A DNA stretch of 59,167 nucleotides. Source: Armatimonadota bacterium (GTDB taxonomy: Bacteria > Armatimonadota > DTGP01 > JAHWJO01). The position numbers and the translations under genes are program-made. This document shows, one piece after another, positions 1-59,167 of this stretch. Below the pieces are notes generated by a model that saw only the letters and a list, made by a program, of their open reading frames with translations, did not search any database and was not told the DNA's origin. The stretch spans positions 1 through 59,167 of the forward strand of contig JBBRGS010000001.1 in assembly GCA_038240635.1 (NCBI GenBank). Reading direction: 5' to 3'. Each line of letters opens with the position of its first letter. Positions within the stretch are counted from its first letter, which is position 1.

Positions 1-590
1 CGATACGGGCCGCGCGAGTAGTTGATCACCTGCCCGATATCGCCATTGGAGAGGATGATGAGGCGGCCGGTGTCGTCGCGGAGGCGGGTGGTGCGCATCC
101 CGGTCTCCTCCACGACGCCCAGGTTTCCGCCGATGCTGACGACATCGCCCACGGCGAACTGGTCCTCCAGCAGCAGGAGGAAGCCCGTCACCACATCCTT
201 CACCAGTTTCTGCGCGCCAAACCCAATGGCGACCCCCGCGACCCCGGCGGTAGCCAGCAGCGACGACGGATTGAGGCCCAGGGCGTTCAGGACCATCACC
301 AGCACGATGAACCAGAGCGTGTACAGGAGGCAGCTGCGCGCCACGCCCTGAAGCGTGATGAGCCGATTGGCGGTATGGGGACGGGAATCGGCTTCGCGGA
401 GGATGAAGGGACGGAAGGCGCGCCGCAGGGTGAAGGTGATGAGCGCACGCCCCACGAGGAAGACAACGAGCGCGCCCAGAACCCCGGCGCCCACACTGAG
501 GAGCTGGGCGCTCCACGCTTCCAGGGAGGCGCGGCCGAGCGGCAGGCCCCACAGGTCGAGGAGGGCGTTCAGTGAAGAGGAGAACGGCAT
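1..590 (-). CDS. Small-conductance mechanosensitive channel (MscS family), N-terminal ~196 codons; the rest of the gene lies beyond the window start
   Basis: Absent from the ORF track because it runs off the edge. Reverse translation from the ATG (rc of 588-590) gives MPFSSSLNALLDLWGLPLGRASLEAW..., TM helices, then GFGAQKLVKDVVTGFLLLLEDQFAVGDVVSIGGNLGVVEETGMRTTRLRDDTGRLIILSNGDIGQVINYSRGPY, the MscS pore-helix/beta-domain signature. Confidence 0.85.
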   Translation of the reverse strand, partial: MPFSSSLNALLDLWGLPLGRASLEAWSAQLLSVGAGVLGALVVFLVGRALITFTLRRAFRPFILREADSRPHTANRLITLQGVARSCLLYTLWFIVLVMVLNALGLNPSSLLATAGVAGVAIGFGAQKLVKDVVTGFLLLLEDQFAVGDVVSIGGNLGVVEETGMRTTRLRDDTGRLIILSNGDIGQVINYSRGPY

Positions 591-710
591 GATGAGGGAG
601 GAGAGAGAGGGGAGATCAGGCCCCCCGGCGAGACCCCGCTGCGGGTGGACAGGATACGGGCGTGGAAACTCGGAATGCGGCGCCTATGATCGAGGAGCGA
701 AGCGGGGAGA

Positions 711-1316
711 TTACGGCGGTTGGCTCTGTATCCATTCCACGCCGCGATGAAACGAGTGGAATATCCGGCAATTCATGGTTTTGAGGAAGGCGACCAGGTC
801 TGGGTCGCTGAAGTCTTTGGAGTTTCGGTTCAAAAAGCAGTTTGAGGCCGCATCGGAGGAGGAGAGGCGCCCCGTTACAGCGGCGAACACAAGAGCATCC
901 TGTGGCGCCAGGCCATACCGGGCCTGATACTGAAGAGAAGAGAGCAGATGGGCCGCTTCCAGGGGGAGAACTTCCGCCACTGAAACAAGTCTCTGAAGGG
1001 TGGATGCCATTCGGCTCCTTTCTTCCTGAACAGTCTCAATCAGAAATCCCGTCACCTGATTCAGTGCGGTGGAATGCTTTTGAAACGCTTCTGATCTCAG
1101 TAATTGCGAGAATTCCTGAGAGAGCTCAGAGGCAAGACGGGTTCGACTTTTCCAGCGCCGAATCAGAGTTTCATAAGGTTCGATGAAACAGTAAGCCGGG
1201 ACCTTCAAATTCAGCCGTCCCGACTCCGCGTGGCGGAGCAGGGTTTCACAGTCCGGGCGCTGTTCCTGCAACAGGGCGAGTTCCAGGACGAAGTTGGTTT
1301 CCACATAGACATCCAT
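711..1316 (-). CDS. PIN-like nuclease domain protein (201 aa) with a helical insertion; second gene of a two-gene cassette
   Basis: ORF track. Motifs VYVETNFVLE (N-terminal acidic strand), QDALVFAAV and FLNRNSKDF resemble PIN-type nucleases. Only a 5-nt gap to the upstream ORF 1322..1795. Assignment is by motif recall only. Confidence 0.55.
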   Translation of the reverse strand: MDVYVETNFVLELALLQEQRPDCETLLRHAESGRLNLKVPAYCFIEPYETLIRRWKSRTRLASELSQEFSQLLRSEAFQKHSTALNQVTGFLIETVQEERSRMASTLQRLVSVAEVLPLEAAHLLSSLQYQARYGLAPQDALVFAAVTGRLSSSDAASNCFLNRNSKDFSDPDLVAFLKTMNCRIFHSFHRGVEWIQSQPP

Positions 1317-1321
1317 GGAGA

Positions 1322-1795
1322 TCAGGCCGCCCGGTCCAGCTCAACCCGGCCTCCGCGCAACGCCTCAAATAACCCGGTTGCTTTGAGCCACTGATCCTGG
1401 GGATTCATCGGCCCGGCGACGGCTTCCCCCTGGGTCATCCGGCTGAACCATGTAGTGAGGAACATCTCAAAACTGTAGCCTGTCAGTTCGGCGGGCGCGA
1501 TCCCGAGTTCCCGATAAAACGGTTCGAGAAAAGGCCGGGGGTCCATCTCGTCCGTCGGTTCCAGAGGAAAGGGAGCCCCCGGTTCCCGTTTCCAGAAATA
1601 AAAACGGTCGGGCAGCGCCAGCAGGAAGTAAGGAGCGCCGGGGAGCGAGCCGTGTTCTTCCAGATTGGTTCGATACTGGCGGGCCCACTCCCGCGTCGCG
1701 CCGGATTTATCCTTCACCTCAACCGCAAGGATGAGGCGGCCCTGGCTGTCATGGATCATCAGGTCGGCATTTTTCATGGAGCTATTATACCTCAA
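1322..1795 (-). CDS. Hypothetical protein with a PD-(D/E)XK-like nuclease core (157 aa; alternative start at 1777); first gene of the cassette
   Basis: ORF track. MIHDSQGRLILAVEVKDK gives a D...E-V-K arrangement typical of restriction-endonuclease-fold proteins. No other domain recognised. Confidence 0.45.
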   Translation of the reverse strand: MRYNSSMKNADLMIHDSQGRLILAVEVKDKSGATREWARQYRTNLEEHGSLPGAPYFLLALPDRFYFWKREPGAPFPLEPTDEMDPRPFLEPFYRELGIAPAELTGYSFEMFLTTWFSRMTQGEAVAGPMNPQDQWLKATGLFEALRGGRVELDRAA

Positions 1796-1828
1796 CCGTT
1801 CCGCTCAGTCCGTCGCGTCGCGCTCCCA

Positions 1829-2075
1829 GGGTGATGAGCCGATTGGCGGTGTGCGGCCGGGAGTCGGCTTTGCGGAGGATGAAGGGGCGGAAGGCTCGCC
1901 GCAGGGTGAAGGTGATGAGCGCGCGCCCAATGAGGAAGACGACGAGCGCGCCGAGCAGCCCGGCTCCAACGTTGAGGAGCTGGACGCTCCACGCTTCCAG
2001 AGAGGCGCGACTGAGCGGCAGGCCCCACAGGTTTACAACGAGGCGAGGGACAGATGTCGCAATGGGGGAAGGCAT
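1829..2075 (-). pseudogene. Truncated duplicate of the mscS 5' end (start codon plus ~80 codons)
   Basis: ORF 1785..2075(-), MPSPIATSVPRLVVNLWGLPLSRASLEAWSVQLLNVGAGLLGALVVFLIGRALITFTLRRAFRPFILRKADSRPHTANRLITL, aligns with the N-terminus of the intact gene at 352-590. Nucleotide identity is roughly 80-85% by eye, and similarity is lost after ...ANRLITL. Confidence 0.85.
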
Positions 2076-2335
2076 GAAAGGGAATGAAGGGGGATGAAGG
2101 CGGGATAGGATGGGATAAGGCGGAGCTGAAAGGGATTGAGCCGGATTTGGCGGAGCGACTCGCTCATGTTCCTTTCGGTCTGGAGGGAGGGAACCCTTCG
2201 CGGACGAGGCTGCCCCCGGTCTGCGGGAATCGTTCGCGCCATACTTGTTATACTGTGGAACGCGAGGCGGCGCGCCTTCCTCCTCCTCCTGTCTTCAATT
2301 ATTGATCCCTGGCCCACAGAAAGAGTCTTTCCTCC

Positions 2336-5857
<3,522 letters not shown>

Positions 5858-5868
5858 GAGGCGTTCGT

Positions 5869-6132
5869 ATGTCCCTGCAGCAAAAGACTCTGACCTCAGA
5901 AGAAGCGGCCCGCCTGGGTGATGAACTCTATGAGCGGAAGGTGCTGCCGTCGGTGACAGACGAGCAACACGGTCTGGTCGCCGCGATTGACCTCTCCTCC
6001 GGGGAATTTGCGCTGGCGGAGACAGCCCTCGAAGCGTCAGAACAGTTGCGCGCACGCTTCCCCGGGACGGACGTTTGGTTCGTGAGAGTCGGCCAACACG
6101 CTCTGCATCGGATCGGGGCCGCAGAATGTTGA
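5869..6132 (+). CDS. Small DUF5678-like protein (87 aa), partner of the downstream aspartic protease
   Basis: In-frame ATG at 5869 within ORF 5701..6132. The AGGAG RBS overlaps the metH stop codon (TAGGAG). Sequence ...HGLVAAIDLSSGEFALAETALEASEQLRARFPGTDVWFVRVG resembles DUF5678-type small proteins. Overlaps the next gene by 7 nt (ATGTTGA). Confidence 0.6.
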   Translation: MSLQQKTLTSEEAARLGDELYERKVLPSVTDEQHGLVAAIDLSSGEFALAETALEASEQLRARFPGTDVWFVRVGQHALHRIGAAEC

Positions 6133-6482
6133 AAGGTTCTGTCAACGCCTTTCGTGAGGCGACACTTCAGGTGAACCTCCGAGGCGTGAACGATCTAACC
6201 GTGGAGTTGGTGGTGGATACAGGATTTACCGGCTACCTCACGCTGACCTCAGATCAGATCGTCGCTCTTGGCTGCTCACGAATTGGCCGAAGTCGCGTCA
6301 TGTTGGCCGACGGCAGCGAAGAGATATTCACCCTTTTTGCGGTTATCGCTAACTGGGATGGCCTGCCGCGGACGGTGGAAGCGTATGAAATGACCTCCCC
6401 TCCCCTACTCGGAATGACTATGATGTACGGCCATCATCTCCACATCCACATTGTTGACGGCGGTGAAGCGCTTCTTACCTGA
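6126..6482 (+). CDS. Retropepsin-like (clan AA) aspartic protease, 118 aa
   Basis: In-frame ATG at 6126 in ORF 6075..6482. Catalytic VVDTGFTGYLTL (D-T-G) motif and a size typical of bacterial single-domain retropepsin-like proteases. Confidence 0.7.
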   Translation: MLKGSVNAFREATLQVNLRGVNDLTVELVVDTGFTGYLTLTSDQIVALGCSRIGRSRVMLADGSEEIFTLFAVIANWDGLPRTVEAYEMTSPPLLGMTMMYGHHLHIHIVDGGEALLT

Positions 6483-6552
6483 CCGTCTTGTCAACTTTGC
6501 GCCTGCCAGAACAGAACAATGTCTTAAAATGCGAAAATGCTCAGGTACGGGA

Positions 6553-6797
6553 GGAACCGGGCTGGGGAGGATGCGCCGACGATCCGGGAGTTGTTTGGGC
6601 AGAAGTATCGCGGCAGCCGGTACAGTTTCGGCTACCCGGCGTGCCCGGACCTGGAGGAGCAGGCGAAGGTGTTCGAGGCGCTGCGCCCGGAGCGGATCGG
6701 GGTGGCCCTCTCCGACGAGTTCATGCTGGAGCCGGAGCAGACGACCAGCGCGATCATCGTTCACCATCCGCAGGCGAAATACTTCACGCTGGATTGA
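6553..6797 (+). pseudogene. Displaced copy 2 of the metH 3' end (last ~80 codons)
   Basis: ORF 6537..6797 reads ...GEDAPTIRELFGQKYRGSRYSFGYPACPDLEEQAKVFEALRPERIGVALSDEFMLEPEQTTSAIIVHHPQAKYFTLD. This is near-identical to metH 5608-5857, with a few mostly synonymous changes and a TGA stop instead of TAG. Confidence 0.9.
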
Positions 6798-6826
6798 GGC
6801 TGACCCGCAGCCGTGTATACTGAAGT

Positions 6827-7300
6827 ATGAGTCCTCGAGTCTACCTGGAAACCACAATTCCCAGCTACCTCGCCGCATGGCCGAGCCGTGACCTCATCAT
6901 TGCCGCCCATCAGCAGATGACGCAGGAATGGTGGAGACATCGTCGTAATGAGTTCGATCTATACGCCTCACAGATCGTTCTCCAGGAGGCCAGTGTGGGA
7001 GACCCGGAGGCCGCGCCTCGGCGACTGAGTTTTCTGAAAAATATACCACTCCTTGAACAGAGTGCGGAAGCCGTGGCGCTGGCAAAAGTGTTGCTCCGGC
7101 AAGCGCCCCTGCCTGAAAAAGCAACCCTGGATGCTCTCCATATCGCCATCGCCGTGGTCAGTGGTATGCACTATCTCATCACCTGGAATTGCGCGCACAT
7201 CGCTAACGCGACTCTGCGCAGTCAAATTGAAACTATTTGCCGTTCGCAAGGCTACGAGCCGCCGGTGATCTGCACTCCTGAAGAACTTATGGAGGGGTAA
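6827..7300 (+). CDS. PIN-domain (VapC-like) protein, 157 aa
   Basis: ORF track. Motifs VYLETTIPSYL, DALHIAIAVV and LITWNCAHIAN match PIN-fold toxin families. Followed after 4 nt by a 67-aa ORF. Confidence 0.65.
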   Translation: MSPRVYLETTIPSYLAAWPSRDLIIAAHQQMTQEWWRHRRNEFDLYASQIVLQEASVGDPEAAPRRLSFLKNIPLLEQSAEAVALAKVLLRQAPLPEKATLDALHIAIAVVSGMHYLITWNCAHIANATLRSQIETICRSQGYEPPVICTPEELMEG

Positions 7301-7304
7301 TCTG

Positions 7305-7508
7305 ATGGGGCGAGACACGATTGTCGAGGAAGTGCGTCAGAATCGTGAAGCGTACGCGGAGCGTTTCAACTTCGACCTTCAGGCCATTCATCTTGACCTG
7401 AAGGAGCAGGAAGAGAAAAGCGGACGCCAGATCGTTTCTCTGCCGCCACGGCGGGTGAAACCAACGGATCTGGATTTAGCGCAGAAACATGAAGAGGAAG
7501 CCGTTTGA
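7305..7508 (+). CDS. Small charged protein (67 aa), putative antitoxin partner of the PIN protein
   Basis: ORF track. Tight spacing behind the PIN gene and a helical, charged composition. No family recognised. Confidence 0.45.
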
Positions 7509-7515
7509 CCTTACT

Positions 7516-7793
7516 CTGGACGGCATGAAGGTGGTCGAGGAGCGGTTCGGGAGCGGGCAGATGCCGCCGCCGTTCATGTTGCGGTCGGCGGAGGTGATGA
7601 AGGCGTCATGACCGGGACCATGATGAGGGAACCGGTGGAGACCTCACGGGGGAAGAGCGGACGAAGGTCTTCAAGGCGCTGCGGCCGGAGCGGATCGGGG
7701 TAGCGCTCTCCGACGAGCGCATGCGGGAGCCGGAGCAGACGACCCGCGCGACCCTTATCCACCATCCGCAGCGACGTACTTCACGCTCGACGG
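7516..7793 (+). pseudogene. Mosaic, internally deleted remnant of the metH 3' half (copy 3)
   Basis: Three collinear blocks match metH: 7516-7607 matches 4376-4468, 7608-7660 matches 4892-4948, and 7661-7793 matches 5723-5857. Frame is not maintained. Confidence 0.8.
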
Positions 7794-7859
7794 ATCGGGT
7801 ATCATGGCTGTTGATCTCGTGCATGCCCTGAGCGGAGAAGCGAAAAAAGGTGGAGACTA

Positions 7860-8231
7860 ATGGACAGGAGCGCCAGGGAGACATCGGGAGTGATCCGATC
7901 CGACCGGGGGCTGATCGTCGCCGGAACCCGGATCACTCTGTACGATGTGCTTGACTATCTCAATGCGGGATGGCCTCCCAAACTCCTCGGAGACCGCCTG
8001 AACCTCACTTCTGAACAGACTCAGGCGGCTCTGGAGTACATCCGCGACCACACGGTGGAACTGGAAACCGAGTACCGACAGGTCCTACACGACGCGGAAG
8101 AGAGCCGTCACTATTGGGAGACCCGTTATCCCGACAGGCGGAACGTGTTGGAGTCTTCGTCGCCATTCGAACGGCGAAAGGCCCTGGAAAAGCGGCTGGC
8201 TGCGCTCGAAAAGGAAACCGTATCGCGGTGA
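7860..8231 (+). CDS. DUF433-family antitoxin-like protein (123 aa)
   Basis: ORF track. ...RGLIVAGTRITLYDVLDYLNAGWPPKLLGDRLNLTSEQTQAALEYI is the DUF433 helix-turn-helix-like core. GTGA overlap with the next gene. Confidence 0.75.
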   Translation: MDRSARETSGVIRSDRGLIVAGTRITLYDVLDYLNAGWPPKLLGDRLNLTSEQTQAALEYIRDHTVELETEYRQVLHDAEESRHYWETRYPDRRNVLESSSPFERRKALEKRLAALEKETVSR

Positions 8232-8623
8232 TCCGTGTTCTGGTGGACCACAATATGGAGGGGCAGGCGCTTCTCCTGTGGGGCGCCCTCGCCGCAGAAG
8301 GATGGCTTGCTCTCCTTCCCGTTCCGCTCCGCTCCTTTGGCGACGTGGGTCTGTCGTTCGACACCAGCGACCGGGAGGTCTGGCGGTTCGCTCAGGAGCG
8401 CGAAATGGTTCTCCTCACCGCAAATCGAAGTCTGAAAGGTGTGGACTCTCTGGAGCGAACCCTGAGGGAAGAAGTGGATTCGGAATCCCTGCCTGTACTC
8501 ACCGTCGGGCAGCCGGAACGTATGGAGGAACGGGAGTATCGCCAGGCGTGTGCGGTCCGTCTGATGGAGATATTCCTGGATTTGGACACGTATCGGGGAG
8601 TGGGCCGTCTCTACCTCCCATGA
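8228..8623 (+). CDS. DUF5615-family (PIN-like/Mut7-C-like) toxin-like protein (131 aa)
   Basis: GTG at 8228 is in frame within ORF 8114..8623. VIRVLVDHNMEG...DREVWRFAQEREMVLLTANR is typical of the DUF5615 partners of DUF433. Confidence 0.65.
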   Translation: MIRVLVDHNMEGQALLLWGALAAEGWLALLPVPLRSFGDVGLSFDTSDREVWRFAQEREMVLLTANRSLKGVDSLERTLREEVDSESLPVLTVGQPERMEEREYRQACAVRLMEIFLDLDTYRGVGRLYLP

Positions 8624-8655
8624 AGGGTCCGCAGTTTCCCCGCCAGGGGATTCCA

Positions 8656-8762
8656 AGCGGATCGGCGTGGCGCTCTCCGTCGAGTTCATGCGAGAGCCGG
8701 AGCCGACGACCCGCGCGACCCTCATCCACCATCCGCAGGCGAAGGACTTCACACTCGACGGA
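8656..8762 (+). pseudogene. Most decayed remnant of the metH 3' end (copy 4)
   Basis: agcggatcggcgtggcgctctccgtcgagttcatgcgagagccggagccgacgacccgcgcgaccctcatccaccatccgcaggcgaaggacttcacactcgacgga aligns with metH ~5750-5857 and shares derived positions with copy 3. Confidence 0.75.
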
Positions 8763-8774
8763 GGGCTGGAGTGG

Positions 8775-8825
8775 AAATTGAAAACAGGCGTCCGGGAGGG
8801 AGTGTATCCCCTGCCCGGACGCCTG
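8775..8825 (-). terminator. Intrinsic terminator downstream of the fasciclin gene
   Basis: Perfect 12-bp stem caggcgtccggg (8785-8796) / cccggacgcctg (8814-8825) with a 17-nt loop. On the minus strand it is followed by TTTTCAATTT. Confidence 0.55.
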
Positions 8826-8851
8826 AATGAACCGTGTGGAAGCGGCTCAGA

Positions 8852-9364
8852 TTACTTCATGTGGGGCATAAGCACGGTGTCCACCACGTGGATGACGCCG
8901 TTGGTCGCCATGATGTCGGCCTTCACGACTTTCGCGTTGCCGACGTATACTTTGCCCTTCTTCACGCGGATCGGCACCGATTGCCCGTTCACCGTCTTCG
9001 CGGAGTGGAGTTTCACCACCTCCGCCGCCGTCACTTTGCCCGGCACCACATGGTAGGTGAGGACCGCCGTCAGCATCGCCTTGTTCGCCAGCAGCGCGTT
9101 CAGTTTCGCTTTCGGGATTTTGGCGAAGGCCGCGTCGGTCGGAGCGAAGACCGTGAACGGCCCTGTCCCCTTGAGCGTATCCACCAGACCGGCGGCCTTC
9201 ACGGCGGTGACGAGGGTTTTGAACTGGCCCGCTCCGACCGCGGTGTCCACGATGTCCTTTTCGGCGGCGCGAGCGGGGAGAATGGCGAAGGCGGTGAGGG
9301 CGACGGCGCCGGCGACCAGGGATCGTCGAAGCAGGTTGGCGCCAGGGGCGGTTGCGGAAGTCAT
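8852..9364 (-). CDS. Secreted fasciclin (FAS1) domain protein, 170 aa
   Basis: Internal ATG (rc of 9362-9364) of ORF 8852..9823, preceded by AAGGAG. Signal peptide, then [13 protein letters not shown] and [11 protein letters not shown], the FAS1 signatures. Confidence 0.85.
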
Positions 9365-9459
9365 TGGAACTCCTTTAAGAGCGGGGTGAGGGGGTGAAAG
9401 GGGCCGCCGGGATAGATGGTGAGGCGGCCCTAAGCGTTGGAAAAGGCTGCGATGTTTGG

Positions 9460-9555
9460 GTGACGCGGTGGACTGGTGACGCGGTGGACTGGTGACGCGG
9501 TAGACTGGTGACGCGGTAGACTGGTGACGCGGTGGACTGGTTACGCGGTTTGCCA
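9460..9555. repeat. 16-bp tandem repeat, 5 copies plus a diverged founder copy overlapping the DUF378 stop codon
   Basis: The unit gtgacgcggt(g/a)gactg occurs at 9460, 9476, 9492, 9508 and 9524. The sixth unit, gttacgcggtttgcca (9540-9555), contains the TAA stop (rc of 9541-9543) and the last codons of the gene. Confidence 0.9.
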
Positions 9556-9750
9556 GCGGTGCTGGATCGCCTTCCAGGTGATGACCTGATAGACCGCGGA
9601 GAGGCCGACCAGCCCGTAAACGATGCGGCTGAGAATGCTCATGGAGCCGAAGAGCGTTGCCACGAGATCGAAGTTGAAGAAGCCGACCAGGCCCCAGTTG
9701 AGGCCGCCGATGGCCACGAGGACCGCCGCGATGACATCGAAGTTTTTCAT
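9541..9750 (-). CDS. DUF378 small membrane protein, 69 aa
   Basis: Internal ATG (rc of 9748-9750) of ORF 9541..10005. [35 protein letters not shown]... has two TM helices and the GGLNWGLVG motif. Confidence 0.8.
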
Positions 9751-10210
9751 CGTGATTCCTTTCTGTGGAAGAGGGAGGTGAAGAGGGAGGTGAAGAGCGC
9801 GGGATTCGCGCCGAAAGAGACATGGCCCCTGTGAGACCGAAGCCGCCGACAAGGGGACTGGCGCCAGGGGAAGACGCGGAAAAGGTTTTCGGAGGAGAGC
9901 GCCGTTTGTCGCCGGGAACAGCCCGCCTCCACCGGAGTGCGCCGGAAGGGTTCGGGTTCGTCGCCCTCTCCCTGCTGACATAGAGAGTATACTCGACTGT
10001 CGCACTTTTGACTTACTTTTGTCGCGTTTTTTGTAACGAATACGTCACGGAGACTGAAGACCCATTTTTCAGAGGTTGGACAGGTCCAGCATAATACCCT
10101 TGACGTTAATCAGACAGAAGCGCCACAATCAGGAACATCATCTCTGTCTACTATAGGAAAGGCTCGCGCTCCTGGAACCCCCCGCCCCCAGCCCGCCCCC
10201 CGGCTACACC

Positions 10211-11284
10211 GTGATGGAAGCCGCCCGCCGCAGCGGCCTCAGCCCCCACGTCGTCCGCATGTGGGAACGCCGCTACGGCGCCGTCAACCCGACGCGCACC
10301 GCCACCCATCGGCGAGTCTACTCCCCGGTGGATGTGGAACGGCTGCGGCTCCTCCGCTTGGCCCTGGGGGGGGGGTACTCCATCGGACAGATTGCCCGGT
10401 TGTCAGACGAAAGATTGCTGGAACTCGCGGCGGACGCGACCGGCGAGGAAACCGATTCGGGAGCGGGGGAACGCGCCTCTGCTCGCCCCGACGCGGGCGA
10501 CGACCATGGCGCAAATCAGCCGAACGCCTCCGCGACGGTGGAGGCCCCGACCTCCGCGCCGCATGACGGCCCGCCACCTTTGCGCGTGGGGGAGGGTGTG
10601 CGGGAGCGGCCGGTGGTCGGCCCGGAGCCTTCCACGCCTCATGAGCGGTACGCCGCCGAGGAGTTGCAGGCTCAGGCGCTGGCCGCCGTGCGCGCCCTTG
10701 ATTCGGTCGCCCTGGGCGGGGTGCTGGCGCGGGCGAGCGTCACGCTCAGCCCCGGCGCGGTGATGGAGCAATTCCTCCAGCCGCTGCTCCAGACCATTGG
10801 GGAAGACTGGCGCACGGGCGATCTGCGAGTCATGCACGAGCACTTCGCCACCGCCCTCATCCGGCCGTTCCTCACGCAACTGGGCCGCTTCTCCTCGGCT
10901 CCCGCCGGGGCGCCGGTCCTCACCGTCACCACGCCCGCCGGGCAGTTCCACGAGATGGGCGCGTTGTTCGCAGCGGTCACGGCGGCGTCGGAAGGGTGGC
11001 GGGTGGATTACCTCGGCCCCAACCTTCCGGCGGAGGAGATCGCGGCGGCGGCGCTGGCCCGCAACGCCCGCGCGGTCGCCCTCAGCCTCATCTACCCGTG
11101 CGACGATCTCACACTGATGAACGAACTGCGCGCCCTCCGCCGACTGCTGCCCCCCTCCGTGGCCCTCTTCGTGGGCGGGCAATGCTCCCCGGCGTTCCGG
11201 GACACGCTCGTGGAACTCGGCGCCGAGCCGGTGAACGTTCTCCAGGAGTTCCGCCGCCGCCTGGAACGCCTGCGCGCCTCCTGA
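10211..11284 (+). CDS. MerR-family transcriptional regulator with a C-terminal B12-binding domain (CarH/LitR-like), 357 aa
   Basis: N-terminal MerR HTH (EAARRSGLSPHVVRMWERRYGAV...RVYSPVDVERLRLL). C-terminal Rossmann-like VLTVTTPAGQFHEMGALF...RVDYLGPNLPAEEI matches the B12-binding xHxxG motif. The two are joined by a ~90-aa low-complexity linker. Confidence 0.75.
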   Translation: MMEAARRSGLSPHVVRMWERRYGAVNPTRTATHRRVYSPVDVERLRLLRLALGGGYSIGQIARLSDERLLELAADATGEETDSGAGERASARPDAGDDHGANQPNASATVEAPTSAPHDGPPPLRVGEGVRERPVVGPEPSTPHERYAAEELQAQALAAVRALDSVALGGVLARASVTLSPGAVMEQFLQPLLQTIGEDWRTGDLRVMHEHFATALIRPFLTQLGRFSSAPAGAPVLTVTTPAGQFHEMGALFAAVTAASEGWRVDYLGPNLPAEEIAAAALARNARAVALSLIYPCDDLTLMNELRALRRLLPPSVALFVGGQCSPAFRDTLVELGAEPVNVLQEFRRRLERLRAS

Positions 11285-11297
11285 TCACCTTCCAGAG

Positions 11298-11342
11298 CCA
11301 AAAAAGCGCCCGAACCCCTTGTTGCGAAGGGTTCGGGCGCCG
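11298..11342 (-). terminator. Intrinsic terminator downstream of the GGTT-repeat lipoprotein gene
   Basis: 14-15 bp GC-rich stem gcgcccgaacccctt (11306-11320) / aagggttcgggcgc (11327-11340). The A-run at 11300-11305 gives a T-tract after the hairpin on the minus strand. Confidence 0.6.
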
Positions 11343-11382
11343 GGTTATCGGGTGGCTTTGCAGGCCCTGACGGGTAAGCCGC

Positions 11383-12609
11383 CTACAGGTTGTGAACCGT
11401 GATCGTGCCCCGCATGGAGACCGGGTCCATCGTGAAGGTTCCGGTGGCGCCGCCATTGGAGTCGGGGGTCGGCTCCATCGTCGCTTTGCTGATGAGGATT
11501 TGGGCGGAGTCGCCGGCCAGCCCCTTGATGGTCACGTCGCCACTCGTCGCAATCCAGAGCCGTTGTGTGGTCGTGCCGCCGGAGACCGTGGCTTCAATGT
11601 AATTAACGATGGCCGAGTTGAGGCTCCCATCGTTGATGTGGAAGGTCTGGCCCACGACCAGGGGGGCGCCGAAGGAGACCAGCGACACCGAGATGGCGCG
11701 GGTGCGGTTGACATTGCCCGGACACTGCGCCCCCACCAGGGTGAGGTCGTAGAGGCCGACGCTGGGTCGGTTGTTCAGGCCACCGGCCACAGTATCGGAG
11801 CTGAAGTAGGAGGTGTCGGCGTTGGTTCCGGCGGGGGAGCCGAAGACCGCTTCCAGGAGACCGCCGCCGCACGCGACAGGAAGCGTGGTGCCGCCGGTCG
11901 TTCCACCTGTGGTGCCGCCGGTCGTTCCGCCTGTAGTGCCGCCTGTGGTTCCACCCGTCGTTCCACCCGTCGTTCCACCCGTCGTGCCGCCTGTGGTTCC
12001 GCCTGTGGTTCCACCCGTCGTGCCGCCTGTGGTTCCACCCGTCGTTCCACCGGTCGTTCCGCCGGTCGTTCCGCCGGTCGTTCCGCCTGTGGTGCCGCCG
12101 GTGACATTGGTAACGCCGGAGGTCAGAGAGCCGGTGTAGGTCTCAGAGCCGTAATGCATCGTGTACGCGCCGCCGCCGGACGCTCCGGGCAGCGTTCCCG
12201 TGATGCTCACCGGAATCTCCGTACCGAGGATGTTGACCGACCCCGACACACTGTAGGCGCCGTTGCTCACGGTGACGCTTCCGGCCAGCGCTCCCACGCC
12301 GAGGGCGACACTTCCCGACTGCTGCGGCCGAGCCGAGAGCGCGCGCGACGCCACGGAGGCCTCGATGGCGTCGGTTCCCGTTACGGTCAGCGTTCCGGCC
12401 ATCTGGTTGCCCAGGGCGTTCAGGTTGAGGATGGCCGTGCGTCCGCCGTTCAGGGAGGCGGAGCCCGTGTAGCGCCCGTTGGTGTTGCGGGAGAGGGTGG
12501 GCGCGGGCACATCATTGCCGCCGCCGCAGCCAGGGAGCAGCGCGACCAATGGAACAGCGCACAGGAGGAGAAGCGATGCCGCCCGAAGTTTCGACCCAAA
12601 ACGTTGCAT
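11383..12609 (-). CDS. Lipoprotein with a central (GGTT)n repeat, 408 aa, function unknown
   Basis: ORF track. Signal peptide plus lipobox LLPGC. About 19 consecutive GGTT tetrapeptides. Flanking Gly/Ser/Thr-rich beta-type sequence. Confidence 0.7.
   Translation of the reverse strand: MQRFGSKLRAASLLLLCAVPLVALLPGCGGGNDVPAPTLSRNTNGRYTGSASLNGGRTAILNLNALGNQMAGTLTVTGTDAIEASVASRALSARPQQSGSVALGVGALAGSVTVSNGAYSVSGSVNILGTEIPVSITGTLPGASGGGAYTMHYGSETYTGSLTSGVTNVTGGTTGGTTGGTTGGTTGGTTGGTTGGTTGGTTGGTTGGTTGGTTGGTTGGTTGGTTGGTTGGTTGGTTGGTTLPVACGGGLLEAVFGSPAGTNADTSYFSSDTVAGGLNNRPSVGLYDLTLVGAQCPGNVNRTRAISVSLVSFGAPLVVGQTFHINDGSLNSAIVNYIEATVSGGTTTQRLWIATSGDVTIKGLAGDSAQILISKATMEPTPDSNGGATGTFTMDPVSMRGTITVHNL
11894..12103 (-). 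repeat. 12-bp coding tandem repeat (about 17-19 units) encoding GGTT
   Basis: The units ggtgccgccggt / cgttccacc(t/c)gt alternate throughout the interval. The VVPP repeat ORF on the plus strand is its antisense image. Confidence 0.9.
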
Positions 12610-12846
12610 GAAGTCCCTTTCAATGGGAGTGGAGCGAGGTTTTCTGTCGGATCAGGAGCGGTCGGCGTTCATGCCAACGCGCACCTCATTCCGACAGGGG
12701 TGGAGGGAACGACGGAAACCACACTGAAGAAGCCCCCGACTTTTCAGTGTGGCGCCGCCCCTCCCCCGGAGTGGATCGGCTGGCCCCATTGCGGGAAGGC
12801 GACGGGGGCGTTCCGAGTTTGACAGGTAGGACAGGTAGGACAGGCG

Positions 12847-13411
12847 CTACTGGCCGGAGGTGATCTCCCGGATCAGGCCGCTGGCGGAGAGCGTGAACCC
12901 GCCCGTCGCATCGTTGCGCAGCACAGGATCGGGCGCGACCGGGGCCATCGCGGCGCCGTCCACGCGGAACCGAATCTCTTTCTGCGCGTCGCCGTCGGAA
13001 ACGATGTCCAGGCAGACCGTGCCGCTGTTGGAGACCCGGCGCCTCTCTTCGCTCTCGCCGCCGGAGTCGCCGAAGCCTGAGCCGCCGGACCGAGGATCGT
13101 AAGCCGGCCGCTCCCCTGCCCGTCGGCGAGGACGGTTAAATTCAGCACGGCGACGCGCCCGTTGTTCAGCGCGATGGAACCGGGGTAGCGGTCCGCGCGG
13201 AGTGGAGAGGCGCTCGGCAGCAGAGTTGTCGGAGCCACCCCCGCATCCCGGCAGCAGAGTTGTCGGAGCCACCCCCGTATCCCGGCAGCAGAGTGACGAG
13301 AGGGAGAACGCACAACGCGATCCGCGCGTTCTTCCCCAAAAGTCTCGTTTTCCTTCGCTGGACACTCCTGGCTGCCGAAGTATCCTTTCGGCGAACAGGC
13401 GACTCCTCCAT
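12847..13411 (-). pseudogene. Frameshifted paralog of the adjacent lipoprotein gene
   Basis: The lipoprotein-like reading is split over three frames: ...RIALCVLPLVTLLPGYGGGSDNSAA; TTLLPGCGGGSDNSAAERLS...; RYPGSIALNNGRVAVLNLTVLADGQGSGRLTILG. These parallel LLPGCGGGNDV...GGRTAILNLNALGNQMAGTLTV of 11383..12609. A 34-bp tandem duplication lies in the signal-peptide region. Confidence 0.65.
13215..13296. repeat. 34-bp tandem duplication (2.4 copies) inside the lipoprotein pseudogene
   Basis: cggcagcagagttgtcggagccacccccg(c/t)atcc starts at 13215 and 13249, with a partial copy at 13283. The period is not a multiple of 3. Confidence 0.85.
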
Positions 13412-13543
13412 GGCGGAGACGCGGCACAATGCAGGCAGTGTAGCCAAACCGGAGAAGGTTAGCAAGGGACTTCTCAAACGTCTAACCGTTAACTCCGGGG
13501 ATTCAGGGGACTCCGGGGACTCAGGGGGAGCGCCCAGAGATTC

Positions 13544-13712
13544 GGGCGGTTGAAACCGCTGCAACAGACACACAAAGGCGGCCTTCGCCGACTCCCTTCC
13601 CGTCGGAGACCTCCGCGAACGAGCGAACCCTCAACCAGCAACCCGACAAAGAGCGTCCCCCGAACCCGCGCAGGCGGGTTTCGTGTGGGTGTTGCAGCGG
13701 TTTCAACCGCCC
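13544..13712. mobile_element. MITE-like element, copy 1 (169 bp) with ~30-bp terminal inverted repeats
   Basis: Left TIR gggcggttgaaaccgctgcaacagacacac; right TIR gtgtgggtgttgcagcggtttcaaccgccc. Internal hairpins cggccttcgccg and aacccgcgcaggcgggtt. Related copies at 20755 and 26141. Confidence 0.8.
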
Positions 13713-13775
13713 GTCTCCACGCATCCCCGCGCCCTTACCGACGCTCAACACTCAGACACGGAGGTTCTGTTGAAC

Positions 13776-15032
13776 ATGAAAATCATCCCATCCCTGAACA
13801 TGAAGATTATCTCTTCCCTGCTTGTTCCCGCTCTGCTCCTCGCGCTGGGCGCCCCTCCGGCCCTCGCGCGCTACACCGATAAGGCTCTCGCGGCGACGGA
13901 GTACATCCAGCGCGCGTTCTACGATGAGAAAGCCGGCCTCTATCGAGGGAGCGCCCCGCAGGACCCCAAATCCCTGCCTTACGACGTGATGTGGGCGAAC
14001 GGCGTGCAGTTCTCGGTTCTGGTCAGCGCTACCAAAAACCGTCCCGAACTCTACCGTCCCGTCCTGGATGCGTTTACCAAAGGATTGAAAAAGTACTGGG
14101 ACGAACAGTCTCCCATCCCCGGCTTTGACGCCTGGTTTTCGTCCCCCAATGACGACGATAAGTATTACGACGACAACGCCTGGCTGGTCCTGGGCTTTGT
14201 GGAAGCGTACCACGTGACGGGGGAGCGGTCGTATCTGGAGTGGGCGCGCCGCACGCAACAGTTTGTGCTAAGCGGCTGGGACGAGAAACTGGGCGGCGGC
14301 ATCTACTGGTATCAGAAGACGCGCAACAGCAAGAACACCTGCTCGAACGCTCCCACCGCCGCGGCGGCTGTCGAACTGTATCTATCCGACAAACAACCTG
14401 AGGACCTGAAAAACGCACGGGACATCTACGACTGGACGCGCCGCACCCTGCAGGACACCGATGGCCTCTTCTGGGACAATATCAATCTGGATGGGCGGAT
14501 TGGAAAGCAGAAGTTCACGTACAACACGGCGCTGATGATTCGGTCCGGCGTGGGCCTGTGGCGAGCGACCCATGAGGCCCCGTATCTACGCGAAGCGCGC
14601 CGGGAAGCCGATGCGGCGTTGAAGCGGTGGGCGGACCCCCAAACCGGGGCGTTCGCCGATTCGGCCCGCTTCAATCATCTGCTGAGCGAGTCGCTGCTGC
14701 TCACGTATGAGGCGACGCATGACGTGAAATACCTCAACGCCGTGCGCCGCAACGCGGACTTTGGGTATCGCTATGTGCGCGACCCGGAGAACGGGGGATA
14801 CTGGAGCGCCTGGAGGGTTCAAAATCACTCCTCCGACGAGCGCAAGTCGCTGATTGAGAACGCGTCCGTGGCGCGCCTGCTGTGGCTTCTGGCGCCTTAC
14901 CCCGATCCGGAGGAGTTGCAGGCGCAGTCGAAAACGGCGAATCGGCGTAAGGATACCAAAGGCGCCCTCCAATGGTTGCGCCAGGCGATGGACAGCAGCG
15001 CGGGCGCCCCGCCTCCGGCCCGGACTCCGTGA
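13776..15032 (+). CDS. Secreted GH76-like (alpha-1,6-mannanase family) glycoside hydrolase, 418 aa
   Basis: ATG at 13776 with GGAGG 10 nt upstream, inside ORF 13683..15032. Signal peptide, then YYDDNAWLVLGFVEAY, GGGIYWY and KNTCSNAP motifs typical of GH76. Confidence 0.7.
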   Translation: MKIIPSLNMKIISSLLVPALLLALGAPPALARYTDKALAATEYIQRAFYDEKAGLYRGSAPQDPKSLPYDVMWANGVQFSVLVSATKNRPELYRPVLDAFTKGLKKYWDEQSPIPGFDAWFSSPNDDDKYYDDNAWLVLGFVEAYHVTGERSYLEWARRTQQFVLSGWDEKLGGGIYWYQKTRNSKNTCSNAPTAAAAVELYLSDKQPEDLKNARDIYDWTRRTLQDTDGLFWDNINLDGRIGKQKFTYNTALMIRSGVGLWRATHEAPYLREARREADAALKRWADPQTGAFADSARFNHLLSESLLLTYEATHDVKYLNAVRRNADFGYRYVRDPENGGYWSAWRVQNHSSDERKSLIENASVARLLWLLAPYPDPEELQAQSKTANRRKDTKGALQWLRQAMDSSAGAPPPARTP

Positions 15033-15313
15033 AGCGGTCTCACCGGTTACCGGAGGAGGTGTGGAGGGGACTCAGGGGACTCAGGGTAGGAGTTCCCGCC
15101 GAGCGAGCGGCTTTTATAAAAAATGTAACCCAGGTTGTGATCCTCAGGTTGAAATCAGAAGGAAAGGAACCTCCCGATTGAACCAATCTGACTGCCGCTG
15201 ACTCGTTCTTATCGGGAGGGTCCGACGAAGGCTACCCTTGTCCTGTCGGTCGTCCATTCGCGCGTTGGCCGGAACCATTTCTCCCGGAACCATCTCTCCC
15301 GGAGGCTTCCCGC

Positions 15314-16306
15314 ATGGCTGTGGAACTCCCGCCGTCGCCTTGCCTGCGTCGGCGGCTCGATTGTCTGGCCGCGTTCCACGCCGCCGCGCGGGCGGGGTCG
15401 CTTCAGGGAGGCGCGCGGCGACTGGGGATCAACCGCAACTCGCTCGCGCGGGCGCTGGACGAACTGGACGCCCTCAGCCCCGCGCCGCTTCGCAATCCGG
15501 CCTCCGAGACGCGAGGGCTGGACCTCACCGACGCGGGCCGACGCCTCTACGCCCTGCTGGACCCGCTCTTTCGGCGGCTGGAGGCGGTGTCGGCGCAGCT
15601 GACCGGCGGCCTGCCGGAGCTGCGCCTGGGCTGCCAGAGTTCCACGAGTTCGTATCTGCTGCCCGGCTGGATGCGCGCCTTTGAGGAAGAGTGGCTGCGG
15701 GCGAAATCGGGAGCCGCCGCCGAGCCGCCTCGATTTTCTCTCCGCACCGGCAGCAGCGAGGCGATGGTGGAGGCGCTGCGGGCGCTGGAAGTGGATGTCG
15801 GCATCCTCGCCATCGAGAGCGATCACCCTGTCGTGGAGGACGGCGTGGAATACCTGCCGTTGTTCCGCGAGACTCTGCTGGCGGTCTGCCCGCGTGGGCA
15901 CCCGCTCACCCGCGAGGCGCCGGTCGCGGCGGAGCGGTTTGTGCGTCACCCGCAGTATCTCTATTACGTGGGCGGGGAACGGTATCAGGAGCGAATCAAC
16001 GCGCTGGCGCCGGAGACGGGAGCCAGCCGCCAGATGGAGTTTGACACCATCGCGGCCATCAAGGAGACGGTGCGCGCCGGGCTGGGCGTGAGCGTCATCC
16101 CCGGCGGCGCGGTGCGCGAGGAGGATCGGGACTGGCTGGCGGTGGTCCCGCTGTCGGTTCCGGTGGAGCGTCGGGCGCGCCTCATGCGGGTGATCGCCGC
16201 CGCCACGCGCGCGGGGGACGACCTGACGCCGTTGGCGCGGGAGTTCCTCCGCTTCCTGAATGTTGCCGTCGCCGGCAGGGAGCGGGCGGCTTCCAGCACC
16301 GAGTGA
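15314..16306 (+). CDS. LysR-family transcriptional regulator, 330 aa
   Basis: N-terminal HTH LAAFHAAARAGSLQGGARRLGINRNSLARALDELD plus a LysR substrate-binding domain of the expected length. The longer antisense ORF 15209..16387 has no recognisable features. Confidence 0.85.
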   Translation: MAVELPPSPCLRRRLDCLAAFHAAARAGSLQGGARRLGINRNSLARALDELDALSPAPLRNPASETRGLDLTDAGRRLYALLDPLFRRLEAVSAQLTGGLPELRLGCQSSTSSYLLPGWMRAFEEEWLRAKSGAAAEPPRFSLRTGSSEAMVEALRALEVDVGILAIESDHPVVEDGVEYLPLFRETLLAVCPRGHPLTREAPVAAERFVRHPQYLYYVGGERYQERINALAPETGASRQMEFDTIAAIKETVRAGLGVSVIPGGAVREEDRDWLAVVPLSVPVERRARLMRVIAAATRAGDDLTPLAREFLRFLNVAVAGRERAASSTE

Positions 16307-16403
16307 GGAGGGAGCGTTGGCGCCGCCGGGCCGAGCGGCTGAGCGAATTCGGGGTACAATGAAGTACCCGATAGCGGGTTCCTTCATTCCCCTGGAGAGA
16401 GTG

Positions 16404-16895
16404 ATGAGCGTTCAGGACAGGATGGCCCCCGAAGGGATGATTCCAGCAGGTCGGGAATCACAGATTCAACCGGAGGCGGCGGGTGCGTTTCGCTACCTCT
16501 CGCTGCTCGGCCTGAACGAGACGTTCCAGGCGCAGGCTTATGCTCGCGGCGAGCAGGGGCTGGAGTTCAGCCGCCTGGAAGGGTTACGGGACCGCACGGG
16601 GCTTTCGTTGGAGCGGCTCGCGGAGGCGGCGCGGATTCCTTTGGCGACCGTTCACCGGCGGCGTCGGGAGGGCCACATCCCGCCGTTGGAGGCGGACCGC
16701 CTGCTGCGACTCAGCCGTGTCATTGGCAAGGCCGTGGACCTGTTTGAGGGGGATATGGCGGGAGCGATTCGCTGGCTGTCGTCGCCTCAGAGCGGGCTGG
16801 ATGGAGGGACGCCCCTCGACCTCGCCGGTTCGGACGCGGGGGCGGGGATGGTGGTGAGTCTCATCGAGCGACTGGAAGACGGCGTCTTTACCTGA
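16404..16895 (+). CDS. Xre/MbcA/ParS-like antitoxin (DUF2384), 163 aa
   Basis: ATG at 16404 after GGAGAG, in frame in ORF 16260..16895. C-terminal AIRWLSSPQSGLDGGTPLDLAGSDAGAGMVVSLIERLEDGVF is the DUF2384 signature. TGATG overlap with the RES gene. Confidence 0.8.
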   Translation: MSVQDRMAPEGMIPAGRESQIQPEAAGAFRYLSLLGLNETFQAQAYARGEQGLEFSRLEGLRDRTGLSLERLAEAARIPLATVHRRRREGHIPPLEADRLLRLSRVIGKAVDLFEGDMAGAIRWLSSPQSGLDGGTPLDLAGSDAGAGMVVSLIERLEDGVFT

Positions 16896-17458
16896 TGCCG
16901 AGCGTTTTTCGCATTGTGAAAGCCCGTCGCGCCGCCACCGCGTTCGACGGCGAGGGCGCCTTGCGCTGGGGCGGTCGTTGGAATAGCCCCGGCGTTCGCA
17001 TGATTTACACGGCGAGCAGTCGGGCATTGGCTGCGATGGAGATGCTGGTCCACCTGAACGCTACTGAACTGCTTCTCGCTTACGTCTCGTTCGCCGTTGA
17101 GTTGGAGGATGCCGACGTGATCAGCGTGAGGGACGCTGATCTGCCACCGGACTGGCGGACCCTTGCGGAACATCCGGTCATTCGTCGCATGGGGGACGAT
17201 TGGGCAACAAGCAGGATTTCACTGGCGCTGGCTGTGCCGAGCGCTGTGATCCCGGAAGAGTGGAACTCTCTGATCAACCCCGCCCACCCGCAATTTGCTC
17301 CAGATGCCGTGGGGCCCGCCGTCCCGTTTACCTTCGATCCCCGTTGGCGAAAGGTTGACTCACCCTCCGAGTGGGCGGTAGAGGACGCCGACGCTACTGC
17401 TCGCGCGGGATGTCGATCTGGTCCACCAGCTGGGCGAAGGCGATGTCCTTGTCGGTGA
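16895..17458 (+). CDS. RES-domain toxin (MbcT/ParT-like NAD-targeting family), 187 aa with an unusual C-terminal extension
   Basis: GGRWNSPG, IYTASSRALAAMEMLVH and LAVPSAVIPEE give the R-E-S motif order. The ORF runs ~35 codons past the usual ...FDPRW end and overlaps the convergent phhB by 65 nt. Confidence 0.8.
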   Translation: MPSVFRIVKARRAATAFDGEGALRWGGRWNSPGVRMIYTASSRALAAMEMLVHLNATELLLAYVSFAVELEDADVISVRDADLPPDWRTLAEHPVIRRMGDDWATSRISLALAVPSAVIPEEWNSLINPAHPQFAPDAVGPAVPFTFDPRWRKVDSPSEWAVEDADATARAGCRSGPPAGRRRCPCR

Positions 17459-17687
17459 TGCCGCCTTCGTCGTGGGTGGCGAGGGTGAGCGTGAGCTGCG
17501 TGTAGCTCCAGAAGAACGTGGGGTGATGGTTCACCTTGATGGCGAGATCGGCGACCGCGCGCACGAAGCGGTACGCGTCATCGAAGTTATCGAAGGTGAG
17601 TTGCGCGGCGATCTCGTCGGTGAGGTATTGCCAATGGTTGAGGGTGGCCAGGCGCTCTTCAATTTGAGACGGCGAGAGGACAGGCAT
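17394..17687 (-). CDS. phhB: Pterin-4a-carbinolamine dehydratase, 97 aa
   Basis: ORF track. ...YRFVRAVADLAIKVNHHPTFFWSYTQLTLTLATHD is the PCD/DCoH signature. Confidence 0.85.
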   Translation of the reverse strand: MPVLSPSQIEERLATLNHWQYLTDEIAAQLTFDNFDDAYRFVRAVADLAIKVNHHPTFFWSYTQLTLTLATHDEGGITDKDIAFAQLVDQIDIPREQ

Positions 17688-17778
17688 GCGGTCGGCTCCT
17701 GGGAGAGGGCGCGCTCCGGGCTTCGGGCGCGCGGGTGGCCGCGAATCGTGAGGCGGCGGGGGCGGATCGGCGGAGGCG

Positions 17779-19410
17779 CTACCGTTTCCGCTCCTCCGAG
17801 GAGACAGTATAGCCGATGTTTCCCCGGAGAACCGCGTGCGCCGCGTTGGTGAGGCTCCCGCCGTCGCCCTCGTGCCGGTTGCCTTCCACGCGATTTCTCG
17901 ACGCCGGTTCGCCCCGAATCAGGATCCCGGAGCCGCGCGTCACGTTGTTCCGAATGATCACGTTGCGGCACGGGAAGCGGGCGCCGGTGCGGTCGGCGTC
18001 CACATAGATGGCTTCGATGCCGCCGTCGGTGGAGATGTCGTTCCCCTCCACGAGGAGGCCGTCAATGCCCGCCGTGCGGAAGAGCGAGAGGTAGGCGTTC
18101 CCCTTGTTCCGCAGGAGGCGGCTGTCCCGGATGATGCTGTTGCAATGGTCCTCGTGCATCAGCCCTTCGCCGTCGTTGAAGGAGTAGGGCGATCCGGCGA
18201 GGCGGTTCTTATAGACGAGGTAATCGTTGTCCGCGACGGTCCAGCGCCAGCCGCGCATCTGGACGGCGCGATTGTCGTTGGTGGAGGAGCCGTAAGCGAC
18301 GTCCACGCCGGTGTTCGTCCAGCGCGTCACGTTGGGCCTGAAGCGGATGACGTTGCCCTGGCAGACGGTGCCGTCGCCGGTGAAGGCGATGGCGGTGCGC
18401 CCGGTGGCGTAGATGTAGTTATCGCGGAGGACGCCGCCCCTGCGGAAGCCCCACGGGTGCGTTTGCGGCGTCCCCTCCGGCGGACTGCCCCCCGCTCCGC
18501 CGAGACAGGCGCCGTTCAGGTCGATGCCGGGGCGGTTGTTGGTGTCGAAGACGACGCCATTCACCGCGCGAGGGCCGCTGGCGCGGTCCTTCAGGATGTA
18601 GCCGTCCATCGTGAAGTCGTCGGGCTGGCCTTCGGGGAGGCGATTCCTGGCGATCAGCGCGTTCTCCCCCGATGCGACCTGAATCGCCGCCGCGTGCCAC
18701 TCGGTGAACCGCTGCCACGGGCGCTGTCCCGCCGCGAGGTCCGGGACCCGTTTGGCGATGTCCACGGCGTTGGTCAGGATACACCCCAGCACGAGGCGGT
18801 TTTTGCCGACCGCGTGGTCGTCCCCTTCGGCCATGACGATGCGGCCCCGGTTGATCGCCAGATTCACCACGCCGCACCCCGACGCGCTCTCCGGGCGCTC
18901 AAGGCGGATCACTTTGAAGGCCGACGCTTTGGGAGTCCCCTCGCCGGTGAAAACGGGCCGGTACCGGGGAAACGTGATGCGCGAGGGGAGAGTGAACCGC
19001 TCGTCCCGCGCGTCCGTCGCTCCCACAGGGGGCGCGCCCCGCAGGAGGATGTGGTCCTTCAGCGTGATGTCGTCGGGGAAGGTGGTGTCGCCGGGCGGGA
19101 AGTAGATCACGCCCCCGGCGTCTCCCAGGCGGCGCTGAGCGTCCTGAAGGCGTTCGGCGTCGGTGGCGCCATCGCACTGGGCGAGGGAAACGACGCGCTT
19201 CCACGGGAGGCGGTCGGTCCACGGGAGTCGGTACCGAGCGGCGGGATTATCGGTCGGCGGCGCGGCGAGGGCGGCGTTCGGGGCGACAGATCCCGCTCTC
19301 CGGCTCAGGCGGGATGCGGCGAGGGGAAGGGCGAGCGGCAGGGCCAGGGCGAGTAACGCCACCGGCGGGGTCTGGAGCGCTCGGCGGAGCCAGGGAAAGC
19401 GGGGGGGCAT
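17779..19410 (-). CDS. Secreted right-handed parallel beta-helix repeat protein, 543 aa (polysaccharide lyase/hydrolase-like)
   Basis: ORF track. Signal peptide. Repeated ~22-residue N/G/I-rich turns (NNRPGIDLNG, IIRNNVTRGSGILIRG). No catalytic assignment possible. Confidence 0.6.
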   Translation of the reverse strand: MPPRFPWLRRALQTPPVALLALALPLALPLAASRLSRRAGSVAPNAALAAPPTDNPAARYRLPWTDRLPWKRVVSLAQCDGATDAERLQDAQRRLGDAGGVIYFPPGDTTFPDDITLKDHILLRGAPPVGATDARDERFTLPSRITFPRYRPVFTGEGTPKASAFKVIRLERPESASGCGVVNLAINRGRIVMAEGDDHAVGKNRLVLGCILTNAVDIAKRVPDLAAGQRPWQRFTEWHAAAIQVASGENALIARNRLPEGQPDDFTMDGYILKDRASGPRAVNGVVFDTNNRPGIDLNGACLGGAGGSPPEGTPQTHPWGFRRGGVLRDNYIYATGRTAIAFTGDGTVCQGNVIRFRPNVTRWTNTGVDVAYGSSTNDNRAVQMRGWRWTVADNDYLVYKNRLAGSPYSFNDGEGLMHEDHCNSIIRDSRLLRNKGNAYLSLFRTAGIDGLLVEGNDISTDGGIEAIYVDADRTGARFPCRNVIIRNNVTRGSGILIRGEPASRNRVEGNRHEGDGGSLTNAAHAVLRGNIGYTVSSEERKR

Positions 19411-19440
19411 GCGCGCCTTTCAAGGCGAATCGCCGAGGCG

Positions 19441-20520
19441 TTAGGGAGCGGCCTCGGCGTTCTGGATGATCTTCGCGGCTTCGCGGGCGGAGGCTTCGTC
19501 GGTGACGGCGGGGCCGTCCAGCAACTGCCATGTTTCGACGTGTTCCACGGTCTCGCCCGGCTTCAGGGTGACGAGCGGCCCAACGGTCTCCAGTTCGAGC
19601 ATGCCGGTGGCGGTGTACAGTTCCACCGCGCAGCCGTTATCGGGGTAGCGGGCGCCATGCTTATAGGTGAACCGCTTCACAAACAGATGGCCGTTGTGCG
19701 AGTAGGCCGCCCAGCCGTCTTCGGCGTTGATGCCGATTTTGGTGGGATGCTCGGCGTCGCGCGACTTCAGGAGGAGGAAGTCGCGGCCCCAGATATGGCG
19801 CGGGTCGGTCATATCGGTATAGGGCCACAGGACGAGGGTGCGGTTGGCGAGGAGATTGCCCGGCCCGGTGGAGCGCGACGGCTGCGGGAGGAACGCCACG
19901 CCGCCGGGGTCCATCACGGAGAGCGCCCAGGGGGCGAGTTCGATCTCCCACTGGCCCATGTTGGTCAGCCGATGGGTGACGGTGACGCGGCGGGAGTTAG
20001 GCGCGAGGGTGACGTGGATTTCCTTGCGGATGCCGGTCTGTTTCTCCACGGGCTGCAAAAGGTGGAGGGTATCGCCGTCGGGCCGGGCTTCGATGGGGGA
20101 GTTGTCCGGCTCGTAGGTGCGGGGCTTCACTTCCGGGGAGTGCCAGAGGCGATGGCCACCGTAGATGCGCCACTCGTCGCCGCCGGTTTTGCCGCGCATC
20201 TCCGCGAATTCCTTAAACTCGTTGGGGCCGCCGGGGACTCCGAAGCGGATGATGCGGGGTCCCACGTCGGTGGTCGCCACCAGTTCGATGAGGCCGTTGG
20301 TCATGCGGTAGCAATTCGGCCAACCGGCGTATTCGGTTTTTTCAATCGTCACTTTGCCAGGCCCTCCGTGGGAAGCGGGCGCGGCGGGTGTGGCAGCCCA
20401 GGCGCTCCCGGATAGCGTGATAGCGATGGCGAAACAGAGCGCGCCAACGATGGCGAAATAAGGCGGTAATGAGAGGCGGAAGCCCTTCAATCCGCGCGAC
20501 CGACGTGACAGAGCGGTCAT
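19441..20520 (-). CDS. Secreted protein, possibly galactose-mutarotase-fold/DUF4380-like, 359 aa
   Basis: Start at the ATG (rc of 20518-20520) with GGAGG 5 nt upstream. The longer ORF to 20784 reads into the MITE. TM/signal segment, then a beta-rich sequence. Family call is tentative. Confidence 0.5.
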   Translation of the reverse strand: MTALSRRSRGLKGFRLSLPPYFAIVGALCFAIAITLSGSAWAATPAAPASHGGPGKVTIEKTEYAGWPNCYRMTNGLIELVATTDVGPRIIRFGVPGGPNEFKEFAEMRGKTGGDEWRIYGGHRLWHSPEVKPRTYEPDNSPIEARPDGDTLHLLQPVEKQTGIRKEIHVTLAPNSRRVTVTHRLTNMGQWEIELAPWALSVMDPGGVAFLPQPSRSTGPGNLLANRTLVLWPYTDMTDPRHIWGRDFLLLKSRDAEHPTKIGINAEDGWAAYSHNGHLFVKRFTYKHGARYPDNGCAVELYTATGMLELETVGPLVTLKPGETVEHVETWQLLDGPAVTDEASAREAAKIIQNAEAAP

Positions 20521-20754
20521 GGCGTCCTCCAAAGCATCCATAGGCGCGACTGGAGCCTCTTCTTCGGCGGGCGGGGGATGCGGCGTGCGCCTCCAGCCCC
20601 GTTCCCTTTCGCGGCGCGGGGGCGCCCTCCTGCTGTATGGAGGTCTCTCACCTGAGCCATGGTCAACCGCCAGGGTCAGGGTCAAACCTCCAACGCAGAG
20701 GGCGCAGAGAACCCCCTTGGGGACTGAGGGGCTGATGGGCGCGCTCAGGGGTTC

Positions 20755-20993
20755 GGGCGGTTGAAACCGCTGCAACAGACACACGAAACCCGCCTGCGCG
20801 GGTTAGGGGATCGTGCGGTGCGGGTTCGGGTAGGAATGATGGGGCGCGAGATCAGGATCTCCCTCGCCCCTCTCCTGTGGGAGAGGGGCGGACGAAGGCC
20901 GGGGTGAGGCAGGGAGGGGATCGCTCATGGACGGCATAGCGGGAGTCGGCGAAGGCCGACTTCGTGTGGGTGTTGCTGCGGTTTCAATCGCCC
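20755..20993. mobile_element. MITE-like element, copy 2 (239 bp), inverted relative to copies 1 and 3 and carrying an extra internal palindrome
   Basis: Same TIRs (gggcggttgaaaccgctgcaacagacacac ... gtgtgggtgttgctgcggtttcaatcgccc). The internal hairpin order is reversed. There is an additional ~70-bp block with cgcccctctcctgtgggagaggggcg. Confidence 0.8.
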
Positions 20994-21374
20994 GTCTTCT
21001 CTGTGAAATGACCTGTCGCTCGACAGGGCTGCTCCCCTCAGTCCCTTCAGTCTCCTGAGTCCCCAGGGGGTTTCTCTGCGACTCTCTGCGTTAATGGATG
21101 ACTTTGTGGGGGGTTGTTCTACCCGGTTTTGACGGAAACGAAACCCCAAAAGGGTTGACTCCTCCGGGAAGAGGCTTTACCATAGGCTTCGGAATGAAGG
21201 AGCGGGGGGCGGAAGCGCCGTTCGGTCCATGTTCGCAATCTCACAGGTTGCGACCGTTCCGGCGGAGACGGGATCGCCCATCCGGTCTTCATGTGGTTTT
21301 GGGCGCCGGGGAGGAACGTTGCGATGCTCCGGCTGTCACACCCTGCGTTTTTTCATCACACCTTGACCCATCAT

Positions 21375-21550
21375 CAACGCCGAACTCCCACAAGGGAGAC
21401 GGGGGAACCAAGTTCCTCTGGGGGGCGAATCTCGGTCGCCGGGCGCCAGGCATCACGGCAAAGCAACGATGCCCCGCGCAATTTGGCCGAGTAGGGATGT
21501 TCTTCCGTCCCGAGTCCGTCAGCTAACCCCGTAGGCATGTGGGCGCGAAG
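21375..21550 (+). promoter_or_regulatory. c-di-AMP riboswitch (ydaO/yuaA class) in the leader of the NlpC/P60 gene
   Basis: Conserved blocks appear in the canonical order: CGCCGAACUCC..GGGAGACGGGGGAACCAAG, CUGGGGGCGAAUCUC, CCGAGUAGGGA, CCGUCCCGAGUCCGUCAGCUAACCCCGUAGGC. Compare B. subtilis ydaO: CGGGGGACCCA / GGGGUGAAUCC / GGUAGGG / CCCGAACCCGUCAGCUAACCUCGUAAGC. Confidence 0.7.
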
Positions 21551-21726
21551 CTCCGGGCTGATCCCTGAGCGCGTCACGACGGTCCCGCCGCACTCCGGCG
21601 AGGCTCCGTGAACGCCGGGACCCCGCCGACGGCCTCCGCGCGTCCGACGGAAGAGACCTTGCATACGGGTTTCCTGTTTCCTGCGGACGACGCGCGCGGT
21701 CGGTTACGACCTCCGGGTCGGGGCTT

Positions 21727-22440
21727 ATGAGCGCCGGGAGGAAACCCCTTTTGACCCGATCTCACCTTACGATTATTTGTTTGGCCACCCTGACCGCGCT
21801 GGCTTTACCCGCTCCTCGCTTTGCCCATTCGGCCCCCGTCGCTCCCGCCCCCCCGGCGCCCTCCGCCGCTCCCGTCGGAACCGCTAAAGTCGCTCCGGCG
21901 CCCCTCGTCAACCGAAGCCTCCCCGCGAGCCGCCTCACCAATCGGCGCACGCTGCTCAGCCGCCGCGCGATGGGATTCCGCAGCGCCCGCTACGTCTTCG
22001 GCGCCGCCAATCTGCGCTCCACGGACTGCTCCGGCCTCACCATGCAGCTGTACCGCAGCGTCGGAATTGCCCTGCCGCACTCCGCTCGGTCGCAATACCA
22101 TTACGGTCGCACTGTCTCCAGGAAAGACCTGCTCCCCGGCGATCTCGTCTTTTTCGGCAGGAGTCGCGGTATCTCTCATGTGGGAATGTTCATCGGCAAC
22201 GGGAAGATGATCCACGCCGCCAACCCGCGCAAAGGCGTGCGGATTGACGCCCTGAGCTCCTCCTGGTACGTTAAGCGGTTTGTGGGCGCCCGACGCCTGC
22301 TGAAGGAAGGAATGCCGAGCCCCGAACTCCCCTCGGCGCGAGAGATCGAAGCCTCGACGGTGGAAGGCGCGGCGACCACTCCGACCGATTCGGATGCGTC
22401 GAACGGAAGCGCGGTGGCGCTGGAAGTCCCTTCTCCCTAA
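21727..22440 (+). CDS. NlpC/P60 (C40) cell-wall peptidase, 237 aa
   Basis: ORF track. Signal peptide. DCSGLTMQLYRSVGIALPHSARSQY...GDLVFF...ISHVGMFIGNGKMIHA carries the catalytic Cys and His motifs. Confidence 0.88.
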   Translation: MSAGRKPLLTRSHLTIICLATLTALALPAPRFAHSAPVAPAPPAPSAAPVGTAKVAPAPLVNRSLPASRLTNRRTLLSRRAMGFRSARYVFGAANLRSTDCSGLTMQLYRSVGIALPHSARSQYHYGRTVSRKDLLPGDLVFFGRSRGISHVGMFIGNGKMIHAANPRKGVRIDALSSSWYVKRFVGARRLLKEGMPSPELPSAREIEASTVEGAATTPTDSDASNGSAVALEVPSP

Positions 22441-22463
22441 TTTCAGGCGCTTTCCTCCTTCAA

Positions 22464-22502
22464 CCCTTCTCCCTCAATCCCAGGGAGAGGGGTTATTTCT
22501 TT
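22464..22502 (+). terminator. Intrinsic terminator after the NlpC/P60 gene
   Basis: 10-bp stem cccttctccc (22464-73) / gggagagggg (22483-92) with one G-U pair and a 9-nt loop, followed by TTATTTCTTT. Confidence 0.55.
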
Positions 22503-22630
22503 GTCGGCCCACGCTCTCCTCTTTACGGCGGCTTCACCATCGCGCCAGAGTCGCTATGCGTCCCTCACGGCCCTTTGGCCCCCTCCGCCCCGCCTGATTC
22601 CCAGGCGCCTGATCGAAAGGCTGACACACC

Positions 22631-23692
22631 ATGGATCGTTCCTTTTATCTCGATCTCGCCCGCTCCGGCCACCGAATGCCCATCGGCGCCGATCTCCTCC
22701 TGCGGGAGCATGAAAACGCCGAAGCCCTCCTGACCGATGGCGCCCGACTCGGCCAGGTGATTGTGGAGGCCGCCCGCCGTTACCAGACGCCTCTCGCGGC
22801 TCCGCTGATGGACCTGATGCTGGAAAAGGAGGCCCTCATGACCCTCCTGGGGAAATCCGAAGAGGAGGCGCCACTCTTCCATTTTGTCACGCCGCCCGGC
22901 CCCGAACCGCTCTCTGCGGTCATGAACGCCGATGAACGCCTGCTCACTCCCCGGCTTCGGGCCACCCTCGACGCCATTCGCGTCGTCGCTGACACGCCCG
23001 ACCTCGTCCCATGCGGGATGAGCATCGGGCCGTTCTCCTTCATGACGAAGCTGCTCGGGGACCCCATCGGCGGGGTGTACCTCGCCGGGACTGGCGCCAC
23101 CGCCAACGAGGACCCGGAGGTACGCGCGGTGGAAGAGGCGCTGGAACTGGCCCTCGCCGTCATCCTCCAGTCGGTGAGGCGACAGGTGGAGGCGGGCGCG
23201 AAACTGATCATCCTCTGCGAACCCGCCGCCAACGCCGTCTATCTCTCGCCGCGACAACTCGCCAAAGGCTCCGATATCTTCGAGCGCTTCGTCATGGCGC
23301 CCAATCAGCGGATCAAGGCCCTGATGGACGAACTCGGCTGCGACCTGTTCCTCCACGACTGCGGCGAATTGACCGATTCGATGGTCGAACGCCTCGCTTC
23401 CCTCAACCCGGTGATCCTGAGCCTGGGCAGCTCGCGCCGCTTGTGGGAGGACGCCGCCCGCGTGCCGGACACCATCACTCTGTATGGGAATCTGCCGACC
23501 AAGCGGTTCTACGAGGAAAGTCTCCACCCCGATGAGGTGGAGCGGATGACCTGCGAACTCCTCCACCGTATGGACGCCACCGGCCACCCGTTCATCCTCG
23601 GCAGCGAGTGTGACGTGCTGAGCGTCCCCGGTCGCCACGATGCCATTGTGGAGAAGGTCAACGTGTTTCTCCGGTGCGCCTGCGACGCCTGA
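22631..23692 (+). CDS. Uroporphyrinogen decarboxylase (URO-D) superfamily protein, MtaA/CmuA-like rather than HemE, 353 aa
   Basis: ORF track. Length and overall pattern fit the URO-D fold, but the HemE N-terminal PVWxMRQAGR motif is absent. Function uncertain. Confidence 0.5.
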   Translation: MDRSFYLDLARSGHRMPIGADLLLREHENAEALLTDGARLGQVIVEAARRYQTPLAAPLMDLMLEKEALMTLLGKSEEEAPLFHFVTPPGPEPLSAVMNADERLLTPRLRATLDAIRVVADTPDLVPCGMSIGPFSFMTKLLGDPIGGVYLAGTGATANEDPEVRAVEEALELALAVILQSVRRQVEAGAKLIILCEPAANAVYLSPRQLAKGSDIFERFVMAPNQRIKALMDELGCDLFLHDCGELTDSMVERLASLNPVILSLGSSRRLWEDAARVPDTITLYGNLPTKRFYEESLHPDEVERMTCELLHRMDATGHPFILGSECDVLSVPGRHDAIVEKVNVFLRCACDA

Positions 23693-23885
23693 CGCGCCGT
23701 CTTCGCCTTCCCGACGCCTGACGCGCCGACTTCGCCTTCCCGACGCCTGACGCGCCGTCTTCGCCTTCCCGACGCCTGACGCGCCGTCCTCGCCTTCCCG
23801 ACGCCTGACGCGCCGTCTTCGCCTTCCCGACGCCTGACGCGCCGTCTTCGCCTTCCCGACGCCTGACGCGCCGTCCTCAACCCTC
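23683..23885. repeat. 29-bp tandem repeat, ~7 head-to-tail copies beginning in the last codons of the URO-D-like gene
   Basis: The unit cgacgcctgacgcgccgtcttcgccttcc starts at 23683, 23712, 23741, 23770, 23799, 23828 and 23857. The first unit holds the gene's GAC GCC TGA end. There are no spacers between units. Confidence 0.92.
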
Positions 23886-24038
23886 AATGTCCCCACGGAA
23901 ATCCCGGACAAGGCGTTTCCGACCGCCATGTCGAACCTGTCTCCGTTCTTCCGTATCGCCTCCAACGCCTTCATCACCTCCTCTTCTGTAGCGCTTCCCG
24001 TGCCCTGGGAAGGACTCCCGCCTCGGAGCCGTCGCGCC

Positions 24039-26006
24039 ATGCCTCTCAGCCGCCGTCACCTCCTTCTCGCCGGACTCGCCGCGCCCGTAGCCGTCCAGGC
24101 CGCCCGCGCCGCGTCGGCTCGCTCGCGCCGCCCCCGCCCCCCCATGACCTCCTCTCCGCACACCCGCGCCGAGCGCATCGCCCTCCCCTTCCCCGCTGTC
24201 CGCCTCCACGACGCCTTTTGGTCCCCCAAACAAACGGTGTACCGCGAGCGCACGATTCCCCACTCGTGGCAGTATGTTCAGCGCGACATTGAGGACAACG
24301 AGATTGCGGCGGGCTGGCGGCATGAAACGCGCGGCCAGGACACCCCCTGGAATCAGGCCAACCTCCACAAGGTCCTGGAGACGTGCGCCTACGCGCTGGG
24401 ACAGGCGCCCAACGCCGAACTGGACGCCAAACTCGACGGCATCATTCGCGCCATTGTGGGCGCGCAGCAGCCCAACGGCTACATCAACGCCCTCATCACC
24501 GTGCGCGGCATGACCCCCTGGGCGAACCTCGACGGCCAGCACGACGGCTATGTCGCCGGGCACCTCATCGAGGCGGCGGTGGCGCATTACCGCGCGACGG
24601 GCAAATCGGCCTTCCTCGACGTGGCGAAAAAAGCCGCTGAACACATTCATCAACATTTCATCGAAGAGGGCCACGAAGGCGTCTGTGGCCACGCGGGCCT
24701 CGAACTCGCCCTCGTGAGGCTGTACCGCGAGACCGGCAACCCCCGCGAACTCGAACTCGCCCTCAACTGGATCGAGCGGCGCGGCAAACCGTGGCGCTAC
24801 ACCAGTGACACCCCGCGCTCCTACTTCATGGACCACCTGCCGATCCGCGAGGTCCCGGAGGTGACGGGTCACGCCGTCCGCACCGTCTTCTACCTCACCG
24901 GCGTGGCCGACGCGGCGATTGAAACGGGCGATGAAACCCTGAAAGCCGCCGCCCGACGCCTCTGGCGCGACACCGTGGATCGCAAGAGTTATGTGAACGG
25001 CTCGGTGGGGTCGCAGGCGTCGGACGAAGGCTTTGGCCCGGCGTACGACCTGCCAAATCACGGCTACAACGAGTCGTGCGCGGCGTGCGGCATGGTCTAC
25101 TTCGCCGACGCGATGTTTCGCATGGACGGTCACGCCGAGAGCATGGACGTGGTGGAGCGCGTCCTGTACAACGCCATACCGCACGGCATGGGTCTGGACG
25201 GCGTGACCAGCTACTACCGCAATCCGCTCTCGGACGAGAAAAATCCGCGCGGCAACATCTGGGTCTGCTGCCCGCCATGCCTCTCGCGGACGCTGCTGCG
25301 CGTGCAGGAGTATGTGTACGCCCGCACCGCCCGCGATCTGGTTGTGAACCTGTATGTCGCCAGCGACGCCACCGTCCCGCTGCCCGATGGCCCCGTGACG
25401 CTGACGCAGGAGACGAATTATCCGTGGGACGGCGAAGTGAAGCTGACCGTGACGCCGCAGAGTCCCCGGCGGTTTGCGGTGCGTCTGCGTATCCCCGGAT
25501 GGAGCCGCAGCGCGACGATTCGGGTGAATGGTCGGCGGCTGACGCGTCCTCGAATGGAGCATGGGTACGCCGTGCTGCGCCGCGAGTGGAAGCCGGGCGA
25601 CGTGGTGGAACTGTCGCTGCCGATGCCCGTGGAGCGCATGGAGGCGCACCCTGCCGTCACCGAAAACCGGGGCATGGTGGCGCTCCAGCGCGGCCCCCTC
25701 GTCTACGGCTTTGAAGGGCTGGACAACGATGGAACCGTGGCGATCACGCTGGCGAAGGAGCCGAAGTTCGCCACGGAGCATCGGGCGGACTTCCTGGGCG
25801 GCGTGACCGTCGTCATCGGCAGGGCCAACGACGGGAAGCGGGTCACAGCGATCCCGTTCCACGCGCTGGCGAACCGGGAGCCGTCGAGCCAGGCGGTCTG
25901 GGCGTCGCAGGAAGGTCTGACCGAGGTCACGGCTTCCGCTTCCGGTGAAACCGTCCCCGAAGACGGGTGGAAGGGGCGCCTGTACCGCCCTTTGGCCTCG
26001 GTCTGA
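24039..26006 (+). CDS. GH127-family (DUF1680, beta-L-arabinofuranosidase-like) glycoside hydrolase, 655 aa
   Basis: ATG at 24039 in ORF 23928..26006 gives a Tat-like signal MPLSRRHLLLAGLAAPVAVQAARA. NESCAACGM and WVCCPPCLSRT are the cysteine motifs typical of GH127. Confidence 0.8.
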   Translation: MPLSRRHLLLAGLAAPVAVQAARAASARSRRPRPPMTSSPHTRAERIALPFPAVRLHDAFWSPKQTVYRERTIPHSWQYVQRDIEDNEIAAGWRHETRGQDTPWNQANLHKVLETCAYALGQAPNAELDAKLDGIIRAIVGAQQPNGYINALITVRGMTPWANLDGQHDGYVAGHLIEAAVAHYRATGKSAFLDVAKKAAEHIHQHFIEEGHEGVCGHAGLELALVRLYRETGNPRELELALNWIERRGKPWRYTSDTPRSYFMDHLPIREVPEVTGHAVRTVFYLTGVADAAIETGDETLKAAARRLWRDTVDRKSYVNGSVGSQASDEGFGPAYDLPNHGYNESCAACGMVYFADAMFRMDGHAESMDVVERVLYNAIPHGMGLDGVTSYYRNPLSDEKNPRGNIWVCCPPCLSRTLLRVQEYVYARTARDLVVNLYVASDATVPLPDGPVTLTQETNYPWDGEVKLTVTPQSPRRFAVRLRIPGWSRSATIRVNGRRLTRPRMEHGYAVLRREWKPGDVVELSLPMPVERMEAHPAVTENRGMVALQRGPLVYGFEGLDNDGTVAITLAKEPKFATEHRADFLGGVTVVIGRANDGKRVTAIPFHALANREPSSQAVWASQEGLTEVTASASGETVPEDGWKGRLYRPLASV

Positions 26007-26027
26007 CCTCTGAAGGCCAGGGTCCCC

Positions 26028-26389
26028 CTCCAAGGTCAACCGCTTACACGGAGGACGCAGAGAGCCACGGAGGGCCACGGAGAACCCCTGTAAAACCCCA
26101 GAGGATTGAAGGGAACGCCTGGGCGCAATCTCAGAGGTCCCGGCGGTTGAAACCGCAGCAACAACTGCACGAAGTCGGCCTTCGCCGACTCCCTCCCCGT
26201 CGAAATCTTCCGCGCAGCGACTCGACTCCCTAAACCCGCGCAGGCGGGTTTCGTGTGGGTGTTGTAGCGGTTTCAACCGCCCGAACCACTGAGCGCCCCC
26301 TGAGTCCCTTCAGTTACCTGGGGTTTCTCAGGGGTTCTCCGTGGCCCTCCGTGGCTCTCTGCGTCCTCCGTGTAAGCGGTTGACCCTGG
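26028..26389. mobile_element. ~360-bp near-perfect palindromic element with MITE-like copy 3 (26141-26282) at its centre
   Basis: Outer arms ggtcaaccgcttacacggaggacgcagagagccacggagggccacggagaacccctg (26044-) and its reverse complement (ending 26385). Inner TIRs ggcggttgaaaccgcagcaaca / tgttgtagcggtttcaaccgcc. The element fills the whole convergent intergenic space. Confidence 0.85.
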
Positions 26390-26401
26390 CCCCATGGGGA
26401 T

Positions 26402-27601
26402 TCAGCCTCGGTTGGCGAGGGGCTTCCATTGGCGATCGCGCGGCCCCACGTAGACCGACTGCGGCCGGATGAGGCGGTTGTCCTTCAGCTGCTCGATCAT
26501 GTGGGCGGTCCACCCGGCGGTGCGCCCGATCCCGAACATCGGGGTGAAGAGCGCGGAGGGCACGCCTACCGCGTGGAGGATCAGCGCGGCGAACAGTTCC
26601 ACGTTGGCGTACAGGTCCCTCCCTGGCTTCAGTTCGTGGAGTACGCTGACGGTCGTCTCTTCCACGGCCTTGGTCAGGTTCAGCAGGTCGTAATTGCCGG
26701 TGAGGGCCGCCATTTTCTTCGCGGCTTCTTCCAGCACGGCGGCGCGGGGGTCGCGGACCTTATAGACGCGGTGTCCAAAACCCATGATGCGGCGCCCGTC
26801 GCGCATTTCGTTGCGGATGAACTCGTCGGCGCGGTCGGGGGTCCCGATTTCGGTGAGCATACGGAGCACCGGGCCGGGGACGCCGCCGTGCTTGGGGCCT
26901 TTGAGCGCGCCGATGGCCGCCGTGAGGGCGCTCACCATGTCGGAGTCGGTGGAGACGACGACGCGCGCGGTGAAGGTGGAGGCGTTGAGGCCGTGCTCGG
27001 CGATGGCGACGAAGTAGGCGTTGAGGGCGTCCACGCGCGCCGGATCCGGCTCCTCGCCTTCGAGCATATAGAGGAAGCCCTGCGCGAGGCCGTGTTCCCG
27101 TTTCGGCTGCACGATGTCCTGCCCCTTGGCGAGGCGCCACGTGTGCGCGACGATGGCGGGCATCTGCGCCTGCAACCGGGCCGCGCGGATCAGGTTCGGC
27201 TCCACTTCAAAGCGACGGTGACTGCGCGCGTGCGTATGGATGTCCACGTCTTCGGGGTCGAGGCTCAGCATGGAGGCGCCCATGCGGAGGATGTCCATGC
27301 CGGTGGCGTACGGCGCGATCTCGCGCAGCGCGCGCAGGGCGGGCGGCGGGATTTCACGGGCGCGGGACAACTCATACTGGAGACTCTCCAGCTCGGAGCG
27401 ATTGGGCAGTTCGCCGTGCCAGAGGAGGTAAGCCACCTCTTCAAAGGTCACGTGCCCGCGCAGCTCATTGATGTCGTAGCCGCGCAAAATGAGGCGTCCG
27501 TTCGTGCCGTCCACTTCGGCGATCTCGGTGGCGGCGGCGACAATGCCTTCCAATCCCCGATGCACTTGCGGTTCCGGGGCGCTCGCTCCTTCAATACTCA
27601 C
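26402..27601 (-). CDS. gltA: Citrate synthase (or 2-methylcitrate synthase), 399 aa
   Basis: ORF track. GFGHRVYKVRDPRA signature. N-terminal GLEGIVAAATEIAEVDG...LRGYDI. Confidence 0.9.
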   Translation of the reverse strand: MSIEGASAPEPQVHRGLEGIVAAATEIAEVDGTNGRLILRGYDINELRGHVTFEEVAYLLWHGELPNRSELESLQYELSRAREIPPPALRALREIAPYATGMDILRMGASMLSLDPEDVDIHTHARSHRRFEVEPNLIRAARLQAQMPAIVAHTWRLAKGQDIVQPKREHGLAQGFLYMLEGEEPDPARVDALNAYFVAIAEHGLNASTFTARVVVSTDSDMVSALTAAIGALKGPKHGGVPGPVLRMLTEIGTPDRADEFIRNEMRDGRRIMGFGHRVYKVRDPRAAVLEEAAKKMAALTGNYDLLNLTKAVEETTVSVLHELKPGRDLYANVELFAALILHAVGVPSALFTPMFGIGRTAGWTAHMIEQLKDNRLIRPQSVYVGPRDRQWKPLANRG

Positions 27602-27808
27602 CAGGGATTCCTCCAGCGGGTCAATGCAATGGTTCAGAAAACGAATGGGGCGCCGAATGTCGCCTGTGTCTCCACGTAGGCGACAGCGCCGCCGTCTTAA
27701 GCCTCCACAAGGAGGAAGGCGACAGGGGCGCGCTCAGCCTGCTTCACAGTATAGCGTCCCCTTCCACGTTTCCGGGTTTCCGGCGCCCTGGGCGCGTCGG
27801 AGGTCCCT

Positions 27809-28783
27809 TCAGAAGCCGTCCGGCCCCCACCAGCAGAACGCGCCGGAAGCGTACAGCTCCCGCACGGTCGCCATACGGGCGTTGTCGAGGACGCCCCGCC
27901 GCAGCATCTTCGAGCCGTCCTCGCCGAGACGCAGTCGCCCCATGCCTCTCAGCGCCTCCTCCATAACCGGGAGGCGAGGGGCGTTCACGTGGAGACGGGA
28001 GGCTCCGGCGGCGTGCGCGATCCGGGCGGCGGCGTTCAGCAGGAGGGGCAGCTCGTCCGGCTGGAGGGTGGCGATCTCTTCCACCGAGGCGGTTCCGCCC
28101 GCTTCGCCAGGGAGCTGGCCCAGCGCGTACCCTTCCAGCGCCCCGTTGCGCCGCAGCCCCACCAGCAGCCGATTCGGGTCGGCGTGATCGTAGCGGATGC
28201 GGAGCCAGCCGTTCCAGTACTCCAGCGACCGCTCGAAGAAGAGGGGCTGCGTGGCGTTGAAGGCGGCGTAGACGCGCGGCCCCTCCGTGAGCCACTCTTC
28301 CGGCGTAAGCGGCGAGAGCGGGGGATGGGACGCCCAGGAGGCGCCGGAGGGATCAGGCTCCACCACCAGCGTCGGCGTGACGACCGTTTCCCAGCCGTGG
28401 CGAGCGTAATGACCGTGCACTCCGGTGCCGAGCGCGGAGAAGGCGAACCCCTCGCCATCGAGGGTGGCGACGCACCGCCGCATGAGTTCGGTGGACAGCC
28501 CCCGGCGGCGATGCTCCGGCAGGGTGGCGACATTGGCCACGCCGCCCACGAGCATCTCGTCACCCAGCAGGCGCACGGGCCGCCGGACGAGGTGAACCGC
28601 CGCCACAATCCGGCCGTCCACCAGCGCCACCTGGCAATCCTGCGGCTGAAGCCACGGATCGCCTTCGAGGTAGGCGCGGAAATAGTCAGAGCCATCAAAG
28701 CCGAAGACGGCGCTCCAGAGCTCGATGAGGGCGGGCGTTTCGGCGGACTGGGCGGCGCGGTACTCGGCGGGAGAGGAGGTCAT
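27809..28783 (-). CDS. GNAT-family N-acetyltransferase with an Eis-like C-terminal (SCP2-type) domain, 324 aa
   Basis: Internal ATG (rc of 28781-28783) of ORF 27809..28858. VATLPEHRRRGLSTELMR is the acetyl-CoA binding motif. The extended C-terminal domain resembles Eis-like enzymes. Confidence 0.7.
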   Translation of the reverse strand: MTSSPAEYRAAQSAETPALIELWSAVFGFDGSDYFRAYLEGDPWLQPQDCQVALVDGRIVAAVHLVRRPVRLLGDEMLVGGVANVATLPEHRRRGLSTELMRRCVATLDGEGFAFSALGTGVHGHYARHGWETVVTPTLVVEPDPSGASWASHPPLSPLTPEEWLTEGPRVYAAFNATQPLFFERSLEYWNGWLRIRYDHADPNRLLVGLRRNGALEGYALGQLPGEAGGTASVEEIATLQPDELPLLLNAAARIAHAAGASRLHVNAPRLPVMEEALRGMGRLRLGEDGSKMLRRGVLDNARMATVRELYASGAFCWWGPDGF

Positions 28784-28929
28784 CGGGTATCCGAAAAAGT
28801 GACGAAAAGAGGCGCCCGGCCAACCGGAGCGAATCCCGATTAGCCGCGCGCCCCTCAATTCCCTCCCATCACCCTCTCACACCGGCTGGCGGCGGCTTCC
28901 GTGGGAGCGAAGGGGTCCTGGTTCCGCCT

Positions 28930-29532
28930 CTACGCCGCGACGCCGATCCCGTGCGCGCGCTCGTACGCGGTGATGGCGTCTTCCTGCCGCAGCGTGAGGC
29001 CGATGTCGTCGAGGCCCTCCAGCAGGCAGTTGCGGCGAAACTCGTCCACGGTGAACGGCTCGTTCAGCCCGCGACCGTCCTCCACCATCCGCCGCTCCAG
29101 GTCCACAGTAAGGCGGTAGCCTGGCTCCGCGAGGGCCTGAGCGAGAATCCGCTGGATCGATTCCTCCGGCAGCGTAACGGGCAGAATCCCGTTCTGGAAG
29201 CAGTTGTTGTGGAAGATGTCGGCGAAGCTCGGCGCGAGAATGACGCGGAAGCCGTAATCAAGCAGCGCCCAGGGCGCGTGTTCCCGCGACGACCCGCAGC
29301 CGAAGTTCCGCTCCGCCACGAGGATGCTGGCGCCTTCGTAGCCGGGGCGGTTCAGTTCAAACTCCGCGTTGGGGGTCCCGTCGTCCTTGAAGCGCCAGTC
29401 GAAGAAGAGGAACTGGCCGAAGCCGGTGCGTTCCAGCCGCTTGAGGAACTGCTTGGGGATGATCTGGTCGGTGTCCACGTTGAGGCGAGGCAGCGGCGCC
29501 ACAATTCCGGTCCACACGCGAAACGGCTCCAT
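28930..29532 (-). CDS. leuD: 3-isopropylmalate dehydratase small subunit, 200 aa
   Basis: ATG (rc of 29530-29532) with GGAGG 8 nt upstream. [27 protein letters not shown] matches the family. Confidence 0.92.
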
Positions 29533-29654
29533 AGGTCTGACCTCCGGCAAGGCTAAGGTGGAAGGGGAGGAGGCGCGAAGGAAGGCCGCGCCTCTGCAAA
29601 GCGTTCAGGGCTGATATACAGGCTGATATACAGGGCTGACCCTGGGCGGAGCGG

Positions 29655-31058
29655 TTACTTCCAGTCGCGGATGTCCACGAAGCGCCCGGTGACGGCGGCG
29701 GCGGCGGCCATCTGCGGGCTGACGAGGTGCGTGCGGCCTTCCTTGCCCTGCCGTCCTTCAAAGTTGCGGTTAGAGGTGGAAGCGCATCGCTCCCCCGGCT
29801 GCAGCACGTCGGGGTTCATCGCCAGGCACATCGAGCAGCCCGATTCGCGCCACTCGAATCCGGCCTCCGTGAAGACGCGGTCCAGTCCCTCGGCTTCGGC
29901 CTGCGCCTTCACGCGCTGGGAGCCGGGCACGACCATCGCGCTGACCTTCGGGCTGACCTTCTTCCCTTTGGCGAAGGCGGCGGCGGCCCGCAAGTCCTCG
30001 ATGCGCCCGTTGGTGCAGGAGCCGATGAAGACCCGGTGGACTTCGATCTCCTCGATGCGCTGACCGGCGGTCAGACCCATATACTCCAGGGCGCGCTCGG
30101 TGGCGCGGCGGTCGGCGTCGCTCGTCATGGCGGCGGGATCGGGCACGCGGTCGGTCACGGAGGCGACCATGCCGGGGCTGGTGCCCCACGTCACCTGGGG
30201 GGCGATGTCGGCGGCGTTCAGTTGCACCACCCGGTCGTAGGTAGCGCCGGGATCGCTGGGGAAGGCCTTCCACTTCGCCACGGCGGCGTCCCAGTCGGCG
30301 CCCTGCGGCGCGTGAGGGCGGCCTTTGAGGTAGGCGAAGGTCGTCTCGTCGGGGGCGACCATTCCGGCGCGTGCCCCGGCTTCGATGGACATATTGCAGA
30401 CGGTCATGCGGCCTTCCATGCTCAGGGCGCGGATTGCCTCGCCGGTGTACTCCACCACGTAACCGGTGGCGCCGTCGGTCCCGATCTTCCCGATGATGGC
30501 GAGGATGATGTCCTTGGCGGTGACACCTCGGCCCACCTGTCCGTTGACGCGGACCTCCATGGTCTTCGGGCGGGCCTGCGGGAGGCATTGCGTGGCGAGG
30601 ACGTGCTCCACTTCCGAGGTGCCGATGCCAAACGCCAAGGCGCCGAAAGCGCCGTGCGTGGAGGTATGACTGTCGCCGCAGACGATGGTCATCCCCGGCT
30701 GCGTGAACCCCTGCTCCGGCCCGATGACGTGGACGATGCCCTGATCGGGACTGTGAATGTCGTACAGGGTGATGCCGAACTCGTCGCAGTTGTGGGCCAG
30801 CGCGGCGATCTGGGCGGCGGAGACCTGGTCCAGGATGGGCAGCAGGCGGCTGGTCGTGGGCACGTTGTGGTCTACCGTCGCCAGGGCGCGTTCGGGGCGG
30901 CGTACCGTTCGACCCGTCACTCTCAGGCCGTCGAAGGCCTGGGGGGAGGTGACTTCGTGGACGAGGTGGAGATCAATGTAGAGGAGGGCGGGCGCGCCGG
31001 GCGATTGGGCGACAACGTGCGCGTCCCAGATTTTCGCGAACAGGGTTTGTGCAGCCAT
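29655..31058 (-). CDS. leuC: 3-isopropylmalate dehydratase large subunit, 467 aa
   Basis: ORF track. [11 protein letters not shown]...[15 protein letters not shown]...VDHNVPT. Aconitase-family Cys ligand motifs ([15 protein letters not shown]). Confidence 0.95.
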
Positions 31059-31321
31059 GGAGCGCCTCCAGGGAGATTGAACGGGAAGACGAGGACGGGC
31101 GGGAACGCTCCGTCACTGGTATCTTAAGAGGTCGGCCGCAACCGCGCAATAATCGCACGGGGGTTGTGCATTTATGCGTGATAATGCGGCGCTTCGATGT
31201 CCGGTCCATATTTGTGAGCCTGAATGAGCCGGTCGGCCACGAGATGGAGCGCGCGAAGACGCCCCCGGTCGCGGCGGCGTCTCGTTCGCGGATTCAGGGC
31301 GGGCCTGCGTGGCGAGACCGA

Positions 31322-33673
31322 TTACATCCGGCGGGTCCAGGTGACGCCCGCGCCAGGTTTTTTCAGGCCGTTGGCGTAAAGGTCCACGCGGATGTTTTTC
31401 AGGGCTTCCGCGCGGACGCCCAGCGTGATCTTATGATTTTTGGGCGTGGTCGGATCGCGGGCGTAGTCGGCCAGGATGCGGATGCGGGGGGTGAGATGGT
31501 GATCCGCGCCAAAGAAGAGGCCCTTCAGCGTATTCGTGCCGATTCCAGCGTGAACGGTGAGGCGCCCCAGGGTCTTGCTGGCGACGCCGTAGTACGCCTT
31601 GTATAACACCGATTTGGAGACATTGCCCAGGCTTCCGGCGAAGTCCTGCGCTCCAAAGGCGAGAGCCGGACGGCTTCCACGCTCCGCCATGAGGAGGTAC
31701 TGGGCGCTGATCTCCTTGTCCACGTTCCAGCCGCTGGAGGAAGGATTGGCGGGTTCATTGAGGTTGTAGCGCTGGACTCCCAGGCGGCCTTCCAGGTTGG
31801 TTAGCCGGAGGGTTACTTCCGTGCGAGGGAGGATACCGAGGGTGAGGTACTCCGCAACGGTTCCCCGGCCTCCCAAGCCATTGGACTTTTTGCGGTAAGC
31901 CTGGTCCACCCAGTTGGCGCCCAGGGTCCAGTAGCCGTACGGTTCCACCTCCGCCGCCGGGACAAACCAGAGGCCCGTTGTACCGGAGAGCGAGGGTCCG
32001 GTGATGGCGGAAAGGGGGATGTCGCGCATCTCTTCCTGAAGGGCGGGAGTCACGCCGCCTTCTGCCGCAGAGCCTTTTAGGAACGCCACATATTTGGGGA
32101 GAATGGCGGGCATTGTGGCGATCTGCCAGTTCTCGGTCCATCCGTTGGTGTTGAAGGTGCGTCCCGCGTTGGAGCCTTTTTGCGTCACGCTGACGCCAAA
32201 ATCCTGCTCGCGTCGTAAACGTAATGGTTTGGGAGCGCTGAATTTGGAGCCGCCCAGGGGCCAGCGGAGTTGAAACGTGAGGAGTTTATCGGTGTTGGTT
32301 TTGGTGTAGATGAACTCGTAGCTGCGCTGTCGGAATTGGCTGGAGAAGCCGAACGCGCCGCCGGTGTCGCCGGAAAGGAACCTGCCGCCCCGCGCGAACA
32401 CCTGCGCGTCCACATGAGGCAGTTGATGCCGCCACGTACCCAGGTAAGCGAATCGCTTCAGGTCACCTAAGCTGCGCCCTACGCGGCCGAAGTCGAGCGC
32501 CAGCGCGTCATGGGTGGCGGGAAACAGGTTGATCGTTCCCCGCATCGCTCCATACCCCTCCCGGAATGTTCCAGCGCCGGCCTCGGCATACAGTTTTGGC
32601 CCGAAGCGGCGGACATAGGTCACTTCGCCCACATCGGTGGTCGGCTTTTTGGACTGGTTACTCACGCTGTTGAGGGGGACCCATTCTCGCAGCTGCACCC
32701 GCAGGCCCTTGAAGAGGTCAGTTTGCAGCCCCAGCCGCAGCCGCTCCTGGATTCCTGGCGCCGACTGACCCGCATAGGAAGTGATGTCGCCTCGGATGCC
32801 CTGGCCCAGGGTGGCGTCCACGCGCCCAAAGCTTTTCGATGCGCCCCCGTGGCTGCTCAATTCCGGCCAGGTCACCCGCAGCTGGCGCCGAAATTCCTCA
32901 TCTGAAAGCGACCCGGAGAGGTAATCCCGGAAGGCCACCACAGAGGTTTGCGCCTGATACGCCGGGACTCCGCGTTGTTTTCCCACGACGGTGAGGGGGC
33001 CGCGCGCCGGGGAGTCGGCGAGGGCGCGCAACACGGCGCCGATGGCGTCCACTTCCCAGCGCCACCGCCGGTTCTCGAATTCGACGTAGAGGCCGCCTTC
33101 CTTGGTGGTGGCGACAAAGATATTCTCCAGACCCATGCCAACGAGGGTGTCAGTCAGTTCCGCGTTCAGTTCCGCCTGTTCCGGTGTGGCGGCCACGAGG
33201 GTAAGCGCCTTGGAAGAGGGGGACAATTCGGTAACGGGGGGAGAAGCGGGCGAGGTGGGATTGACCGGCGTCGGCTCCACGGGCGTCGGCTCCACGGGCG
33301 AGGTGGGATTGACCGGCGGAATGGGGGGAGTGACCGGAGGCGCCGGCTGGGCCGTGGCGCCTGGCTCATAGGTCACAGTGTCGCCCACGCGCACGATCAC
33401 GTTGGGGAGCGATTCGATGATGGCGGCGTCGGCCTCATGGTCGCGGAGGAGATTCACTCGCAATCGTCCCACCACCGCGCCATTCTTGAGGACCTGCGCT
33501 TCCTGCCCGATGCTCAGCCCTTCGGCGCGCCCCGCGTCCAGGGTGTAGCGCGCGCCATTGACCCGCACGAGGGTCGCGGTGGCGACCGCCGAAGCCCCGA
33601 GCGCCGGAGCGATGACGGCGGCCAGCGCCGCGCCTGAAAGCAGCAAAATGGAATTGGAGCGTCGGATGTTCAA
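31322..33673 (-). CDS. Large secreted/outer-membrane-associated protein, possibly YjbH/GfcD-like (exopolysaccharide-associated), ~783 aa
   Basis: ORF 31322..33811. I prefer the TTG start (rc of 33671-33673) after GAGGGA, which gives the signal peptide LNIRRSNSILLLSGAALAAVIAPALGASA. The upstream ORF part lies in a low-GC, promoter-like stretch. Pro/Thr-rich linker with a PVNPTSPVEPTPVEPTPVNPTSP repeat. Family call is tentative. Confidence 0.5.
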   Translation of the reverse strand: MNIRRSNSILLLSGAALAAVIAPALGASAVATATLVRVNGARYTLDAGRAEGLSIGQEAQVLKNGAVVGRLRVNLLRDHEADAAIIESLPNVIVRVGDTVTYEPGATAQPAPPVTPPIPPVNPTSPVEPTPVEPTPVNPTSPASPPVTELSPSSKALTLVAATPEQAELNAELTDTLVGMGLENIFVATTKEGGLYVEFENRRWRWEVDAIGAVLRALADSPARGPLTVVGKQRGVPAYQAQTSVVAFRDYLSGSLSDEEFRRQLRVTWPELSSHGGASKSFGRVDATLGQGIRGDITSYAGQSAPGIQERLRLGLQTDLFKGLRVQLREWVPLNSVSNQSKKPTTDVGEVTYVRRFGPKLYAEAGAGTFREGYGAMRGTINLFPATHDALALDFGRVGRSLGDLKRFAYLGTWRHQLPHVDAQVFARGGRFLSGDTGGAFGFSSQFRQRSYEFIYTKTNTDKLLTFQLRWPLGGSKFSAPKPLRLRREQDFGVSVTQKGSNAGRTFNTNGWTENWQIATMPAILPKYVAFLKGSAAEGGVTPALQEEMRDIPLSAITGPSLSGTTGLWFVPAAEVEPYGYWTLGANWVDQAYRKKSNGLGGRGTVAEYLTLGILPRTEVTLRLTNLEGRLGVQRYNLNEPANPSSSGWNVDKEISAQYLLMAERGSRPALAFGAQDFAGSLGNVSKSVLYKAYYGVASKTLGRLTVHAGIGTNTLKGLFFGADHHLTPRIRILADYARDPTTPKNHKITLGVRAEALKNIRVDLYANGLKKPGAGVTWTRRM

Positions 33674-33856
33674 TCGTCCCTCGCGGTCGTTAAGAGGAGG
33701 AATCAGGGGAAGGATTATTTGGAGATGGGAACGAGGCTGAGGCGTAAAGGGGTTGAAATAAATGCAATCCACACTGTTGTAAACGATTTCCGGTTCGAGG
33801 GGTAAGATCAATTTCCTGCGGATGGCGGTTTCCGCCCGGTTTCCGGCGACGGGGCG

Positions 33857-34837
33857 TTAAGTGGTGTTGGCTTCCGGCGACGCCTGGTACCAGCGGTAGG
33901 TGTCGCGGATGCCCTGCTCCAGGGGGATGGAGGCGCGCCATCCGAGGGCGGTGAGTTTGGAGACATCGAGTCGCTTGCGGGGAGCGCCGTCCGGTTTGGA
34001 GGGGTCGAACTCCAGCTCGCCGGGGTACCCGACGACGAGGCGGATGGTCTCGGCGAGTTCCCGAATGGTGACATCCTCCCCGACGCCGACGTTCACCGGT
34101 TCGGTTCCTTCGTACCGTTCCATCAGGAAGAGGCAGGCTTCCGCCAGATCGTCCACATGGAGGAATTCGCGGTACGGCTTGCCGCTTCCCCAGATGGGGA
34201 CGGACGGGGCGCCGGATTGCTTTGCCTCATGAAACTTGCGGAGGAGCGCGGGCAGCACGTGGGAGCTGGTCAGGTCGAAGTTATCGTTGGGGCCGTACAG
34301 GTTGGTGGGCATGGCGGAGATGAAGCGGTCGCCATACTCGCGCTGATACGCTTCACACAGTTTGAGGCCGGCGATTTTGGCGAGGGCGTACGCCTCATTG
34401 GTCGGTTCGAGCGCGCCGGTGAGCAGGGAGTCTTCACGGATTGGCTGCGGGGCAAACTTGGGATAGATGCAGGAGCTACCCAGGAAGAGGAGTTTGGTCA
34501 CGCCGAAATCGTGGGCGGCCTCGATGACGTGGTTCTGGATTTTCAGGTTTTCGAGGAGGAATTCCACCGGAGCGTCCCGGTTGGCGAGGATACCGCCGAC
34601 TTTCGCCGCCGCCAGGATGACATACGCGGGGCGGCGCTCGTCGAAGAAGGCGCGGACGGCCTCGGCGTGGGAGAGGTCGAGTTCCGCGCGGGTGCGGGTC
34701 AGGATGCAGCGGGGATTCCGGCGTTCGAGGGCGCGCACGAGGGCCGAGCCGACGAGGCCCCGATGCCCCGCCACGAAGAACGACTCGTCCCGCGCGTAGA
34801 GGTCCTCCGTTGAATGGGTGATATGTTCAGCGGTCAT
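33857..34837 (-). CDS. fcl: GDP-L-fucose synthase (GDP-4-keto-6-deoxy-D-mannose epimerase/reductase), 326 aa
   Basis: ORF track. FVAGHRGLVGSAL...AAAKVGGILAN...SSCIYPKFAPQPIRE...NEAYALAKIAG. Confidence 0.9.
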   Translation of the reverse strand: MTAEHITHSTEDLYARDESFFVAGHRGLVGSALVRALERRNPRCILTRTRAELDLSHAEAVRAFFDERRPAYVILAAAKVGGILANRDAPVEFLLENLKIQNHVIEAAHDFGVTKLLFLGSSCIYPKFAPQPIREDSLLTGALEPTNEAYALAKIAGLKLCEAYQREYGDRFISAMPTNLYGPNDNFDLTSSHVLPALLRKFHEAKQSGAPSVPIWGSGKPYREFLHVDDLAEACLFLMERYEGTEPVNVGVGEDVTIRELAETIRLVVGYPGELEFDPSKPDGAPRKRLDVSKLTALGWRASIPLEQGIRDTYRWYQASPEANTT

Positions 34838-34894
34838 TCCGGCTCCCTGAGTGGCGCGTACGCGGCTGGATACGGATCGGCGAGCGCTTCCGGC

Positions 34895-35941
34895 TTACTG
34901 AGTGGCGCCGGCGCTGGGGTAGATGGTGTGGCCCGCCTCCCGCAGCGTTCTTTCGCGGCGCGCGAGGTCGAGGTCGTGCTCGACCATGCGGCGGATCAGT
35001 TCGGTGAAGGTGACCTGAGGCTTCCATCCGAGACGTTCGCGGGCTTTGGAGGGGTCGCCGAGCAGGTAGTCCACTTCCGCCGGACGGAGGTACTGGGGGT
35101 CAGTTTCCACGAAGTCATGGAAGTCGAGGTTGAGCTGGCCGAACGCCTCGGCGAGGAGTTCCTCCACGGAGTGGGCTTCGCCGGTGGCGATCACATAGTC
35201 GTCGGGCTGATCGGCCTGAAGCATCCGCCACATGGCTTCGACGAAATCGCCGGCAAATCCCCAGTCGCGTTTGGCGGAGAGATTCCCCATGAAGAGTTTA
35301 TCCTGAAGCCCCAGGCTGATTCGCGCGGCGGCTCGCGTCACCTTGCGAGTGACGAAGGTTTCGCCCCGGCGTGGACTTTCGTGGTTGAAGAGGATGCCGT
35401 TGCTGGCGAAGATGCCGTACGATTCGCGGTAGTTGACGCATTGATGAAAGCTGTAAACCTTGGCGCAGGCGTAGGGGCTGCGGGGGTGGAAGGGGGTGTT
35501 TTCGGCCTGAGGCGGGGGGGAGGCGCCAAACATTTCGGAGCTGCTGGCCTGATAGAATCGCACATCGTGGCTCGTGCGGTCCCGGTAATCGCGCACGGCT
35601 TCCAGCAGTCGCAGGGTGCCCAGTCCCACTACGTCCACGGTGTATTCCGGCTCATCGAAGGAGACGCGGACGTGGGATTGGGCGCCGAGGTGATAGACCT
35701 CATCCGGACGGGTTTTTTCGACCAGGCGTCGCAGGCCGGTGGCGTCGGAGAGGTCGCCATAGTATAAGGAGAGCGGGGCGCCCTGCTGATGGCGGTCATG
35801 GTAGAGATGATCGATACGGTCGGTGTTGAAGCTGCTGGCGCGCCGCACGATTCCGTGAACGTCGTACCCTTTGGACAGGAGCAGTTCAGTGAGGTAACTG
35901 CCGTCCTGCCCGGTGATGCCGGTGATCAACGCGCGCTTCAT
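34895..35941 (-). CDS. gmd: GDP-mannose 4,6-dehydratase, 348 aa
   Basis: Internal ATG (rc of 35939-35941) of ORF 34895..36367. [34 protein letters not shown]...YACAKVY...FNHESPRRG. Confidence 0.93.
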
Positions 35942-36194
35942 TCTGATTTCCGGTTCGCTCAACCCTGAGCCTCCTGTAATAGTGAGTCGAGCGATGGCCC
36001 GCCGGGCAGGTGTCTGCCCGTTTAGTTTAGCAGAAACGTGCGAGGAATCTGGCCAGCCGGCACAGCGGCGGATCGGGTTGGGGTTACGATAGGTCGAACT
36101 CCCGCAGATGACGACCCATCTTTCCTCTGCTGAAAAACCCTGTAGCGAGAGCGGAATGGAGCGGAGGGTGGGAAAATGAAATGTGATGAAGCGC

Positions 36195-37724
36195 CTACGA
36201 CGCCTCAAGGGTGACGCGGCCCAGCCGGTAGCGACGGGCGCCGTCGTCGTTCGGCAGCGGCAGGGCGATGCGCGGCGTCCCAATCCGGTCCCCCACCGAG
36301 ACAAACAGGTCATAGTCGCCGGGGCGCGTGACCGGGGCGATGAGGCCCGCCGTGAACTCCGAATCATGGGCGGTGACGGGAGGCGCGCCAGGAGGGCCGA
36401 CCGCCAGCCGCCTCATATCGAAGGTTTCGTCGGTCATGACGCTGACGATGCCGCCCTTGTCGTCCTTGAGCGTGAGGGCGAGGAAGCCGCCAGGGTAGCA
36501 TGGGGCGACCCCCGCGTTGGCCCAGCGCCACTTCACGGGGAAGGGCTGGCCGAGGACGACCTTGCGCGGCCAGGTAACTTCGTGCAATTGGAGGCGATAC
36601 CCCATGCGCCGGTTGATCGCCTCGATGACGGCGCGGTTCTCGTCCAGGAGGATGCGCGGCCACCAGTGGATGGACATATAGCTCGCGTGGTACTCCTCCA
36701 CGGCCTTCAGCAGGAGCGAGCCGTCGCCCCAGGCGCCTTTCTCCTTCGAGCCGCCGTAATGCTCGTGTTCCAGGATGACCGGCTGGTGAGGCCAGAACGC
36801 CTGCGCGAGGTCCGCGTGATACCACGAATAAGGCGGCGGCTGGACGAGGATGCTGTCGTCTCGCAGGGTGACGCCGCGCGCGCGGGCGTAGTCGGTTTCG
36901 GGGAGGTGGAAGCCCGGCGTTCCGGGACCGGCGATGTCGTCGCTGACGCAGAGCAGGGTGCGCTTGAAATGCTTCACGGCGAGGTCAATGTGTTTCCGAA
37001 TGTTGACGGCGGCCTGTGCGGCGGGGGGGCGGCTGCTGGCGTCGGTGTGGCCTTCGCCCCAGAGGCCGTAGGTCCCGATATCCCAGAAGGCGACGTGGGG
37101 ATTTCCGTCGTAGCGGGCGGCGCAGGCGGCGAGAAAGCGGTCGAGTTTGGCGAGGAAAACCGGGTCGCCGAAGTCGGGGTCCCACGCCGGGCCGTCGTCG
37201 GTAGGGCCTTTGCCGTACTCGTAGAAGACGCCTTTGGCCCCGGCGCGCTTCACCCATTCGGGGGTGGCGTACCGCATCCAGTTCTCCGAGCAGGTGAGGC
37301 GGAAGGCGGCCTTCTTCCCTTTGGATATCCAGCGCTGCGCCGGAGTGTCCAGCAGCGCCCAGTTGAAGCGACCCTCGCTCGGTTCGAGGAACGCCCACGG
37401 GACGCGCAGGTAGACGGTGGAGAGGCCGGGGAAGTCGTCCACGGTGTCGGAGGGTTCGAGTTGAGAACCGTAGTTGGTGACAACGTTGGAGTAGTAATGA
37501 AGCGTCCAGCCCATATCGGGATTGACGAGGGCGGCCCCGGTATCGGCGGGACGAACCGTGACCCTGCCGGAATCGCCCGGCTCGCTCTGCGCGGGGTCCG
37601 GCGAGGTGTCTGAGGTCGGCATGGGGCGTCTCCATTCGGGGGCGGTCGTCGGCTCCCCCGCGAGGGCGGACGCGGCGGTCAGCGCCAGCGGGGCGAGGAG
37701 GAGGGAACGGCGCGGCAGTCTCAT
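36195..37724 (-). CDS. Secreted TIM-barrel glycoside-hydrolase-like protein (DUF4874/DUF4832-like), 509 aa
   Basis: ORF track. Signal peptide. [11 protein letters not shown]...[17 protein letters not shown] pattern. Family call is from recall only. Confidence 0.5.
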
Positions 37725-38821
37725 GGGTCGGTCAGCCCTAGGGTGTCGAGGATGCGGTTCAGGTCCTCATCGTCGTAAAACTCGATGGCGATGACCCCGC
37801 GCCCGGAGCGCGTTCTGTTCACTTCCACTTTGGAGCTGAACAGCGCTCGCAGGCGCGTCTCCACCTCCAGCACGTGCGGGTCCCGGCGGCTCGGCGCGCG
37901 GTTGGAAGTTGGAGGGGGCGCTGGCGTTGGGTTACGGCTCTGTTTTGCGGCGCGCTCGGCGTCCCGCACGGTGCCGCCGGAATGGAGCAGGCGGGCGAGG
38001 GTGCGGTCCCGTTCCGCAGGGTCGGGGATGCCCAGGAGCGCCCGCGCATGGCCTTCGGTAATGCGGCCGTCGGCGAGCGCGCCGCGAATCTCCGAAGAGA
38101 GGCCCAGCAGCCGGAGAGTGTTGGCCACCGCCGCGCGGCTTTTGCCCACCCGCTTTGCGATCTCCTCCTGCGTCAGGGCGAACTCCTGCGCCATGCGCTG
38201 GTACGCCGCCGCCGCCTCCAGCGGGGTGATGTCCTCGCGCTGCACGTTCTCCACCAGCGCGACTTCCAGCATCTCCCGGTCGCTCAGGTCCTTCACCACG
38301 ACAGGGATTTCCACGAGGCCCGCCTGCTGGGACGCCCGCCAGCGCCGCTCACCGCTCACCAGTTGATAACCGGAGTCGATGCGGCGGACGATGAGCGGCT
38401 GAAGGACGCCATGCGTGCGGATGGAGTCGGCCAGCTCGGCGAGTTTCACCGGGTCAAAGGTGAGGCGCGGCTGGAACGGGTTCGGCTCGATGGCGGCGGG
38501 TGAGAGGCGCGTCGGTTCAGCGGATTCGGAAGCGGCGGCTTCAGGCGGAGTCGCGGGGCGGGTCGCGGGGCCGTTTGCGGGGGCGGATTCTCCGTCGAGG
38601 GGAGCGGAAGGGTGGGCGTGAGGCGCGACCGGAGGTTCGGGGGCGCCCAGCAGCGCACTGAGGCCGCGTCCCAGCCCGCGCGACTTCCGCCCACTCGCTT
38701 CGCCGGGGGCGGCGCGAGGGCCTAACCGCCGCTCCTCGTTCGCTTCCGGGCCGGCGCCCTGGACCGCATCGCCGGTTGACGCGGTCTCAGACGATGGGTG
38801 GGGACGGTTCGGCTGCGGCAC
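37721..38821 (-). CDS. parB: Chromosome partitioning protein ParB/Spo0J, 366 aa
   Basis: ORF track. GRGLSALLG, IEPNPFQPR, GVLQPLIVRR and the HTH region. Long low-complexity N-terminus. Confidence 0.92.
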   Translation of the reverse strand: MPQPNRPHPSSETASTGDAVQGAGPEANEERRLGPRAAPGEASGRKSRGLGRGLSALLGAPEPPVAPHAHPSAPLDGESAPANGPATRPATPPEAAASESAEPTRLSPAAIEPNPFQPRLTFDPVKLAELADSIRTHGVLQPLIVRRIDSGYQLVSGERRWRASQQAGLVEIPVVVKDLSDREMLEVALVENVQREDITPLEAAAAYQRMAQEFALTQEEIAKRVGKSRAAVANTLRLLGLSSEIRGALADGRITEGHARALLGIPDPAERDRTLARLLHSGGTVRDAERAAKQSRNPTPAPPPTSNRAPSRRDPHVLEVETRLRALFSSKVEVNRTRSGRGVIAIEFYDDEDLNRILDTLGLTDP

Positions 38822-39572
38822 GGAGGACCTCCTGGGCGAGCGACTGATACGCCTCCGCTCCCTTCGATTTCGGGTCGTAGAGCGTGATGGGAAGGCCGTG
38901 GCTCGGCGCTTCCGAGAGGCGGATGTTGCGCGGGATAATCGTGTTAAATACCTTCGGCCCGAAGTGGGCCTGCACTTCCTGAATCACCTGCTGCGACAGA
39001 TTGGTGCGCGGGTCGTGCATGGTGAGCAGCACCCCGGCAATGGCGAGCGTCGGATTGAGGTGCCGCCGCACCAGATTGATGGTGTGCAGCAGCTGGCTGA
39101 TTCCCTCCAGGGCGTAGTACTCGCACTGGATCGGGATGAGGACGCCGTTGGCCGCCGTCAGCGCGTTCACGGTGAGCAGCCCCAGCGACGGCGGGGAATC
39201 GATCAGCACGAAGTCGTACGCCCCCCCGATGCGCTCCAGTATCCGCTTCAGGCGATGCTCGCGCGACATGGCGGAGACGAGTTCGATCTCCGCGCCCGCG
39301 AGGTCCAGGGTGGCGGGCAGCAGGCGCAGGTTGGGGAGTTCGGTGTCGAGGAGGACATCCTCCGGCTCCCTGTCGCCGAGCAGCAGGTCGTAAATGCAGG
39401 CGTCGAGGCGGCCCCGGTCCACGCCGAGGCCGCTGGTGGTGTTCCCCTGGGGATCAATATCCACGAGGAGGACGCGGCTCCCGGCCTGGGCGAGGCAGGC
39501 GGCGAGGTTGACGGAGGTCGTCGTTTTGCCGACGCCGCCTTTCTGATTGATGATGGCGTATATCCGGGGCAT
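38787..39572 (-). CDS. parA: Chromosome partitioning ATPase ParA/Soj, 261 aa
   Basis: Start at MPRIYAIINQKGGVGKTTTSVNLA (rc ATG at 39570-39572; deviant Walker A). Overlaps parB by 35 nt. Confidence 0.92.
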   Translation of the reverse strand: MPRIYAIINQKGGVGKTTTSVNLAACLAQAGSRVLLVDIDPQGNTTSGLGVDRGRLDACIYDLLLGDREPEDVLLDTELPNLRLLPATLDLAGAEIELVSAMSREHRLKRILERIGGAYDFVLIDSPPSLGLLTVNALTAANGVLIPIQCEYYALEGISQLLHTINLVRRHLNPTLAIAGVLLTMHDPRTNLSQQVIQEVQAHFGPKVFNTIIPRNIRLSEAPSHGLPITLYDPKSKGAEAYQSLAQEVLRAAAEPSPPIV

Positions 39573-39694
39573 AGGAGGGCGAGGGTGAGGCGGCATGCGT
39601 GAGGCGGAATCGGGACGAGAGAGCGGCCCCGCGAGGGCCACCCCATTCTATCACCCGCCCGAAGACGCGGCAACGCGCGGAGCCGCCGCGCCGC

Positions 39695-40039
39695 TTACGC
39701 CGTCGCCAGTGTCCTCTCCTCGGCGGAGTCTTCGGGCGGGGCCGTTTCAGCGGGCGCCGGACCTCTTACTGAGAGAGACAGGCCCACCGCATGGAGTACA
39801 TCCACCACCGTGTGAAACGAGGGGGCGCCTCCGCGTGAGAGGGATTTATAAAGGCTGGACCTTCCGCGCCCCGTCTTCTCCGCAATCGAGGTCATGCCAC
39901 CATGAGCGGCCACCACCTCGCGGAGGGCGTAAAGGAATTCCTCCAGGGAATCGTCGCAGGCCGACTGGAGGAAGACGGCGGCGTAGGCGGGATCATGGAG
40001 CCGCTGGCGGAGGTCTTCCTTAAATCTCGTGAATTTCAC
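39695..40039 (-). CDS. Addiction-module antidote protein (HTH; partner of RelE-like 'killer' toxins), 114 aa
   Basis: GTG (rc of 40037-40039) in ORF 39695..40102. VKFTRFKEDLRQRLHDPAYAAVFLQSACDDSLEEFLYALREVVAAHGGMTSIAEKTGRGRSSLYKSLS matches the antidote-family pattern. Confidence 0.7.
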   Translation of the reverse strand: MKFTRFKEDLRQRLHDPAYAAVFLQSACDDSLEEFLYALREVVAAHGGMTSIAEKTGRGRSSLYKSLSRGGAPSFHTVVDVLHAVGLSLSVRGPAPAETAPPEDSAEERTLATA

Positions 40040-40135
40040 GCTTGATCTCCTTCCACAGGCGGACCCTTTCGTTGATGTCATCCTGCTGCCTCGTCTTGTC
40101 ACCGCCCCTGAACCATCGCCTGGTGAGGAAGCGGA
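40020..40135 (-). pseudogene. C-terminal remnant (~38 codons) of a RelE-like addiction-module killer toxin
   Basis: The tail of ORF 40020..40613 reads ...RLIRFLTRRWFRGGDKTRQQDDINERVRLWKEIKREIHEI, which contains the GGDK(s/t)xQxxDI motif of killer proteins. The 5' two-thirds is missing, and the remnant abuts the stop codon of the dehydrogenase gene at 40136. Confidence 0.6.
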
Positions 40136-41140
40136 TCAGCCGTCCAGCGACGGGATCATCGCCTCGGTGAGGGCGTGACGGCGTGGCTCGCCCTTCAGAA
40201 ACGCCTCGTAATCGTCCACCAGGGCGGTGAGGATGCGGCAGACCGATTCGAGGGTGCCCCCCGCGCGGTGCGGCGTAAGGTAGACGTTTGGCAGGCGGCG
40301 CAACTCCGAATCGGCGGGCAGCGGCTCCACGTCGAACACATCGAGGGCGGCGAACAGGTCCCCCCGCCGCAATCGTTCCAGAAGGGCGTCCGTGTCCACC
40401 AGCGCCGCCCGGCAGACGTTCACCAGCACGCTCCCCGGCGGCATCGCATCCAGGTGGCGCGCCTCCAGCAGATGCCGCGAACCGGGATTGGACGCGGCGC
40501 ACACCACGAGTACCTCGCAGTTGGACGCCAGCGCCTCCAGCGACGCCGCGCGGGCGCCGTGGGCCTTCAGGGCTGCGTCCGACGCGTACGGATCGAAGAC
40601 CTGAAGGTCGCACTCGAACGGGGCGAGGAGGCGCGCCAGTCCCTGCCCGATGCCGCCGAACCCGATGATGCCGACGCGTCGCCCGCTCAGCTCGCGTTCG
40701 TGTGGATCAATCTCATCGGGAAACCGCTTCACCCATTTCTCCACGCCCAGATGCATCGCCGTGTGGTAGGTCGGCGTGCGGCGCAGGGTGGAGAGGATCA
40801 GGGTGAGAGCCATTTCCGCCACCGCCGGGGAGAAGCCGCGCCGCCCCAGGCTGACCGGAATCCCCCGTGCGAGCATGATCCGAGCGCCCTCCTGCGAGAG
40901 GTCTATGTTGCCGGAGAAGGCGAGGCGCGGCGCCTGATCGAGCATGGCGGCGGTTAGCAGCGGCCACGACCACATCAGAACGGCGTCCGCTTCCTTCAGG
41001 TATGGGAGGATTTCGTCCGGCGCGTTGCAGGAGGCGTACGTGACCTCGGCGAGGGATTCCAGCCGCTTCCAGTGATTGGAGAGCGTCGGGTGCGTGAAAA
41101 AGCCGGAAGCCAGGTTGACCAGCAGGGACGGTTTCGGCAT
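40136..41140 (-). CDS. D-isomer-specific 2-hydroxyacid dehydrogenase family protein, 334 aa
   Basis: ORF track. NAD-binding GIIGFGGIGQGLARLL and a catalytic-domain layout typical of the family. Confidence 0.85.
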   Translation of the reverse strand: MPKPSLLVNLASGFFTHPTLSNHWKRLESLAEVTYASCNAPDEILPYLKEADAVLMWSWPLLTAAMLDQAPRLAFSGNIDLSQEGARIMLARGIPVSLGRRGFSPAVAEMALTLILSTLRRTPTYHTAMHLGVEKWVKRFPDEIDPHERELSGRRVGIIGFGGIGQGLARLLAPFECDLQVFDPYASDAALKAHGARAASLEALASNCEVLVVCAASNPGSRHLLEARHLDAMPPGSVLVNVCRAALVDTDALLERLRRGDLFAALDVFDVEPLPADSELRRLPNVYLTPHRAGGTLESVCRILTALVDDYEAFLKGEPRRHALTEAMIPSLDG

Positions 41141-41192
41141 GAGCGCGCCTCACTAGGTGAAACACGAAGACGCGGCGGAGCGCGCCGTCGGC

Positions 41193-41804
41193 TTACGAGG
41201 GTTTAGTCGGAGGGGACAGGCGAACCACCAGCCCGGTCATGGCGCCTTCCACGCAGGAAACGTACGCCTTCGCCACCTCGGCGGCGGGGAGGCCATCGGC
41301 GCCGTCGCGGCCCATCGCCTCCAGCGTCTCGCTCACCCACGGCGGGCTGACGATGTTGATGCGAAGCCCGCGCGGCATCTCCAGCGCCGCCGCCATCACG
41401 AAGGAGTTGAGGCCGCCGTTCGCCATGCCGAGGGCCGCGCTGCCGGGCGACGGGTCGTCGGCGAGGACGCCGCTTGTGAGCGTGAAGGAGCCGCCGTCCC
41501 GCGCCGCGCCGAGGCCCAGCCGCACGGCGTTCACCTGCCCCATGAGCTTGTGGCCGAGGGTGTAGGCGAAATCGTCGTCGGTCAGCGTCTCCAGCGGCGC
41601 GAATTTGCCGAACCCGGTGGCGCAGACCAGCGCGTCGAACGGGGCGACCGCGTCGTACAGCGCCCGCAGCGAGTCGGGCGAGGCGAGGTCCACCTGCCGC
41701 TCGCCGCTCGTGTGGCCCACCACGATGACTTCGTGCCGGTCGGCCAGGGCCGCCACGACCGCCGCGCCAATCGTTCCCGTTCCGCCCAGTACCACGATTC
41801 GCAT
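41193..41804 (-). CDS. Short-chain dehydrogenase/reductase (atypical SDR), 203 aa
   Basis: ATG (rc of 41802-41804) after AAGGAG. MRIVVLGGTGTIGAAVVAAL is a Rossmann motif. Confidence 0.75.
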   Translation of the reverse strand: MRIVVLGGTGTIGAAVVAALADRHEVIVVGHTSGERQVDLASPDSLRALYDAVAPFDALVCATGFGKFAPLETLTDDDFAYTLGHKLMGQVNAVRLGLGAARDGGSFTLTSGVLADDPSPGSAALGMANGGLNSFVMAAALEMPRGLRINIVSPPWVSETLEAMGRDGADGLPAAEVAKAYVSCVEGAMTGLVVRLSPPTKPS

Positions 41805-41852
41805 CGTTCGCTCCTTCCTCATGACGCCTTCGCGCCGGGGTGAACCGCTGCG

Positions 41853-42092
41853 TTATCCCGCTGGAACGAGGAGAACGTCCAGCTGTTCCTTTTCCTCCAG
41901 CTCCATCTCGACTTCGGTTAATTCTTCGTAGTACTGATACGTTTTGGGGAACGGGTGATCCGGGCGAACCGGCACATACCAGAAATCTCCGTCCCGACGC
42001 ACGATGTGATCCAGCACCACGATCTTGTTATCGGGGATGGGATGGTTGTCGAGATACTTTTTAACCAGTTCCACAACTTCCTTTTCGGTCAA
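41853..42092 (-). CDS. Small acidic protein (79 aa), putative partner/antitoxin of the upstream HEPN protein
   Basis: ORF track. ATGA overlap with 42089..42463. No family recognised. Confidence 0.5.
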   Translation of the reverse strand: MTEKEVVELVKKYLDNHPIPDNKIVVLDHIVRRDGDFWYVPVRPDHPFPKTYQYYEELTEVEMELEEKEQLDVLLVPAG

Positions 42093-42463
42093 TCCGTCAC
42101 CCCCAGGATGAACAGCGCGCGGTCGGCGCTGCGTAAGGCGCCGGTGGCGATGTTCTTATCAATAGAGGCGGCGGGAATGTAGTCGGCTTCCACACGCTGT
42201 TTCCAAAGTTCAGCGACCGCCTTCCTGAGTTCCTGTCGTTTCTCCTCTGGTAAATGATCGAGGTGGTTCATAATCAGTCGGGAGAGATCGACGTGAGCCG
42301 GATTGTCCCGATGCCCAAAGGTGAGGCGAGGCGAGAGGTGGCTGGTGAGGGCGCAATAGGCCGCGTAGTAGGCGCGACTGATGCCGCTGCGGAACAGCCC
42401 CGCGCGAATCAAGGCGCGAGCGGCGTTGCGATTGTCCAAACTCATCTCCCGCCACGTCGTCAT
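42089..42463 (-). CDS. HEPN-domain protein, 124 aa
   Basis: ORF track. SRAYYAAYCALTSHL helix and C-terminal QRVEADY resemble the HEPN (PF05168-type) pattern. Confidence 0.6.
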   Translation of the reverse strand: MTTWREMSLDNRNAARALIRAGLFRSGISRAYYAAYCALTSHLSPRLTFGHRDNPAHVDLSRLIMNHLDHLPEEKRQELRKAVAELWKQRVEADYIPAASIDKNIATGALRSADRALFILGVTD

Positions 42464-42585
42464 CCCATTCCTTTCATGTCATGCTCGCGTCGGCGCCCTC
42501 GATGGCAGCCCCCTTGACTTCCCTCTCCGCCTCGGAAAGGAAAGAGGCAACCGAGGCGGAGAAAGACGCGGCGGGGACAAGCGCT

Positions 42586-43350
42586 CTACTTGCCCATCGC
42601 GCGCAGGGCTTCCAGGCTGCGGCGCGGGATGTCGAAGCCCATGCCGTCGTCGCTCCCTTCCTCCACCACGTACCATTCGGTGTTCTGCTCGGTTTCGCAG
42701 AGATTGAAGATCGTCGGCCAGTCCGCCAGCCCTTCGCCGATGATGACGCCGGGCTTCCCGTAATCCTTCAGGTGGACGGAGCGCGCCCGGTTGGGGAACT
42801 TCCGCAGCGTGCCGATGGGGTCGCCGCCGCCGCTCGCGCAGTTGCCGATGTCCATCTGCATGATGATCTCCTGCGACGTTTGGCCGAACAGGCGATCCCA
42901 CGCGATTTGGCCGTCCACGGTCTCGAAGTCGAAGCCATGCGCGTGGTAACCGGTGTACATCCCGCGCGGTTTCATCGTTTCCGCCGCCGATTCGAGCAGC
43001 CGGGCCAGTTCGGCGATGCCCGCCACGCTCTTCATCCGTTCGGGGTCCATGGCGACGATGAGGAACGTGTTGCCCAGCGTCTCATTGAAATCCATCGTGC
43101 GCTGGAGGTTGTCGCCCTGAAGCGCGTGCGGGTGGAGGTGGATGCCGCAGCACTGAATTCCGGTGTCATCGAGCATTTTGCGGATGTCGCTCACGTCGTG
43201 GCCCATCCAGGTCAGCGTTTCGCCGCCGTAGCCCCACGGCTCCACCGCCGCATAGCCCGCCGCCGCCGCGCCGCGAATCGCCGCCGGAAGGTCCTTCTCG
43301 CACTCACCTCGCACGATAAAGAGCTGCAAGCCAATCGGAATTTTTGCCAT
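42586..43350 (-). CDS. Sugar phosphate isomerase/epimerase (xylose isomerase-like TIM barrel), 254 aa
   Basis: ATG (rc of 43348-43350) after GGAGG. MAKIPIGLQLFIVRGE...AAAGYAAVEPWGY is typical of the family. Confidence 0.75.
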   Translation of the reverse strand: MAKIPIGLQLFIVRGECEKDLPAAIRGAAAAGYAAVEPWGYGGETLTWMGHDVSDIRKMLDDTGIQCCGIHLHPHALQGDNLQRTMDFNETLGNTFLIVAMDPERMKSVAGIAELARLLESAAETMKPRGMYTGYHAHGFDFETVDGQIAWDRLFGQTSQEIIMQMDIGNCASGGGDPIGTLRKFPNRARSVHLKDYGKPGVIIGEGLADWPTIFNLCETEQNTEWYVVEEGSDDGMGFDIPRRSLEALRAMGK

Positions 43351-43577
43351 ATTGTTCCTCCCGCAGACCTTCGACGAAGCCGTTTGACTCGAAGTCACGC
43401 GACCCCGCCGCTGGTCAAAACGTCCTGCTTAGGGTGATGAGCGACGCGGACGTCCTGCACGCCGAACCCTGTCATACGACGCCCTGAAGCGTCACTTACG
43501 GCTTCCCGTTGAGGCGCCCGCCTTCCTGCCGAAGGGCGCCCTTCCCTCGCGCGCCTATCCCCTTCCCCGAAGGGCTT

Positions 43578-45086
43578 CTACCTCCCCGGCTTCTTCAACG
43601 ATGGCCGCTTCACCGGAGAGGACGCGACCGGCTTTGGCGCCACCGACCGCGTCACCGGAGAGGACGCGACCGGCTTTGGCGCCGCCGACCGCGTCACCGG
43701 CGCGTTCATCACCCACGGCGAGCCGTACACCGCGCGCAGCCGCTCCGGCGGAACCTTGCGCGGCCCCAGATCGCCGGTCCACGACACGAAGTACGACCAC
43801 CGGACGCCGTAGCGCCGCATCCGGTCCACGTCGGGGACGCCGCCGATCTCGGTGAGAGCGATGAGTTTCTTCCCGTCGAAGCGGTGGAGGAAGGTGTCCC
43901 ACAGGGCGCTCAGCGGATCGCGGGGGTCTTTGGGGTAGGCGTCCACGCCCGCGATGTCCACGAAAGCGTCGCCGGGGTACCAATCGAGTTTCTCGCCGCT
44001 CCAGACCCAAATCAGGTTGTGGAGGCGATGATGTGCCGTGAGGCGCTCGTAGAGGAGGCGCCAGAGTCGCCGGAACGGCTCCGGCCCCTTCGCGCCCCAC
44101 CAGAACCAGGCGCCATCGGCTTCGTGGAGGGGGCGCCACAGGACGGGGACCTTCGCGGCGTCGAGTTTCTTCAGCTCCCCGGCGATGGCGTCCATGTCGC
44201 GCAGGAGGAGGCGATATTCCCGCGAATCGGGGCGCGCGAGAGCCTGCTCCAGGTCAAACGTGGTGGCGTCGGTGTAGAAGCCACGGTACCAGGGGGCTTC
44301 AATTCGGCGGCCCTGGGCGTCCGTGTAGGTGGTGTCCCGCAGTCCGGCGGGCGCGTTCCAGTGCCAGCTGAGTGTGAGGATACGCCCGGTTTTCGCGGCG
44401 GCGAGGAGGCGCTCCGTCGTCCCCTGGGGAGCGGCGCCATGCTCCACCCGCGAGGGGGAGTAGTCCATCAGGTCCCCGCCGAGGATTGCGGGCGTATGGC
44501 CGGTCGCGTCGCGGATGAAGGCGCTCTCCGCCGGTTCGTACTGGCCGCTCAGGGTCTTGTGGCCGTAGAGGCCGGTCAGCCGGGCGAGGAGCGCGCGGGC
44601 CTCGCGGGACGCCAGGGGGTCGGCGGGGCGGGGCTTCACGCGGCGCAACGGAGCCGGGGCCGCCACGGGAATCAGGTCCACCGCGTCGAGGTCAAACCAG
44701 CCCCAGCCGTTTCCCACCGTGAGGGTGTTCTCGCCCGCCTGGAGTTCCACCTTGCCCGCTGATGTCGCCGCGTACGGCGCCGTCGTGGCCGGAAACATCC
44801 CGGAGCGGCGCGCCCCGTTCACGGTGAGGTCGTACCCCTTTTCGCCATTGGGAAGCCCGTAGCGCAGGCGGACCTCATATAGCCCGGCGGGGGCCGTGAA
44901 GGTGAAGGTCACGCCGTCCTCCGGCGCGTCAAAGCCGGTGACATAGCCGCTTCCCGTGAAGCCGGCGCGTTCCGCCGCGACGCGGATTCCGGTCAGCCGC
45001 CCGTCTTCGGCCTCAAAGTGGAGCGGGCGGGGGGCGGAGACGCTCAGCGCCGCGACCAGTCCCAGGAGCGTAGCGCTTGCGATCAT
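43578..45086 (-). CDS. Secreted GH26 beta-mannanase with an N-terminal CBM6/35-like module, 502 aa
   Basis: ORF track. FEAEDGRLTGI...GSGYVTGF (CBM). WHWNAP, LWRPLHEADGAWFWWG and NLIWVWS (GH26 catalytic region). Repeated C-terminal tail. Confidence 0.8.
   Translation of the reverse strand: MIASATLLGLVAALSVSAPRPLHFEAEDGRLTGIRVAAERAGFTGSGYVTGFDAPEDGVTFTFTAPAGLYEVRLRYGLPNGEKGYDLTVNGARRSGMFPATTAPYAATSAGKVELQAGENTLTVGNGWGWFDLDAVDLIPVAAPAPLRRVKPRPADPLASREARALLARLTGLYGHKTLSGQYEPAESAFIRDATGHTPAILGGDLMDYSPSRVEHGAAPQGTTERLLAAAKTGRILTLSWHWNAPAGLRDTTYTDAQGRRIEAPWYRGFYTDATTFDLEQALARPDSREYRLLLRDMDAIAGELKKLDAAKVPVLWRPLHEADGAWFWWGAKGPEPFRRLWRLLYERLTAHHRLHNLIWVWSGEKLDWYPGDAFVDIAGVDAYPKDPRDPLSALWDTFLHRFDGKKLIALTEIGGVPDVDRMRRYGVRWSYFVSWTGDLGPRKVPPERLRAVYGSPWVMNAPVTRSAAPKPVASSPVTRSVAPKPVASSPVKRPSLKKPGR
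43611..43702 (-). repeat. 42-bp in-frame tandem repeat (2.2 copies) encoding the GH26 C-terminal tail
   Basis: caccggagaggacgcgaccggctttggcgcc(a/g)ccgaccgcgt starts at 43611 and 43653. It encodes SPVTRS(A/V)APKPVAS twice, just before the stop. Confidence 0.9.
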
Positions 45087-45199
45087 GGCGCCTCCTTCCA
45101 GGCAAAGCCTGGGTGAAGTTCAGGCGGGATCAACTATTGGAGAAGATCACGTTCAGGGCGATGGCGCCGCCGGGGCGGGGAAAAGCCTGGATGGGCGCT

Positions 45200-47245
45200 T
45201 CACTCCTCCCCCAGGTCCTTCAGCCAGGCGGCGGCCTGCGCGTCGGAGGGCATCCGCCAGTCCGCGCGGGGGCTGAGGCTTACGGTCCCCACCTTCGGGC
45301 CGTCGGGGACGCAACTCCGCTTGAACTGATTGGCGAAGAAGCGCCGCAGGAAGACCCTCAGCCAGTGGCGGATGACCGGCTCGCTGAAGCGCCCCTCGAA
45401 CGCCTGCCGCGCGAACAGCAGAATCTTGCGAGGCGGCGCCGCCCCTCGCACAAAGTGGAACAGGAAGAAGTCGTGCAGCGCGTACGGCCCCACGATGCTC
45501 TCCGTCTCCTGCGCGTTCACCCCTTCCTCCGCCGGAAGCAGCTCCGGCGAGATCGGCGTCGCCAGGATGTCGAGCAGGACCTCGCGCGTCCGCCCCTCGA
45601 ACTCCGCGTCCGCCGCCCACCGCACGATGTACTGCACCAGCGTCTTGGGCACGCCGCAGTTGACGGCGTACATAGACATATGGTCGCCGTTGTAGGTGCT
45701 CCAGCCCAGCGCCATCTCGCTCAGGTCTCCGGTGCCGATGACGAGTCCCCCCTCGGCGTTGGCGAGGTCCATCAGGAGTTGCGTCCGCTCGCGGGCCTGC
45801 ACGTTCTCAAAAGTGACGTCGGCGACCTCGCTCAGGCGGACGGTCTCCCCGTTCGCTTCCCGCGCGAGGAGGTCCGCCGCCGGGTGCCCGATGTCGCGGA
45901 AGTGCTGGAGGCACGCGGGGCGGATGTCAATGCGGCGGGCGGGCGCTCCCGTGAGGGCTTCTGACAGTGTTTCGGCGTTGCCGCGCGTCCGCTGCGTGGT
46001 GCCGAACCCCGGCATGGTGACGGCGATCAGCTCGCGCGGGTCCCGGTTCAGCCGCTGGAGCGTGCGGGCGCAGACCAGCATGGCGAGGGTCGAATCGAGG
46101 CCGCCGGAGACTCCCACCACAAACGGCGGATGGCCCACCTGCCGCGAGCGCCGGGCGAGGGCGGTCGTCTGGATGTGGAAAATCTCGTCGCACCGGTGGC
46201 GGCGATCCTGCGTGTCCGACGGGACGAACGGCGACGGGTTGAGGACGCGCCGCAGCGGCAGATCGGCTTCCGTGACGAGGCGAATGGGATCGGTCACGAC
46301 GCGGAGGAAGGTCGGCGCGTCGGCGGATGGCGTCGCCTGACCGGGACTCGACTCGGCGTAGGTCGTGAGGCGGCGGCGCTCGGCTCCCAGACGTCCAAGG
46401 TCCAGGTCTGCGAGGGCGTGGGCCGGGCCGTCGAGGGCGAACCGCTCCCCTTCCGCCAGCAGGCCGCCATTCTCGGCGATGAGGCAGTGCCCGCCGAACA
46501 CAGTGTCGGTGGACGACTCCCCGGCGCCCGCTCCGGCGTAGACGTATCCGGCGACGCAGGTGGCCGAGTGGCCCGTCACCACGATGTCCCGGCGATACTC
46601 GGCCTTCCCGATCAATTCGTTGCTCGCCGACGGATTGGCGATCACCCGCGCGCCCGCCGTCGCCAGGTACGCGCAACGCGGGAGCGGCGACCATGCGTCC
46701 TCGCAGATTTCGATACCAAGGGTGAAGCCTGGCTCGTTCGGGGCGGTGAAGAGGAGGTTCGGCGTGAACGGGACGCTCTCGCCGAACAGCGTGACCTTCG
46801 GGGGCCCGACGTGTTCCCGCGCCGCCGCGAAGTAGCGCCGGTCGTAAAACTCGCCATAGTTCGGCAGATGAGTCTTGGGAACGACGCCGAGGATTTTGCC
46901 ATTTTGCAGCGCCACGGCGCAGTTGAAGAGCCGCTCGTTCACCATGAGGGGCGCGCCGACCACCGTCAGCAGGTCGCGGGGGGCGTCGCCGGAGCGCTGG
47001 GCATCGAGCAGGCGCTTCAGGGCGCGCAGGGCGGCGTCGAGGAGAGTCTGCTGGTGGAAGAGGTCGTGACAGGTGTAGCCGGTCAGCCCCAGTTCGGGGG
47101 TCACGAGAAGGGCGACGGCCTGCGACTCCGCCCAGCGCATGGCGTCGAGGAGGGCGTCGGCGTTGGCGTCGGGGTCGCCCAGGGCGAGCGGGGGAGAGAC
47201 CGCCGCCACCCGAATCAGTCCGTAATCGTTAGAGAGGTTGGGCAT
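45200..47245 (-). CDS. nadE: Glutamine-dependent NAD+ synthetase (long form), 681 aa
   Basis: ORF track. N-terminal CN-hydrolase domain and a C-terminal PP-loop GVSGGLDSTLA. Confidence 0.92.
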   Translation of the reverse strand: MPNLSNDYGLIRVAAVSPPLALGDPDANADALLDAMRWAESQAVALLVTPELGLTGYTCHDLFHQQTLLDAALRALKRLLDAQRSGDAPRDLLTVVGAPLMVNERLFNCAVALQNGKILGVVPKTHLPNYGEFYDRRYFAAAREHVGPPKVTLFGESVPFTPNLLFTAPNEPGFTLGIEICEDAWSPLPRCAYLATAGARVIANPSASNELIGKAEYRRDIVVTGHSATCVAGYVYAGAGAGESSTDTVFGGHCLIAENGGLLAEGERFALDGPAHALADLDLGRLGAERRRLTTYAESSPGQATPSADAPTFLRVVTDPIRLVTEADLPLRRVLNPSPFVPSDTQDRRHRCDEIFHIQTTALARRSRQVGHPPFVVGVSGGLDSTLAMLVCARTLQRLNRDPRELIAVTMPGFGTTQRTRGNAETLSEALTGAPARRIDIRPACLQHFRDIGHPAADLLAREANGETVRLSEVADVTFENVQARERTQLLMDLANAEGGLVIGTGDLSEMALGWSTYNGDHMSMYAVNCGVPKTLVQYIVRWAADAEFEGRTREVLLDILATPISPELLPAEEGVNAQETESIVGPYALHDFFLFHFVRGAAPPRKILLFARQAFEGRFSEPVIRHWLRVFLRRFFANQFKRSCVPDGPKVGTVSLSPRADWRMPSDAQAAAWLKDLGEE

Positions 47246-47490
47246 GGTAGAGAGATTGTAGCGGACCTGGCGTCAAACTCGCAGGGGGTGGAAGAGTTCA
47301 GGCTCGTGACTACCGGATGCATGGCTCCCCTGGGCTACCCGCTGGGGGAGTCGACATCGCGGGAAGCCTCTCCTGGAAGGGCCAGTGTGGACGGTCCCAT
47401 CGGCTTAAGATTTTTCCTCTGGACCATCAGGGCGGTATAATCCCAACCGATAAGGGGGGCGAACCGGGAATAGGGAGGAATAATCACCTC

Positions 47491-49380
47491 ATGTCGGAGG
47501 ATTCAACAGAAAGGGCAGACTCGGAAGAGGCGGAAAGGGAAGGATTGCCGATTGCGCCGGGGATGGAAATGGCGCTGGAGGAGATGCGGGTTCCACAACC
47601 GTACGCGCCGGTGGATCAGCGGGTCTGGTTCGTTAGCGGAGTGGCGGTGGTCGTTGCCGTTTTTGCGGGTTTGGTCGCTCAGTTTCTGACTCGTCTCATC
47701 GGGGTCTTTACCAACCTCTCCTTTTATGGGCGGTTCTCGACTCAGTTCACTTCTCCCGCCGGGAATCATCTCGGCCTCTGGGTGATTCCCGTTCCCGTAC
47801 TGGGGGGATTAGTGGTCGGGTTGATGGCCCGGTACGGCTCCAGGGCGATCCGAGGCCACGGCATCCCCGAAGCGATGGAGCAGATTCTCACCAACGAGAG
47901 CCGGATTCCTCCGCGCGTGACCTTCCTCAAGCCGCTCTCCGCCGCCATCGCCATTGGAACCGGCGGGCCGTTTGGGGCGGAAGGCCCGATTATCGCCACG
48001 GGCGGCGCGCTGGGGTCCGTTTTCGGACAACTCCTGCGCACCACGGCGACGGAGCGGAAGATTCTGCTGGCCGCCGGGGCCGCCGCAGGGATGGCGGCCA
48101 CCTTTGGAAGCCCCGTCTCCGCCGTCATTCTGGCGGTCGAACTCCTCCTGTTTGAATTTCGGCCCCGTTCGCTGATTCCGGTCGCGCTGGCGAGCGTCGT
48201 GGCGACGGGGGTTCGGATGTCGTTCGTGGGAACCGCTCCGGTGTTCCCGATGGAGCATTTGGCGAAGCCGTCCGGCGCGGCGCTGGCTTCCTACATCGCG
48301 CTGGGCGGGGTCATCGGCGTCCTGTCCGTGTGGGTCACCCGCTCGGTTTACGCCATTGAAGACCTGTTTGAACGGCTGCCGATCTCCTTTGTCTGGTGGC
48401 CGGCGCTGGGAGGGCTGGCGGTCGGCGTCTGCGGCTATTTCGCTCCCCGTACGCTGGGAGTGGGTTACGTCAACATTGAGGATATTGTCGGCGGGCGCCT
48501 CATGGGATCGGCGCTCCTGTTTCTTGTCGTGATGAAGTTCCTCTCATGGTCCATTTCGCTGGGGAGCGGCACGTCAGGCGGCACCCTGGCGCCTCTCTTT
48601 ACCATCGGGGGCGGGGCGGGTTCGGCGCTCGGCCTGGGCCTTGCCGCCGCGTTTCCGATGCTTGGGGTGGACCCTCGAATCGCGGGGCTGGTGGGCATGG
48701 CGGCGATCTTCGCGGGCGCGTCCCGCGCGCTGCTGACCTCGGTGGTGTTCGCGTTTGAAACCACTCTGCAACCGATGGGTCTGCTCCCCCTGCTTGGAGG
48801 GTGCACCGCCGCCTACCTCGTTTCCAGCCTCCTGATGGAGCACACGATCATGACGGAGAAGATCGCCCGGCGAGGGGTAAAGGTGCCGTCGGAATACTCG
48901 GCGGATTACCTGGAGCAAATCACCGCCCGCATGGTCGCAAGTCAGCCCGTCATCACGCTGAACGCGCAGGATGCGCTCGGTCAGGTGAGGGGATGGATCG
49001 CCTCCGGGACACCGGAAAGCCGCCACCAGGGGTATCCCGTCGTCAATTTGGAAGAGCGCCTGATCGGCGTCCTCACGCGGCGGGACCTCCTTGACCCTAC
49101 TCATCCGGAGGACGTTCTCGTCGGTGCGCTGGTGACGCGACCTCCCGCCGTCGTTTATGAGGACAGCACCCTCCGCGAGGCCGCCGATCACATGATCAAC
49201 GAAGACATAGGCCGTCTGCCTGTCGTGGAGCGGGAGAACCCGCGCCAGGTGATCGGGATGCTCACCCGGAGCGATATCCTAAAGGCTCACCGGAAGCGCC
49301 TGGATGAAACCCACAAGGTCCACCGTCACCTTCGACTACGGCGGGGCCTCGGCTCCCTCGAATTGCACGAGGAAGGCTGA
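47491..49380 (+). CDS. ClC-family chloride channel/antiporter with a C-terminal CBS pair, 629 aa
   Basis: ATG at 47491 after GGGAGG, in ORF 47317..49380. GHGIPE and GAEGP selectivity-filter motifs. CBS-type C-terminus. Confidence 0.88.
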   Translation: MSEDSTERADSEEAEREGLPIAPGMEMALEEMRVPQPYAPVDQRVWFVSGVAVVVAVFAGLVAQFLTRLIGVFTNLSFYGRFSTQFTSPAGNHLGLWVIPVPVLGGLVVGLMARYGSRAIRGHGIPEAMEQILTNESRIPPRVTFLKPLSAAIAIGTGGPFGAEGPIIATGGALGSVFGQLLRTTATERKILLAAGAAAGMAATFGSPVSAVILAVELLLFEFRPRSLIPVALASVVATGVRMSFVGTAPVFPMEHLAKPSGAALASYIALGGVIGVLSVWVTRSVYAIEDLFERLPISFVWWPALGGLAVGVCGYFAPRTLGVGYVNIEDIVGGRLMGSALLFLVVMKFLSWSISLGSGTSGGTLAPLFTIGGGAGSALGLGLAAAFPMLGVDPRIAGLVGMAAIFAGASRALLTSVVFAFETTLQPMGLLPLLGGCTAAYLVSSLLMEHTIMTEKIARRGVKVPSEYSADYLEQITARMVASQPVITLNAQDALGQVRGWIASGTPESRHQGYPVVNLEERLIGVLTRRDLLDPTHPEDVLVGALVTRPPAVVYEDSTLREAADHMINEDIGRLPVVERENPRQVIGMLTRSDILKAHRKRLDETHKVHRHLRLRRGLGSLELHEEG

Positions 49381-49574
49381 TCGTTTTCCCGCCCCTCTTA
49401 TCAGATCGGCGTTTGAAGAGAGCGAACCACACCTCTCATGCCGGGCCATGAGGGGTGATGGACTTTTCCCTGATTGAGACACCCTTTCACCGCTCCCTTT
49501 TGAGAGGGCGGCTTGCGCGCAAAGGGCCGAAGGCGCGCCGCCCCCGGCCCCTCGTCTGCCCTTCTGTGAGTGGA

Positions 49575-50369
49575 TCAGCCGCTCATGGTCACGAAGTCGG
49601 TTAACACGAACTGGTACGCTTTCGCTGAATCGTCCCATGTGGCCGTCATGCGGGTGGGGAACCGGGTCGCTCGGCCCAGGACCGCCGGGCGCGGAACCGC
49701 CATCGTGAAGCTCTGCTTCTGCATCAGTTTGGCCTGCGTCACCATCGGCTCCACGAACGTCATCTGGCCGCCCCAGTATCCCATGATCATGGTGGACGTA
49801 AAGATCGCCCCCTCGGCCATATCCGCGTTGGGACCCGCGTGGACCCCCATCTGTGGCACGGCGGCCATCACGCCGGGGTAGGTGTAGCCGGCGGGCACGC
49901 GATCCGCCGACGGCGCCACGGTGTCGGGAGGAGTCACCGTCATCACGGCATCCGGAGTGATGGCGTAGAAGTGGAAGTCGAAGTGCGGTTGCATGTAGAT
50001 ATTTGGCGGATGACCTTGCGGGTTCCACTGCATCTCGAAGTGATTGATGAAGGTCGTGTTCGCCACTTCCGCCGGGAACGGCAGCGTCACGAGCGCTCCC
50101 GCTGGTCCCGCTCCTGGTGTGGCGGGCGGCGCTTCCAGCAGGGCGATGGGGACCGTGACCCCCGCCTCCGTCACCGTGTCGCCGTTCATGCGCGCCCACG
50201 ACGAGACCGTGGAACCCGCCACCGTTTGAGATGTTCCCGCGACGATGCGGTCATTGTTTGATCCGCCGCCACAGCCCGCCAGGGCGATCACGGCGGCCAG
50301 GGCCGCCACCGTGAACCCGCCGCGACGCGCCCGTGAAGCGCTGGGCCGCTTCCTGTTCTGATGTCGCAT
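49575..50369 (-). CDS. Lipoprotein of unknown function, 264 aa
   Basis: ATG (rc of 50367-50369) in ORF 49575..50591. MRHQNRKRPSASRARRGGFTVAALAAVIALAGCGGG has a lipobox. HFEMQWNPQGHPP...HFDFHFY motif with no secure family call. Confidence 0.6.
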   Translation of the reverse strand: MRHQNRKRPSASRARRGGFTVAALAAVIALAGCGGGSNNDRIVAGTSQTVAGSTVSSWARMNGDTVTEAGVTVPIALLEAPPATPGAGPAGALVTLPFPAEVANTTFINHFEMQWNPQGHPPNIYMQPHFDFHFYAITPDAVMTVTPPDTVAPSADRVPAGYTYPGVMAAVPQMGVHAGPNADMAEGAIFTSTMIMGYWGGQMTFVEPMVTQAKLMQKQSFTMAVPRPAVLGRATRFPTRMTATWDDSAKAYQFVLTDFVTMSG

Positions 50370-50508
50370 GTGAGGTCGCCTTTCCCTGCCGACGGGAACG
50401 GGACGACCGGACGCCCCAAAGAGCGCCCCGCCGTCCCGTTCGAGTGAAACTCGCGCGAAGAAGACCGCTCGGTTTCCTGTGAGCGAGCCATCCCCCTGCG
50501 TAAGTCTA

Positions 50509-51384
50509 CTATCCGCCGTTCTCTCGCACAACTCCTTCCAGGTACTCCTTCGCCCGGAGCAAACCTTCCTGCTGCGCTTCCGGGGTGTCATTGAACCGCA
50601 TATCTTCCAGCTCCACGCTCAGCGGGCCGGTGTAGCCGAAGTCTTCCAGCCGCGCCACCACGACGTTCCAGTCCACTTCGCCGGTGCCGGGGATGCAGTA
50701 GCGCCACCACCGCTCGCCGAAGCCGTATTCCGGGTTGCCCACGCTGTCGCCGTAGATGCCACACTCGTAGAGGCGCTCCTCGTTGATCTCGGTGTCCTTC
50801 GCGTGCACGTGGTACACCCGGTCGCCGAACTCATGGAGGGCGCGGATGTAATCAATCTGCATCCGGACGAGGTGGGACGGGTCGAAGCAGAGGCCGAGCG
50901 CTTTGCTGGGGCACTCTTTGAAGATGGCGCGCCACATTTCCGGGGTGCAGCCGAGCATGCCGTAGCGCGGAGGGCCGCCCGGCCACGGCTCGATGGCGAT
51001 CTTCAGGCCGAGCTCTTCGGCGTATTCCACCACGGGCGGATACGCCTTCTTCCACACCTCGAAGTTCTCGGCGCGCGGACGGGACGCGTCCTCCGGCCCC
51101 AACACCGTGAAGAGCACCTTGGCGCCCAGGTCCGCCGACCGCTTCATCCCGGCCTTCAGTTTCTCCAGGTTCTCCGCCCGCTTCGTCTCGTCGGCGGTGA
51201 TGACGGAGGGACCGCCCATGTCCACCGTGCCGAGTTCCAGCCCGCTCTTCTCCATGGCGCTGTGAATTTCCGGCGTGAGGGCGGGCGTATCGAACGCGCC
51301 AAAGCCGCTGTCGGCGGCCCACTCAATCACCCCGGCCATGCCCATCTGCCGCGTCATGCCGCAGGGTCTCATGCTGATCTTCAT
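50509..51384 (-). CDS. Sugar phosphate isomerase/epimerase (xylose isomerase-like TIM barrel), 291 aa
   Basis: ATG (rc of 51382-51384) after AAGGAG. IAIEPWPG...HVHAKD pattern. Confidence 0.75.
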   Translation of the reverse strand: MKISMRPCGMTRQMGMAGVIEWAADSGFGAFDTPALTPEIHSAMEKSGLELGTVDMGGPSVITADETKRAENLEKLKAGMKRSADLGAKVLFTVLGPEDASRPRAENFEVWKKAYPPVVEYAEELGLKIAIEPWPGGPPRYGMLGCTPEMWRAIFKECPSKALGLCFDPSHLVRMQIDYIRALHEFGDRVYHVHAKDTEINEERLYECGIYGDSVGNPEYGFGERWWRYCIPGTGEVDWNVVVARLEDFGYTGPLSVELEDMRFNDTPEAQQEGLLRAKEYLEGVVRENGG

Positions 51385-51644
51385 GCCCACTCCTTCGGGA
51401 AGGTTGCCGCTGTTCACGCGCCGACAGGCCGTTGGGTCGCCTCGGAAGGTGGAGGGTTGGCCTCATCACCCGGAAGTCGGGCGCGGCGCGGGCGCACACG
51501 GGCGCCTCCTCCGTGTTCGACCGCCCGAAGGCATCCCCTGCCCCAATTCCGCGAAAGGCCGGGCGTCCCGAAGAGACTCCTTCGACACCCGGCCCATGCC
51601 CGCGCGGTCCTGCATCCGCTCGCCGTCACTCTCCGGCGTTTCGC

Positions 51645-52457
51645 TTACTTCGCCTTGCGGTCTTCCTTCTTCTCGTCAGTGGAGGGCGCTTCTCCCTGCC
51701 GAATCTCAGCTGCCATCTGCTTCAGGCGCGCCACGCGATTGCCCGTGTTGGGATGGGAGCCGAACCAGCTCGCCATCTTCGATTTGTCCGAGCCGTACTT
51801 GTCCTGAAGGACCCCCATCATGTCGGCGGCGCTCTCCACGCGATACCCCGCCTTTTCCATGCCGAGGATGCCGCCCCGGTCCGCCTCGTATTCGTGCTTG
51901 CGGCTGAAGTGGCCGCCATACAGCCCGCTGGCGATGTTCACCATGTCGTTGGTCGTTTGAGCGCTGCTCCCCGTTACCTTGCCCAGCAGCAGGCCGCCCA
52001 GCGCGCCCAGAAGGCTGCTCTTCGTTTGGGAGCGGGAATGCTTCTTCGTGACGTGCGTCATCTCGTGGCCGACGACGAACGCCACCGACGCTTCGGGGTC
52101 GGGGGTCTTGCGCGCCGCCGTCAGCAGGCCCACCAGCACGTAAATCCGCCCATCCGGGAGGGCGAAGGCGTTGATCTCCTCGTCCTTCTTTGGGTCCTTT
52201 CCGCCCAGGAGTATGGCGGATTTCGGAGTGAAGCCGACCGCGTCGGACATCCGGGCCACAATGCGATCCAGCATCGCGTTCATATCGCGGCGCTCGGCGG
52301 TGTCGTTGCCCACCACACCGTAAGCTTTTTCAACCTGGGCGCCCACGTCATCGGCCCGCGCGAGTCGGCTCCCGAAGGTTCCCAGGCCGAGGATGCCGAG
52401 GGTCAACAGGAGACCGATCAACCCAGGGCGGCGATTCCTGCGAAAAATGGAGTTCAT
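51645..52457 (-). CDS. M48-family zinc metallopeptidase, 270 aa
   Basis: ATG (rc of 52455-52457) after AGGAG. Signal/TM segment. FVVGHEMTHV is an HExxH motif. The C-terminus is similar to the partial gene at 58954. Confidence 0.8.
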   Translation of the reverse strand: MNSIFRRNRRPGLIGLLLTLGILGLGTFGSRLARADDVGAQVEKAYGVVGNDTAERRDMNAMLDRIVARMSDAVGFTPKSAILLGGKDPKKDEEINAFALPDGRIYVLVGLLTAARKTPDPEASVAFVVGHEMTHVTKKHSRSQTKSSLLGALGGLLLGKVTGSSAQTTNDMVNIASGLYGGHFSRKHEYEADRGGILGMEKAGYRVESAADMMGVLQDKYGSDKSKMASWFGSHPNTGNRVARLKQMAAEIRQGEAPSTDEKKEDRKAK

Positions 52458-52692
52458 GCGGCGCTCCTCTCGTGACAACTGAAGCTACAAGTGATAGGAT
52501 GTTGGATAGGGGGAACCGATCAGACGCTCATGGAATGCGACGAGGGCTTTTCCGAGGGATCGGGAGGTCCGCTCAGGCGCCGCGAACGCAACGCCGAGAG
52601 GTTTTGACACTTTCGCCATACCTAATCAGCAGTCGGTGTAGTTATGGTTCAAAGGGGTGGGGCGGTTGACCTGCCTGCCAGACACCTTCTGA

Positions 52693-54525
52693 ATGACTTC
52701 ATTCATAAAGCGGACTTCACCGATGAAACTTATCTCCCTGAACTCACCCCCCGCATCCTTCGCTCCCCGGAGCGCATCCCGACGGGGCTGGGCTCTCGCG
52801 GCCCTGCTCATCATTGGATTGACCCTGGGAGCCAGCAGCGTCACTTTGGCTGCGACCCGGTTGCGCGGCGATGTGGATCAAAACGGAACCGTCAGCGTTT
52901 TGGACGCCATCATGATTCTGCGCGAGGCCGTCGGCGTGATCACTTTCGACGCGGATCAGACGCTTTTGGGCGACGTGAACGCGGACGGGAAGATCAACAC
53001 CAACGACGCCATCCTGACGCTGCGCCGTTCCACCGGCCTGGTGGGCGATTTGGGCGTCGTCACCCTGCCCGACGCCTCCACCGTCTCTGTCTCCATTATA
53101 AACAACGAAACCCGCTTCGAGGTTCCCGGCGTCGGCCAGGCGTTCGGCGCCCTGCGGGTTACGCAAGGGACTCACAGCGTGACCACCGCCTCGTCTGCCC
53201 TGGAGCCTCACGGGGACCGAGCCGCCCTCCGCCTGCGCAAGGCGATCCAGTACCAACTCTCCGACCGGCTCATCGGCAACGACTACGCCGCCCTGACCGG
53301 CTTCACGCCGTCCCTTCCGGCGCGTGTGGAGGTCCTCACCGCTCCCGCCGCCACCGGCCCGTACGCCGTCGCAGGCGAGACCGAGGTCATCCCTCTGATT
53401 CACGCCTACGACCTCGAAGTGCAGGGCGCGAGAACGCCGGAACTGACCCTCATTTCCCCCTTCCCCGATACCGCACACGTCGGCGACACCGTGACCCTCA
53501 CCGGCCATGCGCTGGTGGACCTCCGCGCGGACGCTTTTGTCGTTCCTCCCCACGGTTTCCCGGTGAAAGTTGCCCTCCAGAGCGTCACTCCCCTGGACCT
53601 CAGCGGCGTATTTGGCGCCACATTGCCCGCCGGCAGCGACTTCACGATGACGTATCGCGTCTCGGCGCCAGGCCTCCATACCGTGGAGATCAACAATTAT
53701 CCCGGCTCGGCGGCCCTCAACCGGGCGTTCTATGTCGGTCCCGGTATCCCGTTGCTCGCCGGGCCTCTCGACAGCCAGACGGTCCTGACGCCGGGGGAGA
53801 CCCTGGACGTGGCCGCCGTGCGAAGTGAATGGTTCGCGCGGCTCAACGCTGACCGAGCGACGTTCGGGCTGTCTTCGCTGACGGCGGATGAGCGCTTGCA
53901 GGCCGTCGCGCAGGCCCACACCGACGAGATGGTGACGCAGGGGTACTTCGGTCACGTAGGGCTGGATGGCAGCACGCCCGGATCACGCGCTCAGGGGCTG
54001 GGAATCCCGGTCACGTCGCTGGTCGGGGAGAACCTGTCTCAGGGGTTCAGCGCGGCGGAACTGGAAGCGGGCCTGATGGCGAGCGCTGTGCATCGGGAGA
54101 ACATTCTGAACGGCCAGTGGAGCCAGGTCGGCCTCGGTGTGGGCCTCACCTCCAACGCCACGATCTATGGGGAACAGACCTTCGAGGCGAAAGCGGGAGC
54201 CTTCACCCAACCCGCCGACTATTTTCCCGGCGTGACCATGGACCGTCCGATCCCGACGAGTTACGCGGTGGGGCGGCCGGTCACGATCAGCGGCCAGGCG
54301 GCGCCGGACACGAAAACCGTCCTCTTCTTCTTTGTTAATCCCCTCACCAAAGCGCAGGCCCTCTTCCCCCGCAGCCCGGCGTCGGTGGACGCGCAGGGTC
54401 GGTTCGCGGTGGACGTGCAGTTCGGCCCTACGGATGTGGGCGACCTGCTCATGGGCGTCTCGATCAACGGTTCCACCCGTTCCAAAGCAACCTATGTGAG
54501 GGTGGGGACACCGTTGGACGACTGA
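52693..54525 (+). CDS. Secreted protein with N-terminal dockerin-type repeats and a C-terminal CAP/SCP (PR-1-like) domain, 610 aa
   Basis: ORF track (alternative start at 52723). GDVDQNGTVSVLDAIMIL and GDVNADGKINTNDAILTL are Ca-binding dockerin repeats. The C-terminal half has ...HTDEMVTQGYFGHVGLDGSTPGSR...HRENILNGQW, the CAP domain. Confidence 0.75.
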   Translation: MTSFIKRTSPMKLISLNSPPASFAPRSASRRGWALAALLIIGLTLGASSVTLAATRLRGDVDQNGTVSVLDAIMILREAVGVITFDADQTLLGDVNADGKINTNDAILTLRRSTGLVGDLGVVTLPDASTVSVSIINNETRFEVPGVGQAFGALRVTQGTHSVTTASSALEPHGDRAALRLRKAIQYQLSDRLIGNDYAALTGFTPSLPARVEVLTAPAATGPYAVAGETEVIPLIHAYDLEVQGARTPELTLISPFPDTAHVGDTVTLTGHALVDLRADAFVVPPHGFPVKVALQSVTPLDLSGVFGATLPAGSDFTMTYRVSAPGLHTVEINNYPGSAALNRAFYVGPGIPLLAGPLDSQTVLTPGETLDVAAVRSEWFARLNADRATFGLSSLTADERLQAVAQAHTDEMVTQGYFGHVGLDGSTPGSRAQGLGIPVTSLVGENLSQGFSAAELEAGLMASAVHRENILNGQWSQVGLGVGLTSNATIYGEQTFEAKAGAFTQPADYFPGVTMDRPIPTSYAVGRPVTISGQAAPDTKTVLFFFVNPLTKAQALFPRSPASVDAQGRFAVDVQFGPTDVGDLLMGVSINGSTRSKATYVRVGTPLDD

Positions 54526-54643
54526 TTTCTCCCCCAGGAGACTCAGGGGACTTAGAGGCGCTCTGTCGCTTCCATCGCCCCCCTGAGGCCCCTGCTGAGT
54601 TGGGCGTTGACCCTGAGGTTTGGTCCTGAACCTGGCGAAGAAT

Positions 54644-55477
54644 TTACGGCAGCGGGACCGGCAGGGGGTTCCGGGTGAGGTCGCCGTTCAGGGGAGTCCG
54701 ATTGACGGTTTTCCCACCGGTTTCGAGGAGGAAGCCGTTCCCGGACGGCGCGGCGCTCACGTTCATGGTCGGGGTGTCGTCGGCGGTGAAGCGGGCGCGG
54801 GTCAGCGCCACCCAATCCCCCTGCGGCGTTTGAACCCAGCCGTTGCCGAACCGCGCCCTCCGCGACTCGGTGGCGCTCTTTCCATCCCGGCGGAAATCCT
54901 CGATGAAGCAGTAGAGCGACTTCAGCAGGCTGCCGCCGGTGCGCGTGCGAAACGTGGCGATGGGCTGCCACCGCTTCGGGCCGGGGAGATAGAAATAGGC
55001 GCTGAAACTGGTTTTATCCCCCTCCGGCGCAGCCTTCAGCAGGAAGTGACACGTTTCGCCGATCTTCCACGGATAGGTGAAGAAGCTCTGGCCGCCGGTG
55101 CCTTCTCCGCCAAAGCGGCCCGTCCGAACGCCGTCGCCTTTGGAAATCAACTCCACGCGATGGTCGGCGGGGACGGCGCTGGGATCGTCGCCCGCGCCGG
55201 GGTCCCACACCGAGAAGATGACGACTTTCTCGTCCCGCGCGGTGAGCTGCTGCATACCGAAGTAGCCGTGCGCGAATCCGCACACCGAGAAGTAACTGCC
55301 GGGCTGCGACTCCAGGACCGTCACTTCGTGATAGAACCAGACGGCGTCGGGCGCGGGTAGTCGCAGGTGAACCGATCGGGCGGCGCGAGGGGCCTCCGGC
55401 TTATCGGCGCCGGAGGAAGGCAGACACAACGCCAGCAGCGGGAGCAGCAGGAGCAAGCGGCACGCGTCAGTCAGCAT
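54644..55477 (-). CDS. Secreted DUF3472-like protein, 277 aa
   Basis: ORF track. Signal peptide. YFSVCGFAHGYFGMQQL...VIFSVWDPG pattern recalled from DUF3472. Confidence 0.55.
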   Translation of the reverse strand: MLTDACRLLLLLPLLALCLPSSGADKPEAPRAARSVHLRLPAPDAVWFYHEVTVLESQPGSYFSVCGFAHGYFGMQQLTARDEKVVIFSVWDPGAGDDPSAVPADHRVELISKGDGVRTGRFGGEGTGGQSFFTYPWKIGETCHFLLKAAPEGDKTSFSAYFYLPGPKRWQPIATFRTRTGGSLLKSLYCFIEDFRRDGKSATESRRARFGNGWVQTPQGDWVALTRARFTADDTPTMNVSAAPSGNGFLLETGGKTVNRTPLNGDLTRNPLPVPLP

Positions 55478-55783
55478 GAGGGGTTCAGGGGCGGTTCGGA
55501 GGGAAGATGCCGTAACGCGGGCATCTCCGAGGAGAGTACGACTACCCCCTGTTTGCGCGGGTACCGGATGTTTCCTCCCCTGGGGGCCTGCGCGTCGCCC
55601 GGCCCGGCGTCAGAATATGCCAAACTCCTTCATAATAGAGTTCCCCCGATCAATCCGTCCCTTCCCGTCGTTCGGGTCGTCCGGCGCAGCCTCCCTTACC
55701 CGCGCGCCCCCCGTGAGCGCCCCACCTTGGACGCCGCTCCGGACTCTCTCAGCCCCGCGCCCGCTCTGCGAGAAAGCGCCCCG

Positions 55784-58678
55784 ATGCCCACCCCCTTCCT
55801 CTCCCTCGACCCCCGCGCCTGCGGCCTTTCTGATCCCCTCAGCGACGACATTGAACGGCTCGATCAGCTGCTGGGCGCGGCGCTGGAGGCGCAGGGCGAC
55901 AGCGCCCTCATCGGTCTGGCCCGGCGTCTCCGCGACCATGAACCCGATGACGATCTAACCCCTTTGTGGGACCGGTACCCGGAACTTCAGCAGCCGGAGA
56001 CGGCGCAGGCCCTCGTGCGCGCCTTCACGCTGCTGTTTCAGCTGCTCAACATGGCCGAGCAGAAGGAGATCGTGCGGGTGAACCGCTCCCGGCGTCCCGC
56101 CCATGACGCCCCTCGCCCCGAATCGATCCCGGAGGCCGTGGAGCGACTCGCGAGCGCCGGACTGTCGGCGGACGGCATGCAGGCCCTCCTGAACCGGCTG
56201 GACGTGCGCCCCACGCTCACCGCGCACCCCACCGAAGCCCGCCGCCGCGCCATCCTCGATAAACTCCGCGCCGTGGCCGAGCAACTCGTCGAAGCCGACT
56301 TGCCCGCTGCCGACGCCCGCCTCGACCAGCCTCTTGACACCCCAGGGCGCGCTCAGGCGGAACTGAGTCGCCTCCTCGTCGAACTGTGGCAGACCGACGA
56401 ACTGCGCGCCACCCCGCTCACCGTCGCCAACGAGGTCCGCAACGCCCTCTACTTCTTCGAGCGGACCATTGTGGGGGTCGTGCCGTGGCTCTACCACGAC
56501 CTGCGCGTCGCCCTGGAGCGGGTGTACCCCGGTCATGAGTTCGTCATGCCCGTCTTCCTCGGCTATCGGTCGTGGGTGGGCGGGGATCGGGATGGCAACC
56601 CCAACGTCACCCCCGAAGTGACCTGGCGCACTCTCCTCCAGCACAAGGAGCGGATTCTCGACATCTACCTGCGCAGCGTCACCGAACTCCAGCGCGAACT
56701 CTCGCTCAGCGCGCGCCTCGGCTCCGTTTCGGACGCGCTTGCCGCCTCCCTCCAGGCCGACCGCGAGGCCATCGCGCTGCCGCCCGACACCCTCCTGAGA
56801 TACGCCCAGGAGCCGTACGCTCTCAAACTGCTCTATATTCAGCAGCGCCTCCAGGCCGCCCGCGCCCATATGACCGCTCTCGCTGACTTCCGCGCGGAGG
56901 GTCCGGGTTTTGTCATCCGTCCTCCGGCCTACGCGCGCTCGTCGGAATTTGTGGCCGACCTCGCGCTGATTCAGGAGAGCCTTCGGGCGCACGGCGCCGC
57001 TCCCCTCGCCGATGAAGGCCGCTTTGCTGACCTCGCCTGCCGCGCCCGCGCGTTCGGATTTCACCTCGCCACTCTCGATGTGCGGCAACACAGCGACGAA
57101 CACGCCATCGCGCTGGATGAAGTCATGGAAGCGGCGGGAGTCCTGCCTCCGGAGACGCGCTACTCCGAGCTGCCCGAAGCGGAGAAGACTCGCATCCTCA
57201 CCCACGAATTGCTCAATCCGCGCCCGCTGCTGCCCCGCGAGTGCGCCCTCTCTTCAGACGCCCGCCGCACCCTCGACGTGTTCGAGGTGATCCGTCACGC
57301 GCGCCGCTACCTCTCCCCCAGCGCCGTCATGTCGTACGTCATCAGCATGACCCACGGGGCCAGCGACGTGCTGGAAACCCTGCTGCTCGCCAGGGAATCC
57401 GGGCTGCTTCGCTGGAGGATGACCGACGCGGGGCCGGCGCTGGAGAGCGATCTCGACATTGTGCCGCTCTTCGAGACGATTGAGGACCTGGCCGACTGTC
57501 AGGAGATCATGAAGGCCCTGTTCGCCAACCGCGCCTACCGCGCCCACCTCGACGCACGCGGGCGGTTTCAGGAAGTCATGCTCGGCTACTCGGACAGCAA
57601 TAAGGACGGCGGATATCTGGCCGCCAACTGGTCGCTTCAGGACACCCAGCTCCGCCTGGCGCAGGTGTGCGAGCGCGCGGGGGTCACGCTGCGGTTCTTC
57701 CACGGGCGCGGCGGCACGGTCGGTCGGGGCGGGGGGCGCGCGAACCGGGCGATTCTGTCGCAGCCGGGGACGTTCAGCGGGAAAATCCGCTTCACCGAGC
57801 AGGGGGAGATCATCTCGTTCCGGTACGGCCTCGCGCCCATTGCGCACCGGCACCTGGAGCAGATCGTCAACGCCGTGCTGATCTCCGCAGCGGAGGTGAC
57901 GCGAACCCGGCAGCCCAAACCCGCGTGGACCGCCCTCATGAGCGAGATGGCGCAAACGTCACGGGAGCGGTACCGCGATCTGGTGTACCGCGACCCGGAG
58001 TTCTGGGACTTTTATACGCAGGCCACGCCGATCTCTTACATCAGTCGCCTCCCGATCACCTCCCGTCCCACGTTCCGACCGGGCAGGCAGCGGGTGGGGT
58101 TGGAGGGGTTGCGCGCCATTCCGTGGGTCTTCGCGTGGGTGCAGAGCCGGTATGGCGTTCCGGGCTGGTATGGCGTGGGCGCGGCGCTGGAGGCGGCGGC
58201 GTTCCCCGCAGCGGCGTCGGGCGATCCTTCCCCCGATGAGGAGAGACGACCCGGCGAGGGGCTGGCGCGGCTTCGGGAGATGTATCGGGAGTGGCCGTTC
58301 TTCCGCACGGTGATGGACAACGCCCAGTTGGAACTGGCGCGGGCCAGCCTGGACACCGCCGCCGAGTACGCCGCCCGCGTGCGACCGGAAGCCCTGGGGC
58401 AGCGGCTGCACGCCCAAATCGCCGAGGAGTATGAGCGAACCCGGCGCTGCGTGCTGGCCGTGACCGAGCAGGCGGAACTGATGGAGGGCGCGCCGGTCAT
58501 CCGCCGCACGGTGGAACTCCGCAATCCCGCGCTGAAGCCGTTGTCTCGGCTACAGGTCGCCCTGCTGGACGGCTGGGAGCGGGGCGGCCTTCAGGAGCGG
58601 GCAGACGCGGACGAGTGGCGCACGGCCCTGCTGCTGAGCCTCGCGGGAGTCGCGGCGGCGATGCAAAGCACGGGGTAG
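55784..58678 (+). CDS. ppc: Phosphoenolpyruvate carboxylase, 964 aa
   Basis: ATG at 55784 in ORF 55367..58678. LTAHPTEARR, GYSDSNKDGG and FHGRGGTVGRGG motifs. C-terminus ...AAMQSTG. Confidence 0.93.
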   Translation: MPTPFLSLDPRACGLSDPLSDDIERLDQLLGAALEAQGDSALIGLARRLRDHEPDDDLTPLWDRYPELQQPETAQALVRAFTLLFQLLNMAEQKEIVRVNRSRRPAHDAPRPESIPEAVERLASAGLSADGMQALLNRLDVRPTLTAHPTEARRRAILDKLRAVAEQLVEADLPAADARLDQPLDTPGRAQAELSRLLVELWQTDELRATPLTVANEVRNALYFFERTIVGVVPWLYHDLRVALERVYPGHEFVMPVFLGYRSWVGGDRDGNPNVTPEVTWRTLLQHKERILDIYLRSVTELQRELSLSARLGSVSDALAASLQADREAIALPPDTLLRYAQEPYALKLLYIQQRLQAARAHMTALADFRAEGPGFVIRPPAYARSSEFVADLALIQESLRAHGAAPLADEGRFADLACRARAFGFHLATLDVRQHSDEHAIALDEVMEAAGVLPPETRYSELPEAEKTRILTHELLNPRPLLPRECALSSDARRTLDVFEVIRHARRYLSPSAVMSYVISMTHGASDVLETLLLARESGLLRWRMTDAGPALESDLDIVPLFETIEDLADCQEIMKALFANRAYRAHLDARGRFQEVMLGYSDSNKDGGYLAANWSLQDTQLRLAQVCERAGVTLRFFHGRGGTVGRGGGRANRAILSQPGTFSGKIRFTEQGEIISFRYGLAPIAHRHLEQIVNAVLISAAEVTRTRQPKPAWTALMSEMAQTSRERYRDLVYRDPEFWDFYTQATPISYISRLPITSRPTFRPGRQRVGLEGLRAIPWVFAWVQSRYGVPGWYGVGAALEAAAFPAAASGDPSPDEERRPGEGLARLREMYREWPFFRTVMDNAQLELARASLDTAAEYAARVRPEALGQRLHAQIAEEYERTRRCVLAVTEQAELMEGAPVIRRTVELRNPALKPLSRLQVALLDGWERGGLQERADADEWRTALLLSLAGVAAAMQSTG

Positions 58679-58740
58679 GCGTGGCGGCGGCGATGCAAAG
58701 CACGGGGTAGGCGTGGTGGCGGCGATGCGGAGCGCGGACA
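58654..58740. repeat. 32-bp tandem repeat (about 2.7 copies) starting with the last codons and stop codon of ppc
   Basis: ggcggcgatgcaaagcacggggtaggcgtgg(c/t) starts at 58654 and 58686, with a diverged copy at 58718. The TAG stop is copied in unit 2. Confidence 0.9.
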
Positions 58741-58953
58741 GGGGCGTTTCCTCTGAGCGACAGAGTGAGCGCCCTCGTCGAGCGACAGGTCCCATGAGCG
58801 CCCATCCCTCCGACCGACAGAGTGGATTCTGTCGCTCGGCTTGGTCGCAATGGCCCTCACCCTGTCGATCAGGGCGCGTCACTCAGACGCCTTCAACGTA
58901 CAGTTTATGGCGCTCTTCCTGGCCGGGGCCACGGCGAGGCTTCCGGTGTCCGG

Positions 58954-59167
58954 TCAGCGCTGTGAACTGCGGCGGGGTGCGCCCATCAGACCGTCGGCGT
59001 AACCAAAAGCGCGGCGGACCCGTTCCCCCGTCGCGGGATGCGTCGCCAGCCACGCCGACGGGCCGGACTTCGATCCGGCGCCGTACTTCTCTTCCAAAAC
59101 CTGAAGGAAGTGCGGCAGGCCGTAGGCGTCGTAACCGGCGCGCATCGCGTAATCCACGCCGAGCTTA
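58954..59167 (-). CDS. M48-family peptidase, C-terminal part (the gene continues beyond the window end)
   Basis: ...VDYAMRAGYDAYGLPHFLQVLEEKYGAGSKSGPSAWLATHPATGERV parallels ...YEADRGGILGMEKAGYRVESAADMMGVLQDKYGSDKSKMASWFGSHPNTGNRV of 51645..52457. Confidence 0.7.
   Translation of the reverse strand, partial: KLGVDYAMRAGYDAYGLPHFLQVLEEKYGAGSKSGPSAWLATHPATGERVRRAFGYADGLMGAPRRSSQR

Follow-up and report, generated by a model that had tools for sequence, protein, structure and literature searches.

A displaced metH 3' end behind a small gene cassette in an Armatimonadota genome is probably a retired allele

Why does a second, intact end of metH lie behind a complete metH gene, separated from it by a small cassette of two genes, and did that second end ever serve a working gene? 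The locus is found at the start of a 59,167-nucleotide stretch (contig JBBRGS010000001.1, positions 1 to 59,167 of the forward strand, hereafter the window) of an Armatimonadota MAG (GCA_038240635.1) of 4.1 Mb in 400 contigs. A sequence-only reading of the window had proposed that the displaced end was once the functional end of a metH gene, and that each incoming cassette brings, or displaces, a working gene end.

The resident metH gene (2336-5857, plus strand), coding for the cobalamin-dependent methionine synthase, translates as an intact ORF of 1,173 amino acids, and the precomputed annotation places all five MetH Pfam domains in the protein. Its end (copy 1, 5608-5857, plus strand) is in ungapped register with the displaced end from position 5624 onward, and its stop codon TAG (5855-5857) overlaps the Shine-Dalgarno sequence AGGAGG of the first gene of cassette 1, with 11 nt between stop and ATG. 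Cassette 1 (5869-6482, plus strand) consists of an 87-aa ORF (5869-6132) overlapping a 118-aa retropepsin-like ORF with a D-T-G motif (6126-6482), the latter matching the clan AA aspartic protease family TIGR03698 with an E value of 8.5e-10, under the family cut-off. A spacer of 70 nt (6483-6552), AT-richer and without counterpart in G001, a relative of the same family, leads to the displaced end (copy 2, 6553-6797, plus strand), which has 77 intact codons followed by the stop TGA. Behind it, cassette 2 (6827-7508, plus strand) carries a 157-aa ORF (6827-7300) and a 67-aa ORF (7305-7508), neither of which matches any family in Pfam or NCBIfam; the 157-aa product is 29.5% identical to that of the first gene of the cassette behind groEL in the same genome.

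Two older metH ends follow. Copy 3 (7516-7797, plus strand) is a decayed tail composed of pieces of metH 4376-4467 and 4886-4939 and then the last ~140 nt of the gene, so that it retains pieces from up to 1.5 kb upstream; it has suffered a 1-nt deletion and its stop has turned into GGA. Cassette 3 (7860-8623, plus strand) encodes a DUF433 protein (7860-8231; PF04255 at 1.1e-7) and a DUF5615-like protein (8228-8623; PF18480 at 2.6e-4, below the cut-off). Copy 4 (8656-8762, plus strand), the oldest remnant, has the states CGC, ATC, and GGA in common with copy 3. The array is made of three cassettes of 0.6-0.8 kb and four metH ends, and these are exactly the four copies of the metH end in the genome; matched as repeats of the gene end, they span 5620-5857, 6553-6797, 7651-7790, and 8656-8758. 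At cassette 1 the repeat is 234-245 nt long, the older copies are shorter (about 140 nt and about 105 nt), and the left boundaries of the copies vary (metH ~5608, ~4376, and ~5750).

Two other repeats of the window are worth recording. A PIN_12 gene and a gene for a 157-aa protein are enclosed by two copies (352-556 and 1828-2032, 89% identical) of the 5' part of a minus-strand MscS-like channel gene. Here it is the start of a gene that is repeated, which mirrors the metH arrangement. A run of ~23 units of 12 nt (GGTCGTTCCACC-like) at 11860-12135 would give a Gly/Thr-rich repeat if translated on one strand.

Aligned in the metH frame, copy 1 (5624-5857) and copy 2 (6564-6797) match without gaps at an offset of 940 nt, with 11 substitutions in 234 nt (95.3% identity) that fall in seven codons. 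To the left of 5624/6564 the match is weak (GGAACTGGGGCTGGGCGGGGAGGAC versus GGAACCGGGCTGGGGAGGAT, with one mismatch and a 5-nt gap in a G-rich run), which places the left repeat boundary of copy 2 between 6553 and 6564. The sequence-only reading had counted about a dozen differences and a short indel at the homology boundary, and the alignment bears out both. From copy 1 to copy 2, three codons show single silent changes (GAC>GAT for Asp, ACT>ACC for Thr, and GTC>GTT for Val), a serine codon differs at all three bases with the residue kept (TCG>AGC), and the stop differs at two bases and is still a stop (TAG>TGA), all as the reading had listed them. The two replacements that it had called conservative are both present, Ser to Ala (TCG>GCG) and Leu to Ala (CTG>GCG, two bases). 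Among 119 MetH homologues the former falls on a variable site (68 Thr, 40 Ala, and 2 Ser), but the conservative nature of the latter is doubtful, its site being Leu in 113 (4 Met, 1 Ile, and 1 Ala). Copy 3 has the same Ala, as does one intact MetH, P0029, within an identical FEALRPERIGVALS context. The copy-2 states GAT, the variable-site Ala GCG, ACC, AGC, GTT, and TGA can each be found in intact metH from other lineages, although AGY serines are uncommon at the switched codon (4 of 60 metH genes, versus 47 with TCN).

How much can this pair say by itself? No frameshift or nonsense codon interrupts the 234-nt alignment. The reading had named a random spread of changes over codon positions as its refuting result, and by that yardstick the distribution of the differences over the positions of sense codons (3/2/4) and the dN/dS of 0.47 (Nei-Gojobori, 3.5 silent changes in 53.8 sites and 5.5 replacement changes in 177.2 sites; Fisher p=0.25) are not distinguishable from random. 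The lack of visible third-position bias arises because three codons changed at several positions, and the formal ratio is indecisive because the path from TCG to AGC is counted mostly as non-silent steps. At the protein level the outcome looks less random: nine random substitutions would leave at most two residue changes and no nonsense codon with P=0.0005-0.003, and only one in nine ways of changing two bases of the stop still gives a stop. A more realistic null, in which the resident copy accepts silent changes exclusively and the spare copy evolves neutrally, gives P=0.015-0.05 counted by nucleotides and 0.13-0.24 by changed codons. Judged from its codons, the pair taken alone is suggestive, allele-like but short of decisive.

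The intact frame of copy 2 also raises the idea that it is functional now, either as an expressed 86-aa MetH C-terminal fragment or as a promoter or homology element for cassette 2, which we regard as highly improbable. An in-frame ATG at 6537, accidental in our view, opens an 86-aa ORF through copy 2 (6537-6797), and two promoter-like sites match the consensus, a weak one within the spacer (6503-6530) and a second at 6794-6821 (plus strand, TTGAGG-16 nt-TATACT, a consensus match only), whose first hexamer includes the stop TGA of copy 2 and which ends 6 nt before the ATG of cassette 2. Against a present role, such matches are near chance (two found versus 0.9 expected in the consensus scan), no ribosome-binding site precedes 6537, and decay is clear in copies 3 and 4 and has left a nonsense codon, frameshifts, and lost stops in displaced ends at other loci.

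The older copies allow the changes between copies 1 and 2 to be polarised. Using copies 3 and 4 as outgroup at the 10 sites within 5713-5857 where the two younger ends differ, the outgroup has the copy-2 state at seven, the copy-1 state at one, and neither at two. Shared in this way are GCG at the Leu codon, ACC, and the two final bases of both AGC (present as CGC) and TGA (present as GGA). At most two changes are private to copy 2, both third-position C>T. It is therefore the resident end that is the odd allele, and copy 2 is not its decayed duplicate. Nearly all of the change, with three codons altered at more than one base, would thus fall to the lineage leading to the functional resident end, the reverse of the expectation for a decaying duplicate.

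This bears on the first alternative, an in-situ long target duplication, in which the insertion of cassette 1 copied the recipient's own metH end, copy 1 then changing silently and copy 2 neutrally. It is the usual reading of the "insertion with long target duplication" (ILTD) described for restriction-modification genes (PMC2853133), and the single pair is compatible with it when counted by changed codons. However, with seven of the 10 sites shared with the older copies, most of the change would have to fall on the constrained copy, including a three-base serine switch, a two-base Ala-to-Leu change, and a two-base stop switch. That point mutation under constraint produced them while the free copy changed twice is unlikely; the most economical reading makes copy 1 a different, imported allele. 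A constrained resident end that has changed several times more than the free copy fits the import of copy 1. Together with the genome-wide test below, we consider in-situ duplication unlikely.

Ends do decay once displaced, as indicated by the frameshifts, the nonsense codon, and the lost stops found in copies 3 and 4 and in displaced ends at other loci. Compared with copy 1, copy 3 has 11 replacement and six silent codons, and its internal piece another six and three; taken over copies 3 and 4, the comparison with copy 1 gives 10-11 replacement and six silent codons. In the internal piece (7516-7607 versus 4376-4467) the decay is mostly A/T>G/C (CTG>CGG, CAG>CCG, CTG>CCG, and CAG>CGG), suggesting that mutation or conversion in this genome is biased towards GC.

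The metH locus is not a singular case. A self-comparison of the 4.1-Mb assembly for the layout of gene end, insert, and second gene end located it at 12 further places, in 11 other genes. Located by that comparison were C19:28929-30063, C21:10620-14731, C26:11634-13816, C26:21894-24293, C50:1-1591, C52:3331-4331, C56:2833-4033, C138:561-3143, C146:5514-7785, C200:1141-2876, and C276:170-1412. The affected genes encode a radical-SAM/SPASM protein, a proteasome-type AAA ATPase, LepA (three copies), an AP_endonuc_2 protein, an AAA_2 ATPase, DapB, a PhyH protein, GlmS, GroEL, and two proteins without assigned family. By eye, the inserts include VapBC-like pairs, DUF433/DUF5615, RHH with HNH, a Uma2-like nuclease, a Dam-like methyltransferase, and larger genes. 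Further candidates for the layout are contigs C11, C13, C68, C101, C123, C164, C172, C213, C219, C253, and C292.

We pooled 13 resident/displaced pairs (metH included) that could be aligned ungapped and in frame. Together they contain 120 differences, distributed 26/26/68 over the codon positions (chi-square p=4e-7). Of the changed codons, 59 are silent and 47 are replacements, and the pooled pN/pS is 0.27. In simulations conditioned on the number of differences of each pair (the P values are approximate, given uniform sites and a ts/tv of 2 or 4), neutrality predicted 81-83 replacements and none of 1,500 runs reached the observed 47. In-situ duplication with a fully constrained resident predicted 64-67, again more than seen (P≤0.0007); without metH, none of 1,500 runs reached the observed value, and a conservative subset gave P=0.001-0.006. 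The stop was switched among stop triplets in four pairs and lost in two, and across the genome displaced copies show a nonsense codon, small indels, and lost stops. The proposition that the pattern is unexpected under neutral decay after a local duplication, for which the metH pair by itself gives P values of up to 0.24, gains its support from the pooled test, from the polarisation, and from the array of G001 described below.

A second polarisation, at groEL with a relative whose GroEL is 91% identical, assigned the two non-silent changes to the displaced copy and the majority of the silent changes to the resident; it is compatible with both import and in-situ duplication. The contig of that relative (JGI 3300034807, L144:3209-5883) has extra groEL ends at 4894-5007 (84%) and 5803-5883 (90%), surrounding a WD40 gene and a small two-gene pair, and stacking behind groEL is therefore shared in the lineage. 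At C200:1141-2876 (L133), the duplicated glmS end runs at least 46 nt past the stop into a small gene whose product begins MTITLEPE, and the repeats bracket a Dam-like DNA methyltransferase, called by eye from its DPPY motif. The region of the glmS end is the target of Tn7-like elements in other bacteria.

A replicate of the metH array was found in G001, where one contig (L026) carries the resident metH end and four further metH pieces with small cassettes between them. One of these cassettes (L026 2573-3207) is homologous to cassette 1, with 46 of 87 and 51 of 118 residues identical in the two proteins. The resident end of G001 and its copy c2 differ in nine of 24 codons (13 nt, 18%), eight of them silent and one a replacement, and among the differences are TCG/AGC at the same serine as in the window and TAA/TGA at the stop. 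Resident and c1 differ by six silent and two replacement codons, and c2 and c3 by eight silent and three replacement codons, a second serine also being switched (AGC/TCG) in the latter pair. Divergence with so few replacements between resident and c2 resembles, from the codons, that of two long-separated working alleles, and argues against in-situ duplication.

The comparison with G001 also brings in a second alternative, concerted evolution, according to which the array is old, patchy gene conversion has kept copy 2 similar to the resident end, and the differences are unconverted leftovers of an older allele. The metH ends that follow the retropepsin cassettes of the genome studied here (G000) and of G001 have their left boundaries within about 10 nt of each other, and they resemble the metH of their own genome (96% and about 90%) rather than that of the other (about 75%); copy 2 is moreover intermediate between copy 1 and copies 3 and 4. 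Against it, copy-3-like and copy-1-like sites are interleaved in copy 2, which would require at least three tracts of under about 10 nt, and conversion resets the copies to identity, so that the account reduces to the in-situ model disfavoured by the pooled test. We judge it quite improbable.

G001 matters likewise for the possibility of an assembly artefact, in which the copies are identical within each strain and the assembler worked silent-biased SNPs of co-occurring strains into one of them. In this MAG of 400 contigs, several contigs begin or end inside such repeats (e.g., C50, C11, and C292), and coding SNPs between strains are mostly silent and would mimic the pattern. However, the distance between successive differences of copies 1 and 2 never exceeds 91 nt and they form a chain that reaches unique sequence on either side, the copy-2 states recur in copies 3 and 4 of the same contig, the same pattern appears in G001, an independent MAG, and the extra groEL ends lie on an independent JGI contig. 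An artefact is thus very unlikely.

The left junction of the homologous cassette differs in G001, where a 48-nt spacer with a TATAAT box takes the place of the 11 nt seen here. The different genera therefore do not share a simple module whose junctions are fixed, a point against import. A motif follows the position of the metH-end stop in three different copies, each preceding a different cassette: CGGGTATAAT at L026:1544-1560 and 2524-2540, and CGGGTATCAT at 7797-7812 of the window. It may be a shared -10 box belonging to the repeated unit.

A closer donor allele for the metH end, for which the sequence-only reading had suggested a search among related taxa, was not found. Among JGI metagenome contigs, 403 metH relatives were matched, and the top one of the best 80 was 73% identical; among 5.8 billion proteins none was closer than a MetH with 81% identity over the last 154 residues. 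None of the best 80 of the 403 metagenome metH loci had a second metH end; the end is single-copy in those 80 and in L107, all at most 81% identical. A near-isogenic empty site or a cassette-free relative was not found in the collections searched. In L107 (JGI 3300034802), the closest relative with DNA (MetH 81%), a cassette stands directly after metH with no second metH end detectable. There, an RHH-antitoxin-like gene (MTITLPPETEAKL..., L107:3841-4300) starts 42 nt past the metH stop, and it is homologous to the cassette of G001 at L026 1590-2206. Three short MetH-end ORFs (P0164, P0165, and P0167) were considered as displaced ends and discarded as frameshift-split metH genes in long-read assemblies.

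Nor did we find an enzyme that would account for the insertions. The six genes of the metH cassettes match no transposase, integrase, or other recombinase family in Pfam or NCBIfam, and the genome has four PF00589 genes, none within about 6 kb of a listed array. Among 15 repeat pairs there was no shared junction motif, the right repeat ends being spread between a point just ahead of the stop codon and one at least 46 nt beyond it, and no inverted repeats were found within 5500-8900. Site-specific recombination was rejected for lack of a shared junction motif and of a linked integrase. An integron cassette array was also discarded, there being no integrase nearby and the cassettes being bounded by metH-end copies and not by imperfect inverted repeats of the attC type. 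Intragenomic transposition of a single cassette does not fit either, as the cassette proteins have distant paralogues only (mostly 30-54% identity), with the exception of the Uma2-like gene at C50, which has a 79% paralogue in the genome.

The anatomy of the array, the allele-like differences between its ends, the recurrence of the layout in a relative and at 12 other loci, and the lack of a linked recombinase are established observations. We infer from here recombination as the mechanism, copy 1 rather than copy 2 as the import, and a close relative as the donor. In the explanation that we favour as the probable one, copy 2 is a retired 3'-end allele of metH that was working until cassette 1 arrived within a module imported by recombination. 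Cassette 1 would have come from a close relative as a pre-formed module consisting of the donor metH end, the cassette, and a truncated metH end. Homologous recombination of the host would have inserted it with crossovers inside the metH end, one in a Campbell-type event if the module was a circle, two if it was a linear fragment. This would make the donor-type end (copy 1, linked to cassette 1 by the TAG/AGGAGG overlap) resident, while the old end (copy 2) would be moved downstream and take the left boundary of the module. Copy 2 would keep its native flank, cassette 2 and the older strata, and its decay would have only begun. Earlier rounds of the same process would have left copies 3 and 4, and the array would be a stack of former gene ends with the youngest adjoining metH.

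Given the overlap of TAG with AGGAGG and the position of TGA inside the promoter-like hexamer, each end seems tied to the cassette on its right. This arrangement suggests that copy 2 may itself have arrived with cassette 2 and then served until cassette 1 and copy 1 came. Two further points stand against import, the first creation of a module at a new gene, which still needs an illegitimate step, and the Leu-to-Ala difference at a site that is nearly always Leu. As for the claims we set out from, that copy 2 is a former working end and that incoming cassettes bring or displace working ends, the pattern of the pair alone backs them weakly, but they are supported by the polarisation, by G001, by the 13-pair test, and by the likeness to icd/icdC described below.

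The closest known footprint is the ILTD of restriction-modification gene complexes (Nobusato et al. 2000, Gene 259:99; Furuta, Abe & Kobayashi 2010, PMC2853133), whose repeats often span a gene start or stop and leave the gene intact, by a mechanism that is unsettled (PMC2853133, PMC3874152). Like those insertions, the metH cassettes are small, selfish units without transposase or integrase, flanked by long direct repeats whose length varies over tens to hundreds of bp; those of the metH array all exceed 30 bp. ILTD repeats are single-copy at the empty sites of related genomes; for metH, the loci with a single end are at most 81% identical. The Dam-like methyltransferase recognised by eye at the glmS locus (C200) also resembles ILTD cargo. 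In contrast, the metH array carries no restriction-modification system but a retropepsin-like pair, an unassigned pair, and a DUF433/DUF5615 pair, the cargo is made of toxin-antitoxin-like pairs, and insertions are stacked in the metH array. The repeat copies, moreover, behave as two functional alleles (from the polarisation, G001, and the pooled simulation) and not as one duplicated target, which points to transfer of pre-formed modules by homologous recombination. Compared with the ILTD footprint, the novelty would lie in the toxin-antitoxin-like cargo, in the stacking into arrays, and in the allelic, not duplicated, nature of the repeats.

A clear precedent for the exchange of gene ends is the prophage e14 of E. 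coli K-12, which supplies the last 165 nt of icd and leaves the native end as icdC. Counted in the same manner, icd and icdC differ at 12 of 165 nt, 11 of them at third positions, with nine silent and two replacement codons. As in e14/phage 21 at icd, the incoming and the displaced ends of metH differ mainly silently (11 of 234 nt, four silent codons plus the stop switch, and two replacements). Unlike the metH cassettes, e14 is a 15-kb prophage with an integrase and an excisionase (intE and xisE); the metH cassettes lack a recombinase, their left boundaries vary, and there is no common att-like core. In Rhs, CdiA, and T6SS effector-immunity arrays, new modules replace the 3' end of the main gene by homologous recombination, and older ends stay downstream with their companion genes, as a record of "orphan" tips. 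There, the replaced tip is a variable toxin domain and the point of the exchange, whereas the metH tip is a conserved housekeeping sequence that would act as homology arm only, with the cargo outside the gene.

We tentatively raise the possibility that modules of gene end plus cassette form a distinct class of enzyme-free mobile elements, which would enter relatives through host recombination and leave dated stacks of gene ends. How selfish pairs such as toxin-antitoxin or restriction-modification systems enter a genome without a recombinase of their own has been a puzzle since the ILTD footprint was described. If the repeats are different working alleles, the footprint would be explained by ordinary homologous recombination of pre-formed modules between relatives, and the "long target duplications" known since 2000 would be imported alleles and not duplications. 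If such a class exists, toxin-antitoxin-like cargo would travel with the functional 3' end of a housekeeping gene, and the module would be selected to keep that end working because it becomes the host's own at each transfer. The repeats could then be used as evidence of donor, recipient, and order of arrival, and the ends of essential genes (metH, groEL, glmS, lepA, and dapB) would be silently swapped for foreign alleles with each cassette that arrives.

Distant homologues of the retropepsin-like gene of cassette 1, with 31-42% identity, were found in MAGs of Gammaproteobacteria, Spirochaetia, and Dehalococcoidia, and in four of 16 such loci they are flanked by direct repeats of 43-92 nt (L108:3536-4490, L111:3048-4676, L116:3334-4485, and L122:3468-4359).

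Follow-up and report, generated by a model that had tools for sequence, protein, structure and literature searches.

The metH gene of this genome is followed, on the same strand, by three two-gene cassettes, and a copy of the metH 3′ end comes after each of them. The question raised by the locus, which lies within the window (the whole stretch of 59,167 nt analyzed here), is where these gene-end copies came from and, in particular, whether the two most divergent ones (copies 3 and 4) represent an allele of another donor lineage or the lineage's own sequence. Each insert contains one two-gene pair resembling a toxin-antitoxin (TA) system and nothing else, transposase and integrase being absent, and the original downstream flank of the gene (an inverted repeat and a convergent fasciclin gene) comes right after copy 4. 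The features of the locus are as follows.

2336–5857, plus strand: intact metH, 1173 aa, cobalamin-dependent methionine synthase (open reading frame with all five Pfam MetH domains)
5605–5857, plus strand: copy 1, the final ~250 nt of metH, ending in ...TTSAIIVHHPQAKYFTLD with stop TAG
5869–6482, plus strand: cassette 1, an 87-aa gene (5869–6132) overlapping a 118-aa gene (6126–6482)
6553–6797, plus strand: copy 2, a remnant of metH ~5605–5857 with intact frame, stop TGA and 95.8% identity to copy 1
6827–7508, plus strand: cassette 2, a 157-aa weakly PIN-like gene (6827–7300) and its 67-aa partner (7305–7508)
7516–7794, plus strand: copy 3, a three-block metH remnant (from local alignment and repeat search)
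7516–7607, plus strand: block A of copy 3, metH 4376–4467, B12-binding cap motif, 9 differences
7599–7660, plus strand: block B of copy 3, metH 4886–4948, linker region, overlapping A and C at microhomology junctions
7651–7794, plus strand: block C of copy 3, metH 5713–5857, with a 1-nt deletion near 7771 and the stop changed to GGA
7860–8623, plus strand: cassette 3, a DUF433 gene (7860–8231) and a DUF5615-like gene (8228–8623)
8656–8762, plus strand: copy 4, a remnant of metH 5751–5857, 89% identical to the end of copy 3, with the stop changed to GGA
8787–8822, no strand: inverted repeat GGCGTCCGGG...CCCGGACGCC, between copy 4 and the convergent fasciclin gene; probably the original terminator, shared by metH
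8852–9364, minus strand: fasciclin gene (PF02469, E 2e-43)

Concerning the cargo, the 118-aa gene of cassette 1 is clan-AA aspartic-protease-like (TIGR03698, E 8.5e-10, under the family cut-off), and homologous gene pairs occur behind metH remnants of the related genome G001 and the contig L088. The 157-aa gene of cassette 2 gave a weak match to Pfam PIN (E 0.024), and the genes of cassette 3 matched PF04255 (E 1e-7) and PF18480 (E 2.6e-4). As to metH itself, the closest named MetH ends were those of Acidobacteriota, at about 57%.

The homology between the array and the gene was assessed by running blastn with 5858–9000 against metH 2336–5857. Copy 2 was matched at 6559–6795 (metH 5620–5855, 95.8%), block A at 7516–7607 (metH 4376–4467, 90.2%, E 1.6e-31), block B at 7599–7660 (metH 4886–4948, 82.5%, E 5e-12), block C at 7651–7790 (metH 5713–5853, 82.3%, E 2.5e-35) and copy 4 at 8656–8758 (metH 5751–5853, 83.5%, E 1e-26). 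All the remaining matches had E > 0.005, and an independent repeat search recovered identical blocks. The sequence-only reading had described copy 3 as collinear with three separated blocks of metH, with left homology boundaries that differ between copies, and had considered that the block matches might turn out to be spurious. The matches are statistically significant, the three blocks are collinear and in the same orientation, spanning metH 4376–5857 (1,482 bp), and the left boundaries do differ (about 5605–5621, 4367–4376 and 5750).

Copies 3 and 4 had been reported in the same reading to share derived states that copies 1 and 2 lack, and every state quoted was found to be present. Copies 3 and 4 read ACC CGC GCG ACC CT(T/C) ATC CAC where copies 1 and 2 read AC(T/C) (TCG/AGC) GCG ATC ATC GT(C/T) CAC, and they terminate in CTC GAC GGA where copies 1 and 2 have CTG GAT T(AG/GA); the C-terminus of this class 3/4 reads ...FMREPEQTTRATLIHHPQAK(Y/D)FTLDG. 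The stop codon is thus lost in both copies, and copy 3 is additionally frameshifted. Over the last 107 nt, the pairwise differences were 7 between copies 1 and 2, 21 between copy 1 and either copy 3 or copy 4, 17 between copy 2 and either of these, and 12 between copies 3 and 4. When copy 2 was taken as the reference, 11 changes were common to copies 3 and 4, 6 were found only in copy 3 and 6 only in copy 4. Copy 2 itself, the representative of an 'allele B' (FEAL, ACC AGC, GTT, TGA), is intermediate: it has the GCG alanine codon at 5738–5739 as in copy 3, and it has ACC (5806), an xGC codon (5807–5809) and an xGA stop in common with copies 3 and 4.

The shared set of copies 3 and 4 comprised 4 synonymous changes, 5 replacements and 1 stop loss. 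With 4 synonymous changes out of 10, it was compatible with neutrality (P 0.30) and differed from the purifying pattern displayed by the pair G000–G001 (G000 being the genome of the window) in the same stretch, with 5 synonymous changes to 1 conservative (P 0.006). The replacements include an arginine at an invariant hydrophobic site (L>R) and another one at a site occupied by S, N, D or T (S>R).

A natural counterpart of the class 3/4 states was looked for in a set of 268 distinct natural MetH C-termini, collected from 57 genome loci, 80 metagenome loci and 145 database proteins. At the site FM[L]EPE the residues were L in 211, I in 31, M in 24, W in 2 and R in none, and at the site TT[S]A they were S in 206, N in 29, D in 23, T in 9, V in 1 and R in none. 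The other class 3/4 residues were rare (T in 1, L in 3 and I in 12), and the string ATLI occurred in 0 of the 268. A chimeric metH carrying the class 3/4 C-terminus was searched over its last 42 residues against 5.8 billion proteins, with 27 candidates (proteins of 645–2054 aa); the window's own metH ranked first, and the class 3/4 words occurred in no candidate. The states were also absent from the 120 best short MetH C-terminal proteins. At the nucleotide level, a codon-degenerate pattern for TRATLIHHPQ gave 0 matches in JGI metagenome contigs, and the pattern for ATLIHHPQ occurred in 0 of 400 other genomes of the phylum, its only sites being 7748 and 8715 of the window. The search for metH orthologs with the ATLIHHPQ ending, which had been proposed as a way to identify the lineage of an older allele, thus returned none in proteins, in JGI contigs or in the phylum. 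The sampling of the family was thin, with one related genome and a few short contigs, so database absence is weak evidence as regards a recent ancestor.

Among the short MetH C-terminal proteins, three had looked like gene-end remnants elsewhere. P0083 and P0089, on long ENA contigs and apparently in other phyla, are frameshift-fragmented metH genes of long-read assemblies, and P0036 is a contig-edge fragment.

Seven sites are diagnostic of the lineage, with a base common to copies 1 and 2 that none of the relatives has (the copies of G001 and those of L087, L088 and L090); among them are codons that give DEFML in place of EEFQI, and Thr in place of Ser. At six of these sites, the G000-specific base is also present in copies 3 and 4, which match the relatives at the seventh (GCG, 5767) and also at AAG (5839). 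The two latter codons look like older states of the same lineage, and the copies form a ladder within one lineage, from copy 1 to copy 2 and then to copies 3 and 4.

The interpretation that class 3/4 is a natural metH allele, whether of another donor lineage or an ancestral functional gene end, with only a few changes such as L>R and the stop loss added by later decay, seems unlikely in the light of these data. It would account for the bias of the shared changes towards G/C (8:1), for the 4 synonymous changes, and for the fact that 3 of the 5 shared replacements (I>T, I>L and V>I) lie at naturally variable positions; judging by copies 1 and 2, the gene end does get replaced by another allele at this locus, and the junction between the stop codon and cassette 3, considered below, is an inherited one. 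Against it, the combination of states and both arginines are absent from the 268 natural C-termini, and the wider searches were negative. Because the backbone of copies 3 and 4 carries the G000-specific base at six of the seven sites, there would be no distant donor. Moreover, L>R and the stop loss would each have had to arise in parallel in both copies, for which a rough estimate is P ~0.02, and the frame of copy 4 stays open for more than 100 codons past the lost stop, across the terminator. The proposal of a different donor lineage was not supported; the alternative proposal, replacement of the ancestral gene end, is plausible for copy 1 versus copy 2. Part of the shared set may nevertheless be a real older allele.

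That copies 3 and 4 reached the same states through independent, parallel decay is ruled out for practical purposes, since in a simulation with 17 changes placed at random in each copy (200,000 trials) about 1 identical shared change was expected and 7 was the maximum, compared to the 11 observed. The sequence-only reading had anticipated parallel decay as the explanation in case no natural metH carried the class 3/4 states; no natural metH in the sets searched carried them, and the simulation directs the explanation to a shared pseudogene ancestry instead.

Copies 3 and 4 are thus most likely sister pseudogenes. It seems probable, on balance, that they are non-functional scars derived from the metH 3′ end of the lineage itself, produced as TA cassettes arrived one after another behind the stop codon, and the 'second allele class' is best explained as a mixture of a few fossil synonymous states (GCG at 5767 and AAG at 5839) with shared pseudogene decay for the rest. 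Taken together, the data suggest that the remnants on either side of cassette 3 descend from a common pseudogene ancestor. Additional information on the origin of this ancestor came from the Logan contig L090, on which a natural metH end is followed immediately by a homologue of cassette 3. The two junctions are homologous: TGA followed by ACTGGGTATAAT in L090, and GGA followed by TCGGGTATCAT here. This homology indicates that what is now the end of copy 3 used to be an ordinary gene end, joined to cassette 3 or travelling with it. Gene conversion between the remnants flanking cassette 3 is the most economical route to their common states, the alternative being duplication of an already decayed end. 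The L090 junction would favor gene conversion over simple duplication, both routes being inferred from the pattern of states.

The amount of decay in different parts of copy 3 was also compared. The changes found only in copy 3 were 6/107 in its last 107 nt versus 26/193 in the rest of the copy, a marginal difference (P 0.049); when the shared changes were added to the private ones, the figures were 17/107 versus 26/193 (P 0.61). The clock comparison between block A only and the last 107 nt, intended to order cassettes 2 and 3, gave P 0.29 and 0.21.

Copy 3 was next considered as the remnant of a long homology arm. Both of its gaps fall at imperfect direct repeats of 11–16 nt present in the parent metH. 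The repeats are ATGAAAGCCTC and ATGGAACGCGTG at the A/B junction, and GGAAGAGCGGGCCAAAC and GGAGGAGCAGTCGAAGG at the B/C junction, and in each case copy 3 has a hybrid of the two. Block A, which corresponds to the highly conserved B12-cap motif, differs from the working metH by 6 radical replacements (G>E, L>R, Q>P, L>P, V>M and Q>R) and 3 synonymous changes. To judge from these changes, block A is own-genome sequence under neutral decay and not a foreign functional allele. G001, the sole genome of this family in the collection, is organized in the same way downstream of its metH end, and its copy 5 is a mosaic in which a piece of the B12 domain (DIGKNLVDI) is joined to a piece of the C-terminal domain. 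The claim that the arm was originally at least ~1.5 kb long and has since lost internal segments is therefore supported by the repeats at both gaps, the neutral decay of block A and the mosaic of G001. In the simplest reading, the arm measured at least 1,482 bp, and deletions of about 420 and about 770 bp came afterwards.

The microhomology at both junctions of copy 3 and the similar mosaic in copy 5 of G001 could also be expected if the mosaic were the product of a single insertion event with template switching at microhomologies (an MMBIR-like process) and without later deletions. The strict collinearity and single orientation of the blocks speak against this, and loss of non-functional DNA between short direct repeats is a simpler process, so one-step formation is considered quite unlikely.

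Concerning the route of entry, the sequence-only reading had held that the differing left boundaries fit homologous recombination better than a fixed att core. The variable boundaries and the lack of any recombinase in the window agree with this view, while a clustering of boundaries across relatives complicates it. The right ends of all the units are at the metH stop codon, and the left ends in the window are at 5605, 4376 and 5750. The arms of the aspartic-protease cassette start at 5546, ~5605 and ~5618 in three genomes. Left boundaries cluster at about 5598–5630 (copy 2 of G000, copy 4 of G001 and two cases in L087, with three cassette types), and the right truncations of copy 5 of G001 and of L090 are in the same place; a second cluster, at 5543–5546, includes two cases with different cassettes. 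Other remnant boundaries are at 5780 and 5798.

Such clustering, together with the start of every cassette a few nucleotides from the metH stop and the presence of four tyrosine recombinases (PF00589) elsewhere in the genome (contigs C26, C79, C91 and C147), could mean that the cassettes are integrase-less passengers of a trans-acting site-specific recombinase acting on an att site at the metH end, in a tandem accretion like that of cis-mobilizable elements (CIMEs), with the remnants as attR-type sites. This is distinctly unlikely in view of the spread of the boundaries in the window and at 5780 and 5798, the arms of up to 1.5 kb, the window devoid of recombinase genes, and the use of more than 25 different target genes; in addition, no conserved motif or att-like site was found at the cassette ends across 28 repeat pairs. 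An integron cassette array was rejected because the inter-cassette units are metH coding remnants and not imperfect palindromes of the attC type, and there is no adjacent integrase.

The arrangement of the metH locus is repeated elsewhere in the genome. Self-comparison revealed at least 25 further loci in which 80–330 bp of a host gene end are repeated 0.7–3.5 kb away. The small genes located between the repeats, ten of which were tested, encode PIN (six), a DUF3368 domain (weak match), ParE, DUF433 and DUF5615. At several other loci, the differences between the repeat copies occur mainly at third codon positions (first/second/third: 4/2/17 for mscS, 1/1/6 for C19 and 2/0/5 for C50), and because of this one copy at mscS, C19 and C50 is interpreted as a foreign functional allele. 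The presence of foreign-allele copies at several other loci would favor homology-based entry. Outside the family, metH arrays are rare, with one among 80 metagenome loci and a single metH end in the other 79. Within it, the metH-end sites of G001, L087, L088 and L090 are all occupied, and no strain-level empty site was found among these family-level relatives and the 80 more distant metagenome loci.

Taking together the preferred readings, that is, own-lineage scars with a shared pseudogene past and homology-based entry, the history of the locus could be as follows. In a first step, cassette 2 would have entered and pushed aside 1.48 kb or more of the resident gene end, the later copy 3. Decay of this remnant would have followed, with microhomology deletions removing about 420 bp and about 770 bp. 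In a third step, both remnants flanking cassette 3 would have come from one already decayed sequence, either by gene conversion or by duplication of the decayed end when cassette 3 was placed there, and about 11% divergence between copies 3 and 4 would have accumulated since then. Cassette 1 would have been the last to arrive, displacing the then-functional 'allele B' end, which is now copy 2, and leaving a slightly different end on the working gene. The remnants would have no function of their own, yet they would offer homology for recombination within the array.

In comparison with known systems, insertion with long target duplication has been described for restriction-modification gene complexes (Nobusato et al. 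2000, Gene 259:99; Furuta et al. 2010, PMC2853133), the repeats often spanning the start or the stop of a neighboring gene by a mechanism that is unknown (PMC2853133). Among the phenomena described, this appears to be the one that the metH locus resembles most closely. In both cases, a small module without transposase or integrase is flanked by long direct target repeats of variable length; here, direct repeats of the metH end of 107 to 1,482 bp flank each cassette, well above the >30 bp that characterizes long target duplication. The differences are that the cargo here consists of toxin-antitoxin pairs, that three events are stacked at one gene end, one of them with an arm of at least 1.48 kb, and that the later evolution of the repeats (deletion, decay and shared ancestry) is addressed here.

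Tandem accretion at a gene 3′ end is also typical of elements of the ICESt1/ICESt3 type and of CIMEs, which use short fixed att cores and a tyrosine recombinase. The metH array is like them in the serial stacking behind a gene end, with an end copy bounding each unit and inner units without recombinase, and unlike them in its repeats of 107–1,482 bp with differing left ends and no adjacent recombinase. In Campbell-type insertion-duplication and in homology-facilitated illegitimate recombination, the latter reportedly observed in transformable bacteria by de Vries and Wackernagel in 2002, host recombination suffices, the homologous segment is directly duplicated around the insert, and one copy may come from the donor. 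Such routes fit the third-position-biased differences seen at several loci of this genome, but by themselves they leave unaccounted for the decay that copies 3 and 4 have in common as far as their last codon. To our knowledge, these are laboratory phenomena, undescribed as builders of natural arrays. Finally, gene conversion between nearby direct repeats leads to concerted evolution, and the two 107-nt repeats, 967 bp apart and with common derived, non-functional states, are like its products; conversion is deduced here from the pattern of states, no tract boundary or intermediate having been seen.

With respect to its meaning, the analysis indicates that the old gene-end scars behind metH are the lineage's own sequence, that one of them began with at least 1.5 kb and that two of them have a pseudogene history in common, which corrects the notion of an exotic donor allele. 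The wider value of the locus is that it constrains the way in which TA cassettes lacking an integrase become stacked behind housekeeping genes, which occurs at dozens of loci in this genome. Any mechanism must explain very long arms, boundaries that are variable yet clustered, and scars open to homogenization; the candidates to be considered under these constraints are Campbell-type recombination, homology-facilitated illegitimate recombination, a trans-acting recombinase and template switching. It can be put forward, tentatively and as a possibility well short of even chances, that TA cassettes in this lineage are recombinase-free mobile units which enter beside gene ends by host recombination (at least 25 loci), and that their scars evolve in concert and serve as landing pads and allele reservoirs. 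Because crossover between scars would delete an addictive cassette, only non-crossover gene conversion would survive. If this were true, the process would be seen for the first time in copies 3 and 4, and the dead copies of the gene end would not be inert.

Duplication of a host gene end around small genes was found at numerous places besides metH. In at least 25 further loci of the window's genome, a gene end of 80–330 bp is repeated at a distance of 0.7–3.5 kb, and small genes occupy the space between the repeated ends. The contigs concerned are:

Contigs C11, C13, C16, C19, C26, C50, C52, C56, C69, C101, C213, C219, C276 and others: loci with repeated gene ends.

Ten of the cargo proteins encoded between the repeats were tested, and they comprised six PIN proteins together with a DUF3368 domain (a weak match), ParE, DUF433 and DUF5615. 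Two of these gene ends, for example, occur in three copies each: that of lepA, with a DUF433/DUF5615 pair, and that of a uvrA-like gene, with ParE and VapC pairs. As in the metH array, the two remnants of the uvrA-like array (C213, 3847–5950) have states in common relative to the working copy, nine here, among them an indel of about 10 nt. The lepA array was compared likewise, and no pattern of states shared by its remnants was found.

Concerning 5′ ends, that of mscS is duplicated in the window:

352–556 and 1828–2032: the two copies of the mscS 5′ end, flanking a two-gene nuclease-like cassette.

The differences between these copies are distributed 4/2/17 over the three codon positions, i.e., they fall chiefly on third positions, which makes one of the copies a foreign functional allele.

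Arrays behind metH were also present in relatives. In G001, the only same-family genome of the collection, four or five cassettes follow the metH end, with a remnant after each, and the last remnant is devoid of the final 75 codons of the gene. The aspartic-protease pair of this array is homologous to cassette 1 of the window. The features relevant to the metH comparison are:

L025 (G001 contig C675), 1–4300: cassettes behind metH, namely an unknown pair, RelB/ParE, the aspartic-protease pair and two small coiled-coil-like genes.
Window 7795–7805; L025 ~1547–1560 and ~2527–2540; L087 ~564–577; L090 ~50–61: cassette-start motif.
Window 5806–5809 and 6746–6749; L025, L087 and L088: Ser codon of ...TTSA....

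The boundaries of the remnants are clustered. At metH nucleotides ~5598–5630 (window numbering) lie four left ends together with two right truncations, and at 5543–5546 a further two left ends. They come from three or four genomes and stand behind differing cassette families (window, L025, L087, L088 and L090). The cluster, centred on the G-rich stretch CTGGGG(C/A)T(G/C)G(G/C)(C/G)GGGGAGGAC, may reflect either a hot spot for recombination or some cryptic site.

The motif (C/T)NGGGTATAAT, which in the window reads GGGTATCAT, opens three different cassette families 2–4 nt past the metH stop. By its sequence it looks like a −10 promoter box and, if it is read so, the matching putative −35 box would fall within the metH end.

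In L088 (807–930), which belongs to a metagenome relative, the stop of the metH remnant is directly followed by five or more tandem copies of GGAAGGAGCTGGATGCTTCC. As to other repeats in the window, six tandem 16-nt units (GGTGACGCGGTGGACT) occur at 9443–9565, just past the end of the DUF378 gene, and 12-nt repeats (GGTCGTTCCACC-like) form a long run at 11860–12135. This run sits inside the overlapping ORFs 11383–12609 (minus strand) and 11392–12822 (plus strand), and probably codes for a protein segment that is repetitive and Gly/Thr-rich.

The Ser codon of ...TTSA... is TCG in some copies of the metH end and AGC in others, two codons that cannot be interconverted by a single step that keeps serine. 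In three different genomes AGC goes with a TGA stop, and in G001 and the window's genome it is additionally linked to GTT. The TCG/AGC polymorphism extends across genomes at family-level distance.
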